A stretch of 11,648 bases of DNA from an uncultured archaeon (GTDB lineage: Archaea; Asgardarchaeota; Lokiarchaeia; Sigyniarchaeales; SOKP01), in assembly GCA_964525635.1 (NCBI GenBank), contig CAZGJX010000119.1, forward strand, positions 1 to 11,648, written 5' to 3'. Shown here in pieces: positions 1 through 11,648 of this stretch. How positions within the stretch are numbered: position 1 is the stretch's first letter; each line of letters begins with the position of its first letter. The notes beneath the pieces are model-generated. The model was given only the letters and a program-made list of their open reading frames with translations. It was not told where the DNA came from and made no database searches. The position numbers and the translations under genes are program-made.

Positions 1-53
1 TAATAATTAAATATATAACATATATAGTTAAAAACTTTAAAACAAAATTTTAC

Positions 54-61
54 TTTATATA
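54..61 (+). promoter_or_regulatory. Putative archaeal TATA box (TTTATATA) for the ICMT-family gene
   Basis: TTTATATA ends 31 nt upstream of the ATG at 93, which fits an archaeal promoter with a very short leader. The AT-rich background lowers specificity. Confidence 0.4.
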
Positions 62-62
62 T

Positions 63-77
63 AATAACTAAGTTATT
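63..77. repeat. Perfect 7-1-7 inverted repeat AATAACT-A-AGTTATT, possible operator
   Basis: Read directly from the sequence. It lies between the putative TATA box and the start codon. Confidence 0.35.
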
Positions 78-92
78 TGTAATTGATAGTGT

Positions 93-770
93 ATGAGCGA
101 AAATAAAGGTAAAATAATATTAGAGAAAATGATATTTTTCTTAATCTTTTTCATTTACTATAATATTTGTTTTTTAGTATTTGTTATAGAGATGTATACA
201 ATTCTTATTTATCAAATTTATCTCATACTGTATTTCATTCTTTTATTTCTTGATACAATGCTAAGACCAATGACCGAGAAAAAAGAGAAAAATGATAAAT
301 TTTCATTAATAATTTTAATTTTATTTGTTCTGTCTCCCATTATATTGATATTAAGTTATTTTGAGAATAAAATATTTATCTCTGTATATGTTCCAATTTG
401 GAATAGTATATTTATATCTTTATTTGGAATTATTATTTATATTATAGCAGGAATTGTTTTAATAGGGAGCAGAATTCAACTTGGTCGATTCGCTACCGGA
501 TTATTAGTAATAGAAGATAATCATAAATTAATCAATACTGGAATTTATAAATTTATTCGTCACCCAATATATCTAGGAACTTTATTGGGAGTTTTAGGAT
601 TTGGATTAATATATTGTGCTATAATTCTTACTACTTTATGTCTAATCACGTATTTTTTAGTATTTAGACAACGGATGATTTATGAAGAAAAGATATTAGA
701 AAATGAATTTGGAGAAGAATACATTAAATATAAAAGCCAAACAAAAAGATTGATTCCATTTCTCTATTAA
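93..770 (+). CDS. Isoprenylcysteine carboxyl methyltransferase (ICMT/Ste14/PEMT-like) family membrane methyltransferase
   Basis: Multiple hydrophobic TM segments and the family signatures HKLINTGIYKFIRHPIYLG and EEKILENEFGEEYIKYKSQTKRLIPFLY. The substrate cannot be assigned, and the true start could be a later Met. Confidence 0.88.
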   Translation: MSENKGKIILEKMIFFLIFFIYYNICFLVFVIEMYTILIYQIYLILYFILLFLDTMLRPMTEKKEKNDKFSLIILILFVLSPIILILSYFENKIFISVYVPIWNSIFISLFGIIIYIIAGIVLIGSRIQLGRFATGLLVIEDNHKLINTGIYKFIRHPIYLGTLLGVLGFGLIYCAIILTTLCLITYFLVFRQRMIYEEKILENEFGEEYIKYKSQTKRLIPFLY

Positions 771-791
771 GAATTTATAATATTAATTTAT

Positions 792-1098
792 TTGGAAATT
801 CTTAATTATAATTTAATAATTATGGATAAAAAGATAATTGGAAGCTTTTGGCTTCATAAAATTAATTTTGAACACTTTGAATTAGAAGACTTTGTAATAC
901 ATCCTGATTATTAGAATTTGGGATATGGAAAGGAAAGTTTGGTATTAATGGAAAAAAAAAAATCCTGAAATTAAGATATGGTCTTTGGGGACAACTAAAT
1001 ATAGCACAAAATGCAAGTACCTATATGAAAAAATGGGTTATAATCGTATTGGAAAATCAGATGATGATTTTCTTATTCTGTATGAGAAAAGTAAGTAA
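792..1098 (+). pseudogene. Disrupted GNAT-family N-acetyltransferase (N-terminally truncated, internal stop, frameshift)
   Basis: Manual translation gives ...YNLIIMDKKIIGSFWLHKINFEHFELEDFVIHPDY*NLGYGKESLVLMEKK, with TAG at 912-914 where motif A Q/RxxGxG needs Gln. After one extra A in the A11 run (952-962) it continues NPEIKIWSLGTTKYSTKCKYLYEKMGYNRIGKSDDDFLILYEKSK* (TAA 1096-1098), a typical GNAT C-terminal LYEKxGY motif. Confidence 0.8.
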
Positions 1099-1254
1099 GA
1101 ATTTTATATATTAATAATAAATCAACTGAAAGAAGGGAATGATTTGGTGACATTATACTTTTCGGACATTCTCACTCAAAACGCAATTTAATATTTTGCT
1201 ATAGAAATTGAAAAAGTTTTACCAAATTCCGTTATTAATAAGAAATAGATTCTA

Positions 1255-4200
1255 TTAATATTTAATTTGACATGAGTCACTATCACAAAATTGTTCCCCT
1301 ATTGCTCTATCAGAAGTTTCATCCAAATCAAGGGGTTGTATTTTAGATATCATTTCTTCATATTTTTCTTTAGTTATTTCTTCATAGGGTGCCTGTTCAT
1401 AACCATGTTCCTTAATCGGTAAAAAACTTACACTCTTTAATTTATCTTCATAACATTCAAGAACTCGTTTAACTTCAGTTGCTTCTTCTGGTTTAAAAGT
1501 AATTGTAATAGAAACTTGATTATCTGACCAATATTTTTGATAATCCGCTGCATTTTCTGCTTGTTCCCAAATGGAAACATCCTTCTTTGAACGATCAAAA
1601 TTTTTCTCATGAACAGGAAATTCGATAACATAAGAATTATGAGAATATTTATCATCCTCAATTGTATATCCTGCTTTTCTTATTGGAGTAATTAAATCGG
1701 AATTCTTAGATATTCTGATTCTCCTAATATAATATTTTGAATGAGGATAATGAATTCCTGGAGGAACTCCTGGCAACAAACTAACAGTATTATGTGATAT
1801 TACTCCATTAGCAATATATTCATTTCCATCTGGAACAGAAATATCATATGTATAATTTTCACTCTCTTTAATATTATCTACATAATCTATCCAATATTTT
1901 TTTCGTTCAAATTCAATATATCTATTCTTTAGATCTTTTGAAACATATCTTAATTTTTTTAAATCCATTAACCTAGACTGTATTATCCATCTATCTTTAA
2001 TACCAAATGCTTCAGTATTAGGAGAAAAAGGTTTTATTTTAACATTTAGTCCAACGGATCTACATAGTATTAATAATTCCCTTGCAAATTTTTCACTAAC
2101 AGTACATATAGTCCATGTTGAGAGGTGATGTATTCCACCATCTGCTCTCCACAGACCATTGATAAATGATAATATAGATTTTCTACTTGATTTTCTAATT
2201 ACTAAAGGAATTTCTAATTCATGACAATAATCTTTTAATATACCATTTTCCTCTAAATATTTTAAAAGATAAGTAGAGTTTAAATATATACTATGATCAT
2301 CATCAACTAATGTATCTATATTAAATAATTCTTTTGCTAATTTTGAGACAGATTGTACTAGAGTAGGATGTTTTCGATTAAATGAAATCCTTATTCCTTT
2401 CTTATGTACCGATCCATCTCCATAAAGTAATCCTATAAACCAAGCTAATTTAGGGGACATTTTAGTTGGTTGATTTATTTCAGACACATTTATATATGGT
2501 TTATCAACTTGAATAAGATTAGGTTCATCAATTTTATGATAATCATCTAAAATACATACTAGTTTATCTCCTTTTTGAATAATATTAACATTTTTCCATA
2601 CAATCTCTTGGATATTAAAGTTATTTAGATCTCCCTCATAAATTTTATATCTATGATTTAAAGAAGATTCTAATATGTTCCCATCAATAGTTTTTATAAT
2701 CCTAGTTTTTACTTTACCATTAACATAAAATTTATTTATACATTTCTTGGATGTAGTTTTTATATTTTCTAAGTCTTGCCATTGTTCTCCATCTTCATTT
2801 CCTAATTCACCAAGTCTAAAAACTCCACTATTAGTATTAACAAGTGTATCCTTTACGGAACATCCACTAGGTTTTACTGTAGTTAATTTAATGGATTTAG
2901 GAATACAAAGCCAATCAGAATATTGTTCATCCAATTGATTTAAATATTTGTAACCCTTATCACACCAATTCAACATATTGCGTCTTCCATGTTTTACAAA
3001 TGCTTCAACTATTCCTGTTTGGGAAATACCCATTCGCCTATTCTTTAACATTACAGCATTAGTTTCTTTCCAATGAGTATTAACTAAAGTAACAGATTTT
3101 GCATAGAGATAAGCATATTTCAATGTTTCTTCATACTCTTCATAAGAGTCATGTTTTGAAGGAAAAGTCTCTACAAGGCAGCAAAGTTCGAAGGATTCCA
3201 GTGTTTGTTCCCCGCAATTCGCTGTAAAAACCATTTCTAATTTTGGTCTTCCTGAATTTGTTTTTTTCTCACTAAGGACTATACCGTAATTATGAAATTC
3301 ATCAACAGTACCATTATATACATCTTCATATCCTATATACTCAACTGAAACAACTTTATGATTACTACATAATCCTTCGGATATTAGTTGAAAAGCCATT
3401 TCTTTACGATATGATTTCTTATGAAGTGAACGTACTGAAATCTTATTACTTAAATATCTTTTTGTAATTATATCAAGAATATATTGATATCCTTTGTAAA
3501 TACCTGCAGTTCTGAAATCATTGATGTTATTCTCATTTAGATATAATAAAAATTCTGATAAGGTAGGTACTTCATTATTATCCCATACATATTCTTCAAA
3601 TAGTTCAAAAAGTCTTTTCTTTGCGATTTCTCTTTGAGTTTTTCCTTTTTCCTTCATCGCAACTCCTGCTTTTAAAGCAGAAACTTTATTTGAACAATTT
3701 TTAGAACAGTAAGATCTTTCTCTTTCTCTATATTTTACTTGGAATTCAGTATTACATAACTCACAATGTTTCACAAGCCAAATACCTTCATTAAAAATCA
3801 CTTCGAAATCACTTGTTTCTAATAGCTTAATGTATCTTTTATACTCTCTCATCAAAGCAGGATTTTCAAAATGTTCAAAACCAGAATCAATGTTAGCTTT
3901 CTTGATTAGATTTACTAATTTCCCTCTAAATTCATTAAAATTATGAATATAACTATAATTTCTTGAATATTCAACCCAAACTGGAGTTGTTAAAGGAATT
4001 CCAGTTTTTCTAATTATTGAGAGCATTTCTTCATACAGTTGTTGATTTGTAAAGCCAGAATAACGAGGATTACTTTCCTTTGCAGTTGCTTTTGACATTC
4101 TTCTAAGATATCTTTGCTTCTCCTCTATACTCGCATGAGGATACCAATATCTCATAGGATTATTATCTCCAGAAATATCATGAAGAGAATCATGTTCATC

Positions 4201-6057
4201 TTTTAATAAAAGTTCTAAGTTAGAGAGATTATTATTTAGACTATTCCGATCTTTGTGATGAATTATATATCCTGGTTTAATTTTAGTTTTATTCAATTTT
4301 TCATAAAATAATATATGTTCAAATATGTTCTTTTTACCATTATTTACTAACCAATATACCGTTTTCTTCTTTTTGATTTCACCCATAATCTCTGACCAAG
4401 TAGTTTGCCATTTGGGAGTAATTAATAGACTATTTTTAGGTTTTAAGTTACTAACAGATTTTTGAGATCCATCTTTCATAAGAAATTTATGATTTTCAGT
4501 GCATCTAATATTACTACCATCATCAAGTTTTACTTCATATATTTTTTTATTATAACCTGTAATTCGGGGATTTCTCATCATCCTAATTGTTGTAATCCCA
4601 TCATTATTCTTACAATAGACAGGAATATCATTTCCTTCTTCTGCCAATTGTCTTATAGAAACACCATTCCTCCCATCAGCGACAGCTATTAATGTATCCC
4701 CAGTAATACAAGGATTAACCCCAGCTGCTTTCTTATCCTTATAGTCTGGTTTTTGATTCATCCGTGAAAAAGCTTTTGCATTATCAAGCCAAAAAATACC
4801 TGGTTCTCCATTAACTTTTATTTGATCTGATATAAAAGAATAATCCATTCCTTTTTTAGCGAAGATACTATTATTACTTGCCCATCGATGAGAATAAAGT
4901 TTTTCTTTATCTTGTTTACATAATACAAAATCAAAATCAGTTGGATCTCCTAAGGCAATTTCAGCGCTTCTCCTTACATTACCAGCTACTACACATTTTC
5001 CAATATGATTCATAATATCTACAATATCTACGGAAGCTATTGGTTGGTTAATTCTATTTTCTAGGATTTTTTGAATATCATCTAACATGTCTTTTAATGG
5101 CTCAGGTCCAGAGGCAATACCACCAAAACCCCTAATTGGTGCTCCGGCAGGTCGAATTTCCGAGAAATCATAAATTGGTACTTCTTTTCCCAGAAAATAA
5201 GCTTCTAACATCAGTCTAAGTGCTTCTACCCAACCTTCTCTACTATCGGAAAGAATAAAATTAAAATGTTCTTCTTGTGGTTTTTTAATTTTTATTTTTC
5301 CAGCACCTTTAGTATCAAATCCAACTCCTACACCTAACATTAAAGCATCCATAACAAATTCGAATGCTTTTGAATATTTTAGATTAATATCTTCAGTCGA
5401 AGCGAATCCACAATTATTGAGGGCCATTGAGCCATGTCTTGCTATGAATTCTGTTCCCATCATCCATAATCCCCGTCCAGGAGGACTCATTTTAAACTCC
5501 CATATTTTTTCGAACATTCGTTGCGCTGATTTTTGCGCTTTATCGTTAATCCAAGGTAAACTTAACTTAAGACAATGTTCCTTTTGAATAGAATAGCATC
5601 CTTCAACAACTCTCCTAATTGTTTCCCAAAATTCTTCTTTTCTTTTTTCCCCTTCGATAATTCGCGCATAAGTTCGTTTATATGTAATATATCCCAATGG
5701 ACCCCATTCAGGTTGTTTATGTTTAAACTTTTCAATGAATTCATCATCTAATTTAAAACTAATACTTTCTAAATTAATAGCTCTAGCAAAAAGATTTCGA
5801 TATTTATTCATACCCCTTTGAGTAAGCTCAACACATGCTAGTTCTCTTAGATGATTTGTAGTTATCTCATCTACTCCTAAACCAATAATTATTCTTAATA
5901 TATCTTCGGCTATATCTTCAGCTATATGCATATCTAATCCAGTTTCTTTATTTAAAACTGAAGCTATTTTACTCTCATCAAAAGGTTTTTTTTCTCCTTT
6001 ACTGTTTATTATATATTTTGGATAAAGATCAGATAATGAAAATGAATTATTAGGCAA
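1255..6057 (-). CDS. nrdJ: Class II adenosylcobalamin-dependent ribonucleotide reductase (monomeric RTPR type) with N-terminal ATP-cone and two inteins; 1600-aa precursor, 744 aa after splicing
   Basis: Motifs YKRTYAR, PPGRGLW, ALNNC (Cys216), GVGVGFD, DSREGW, IRPAGAPIRGFGGIASGP, VVAGNVRRSAE and NGEPG. Spliced NP|CGEQ gives the radical Cys948, with Cys959 11 residues later. Spliced TTVKPSG|TVSLL. C-terminal redox pair FCDSDSC (Cys1591/Cys1596). TTG start with GAGGAG 5 nt upstream; tandem TAA TAG stop. Confidence 0.95.
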   Translation of the reverse strand: MPNNSFSLSDLYPKYIINSKGEKKPFDESKIASVLNKETGLDMHIAEDIAEDILRIIIGLGVDEITTNHLRELACVELTQRGMNKYRNLFARAINLESISFKLDDEFIEKFKHKQPEWGPLGYITYKRTYARIIEGEKRKEEFWETIRRVVEGCYSIQKEHCLKLSLPWINDKAQKSAQRMFEKIWEFKMSPPGRGLWMMGTEFIARHGSMALNNCGFASTEDINLKYSKAFEFVMDALMLGVGVGFDTKGAGKIKIKKPQEEHFNFILSDSREGWVEALRLMLEAYFLGKEVPIYDFSEIRPAGAPIRGFGGIASGPEPLKDMLDDIQKILENRINQPIASVDIVDIMNHIGKCVVAGNVRRSAEIALGDPTDFDFVLCKQDKEKLYSHRWASNNSIFAKKGMDYSFISDQIKVNGEPGIFWLDNAKAFSRMNQKPDYKDKKAAGVNPCITGDTLIAVADGRNGVSIRQLAEEGNDIPVYCKNNDGITTIRMMRNPRITGYNKKIYEVKLDDGSNIRCTENHKFLMKDGSQKSVSNLKPKNSLLITPKWQTTWSEIMGEIKKKKTVYWLVNNGKKNIFEHILFYEKLNKTKIKPGYIIHHKDRNSLNNNLSNLELLLKDEHDSLHDISGDNNPMRYWYPHASIEEKQRYLRRMSKATAKESNPRYSGFTNQQLYEEMLSIIRKTGIPLTTPVWVEYSRNYSYIHNFNEFRGKLVNLIKKANIDSGFEHFENPALMREYKRYIKLLETSDFEVIFNEGIWLVKHCELCNTEFQVKYRERERSYCSKNCSNKVSALKAGVAMKEKGKTQREIAKKRLFELFEEYVWDNNEVPTLSEFLLYLNENNINDFRTAGIYKGYQYILDIITKRYLSNKISVRSLHKKSYRKEMAFQLISEGLCSNHKVVSVEYIGYEDVYNGTVDEFHNYGIVLSEKKTNSGRPKLEMVFTANCGEQTLESFELCCLVETFPSKHDSYEEYEETLKYAYLYAKSVTLVNTHWKETNAVMLKNRRMGISQTGIVEAFVKHGRRNMLNWCDKGYKYLNQLDEQYSDWLCIPKSIKLTTVKPSGCSVKDTLVNTNSGVFRLGELGNEDGEQWQDLENIKTTSKKCINKFYVNGKVKTRIIKTIDGNILESSLNHRYKIYEGDLNNFNIQEIVWKNVNIIQKGDKLVCILDDYHKIDEPNLIQVDKPYINVSEINQPTKMSPKLAWFIGLLYGDGSVHKKGIRISFNRKHPTLVQSVSKLAKELFNIDTLVDDDHSIYLNSTYLLKYLEENGILKDYCHELEIPLVIRKSSRKSILSFINGLWRADGGIHHLSTWTICTVSEKFARELLILCRSVGLNVKIKPFSPNTEAFGIKDRWIIQSRLMDLKKLRYVSKDLKNRYIEFERKKYWIDYVDNIKESENYTYDISVPDGNEYIANGVISHNTVSLLPGVPPGIHYPHSKYYIRRIRISKNSDLITPIRKAGYTIEDDKYSHNSYVIEFPVHEKNFDRSKKDVSIWEQAENAADYQKYWSDNQVSITITFKPEEATEVKRVLECYEDKLKSVSFLPIKEHGYEQAPYEEITKEKYEEMISKIQPLDLDETSDRAIGEQFCDSDSCQIKY
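1789..2862 (-). mobile_element. Intein 2 (aa 1066-1423, 358 aa) with LAGLIDADG homing endonuclease
   Basis: Starts CSVKDTLV after KPSG; block B ESSLNHRY; LAGLIDADG motifs LAWFIGLLYGDG and FINGLWRADG; block F TYDISV; ends VISHN followed by Thr+1. Removal restores the conserved KPSGTVSLL. Confidence 0.93.
3217..4710 (-). mobile_element. Intein 1 (aa 450-947, 498 aa) with HNH endonuclease and Cys4 zinc-finger-like region
   Basis: Starts CITGDTLIAVADG after GVNP; block B IRCTENHKFL; HNH motif EHILFYE...IIHHKDRNSLNNNLSNLEL; CELC...YCSKNC; block F VYNGTVDEFHNY; ends FTAN followed by Cys+1. Removal restores the active-site NPCGEQ. Confidence 0.92.
5788..6015 (-). other. ATP-cone allosteric domain of the RNR (approx. 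aa 15-90)
   Basis: YIINSKGEKKPFDESKIASVLNKETGLD...IAEDI...ITTNHLRELACVELTQRG follows the ATP-cone pattern (beta hairpin, FDxxKI, I(T/S)TxxIxE). Confidence 0.75.
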
Positions 6058-6062
6058 TTTAT

Positions 6063-6070
6063 CTCCTCAC
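6063..6070 (-). promoter_or_regulatory. Shine-Dalgarno site of nrdJ (GTGAGGAG)
   Basis: The minus strand reads GTGAGGAG-ATAAA-TTG, which supports the TTG start at 6057. Confidence 0.65.
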
Positions 6071-6486
6071 GAAATTAGTTAATTCTAAATTAAATTAAAT
6101 TATTTTTAATTTTATGACTGTACGTTATAGATCATCTTTTTTTTACATTTAATTATTATTATTTCTTCCTTAATATTACTTTTTATATAATTCCCATAAA
6201 GTTATTATTAAATTTCTTTAATTCCGACAAATTATTCTATTTTTTTAATTAATTGATTTGTAATTATACAATTTTACTTTTGTTAATAATTATATATAAG
6301 ATATGTTCATATGTATATAAAGAAAAAGTGTGTGTAAGTTCGGTAAAAAATAATCTTTTTAGCATCAAGAAATTTTTATAGATTATAAGATTAAAAAAAA
6401 AAATAGATTGAAATATATTATTTTTGTGTTTAAAGATTTAAAACCATCAGATCTAAAAAATTAATATTTAGATGAAGTGAAATAAT

Positions 6487-7380
6487 TTGACTATTGTAGG
6501 GGAAAATAATGATATAAAAAATAATCAAAATAATATACCTAAAGAAGAACAAAAACTGCAAGTATTTTGGTTTATATTTTCTCTTATGTCAGTTTATTTT
6601 ATCTCTTGGTTCATTCCGGGAATAGTATTCTTCACATATATTTATTATTTCTTCTATCCTTATGTATTAATTAATACTGATTTTATTGCATTATTTACTG
6701 AATTATTGCCATTTCTATCATTAATCCTTTTCCCATTGGTTATTATAGTTTGTTATATTTTACACTTATATTTTGCCGCATTAATTGTACGGTTTTGGTG
6801 GAATTTGACTCAAAAAATTTCTCCTTCTAAAGATGGGAATATTCCAAGGAATATTCGAAGTAAAGCTTCTAAATTTTATCATGTGAGATCTTTTTTAACA
6901 AAATATCCAAAAAATGCTATAACAAAAGGTTTATTCCCATGGTTATATAAACGGTTATTTAATTTTATAGGATCTGTCAAGATTGGAAATGGCACTACAA
7001 TAGAAGAACAAGTTGTAGCAGATAGAGCTGTGGATATAGGGAAAAATTGTTATATAGGCCCAAATTCCTCAGTAACAAGCCATTTAGTTGAGGGTATATT
7101 TGGAAATATCTGTTTTTTTGAGACAAAATTGGGAGATAATGTTACATTATCAGCAGATACTCATATTGGCCCCGGTACTAAATTAGAAGATGACTCTTAT
7201 GTGTTTCCATGGGGAGTTACTCAAAAATATACGAGAAATAAAGGTAATAATTATTATTTTGGGATGCCTATTCGTAAAATTTTTTCAAGAAAAATAAAAA
7301 ACTTTCTACAAGTAACTGATGAAGATTTGAAAAAAGCAAAAGAATTAGCTGATAAAAAAAAAAAGTTGAGTAAAAAATGA
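6487..7380 (+). CDS. Membrane-anchored left-handed beta-helix (hexapeptide-repeat) acyltransferase-like protein, subunit 1; retains putative catalytic His199
   Basis: Two long hydrophobic segments, then hexapeptide repeats VKIGNGTTI, VDIGKNCYIGPNSSVTSHL and TKLGDNVTLSADTHIGPGTKLEDDSYV, and the terminal YFGMPIR (GxPAR-like) motif. TTG start preceded by GAAGTGA. Confidence 0.8.
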   Translation: MTIVGENNDIKNNQNNIPKEEQKLQVFWFIFSLMSVYFISWFIPGIVFFTYIYYFFYPYVLINTDFIALFTELLPFLSLILFPLVIIVCYILHLYFAALIVRFWWNLTQKISPSKDGNIPRNIRSKASKFYHVRSFLTKYPKNAITKGLFPWLYKRLFNFIGSVKIGNGTTIEEQVVADRAVDIGKNCYIGPNSSVTSHLVEGIFGNICFFETKLGDNVTLSADTHIGPGTKLEDDSYVFPWGVTQKYTRNKGNNYYFGMPIRKIFSRKIKNFLQVTDEDLKKAKELADKKKKLSKK

Positions 7381-8267
7381 GTGAAAAAGAAATTGACGAG
7401 TTTGAACAAGAAGAAAAATATGATGAGGATGATTACACAATTGATTTTATTACTAGTAGTGCAATAAGTCGAATAAATTTAAAATTTTTAATTGTCTATA
7501 TTCCAATACTTTGGTTAAGTGGAATAATAACTCTTGTATATTGGTGGACATATCAACCACCAGAATTTATATTTGTTCATGTTGCTATCTTATTTCTATA
7601 TGTCCCTTTGCATATTATTGCAATGTTAATAATATTTACGTTAGCTTGTGTAATGTTCAGTAAATTAATCTTAGTTATCATTAATTTGATTCATAAACCA
7701 AAACAGGGAATTTTTTATGCTGAAAAGGGAGATCATGATTTTGAATTTTGGTGTTTGAGAATTGAAATAAAAAAATTAGTGATATGGTTAATGAATAATT
7801 GGCCTGTTCCATTTGCAGATATTTTTGCTTTTAGATGGTTTGGTATAGATATAGATTTTTCAAGCCATCTCCATGATTCGTGGTGTGATATTGAATTTAT
7901 AAAATTCGGTCGGCGTGTGATGGTAGGGCAGGGTGCAATTGTAATGAGCTCCATGGTTATTGGGAAATATTTAATAATAAAGGAAGTAGTATTAGATGAT
8001 TATGCTATAGTTGGAGGTCAATCTACTGTTGCGCCAGGAACATTTTTTGGAAAAGAATCAATGACAGGAGCATTTGTATTAACGGCATTTAATCAACTTC
8101 TAGATCCAGGATGGATTTACGTTGGTATTCCAGCAAGAAAATTTAAACATAATATAGATACTATAGAAAAGAGAGATAAAATAGTTAAAAAAGACATAGA
8201 TGCAGAACAAAGAATTGAAGTAGATCATGAAATTAATATAGATGAAGATAAAAAAAATTTAATTTAA
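7377..8267 (+). CDS. Membrane-anchored left-handed beta-helix acyltransferase-like protein, subunit 2
   Basis: ATGA overlap with the previous gene; two TM segments; IHKPKQGIF; repeats IKFGRRVMVGQGAIV and VVLDDYAIVGGQSTVAPGT; terminal GWIYVGIPARK. Confidence 0.82.
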   Translation: MSEKEIDEFEQEEKYDEDDYTIDFITSSAISRINLKFLIVYIPILWLSGIITLVYWWTYQPPEFIFVHVAILFLYVPLHIIAMLIIFTLACVMFSKLILVIINLIHKPKQGIFYAEKGDHDFEFWCLRIEIKKLVIWLMNNWPVPFADIFAFRWFGIDIDFSSHLHDSWCDIEFIKFGRRVMVGQGAIVMSSMVIGKYLIIKEVVLDDYAIVGGQSTVAPGTFFGKESMTGAFVLTAFNQLLDPGWIYVGIPARKFKHNIDTIEKRDKIVKKDIDAEQRIEVDHEINIDEDKKNLI

Positions 8268-8287
8268 TTTTTAAAAAGGTGTTTCAA

Positions 8288-9220
8288 ATGTCAGTACCTA
8301 CGAGTTTAAGAGTTGGCCCCTTTGTTGCCACTATTTTACCCAAGAAAAAATATATTACTTTTTATATTTTTTTGATTTGGGCAAGTCTTATTCCTATTAT
8401 ACTTCAATTTTGGTTATATTGGCATTTTTTATGGGATTATGGAGATCCTTCTGCAATACCACAAAAACCATCTAGACCATTTCATTTTTATACGTTTTTA
8501 CCAATTGCTTTGTTTTTATGGTATATTGAACTTGTTTTGATATCCCTAGTTTTTGCTAGAATTATGTTTTCAATAGTTAATGCAATACATAAACCAAAAG
8601 AAGGTGTATTTCTTAGGGATAAAAGCGATAAAGACTATAGATATTGGTGTATCCGCAATATGATTAAAAAATGGCCTTTATGGTTAGCACATAAATTTCC
8701 TTTTCCATTTCTAGATAATGTATGCTTTAAAATGTTTGGTGTAAAAACGACATTTCATAATTCTCTTTTTGAAGGATGGGTAGATACTGAATTTATAAAA
8801 TTTGGAAAAAATGTTGTTATAGGCCAAGGATCACATATTCAATCTAGTATAATTGTCGGACATTTATTGATAATAAAAAAAACAGTAATAGAAGATGATG
8901 TTAGAATAGGAACACATTCTGTAGTGATGCCAGGAACTCATATTGGAAAAAGAGCCGTTTTGGGAACTTTATCTTTAACAACTGTTGGGCAAAAATTGGA
9001 AGAAGGTTGGATCTATCAAGGAAATCCTGCAAAAAAATTTAAAATAAATAGATTTTTTGAGGATGGTTTAGAAAAAAAAATTAAATTTGTTGCTCAAAAT
9101 GAGGAGAATTTAGAAAAACTTTACCGCCAATTTTATAGAGATCACCAAGATGAACATGTTTCTTTTAGAAAAAGGTTAAAAAGAAGAAAGGAACAAAAAG
9201 AAATGAGAAAGAAAGAATAA
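8288..9220 (+). CDS. Membrane-anchored left-handed beta-helix acyltransferase-like protein, subunit 3
   Basis: Two TM segments; IHKPKEGVF; repeats IKFGKNVVIGQGSHI and TVIEDDVRIGTHSVVMPGTHIGKRAVLG; terminal GWIYQGNPAKK. Start moved from GTG 8279 to ATG 8288 because that GTG is part of an AAGGTG SD-like site 6 nt before the ATG. Confidence 0.82.
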   Translation: MSVPTSLRVGPFVATILPKKKYITFYIFLIWASLIPIILQFWLYWHFLWDYGDPSAIPQKPSRPFHFYTFLPIALFLWYIELVLISLVFARIMFSIVNAIHKPKEGVFLRDKSDKDYRYWCIRNMIKKWPLWLAHKFPFPFLDNVCFKMFGVKTTFHNSLFEGWVDTEFIKFGKNVVIGQGSHIQSSIIVGHLLIIKKTVIEDDVRIGTHSVVMPGTHIGKRAVLGTLSLTTVGQKLEEGWIYQGNPAKKFKINRFFEDGLEKKIKFVAQNEENLEKLYRQFYRDHQDEHVSFRKRLKRRKEQKEMRKKE

Positions 9221-9249
9221 GATACTATCATTTCTAAATTTATGTTTTC

Positions 9250-9278
9250 TTTAAAAAAATCTTTTTTTTAAAAAAAAA
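9250..9278. terminator. Putative bidirectional oligo-T terminator between convergent genes
   Basis: T8 (9262-9269) is immediately followed by A9 (9270-9278), with another A7 tract just before it. This gives oligo-T on both strands in the 60-nt gap between convergent stops. Confidence 0.5.
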
Positions 9279-9280
9279 TA

Positions 9281-9811
9281 TTAAATTATACCATATGTCC
9301 CTGTAAGTGGATCCTGAAATAAGGAAATTCTTGGAGGAAAGAAGGTAAATATAATGAATAAAAATCCACATAAAATTAATCCAATGAATGAAATTATTGA
9401 AGTTTTATTTTTAAAATTAGAAAATGTGAGTATTTTATAGCTTATTAATTGCCCAACTACTACCGCTAATATAAAACTGAATATATCTAATGTTAATAGA
9501 TCTTCACCGATTATTTGAGTATAACTATAGAAAAATATAACTATTATCAAATTCATTAGAATGACTGCTACCAATTTTGCAAATAAAATATTATCCGACT
9601 CTTTATTTATGAATTTATATTGAATGACTGTAAATATTATTAAAGGCCAATATGTGAGTTCAAGATGTTCCCAAACACTCTCATTAATCGGTGCAATCAT
9701 ACCTATTGGAATCCAAGATCCTGACCATTCAAATAAAAAATGAAATGCTGATCCTAAAAAAATAATAAAAATTATTCCTATCAGTTCCCATATTAATAAT
9801 TTCTTATTCAA
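9281..9811 (-). CDS. Uncharacterised multi-pass membrane protein, DUF6512-like
   Basis: About five hydrophobic segments and a GSAFHFLFEWSG...PINESVWEHL motif that I recognise from DUF6512 (family name from recall, not searched). TTG start with GGTGA 4 nt upstream. Confidence 0.7.
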   Translation of the reverse strand: MNKKLLIWELIGIIFIIFLGSAFHFLFEWSGSWIPIGMIAPINESVWEHLELTYWPLIIFTVIQYKFINKESDNILFAKLVAVILMNLIIVIFFYSYTQIIGEDLLTLDIFSFILAVVVGQLISYKILTFSNFKNKTSIISFIGLILCGFLFIIFTFFPPRISLFQDPLTGTYGII

Positions 9812-9815
9812 TCAA

Positions 9816-9820
9816 TCACC
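9816..9820 (-). promoter_or_regulatory. Archaeal-type Shine-Dalgarno GGTGA
   Basis: The minus strand reads GGTGA-TTGA-TTG at the start of the 9281-9811 gene. Confidence 0.55.
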
Positions 9821-10010
9821 ATATAAATAATCTAATTAATTATTGATATATAACTACAAAAAAGAAATTATAAACTATTCTATTATATTTTCTTAACAAA
9901 AGATTATAATTTCATGTTATCCAAATTAGAATAAGGTTTATAATTATTGTAATGATTAATTTTGTCTAACTCTTTTTATGTAAAAAATTAAAAAAAAGAA
10001 AGGATTATTT

Positions 10011-10018
10011 TTTATAAG
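10011..10018 (+). promoter_or_regulatory. Putative TATA box for rtcB
   Basis: TTTATAAG ends 30 nt upstream of ATG 10049 and there is no SD site, which fits a short-leader transcript. AT-rich background. Confidence 0.35.
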
Positions 10019-10048
10019 TCTTAAAAAACAATATAGAATTGAAGAATA

Positions 10049-11497
10049 ATGGATGTAAAGAAAATTGATAACAACATTTATGAAGTAGCTCCTACGAAAA
10101 TAGGACAATTTCAGATGAGGGTACCAGTTCATATTTATGCTAATGAATATATTCTAAATAAAATTAGATCAGACCGAACATTAGACCAGATTTGTAATGT
10201 TACAACTCTTAAGGGAATTCAAAAACATGCTATTGCATTATCAGATGCACATCAGGGATATGGTTTTTGTATTGGAGGTGTTGCTGGAACAGATGCAGAA
10301 ACAGGAATGATATCACCTGGAGGTGTTGGTTACGATATAAATTGTGGAGTTAGACTTTTAAGAACGAGTCTAAATGAAAATGATGTGAGAAAAGTATTAC
10401 CTAATTTATTAGAAACGATATATCGAAATATACCAAGTGGATTAGGATCAAAAGGAAAAATTCATTTAAATTATTCAGAATTAGATAATTTAGTTGATAA
10501 TGGACTTAATTGGGCATTAGACAAAGGATATGCTGTTGAAAGTGATTTAAAGCATTGTGAAGAAAATGGATTTTTAGCAGCGGCAGACTCGAGCTTAGTA
10601 TCTGATAAAGCAAAACAAAGAGGGATAAATCAAATTGGATCATTAGGAAGTGGAAATCATTTTCTAGAAATACAGAAAGTAGATAAAATATATAATCATG
10701 AAATAGCAAAGAAACTAGGATTTTCAGATGAGAATCAGATATCAGTAATGGTACATACAGGAAGTCGTGCTTATGGTCATCAGGTATGTACAGATTCGCT
10801 TAGAATGGTTGAAAAAGCTATGAGAAATTATGAAATAGATGTACCAGATCGAGAGTTAGCATGTGTCCCTGCGGATACTAAAGAAGCAAAGAATTATTTA
10901 TCCCAAATGGCGTGTGCTGCTAATTTTGGATTCAATAATCGTCAATTAATTACTCATTGGTTAAGAGAATGTTTTGAACAATTCTTTAAAAAAGATATTG
11001 ACGAGTTAGATTTACATTTGATATATGGAGTATGTCATAATATATTAAAAATTGAAGAACATGAAGTTAATGGAACTAAAATGAAATTAAATGTACATCG
11101 AAAAGGAGCAACAAGAGCATTTCCACCTCAACATCCAGAAATTCCTCAAGATTATAAAGATATTGGGCAACCTGCCTTAATTCCAGGTACAATGGGTTCT
11201 GCTTCTTATTTATGTGTTGGAAAACAAAAAGCCATGGATTTATCCTTTGGATCAACAGCTCACGGTGCCGGAAGAATGATGTCAAGACATAAAGCTGATA
11301 AATTATATTCTGCTAATATAGTTAAAGCTGACCTTGCGAAAAAAGGTATATTAATTAAAGCCGCAGCTTTAAAAGTTATAGCAGAGGAAGCTCCAGGTGC
11401 CTACAAAGATGTGGATCAAGTAGTACAAGTAAGTCATGATTTAGGTATTGTCGAGAAAATAATAAGATTTGTGCCTATTGGTGTTGTTAAAGGTTAA
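10049..11497 (+). CDS. rtcB: RtcB RNA 2',3'-cyclic/3'-phosphate to 5'-OH ligase (tRNA-splicing ligase), archaeal/eukaryotic type
   Basis: DAHQGYGFCIGGV, PGGVGYDINCG (Cys99), GSLGSGNHFLE, HTGSR, CHN, HRKGATRA, PGTMG, STAHGAGR (guanylylated His405), EEAPGAYKDV; ends VVKG; 482 aa, no intein. Confidence 0.97.
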   Translation: MDVKKIDNNIYEVAPTKIGQFQMRVPVHIYANEYILNKIRSDRTLDQICNVTTLKGIQKHAIALSDAHQGYGFCIGGVAGTDAETGMISPGGVGYDINCGVRLLRTSLNENDVRKVLPNLLETIYRNIPSGLGSKGKIHLNYSELDNLVDNGLNWALDKGYAVESDLKHCEENGFLAAADSSLVSDKAKQRGINQIGSLGSGNHFLEIQKVDKIYNHEIAKKLGFSDENQISVMVHTGSRAYGHQVCTDSLRMVEKAMRNYEIDVPDRELACVPADTKEAKNYLSQMACAANFGFNNRQLITHWLRECFEQFFKKDIDELDLHLIYGVCHNILKIEEHEVNGTKMKLNVHRKGATRAFPPQHPEIPQDYKDIGQPALIPGTMGSASYLCVGKQKAMDLSFGSTAHGAGRMMSRHKADKLYSANIVKADLAKKGILIKAAALKVIAEEAPGAYKDVDQVVQVSHDLGIVEKIIRFVPIGVVKG

Positions 11498-11542
11498 AAT
11501 TATAATATTTATTATAAAATAATAATAATTACTTTATTTTCA

Positions 11543-11569
11543 TTTTTTTTATGTAGAAAGCATTTTTTT
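11543..11569 (+). terminator. Putative oligo-T terminator of rtcB
   Basis: T8 (11543-11550) and T7 (11563-11569) tracts shortly after the stop codon. Confidence 0.35.
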
Positions 11570-11648
11570 ATATTTATGATCTAAAAAGAAAGCTATTTAT
11601 AACGTATTATATAATTTAGTATAATTGCATCGAGATTGAATTTCAGAC

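Follow-up and report, generated by a model that had tools for sequence, protein, structure and literature searches.

A three-gene set of membrane-anchored hexapeptide-repeat proteins in a Lokiarchaeal genome, probably an acyl-transferring heterotrimer related to the Pls/PosA repeats

Three coupled paralogues

The window analyzed here is a stretch of 11,648 nucleotides (contig CAZGJX010000119.1) from an uncultured archaeon of the Lokiarchaeia. It contains three adjacent genes on the forward strand, which we call A, B, and C. Gene A (6487-7380, + strand) encodes 297 amino acids from a TTG start, which is the earliest start codon downstream of the preceding stop; about 15 N-terminal residues of A are not conserved among its orthologues. 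Gene B (7377-8267, + strand) starts with ATG and encodes 296 amino acids. Gene C (8288-9220, + strand) also starts with ATG and encodes 310 amino acids. (A GTG at 8279 would give 313 amino acids from 8279-9220, but the ATG at 8288 is the likelier start because AGGTG, which resembles a ribosome-binding site, lies 8 nucleotides ahead of it (8275-8279, + strand), and because the database gene call, P0001, has 310 amino acids.) An earlier note on this DNA had described the genes as tightly coupled, and the coordinates of the reading frames confirm this: the stop codon of A and the start codon of B overlap in ATGA (7377-7380, + strand), which suggests translational coupling, and 20 nucleotides separate the B stop (8267) from the ATG at 8288. 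A run of eight T's 3' of the C stop (9262-9269, + strand) is a plausible archaeal terminator, and the next gene, which encodes a DUF6512 protein, converges on it.

The three proteins have the common layout that was claimed for them, with every quoted motif present. Ahead of the linker, each has two hydrophobic stretches that are consistent with transmembrane (TM) helices, as judged by a hydropathy scan. The linkers (SPSKDG..FYHVR in A, HKPKQG..FWCLR in B, and HKPKEG..YWCIR in C) are followed by a turn motif (FNFIG, FRWFG, and FKMFG, respectively), the hexapeptide repeats of a left-handed beta-helix (LbH), and a C-terminal motif (GMPIRK, GIPARK, and GNPAKK). A and C exceed the 27-bit cut-off for Pfam's Hexapep family (PF00132), with 41.1 and 39.6 bits. 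B reaches only 13.8 bits, and we assign it to the family via its likeness to C (38% identity over 258 residues, E = 2e-59). A shares 24% identity with C (E = 5e-13) and 21% with B. These three types are found again in all sampled genomes of the family, so the paralogy goes far beyond chance, and on their sequences A, B, and C are coupled paralogues. The best-conserved subunit is C, at 57-76% identity among the best 119 relatives listed, which their sources label as Lokiarchaeota, Promethearchaeota, or Thor-, Odin-, Hermod- or Hodarchaeota.

An AlphaFold2 model of C (pLDDT 88.9, pTM 0.80) has two long helices, as TM1 and TM2, then a short strand, two helices, and the LbH. In a fold search, the solved structures that come closest are those of maltose and galactoside acetyltransferases (MAT and LacA; Foldseek E = 4e-7 for 3igj). 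These enzymes have their active sites at trimer interfaces and use a CoA thioester as the donor. Our proteins resemble them in the LbH fold and in where the catalytic histidine lies, but MAT and LacA form soluble homotrimers in which the three sites are equal, and they lack the TM hairpin and the linker helices. Another relative had been suggested, the heptaprenylglyceryl phosphate O-acetyltransferase YvoF, and this kinship does not hold up: against NF058585 (a profile of 172 positions with a cut-off of 300 bits), A, B, and C score 27.2, 16.2, and 33.8 bits, and the match is confined to the LbH part. By these scores, the likeness to YvoF is merely that of generic LbH proteins.

Homology to the repeats of Pls/PosA

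A search with a family profile (17 rows) found 13684 proteins at E <= 0.001 and 164 at E <= 1e-30. These matches include true Pls/PosA nonribosomal peptide synthetases (NRPSs), each with three full-length matched stretches, with E values from 1e-32 to 5e-40. When five such proteins were checked against NCBIfam, four scored 460-615 bits for TIGR02353 (cut-off 423), and P0240, at 418 bits, fell just below the cut-off. P0237, for which Pfam was the sole check, contains AMP-binding, Condensation, and PP-binding domains. The model of C also superimposes on Pls/PosA clusters from the ESM Atlas, with TM scores of 0.80-0.83 over 219-229 of 243 residues, and it agrees with the layout described for the PosA module, which is a TM hairpin, a strand, two helices, and an LbH (PMC10522769). 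The earlier note had proposed kinship to the Pls C-terminal repeats. The profile matches and the predicted fold bear this out, and on both counts the modules of A, B, and C are homologous to those repeats.

On sequence criteria, A, B, and C are not members of Pls, because their scores against TIGR02353 are far under the cut-off of 423.1 bits (51.3 for C, 23.9 for B, and 14.8 for A; this model also matches weakly in 14 of 14 control genomes) and because, in our trees, the modules of the Lokiarchaeal family form a single clade apart from the Pls modules. Since the Pls modules lie outside that clade, the two groups seem to have acquired the three-part design independently. The fusions that we observed in Asgard archaea are derived within the Lokiarchaeal clade. 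The idea of a split Pls module thus survives as to homology and a likely heterotrimer, but not as to descent by splitting. We also considered a one-to-one orthology of A, B, and C with the Pls modules C1, C2, and C3, and rejected it. The trees group modules by lineage and not by position (a grouping that could be an artifact of concerted evolution or of long branches).

Both systems have three modules per assembly, and the modules are alike: two TM helices lead into a short strand, a pair of helices, and an LbH of five turns. In both, a single module has a histidine at the position of the acyltransferase base. They differ in that Pls is one chain with adenylation and carrier domains, whereas the modules in the window are encoded by three separate genes. 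(Fusions of two modules occur in related Asgard loci, and so does one fusion of three, P0128.) The histidine is also placed differently: it is in the first gene of A-B-C and in the middle module of C-A-B fusions, but in module 3 of Pls. To our knowledge, the polymerizing end of Pls/PosA, the bacterial poly-lysine synthetases, has neither an experimental structure nor any identified catalytic residues. Single-sequence and profile searches of the PDB found no solved Pls C-terminal structure, as all matches were to the LbH only, and our literature search returned nothing on the Asgard system or on TIGR02353.

A second group of relatives, the triple fusions of the Elusimicrobiota type (P0176, P0182, P0198, P0238, and P0273), also have three modules, without adenylation or thiolation domains. 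In all five, the only module with the histidine is the second, which is also its place in C-A-B fusions of Asgard archaea. In one of two trees this clade is the nearest outside the Lokiarchaeal modules (support 96), and in the other its place is not resolved. Unlike the Asgard sets, these proteins are bacterial single chains of 650-960 amino acids. Their genes lie near genes for an SDR protein (fused in one case), a GT1 glycosyltransferase, AMP-binding enzymes, and dTDP-sugar enzymes, which are absent beside the Asgard sets.

One type carries the catalytic histidine

His199 of A (in VTSH; codon at 7081-7083, + strand) aligns with the catalytic His115 of LacA, the galactoside acetyltransferase of E. 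coli (PDB:1kqa), in an alignment that is weak overall (E = 0.003). In B, Ser-Ser stands in place of the Ser-His of A, and this general base is absent from both B and C. Across genomes, the histidine is found at this column in 26 of 28 A modules and in none of 24 B or 21 C modules. (Two further types, X and Y, have it in 6/6 and 0/6 cases.) All 15 of the scattered single-gene Asgard relatives that we examined have it. Among Pls NRPSs, it is found in module 3 of 8/8 proteins, in module 1 of 1/8, and in module 2 of 0/8. From this distribution, A is presumably the catalytic subunit and B is presumably non-catalytic. B and C are highly conserved and have an invariant histidine of their own in the HKPKEG linker, so they may do more than scaffold.

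There are exceptions to this pattern. In the A protein of one set (on contig C4) and in its orthologue in genome G019, glutamine replaces the histidine, and judging from this substitution, the set is either inactive or works differently. Also, a set that consists of an X-Y doublet and a lone A has two histidine-bearing modules, so by module content a single active site is not universal among the sets.

The histidine also bears on another reading, in which A-B-C is a membrane LbH assembly with no catalytic role or a different one, such as a gamma-carbonic-anhydrase-like or a structural or regulatory module. The top PDB sequence matches of C are solved gamma-carbonic anhydrase chains (E = 1e-6), and in plant and algal mitochondria, the gamma-carbonic anhydrase domain of complex I is a membrane-attached heterotrimer of LbH paralogues with one complete active site (PMC8290278). 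That domain differs in its zinc-site chemistry, in being part of complex I, and in its anchoring, so we use it only as an analogy, as a precedent for a single complete site in a heterotrimer. We consider this reading very improbable. Against NF050158 (cut-off 250), C scores 34.9 bits and B scores 17.3 bits; the type consensus has no conserved three-histidine metal site; the conserved histidine of A is at the position of an acyltransferase base; and the nearest solved chains by fold are acetyltransferases, as described above.

Sets, fusions, and a predicted heterotrimer

The system is present in 49 of 49 sampled genomes of one Lokiarchaeal family, with 4-6 sets in each. The genome that the window comes from has 12 modules in 4 sets: A, B, and C as separate genes; a C-A fusion with B (twice); and the X-Y doublet with a lone A. 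Across six related genomes, the modules occur in sets of three types, and the only orders are A-B-C and C-A-B. Five genomes beyond the window's own have the same types, with C-A or A-B fusions. Overall, we found natural C-A, A-B, and C-A-B fusions, the last being P0128 (797 amino acids). Certain clusters pair two A-B fusions with a single C, so a simple gene count of 1:1:1 does not hold there. The trees recover type A as a clade (support 100 and 97) and type B as a clade (99 and 98). Within each type, subclades track the sets, which suggests that the sets were duplicated whole. The earlier note had named scattered paralogues in variable numbers as evidence against its proposal. Within the family, the types recur in sets with a fixed cyclic order; scattered single genes, all of which keep the histidine, are found only in more distant Asgard families. 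These single-gene relatives look like ordinary homotrimers, and presumably they are homotrimeric.

Several lines of evidence bear on how A, B, and C assemble. First, there are the fusions, the equal sets of types, the fixed cyclic order, and the confinement of the histidine to one type. Second, a model of P0128, built on a fusion-only alignment, has a pTM of 0.76, with low confidence only in the N-terminal 17 residues and in the inter-module linkers. Third, in a complex prediction of B+C with A as the partner, the ipSAE was 0.51, compared to 0.02 for the best control. (Among solved complexes, 58 of 80 passed the mark for ipSAE, as did 2 of 110 mismatched pairs; at or below 0.60 there were only 7 of the 80, and both of the mismatches.) The contacts agreed by at least 85% between runs, and the pLDDT of the partner was at least 65. 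This prediction is well above its control but supports a B+C+A assembly only weakly, and its pass may stem from solved LbH trimers.

Given the fusions, the sets, the cyclic order, the single histidine-bearing type, and the P0128 model, the membrane heterotrimer that had been proposed is the most likely assembly. Could A, B, and C instead each form a homotrimer, as three membrane acyltransferases that act on different substrates and are linked by nothing but their operon? LbH enzymes of solved structure are as a rule homotrimeric, the distant Asgard relatives are scattered single genes, and the heterotrimer prediction is graded as weak. But separate homotrimers do not fit with the loss of the catalytic histidine from every B and C, as compared to its retention in all 15 single-gene relatives, or with the natural fusions, the recurrence of the types in sets with a fixed cyclic order, and the translational coupling of A and B. 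We therefore judge separate homotrimers to be quite unlikely.

Donor, orientation, and proposed activity

We found no conserved neighbor of the triplets; the adjoining genes have unrelated housekeeping roles (RNR, RtcB, SAM synthetase, TBP, and others). In two genomes, a lone A gene converges on a gene for an ADP-forming acyl-CoA synthetase, and a single-gene relative in another Asgard family likewise converges on such a gene. There is no adenylation or thiolation (PP-binding) domain ahead of the modules in the window or in the genome. The earlier note had reported the absence of adenylation and carrier genes from the window, and this extends to the genome, which is 100% complete: it has no match to PF00550 (PP-binding) and no NRPS adenylation domain (the best score for TIGR01733 is 86 bits, versus a cut-off of 317), and its AMP-binding enzymes are generic only. 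Because the genome encodes neither a carrier protein nor an NRPS adenylation domain, the donor is probably acyl-CoA, which is a sensible default, as had been suggested. As for orientation, lysine and arginine are scarce in the loop between the TM helices (0-0.8 residues) and enriched directly after TM2 (5-6.5 residues), so we infer that the LbH is in the cytoplasm.

A true split polymerase of the Pls type would instead join amino acids or activated monomers supplied in trans, and A-B-C would extrude an isopeptide or amide polymer through its six-helix bundle. The homology to the polymerization domain of Pls/PosA and the same predicted fold would fit with this, as would a histidine in just one subunit, and different polymers might need the 4-6 sets per genome. 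Nevertheless, we think a split polymerase is unlikely, given the lack of PP-binding and NRPS-type adenylation domains in a complete genome, the low TIGR02353 scores, and the separate clade of these modules. Furthermore, the nearest bacterial clade (in one of two trees) adjoins sugar-nucleotide, GT1, and SDR genes and not genes for amino-acid activation.

Instead, we favor the view that A, B, and C probably form one membrane-anchored, acyl-transferring heterotrimer with a single active site and a CoA-type donor. The subunits would join 1:1:1, and their six TM helices, two from each, would make a bundle. On its cytoplasmic face, the three LbH domains would pack around a pseudo-threefold axis. 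(A comparable packing is seen in an AlphaFold model of the polymerization domain of PosA.) A alone would contribute a general base, His199, to a single active site that lies where A meets a neighboring subunit. B and C, as conserved non-catalytic partners, would make up the rest of the trimer and probably give the binding sites their shape. The acyl group would pass from a thioester, most likely acyl-CoA, to an acceptor that lies at or within the membrane and offers a hydroxyl or an amino group. As the genome has four sets, each probably has its own substrate.

Implications

More speculatively, and with considerable doubt, the three-part machine with a single site could have arisen at least three times (in Pls NRPSs, in the Elusimicrobiota type, and in Lokiarchaeia) from single-gene ancestors that had the histidine and were presumably homotrimers. 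The Lokiarchaeal sets would then be carrier-independent enzymes that make or modify an envelope polymer or lipid, and their six-helix bundle would pass the acceptor or product across the membrane. The triplet would be a clear example of how an enzyme turned into one catalytic subunit with two non-catalytic partners. It is also a tractable one, as the machine is cut into three small genes with one subunit marked as likely catalytic, and the single-gene relatives, which are presumably homotrimeric, offer a comparison for how pseudo-trimers work. The presence of 4-6 sets in every sampled genome of the family points to unstudied membrane or envelope chemistry in Asgard archaea.

Three coupled genes encode similar membrane modules

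The window is AT-rich (22-34% G+C), and its contig, C119, belongs to a 4.45-Mb genome with a completeness rating of 100%. The closest relatives of its proteins are named Lokiarchaeota or Promethearchaeota (Asgard archaea) by their sources. We examined three co-oriented paralogs on the forward strand, A (6487-7380), B (7377-8267), and C (8279-9220), as given by ORF calls. The likelier start of C is the ATG at 8288, because AGGTG lies at 8275-8279 and the database gene call is 310 amino acids long. An earlier note described these genes as a coupled array of paralogs with the same layout, and we agree: the linker motifs it quoted, the hexapeptide repeats, the ATGA overlap between A and B, and the 20-nt spacing between B and C are all present. 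Each protein has a hydrophobic region compatible with two transmembrane (TM) helices and a C-terminal Y.G.P..K motif. B and C are 38% identical, and A is 21-24% identical to either. An AlphaFold2 model of C (pLDDT 88.9, pTM 0.80) has, in order, TM1, TM2, a short strand, two helices, and a left-handed beta-helix (LbH).

A T8 run lies 3' of C, and the next gene, for a DUF6512 membrane protein (9281-9811, reverse strand), is convergent on it. On the 5' side of A, an AT-rich spacer of 430 nt separates it from a divergent ribonucleotide reductase gene. (This ORF, at 1255-6057 on the reverse strand, encodes a ribonucleotide reductase-like protein of 1600 aa with seemingly two inteins, one of which has a Cys4 cluster and a nuclease region of the HNH type, the other LAGLIDADG-like motifs.) The window also encodes an RtcB RNA ligase (10049-11497, forward strand) and a PEMT/ICMT-family membrane methyltransferase (93-770, forward strand). 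A PEMT-family gene (a weak match) is also found about 6 kb from the C ortholog in CP070831.1, which may be old synteny.

Relationship to Pls and PosA

The best NCBIfam match of both B and C is TIGR02353, the terminal domain of the NRPS-like synthetases Pls and PosA. The scores are 24 bits for B and 51 bits for C, against a cut-off of 423, and this model has weak matches in 14 of 14 control genomes. Taken alone, the match would prove little about kinship to Pls. Instead, it is profile matches and predicted folds that show homology across the whole module, as the earlier note had proposed. First, we scored a family profile (17 rows, alignment A1) against 1.84 billion representative proteins. This gave 13684 proteins with E-values of 0.001 or lower, 164 of which reached E <= 1e-30. 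Some of these have exactly three matched stretches, each spanning most of a module. TIGR02353 is the top family of P0221 (471 bits), P0253 (615), P0240 (418), and P0259 (460), each with an adenylation or AMP-binding domain in addition; PP-binding was also detected in P0253 and P0259. P0237, analyzed with Pfam only, has AMP-binding, Condensation, and PP-binding domains. By their domains, these five are identified as NRPSs of the Pls/PosA type. Second, when the ESM Atlas was searched by shape with the C model, 219-229 of 243 residues aligned (TM 0.80-0.83) to clusters that are named Pls/PosA or have PP-binding. The layout of the C model is also that of each unit in AlphaFold and RoseTTAFold models of the PosA domain, in which three units form one pseudo-threefold domain (Patil et al., PMC10522769). 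In the PDB, sequence, profile, and fold searches found no partner beyond the LbH part, for which maltose and galactoside acetyltransferases were among the best-covering matches by fold.

Eukaryotic data also contain Pls-like modules, in a protein from a Goniomonas transcriptome (in the cluster of P0233) and in an ESM Atlas cluster with PP-binding and Hexapep whose commonest phylum is Rotifera. These could be due to contamination or gene transfer.

Was a Pls-like module split to give A, B, and C? The earlier note's term "split Pls module" fits the build, with its three-part 2TM-LbH design, but not the history. All modules of the Lokiarchaeal family form one clade in both of our trees (support 100 and 98), separate from the single genes of other Asgard archaea (96), the Pls clade (96 and 99), and an Elusimicrobiota-type clade (98 and 99). 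Because these clades are separate in both trees, the modules group by lineage rather than by position. Judging from the trees, each lineage seems to have come to the three-part design on its own, and the fusions found in Asgard archaea are derived. A caveat is that this picture could be blurred by concerted evolution or by long branches.

The Elusimicrobiota-type proteins are triple-fused. On three bacterial contigs (L043, L044, and L045) they are encoded with an SDR, which is fused to the protein in P0198. A GT1 glycosyltransferase is adjacent at two of the three; an AMP-binding enzyme is found at one, and a GMC oxidoreductase and dTDP-sugar genes at another. The SDR, GT1, AMP-binding, and dTDP-sugar neighbors hint that these carrier-less relatives might acylate glycolipids or sugars.

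Modules occur in sets with a fixed order

We took a census of the modules in this genome and in five others from its family, including one closed genome. This genome has 12 modules: the separate A, B, and C genes in the window; a C-A fusion (536-555 amino acids) followed by B at two loci; a doublet of two further types, X and Y; and a lone A-type gene. A and B form clades in the trees (support 100 and 97 for A, 99 and 98 for B), X and Y are also resolved as clades, and C is a grade surrounding B. Across the six genomes, loci have the order A-B-C or C-A-B, or else are X-Y or lone A; the mirror order was never seen. The fusions are of the C-A or A-B kind. P0128 (Promethearchaeota, 797 amino acids) is a full C-A-B fusion, and its predicted fold has a pTM of 0.76, with low confidence only at the N-terminus and the linkers between modules, which suggests that the three modules would pack as a single body.

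In three genomes the modules make up four sets (4 A, 3 B, 3 C, 1 X, and 1 Y). The remaining genomes have extra sets, with two A-B fusions per single C. Subclades within each type track the sets, as would be expected if sets were duplicated whole. In the closed genome (CP070831.1), sets are breaking up and decaying. There, a cluster of two A-B fusions includes a terminal C fragment of 200 amino acids (L040:4654-5253) that is nearly identical to a complete C gene standing alone about 1 Mb from it, and a B with internal stop codons (L037:538-1359) has no A at its locus.

A presumed catalytic histidine is confined to certain module types

In the HMMER alignment, VTSH of A is opposite VTGH of E. 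coli galactoside acetyltransferase (PDB:1kqa), whose histidine, His115, is the catalytic base of LacA. Histidine is present at this position in 26/28 A and 6/6 X modules, but in none of the B (0/24), C (0/21), or Y (0/6) modules. In Pls NRPSs, it is present in module 3 (8/8) but rarely in module 1 (1/8) and never in module 2 (0/8). Module 3 of stand-alone Pls-like proteins (7/7), module 2 of the Elusimicrobiota-type clade (5/5), and scattered single-gene relatives from other Asgard families (15/15) also have it. A heterotrimer with a single working interface would be expected to show just this pattern, in which the histidine is lost only from proteins that always have a histidine-bearing partner. 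There are exceptions: A of the set on contig C4 has glutamine, the set of X-Y and lone A has two histidine-bearing modules, and B and C have an invariant histidine of their own in the HKPKEG linker.

When the complex of B and C was predicted and A was scored as their partner, the ipSAE was 0.51, versus 0.02 for the best control; the tool counts such a result as "weak support." (Of 80 solved complexes, 58 attain the mark, as do 2 of 110 mismatches, but only 7 of the 80, together with both mismatches, attain it with a score of 0.60 or less.) Runs agreed on at least 85% of contacts, and partner pLDDT was at least 65. Since the PDB contains many LbH trimers, this result may reflect likeness only. 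The gamma-CA of plant complex I offers a precedent: in this solved LbH heterotrimer, a single site is complete (PMC8290278).

The acyl donor

The earlier note saw no adenylation or carrier genes in the window, and this extends to the genome, which is rated 100% complete: it has no PP-binding domain, and its AMP-binding enzymes are of generic types only. This makes an aminoacyl-carrier donor like that of Pls unlikely. The donors of LbH enzymes are CoA or carrier thioesters, so acyl-CoA would be the default here. Lysines and arginines number 0-0.8 in the loop joining the TM helices and 5-6.5 directly after TM2. By the positive-inside rule, the LbH domains are predicted to lie in the cytoplasm, with access to acyl-CoA.

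The neighbors of the triplets are unrelated genes. An ADP-forming acyl-CoA synthetase gene (CoA_binding and Succ_CoA_lig; L012:1396-2919, L061:4763-6259, and L065:5340-6791, all reverse strand) is convergent on the lone A of two genomes, and one is likewise convergent on a single-gene relative from another Asgard family; no such gene adjoins the lone A in genome G030. A gene for a calcineurin-like phosphoesterase of about 530 amino acids adjoins X-Y in three genomes (L011:4681-6279 and L062:3365-4960, reverse strand; L064:2860-4446, forward strand). In this genome it overlaps Y by 11 nt; in G030 it lies on the other strand. We consider these two genes and the neighbors in the bacterial clade to be weaker functional links.

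Distribution and proposed assembly

Within the family, all 49 genomes sampled gave an A type, as did 4/4 genomes of a sister family (about 30% identity), with weak matches in 2/2 genomes of another family; it was not found in the 5 genomes sampled from two further families of the class. Among the 119 best relatives listed for C, proteins from many Asgard MAGs are 57-76% identical. Our literature search found no paper on a three-gene Asgard system of this kind. The Lokiarchaeal A/B/C system is real, conserved, and multi-copy. Given the fusions, the fixed module orders, the sets, and the histidine in one type of the triplet, the membrane heterotrimer suggested in the earlier note is the most likely arrangement: A, B, and C most likely form a heterotrimer with one active site and no dependence on a carrier protein.
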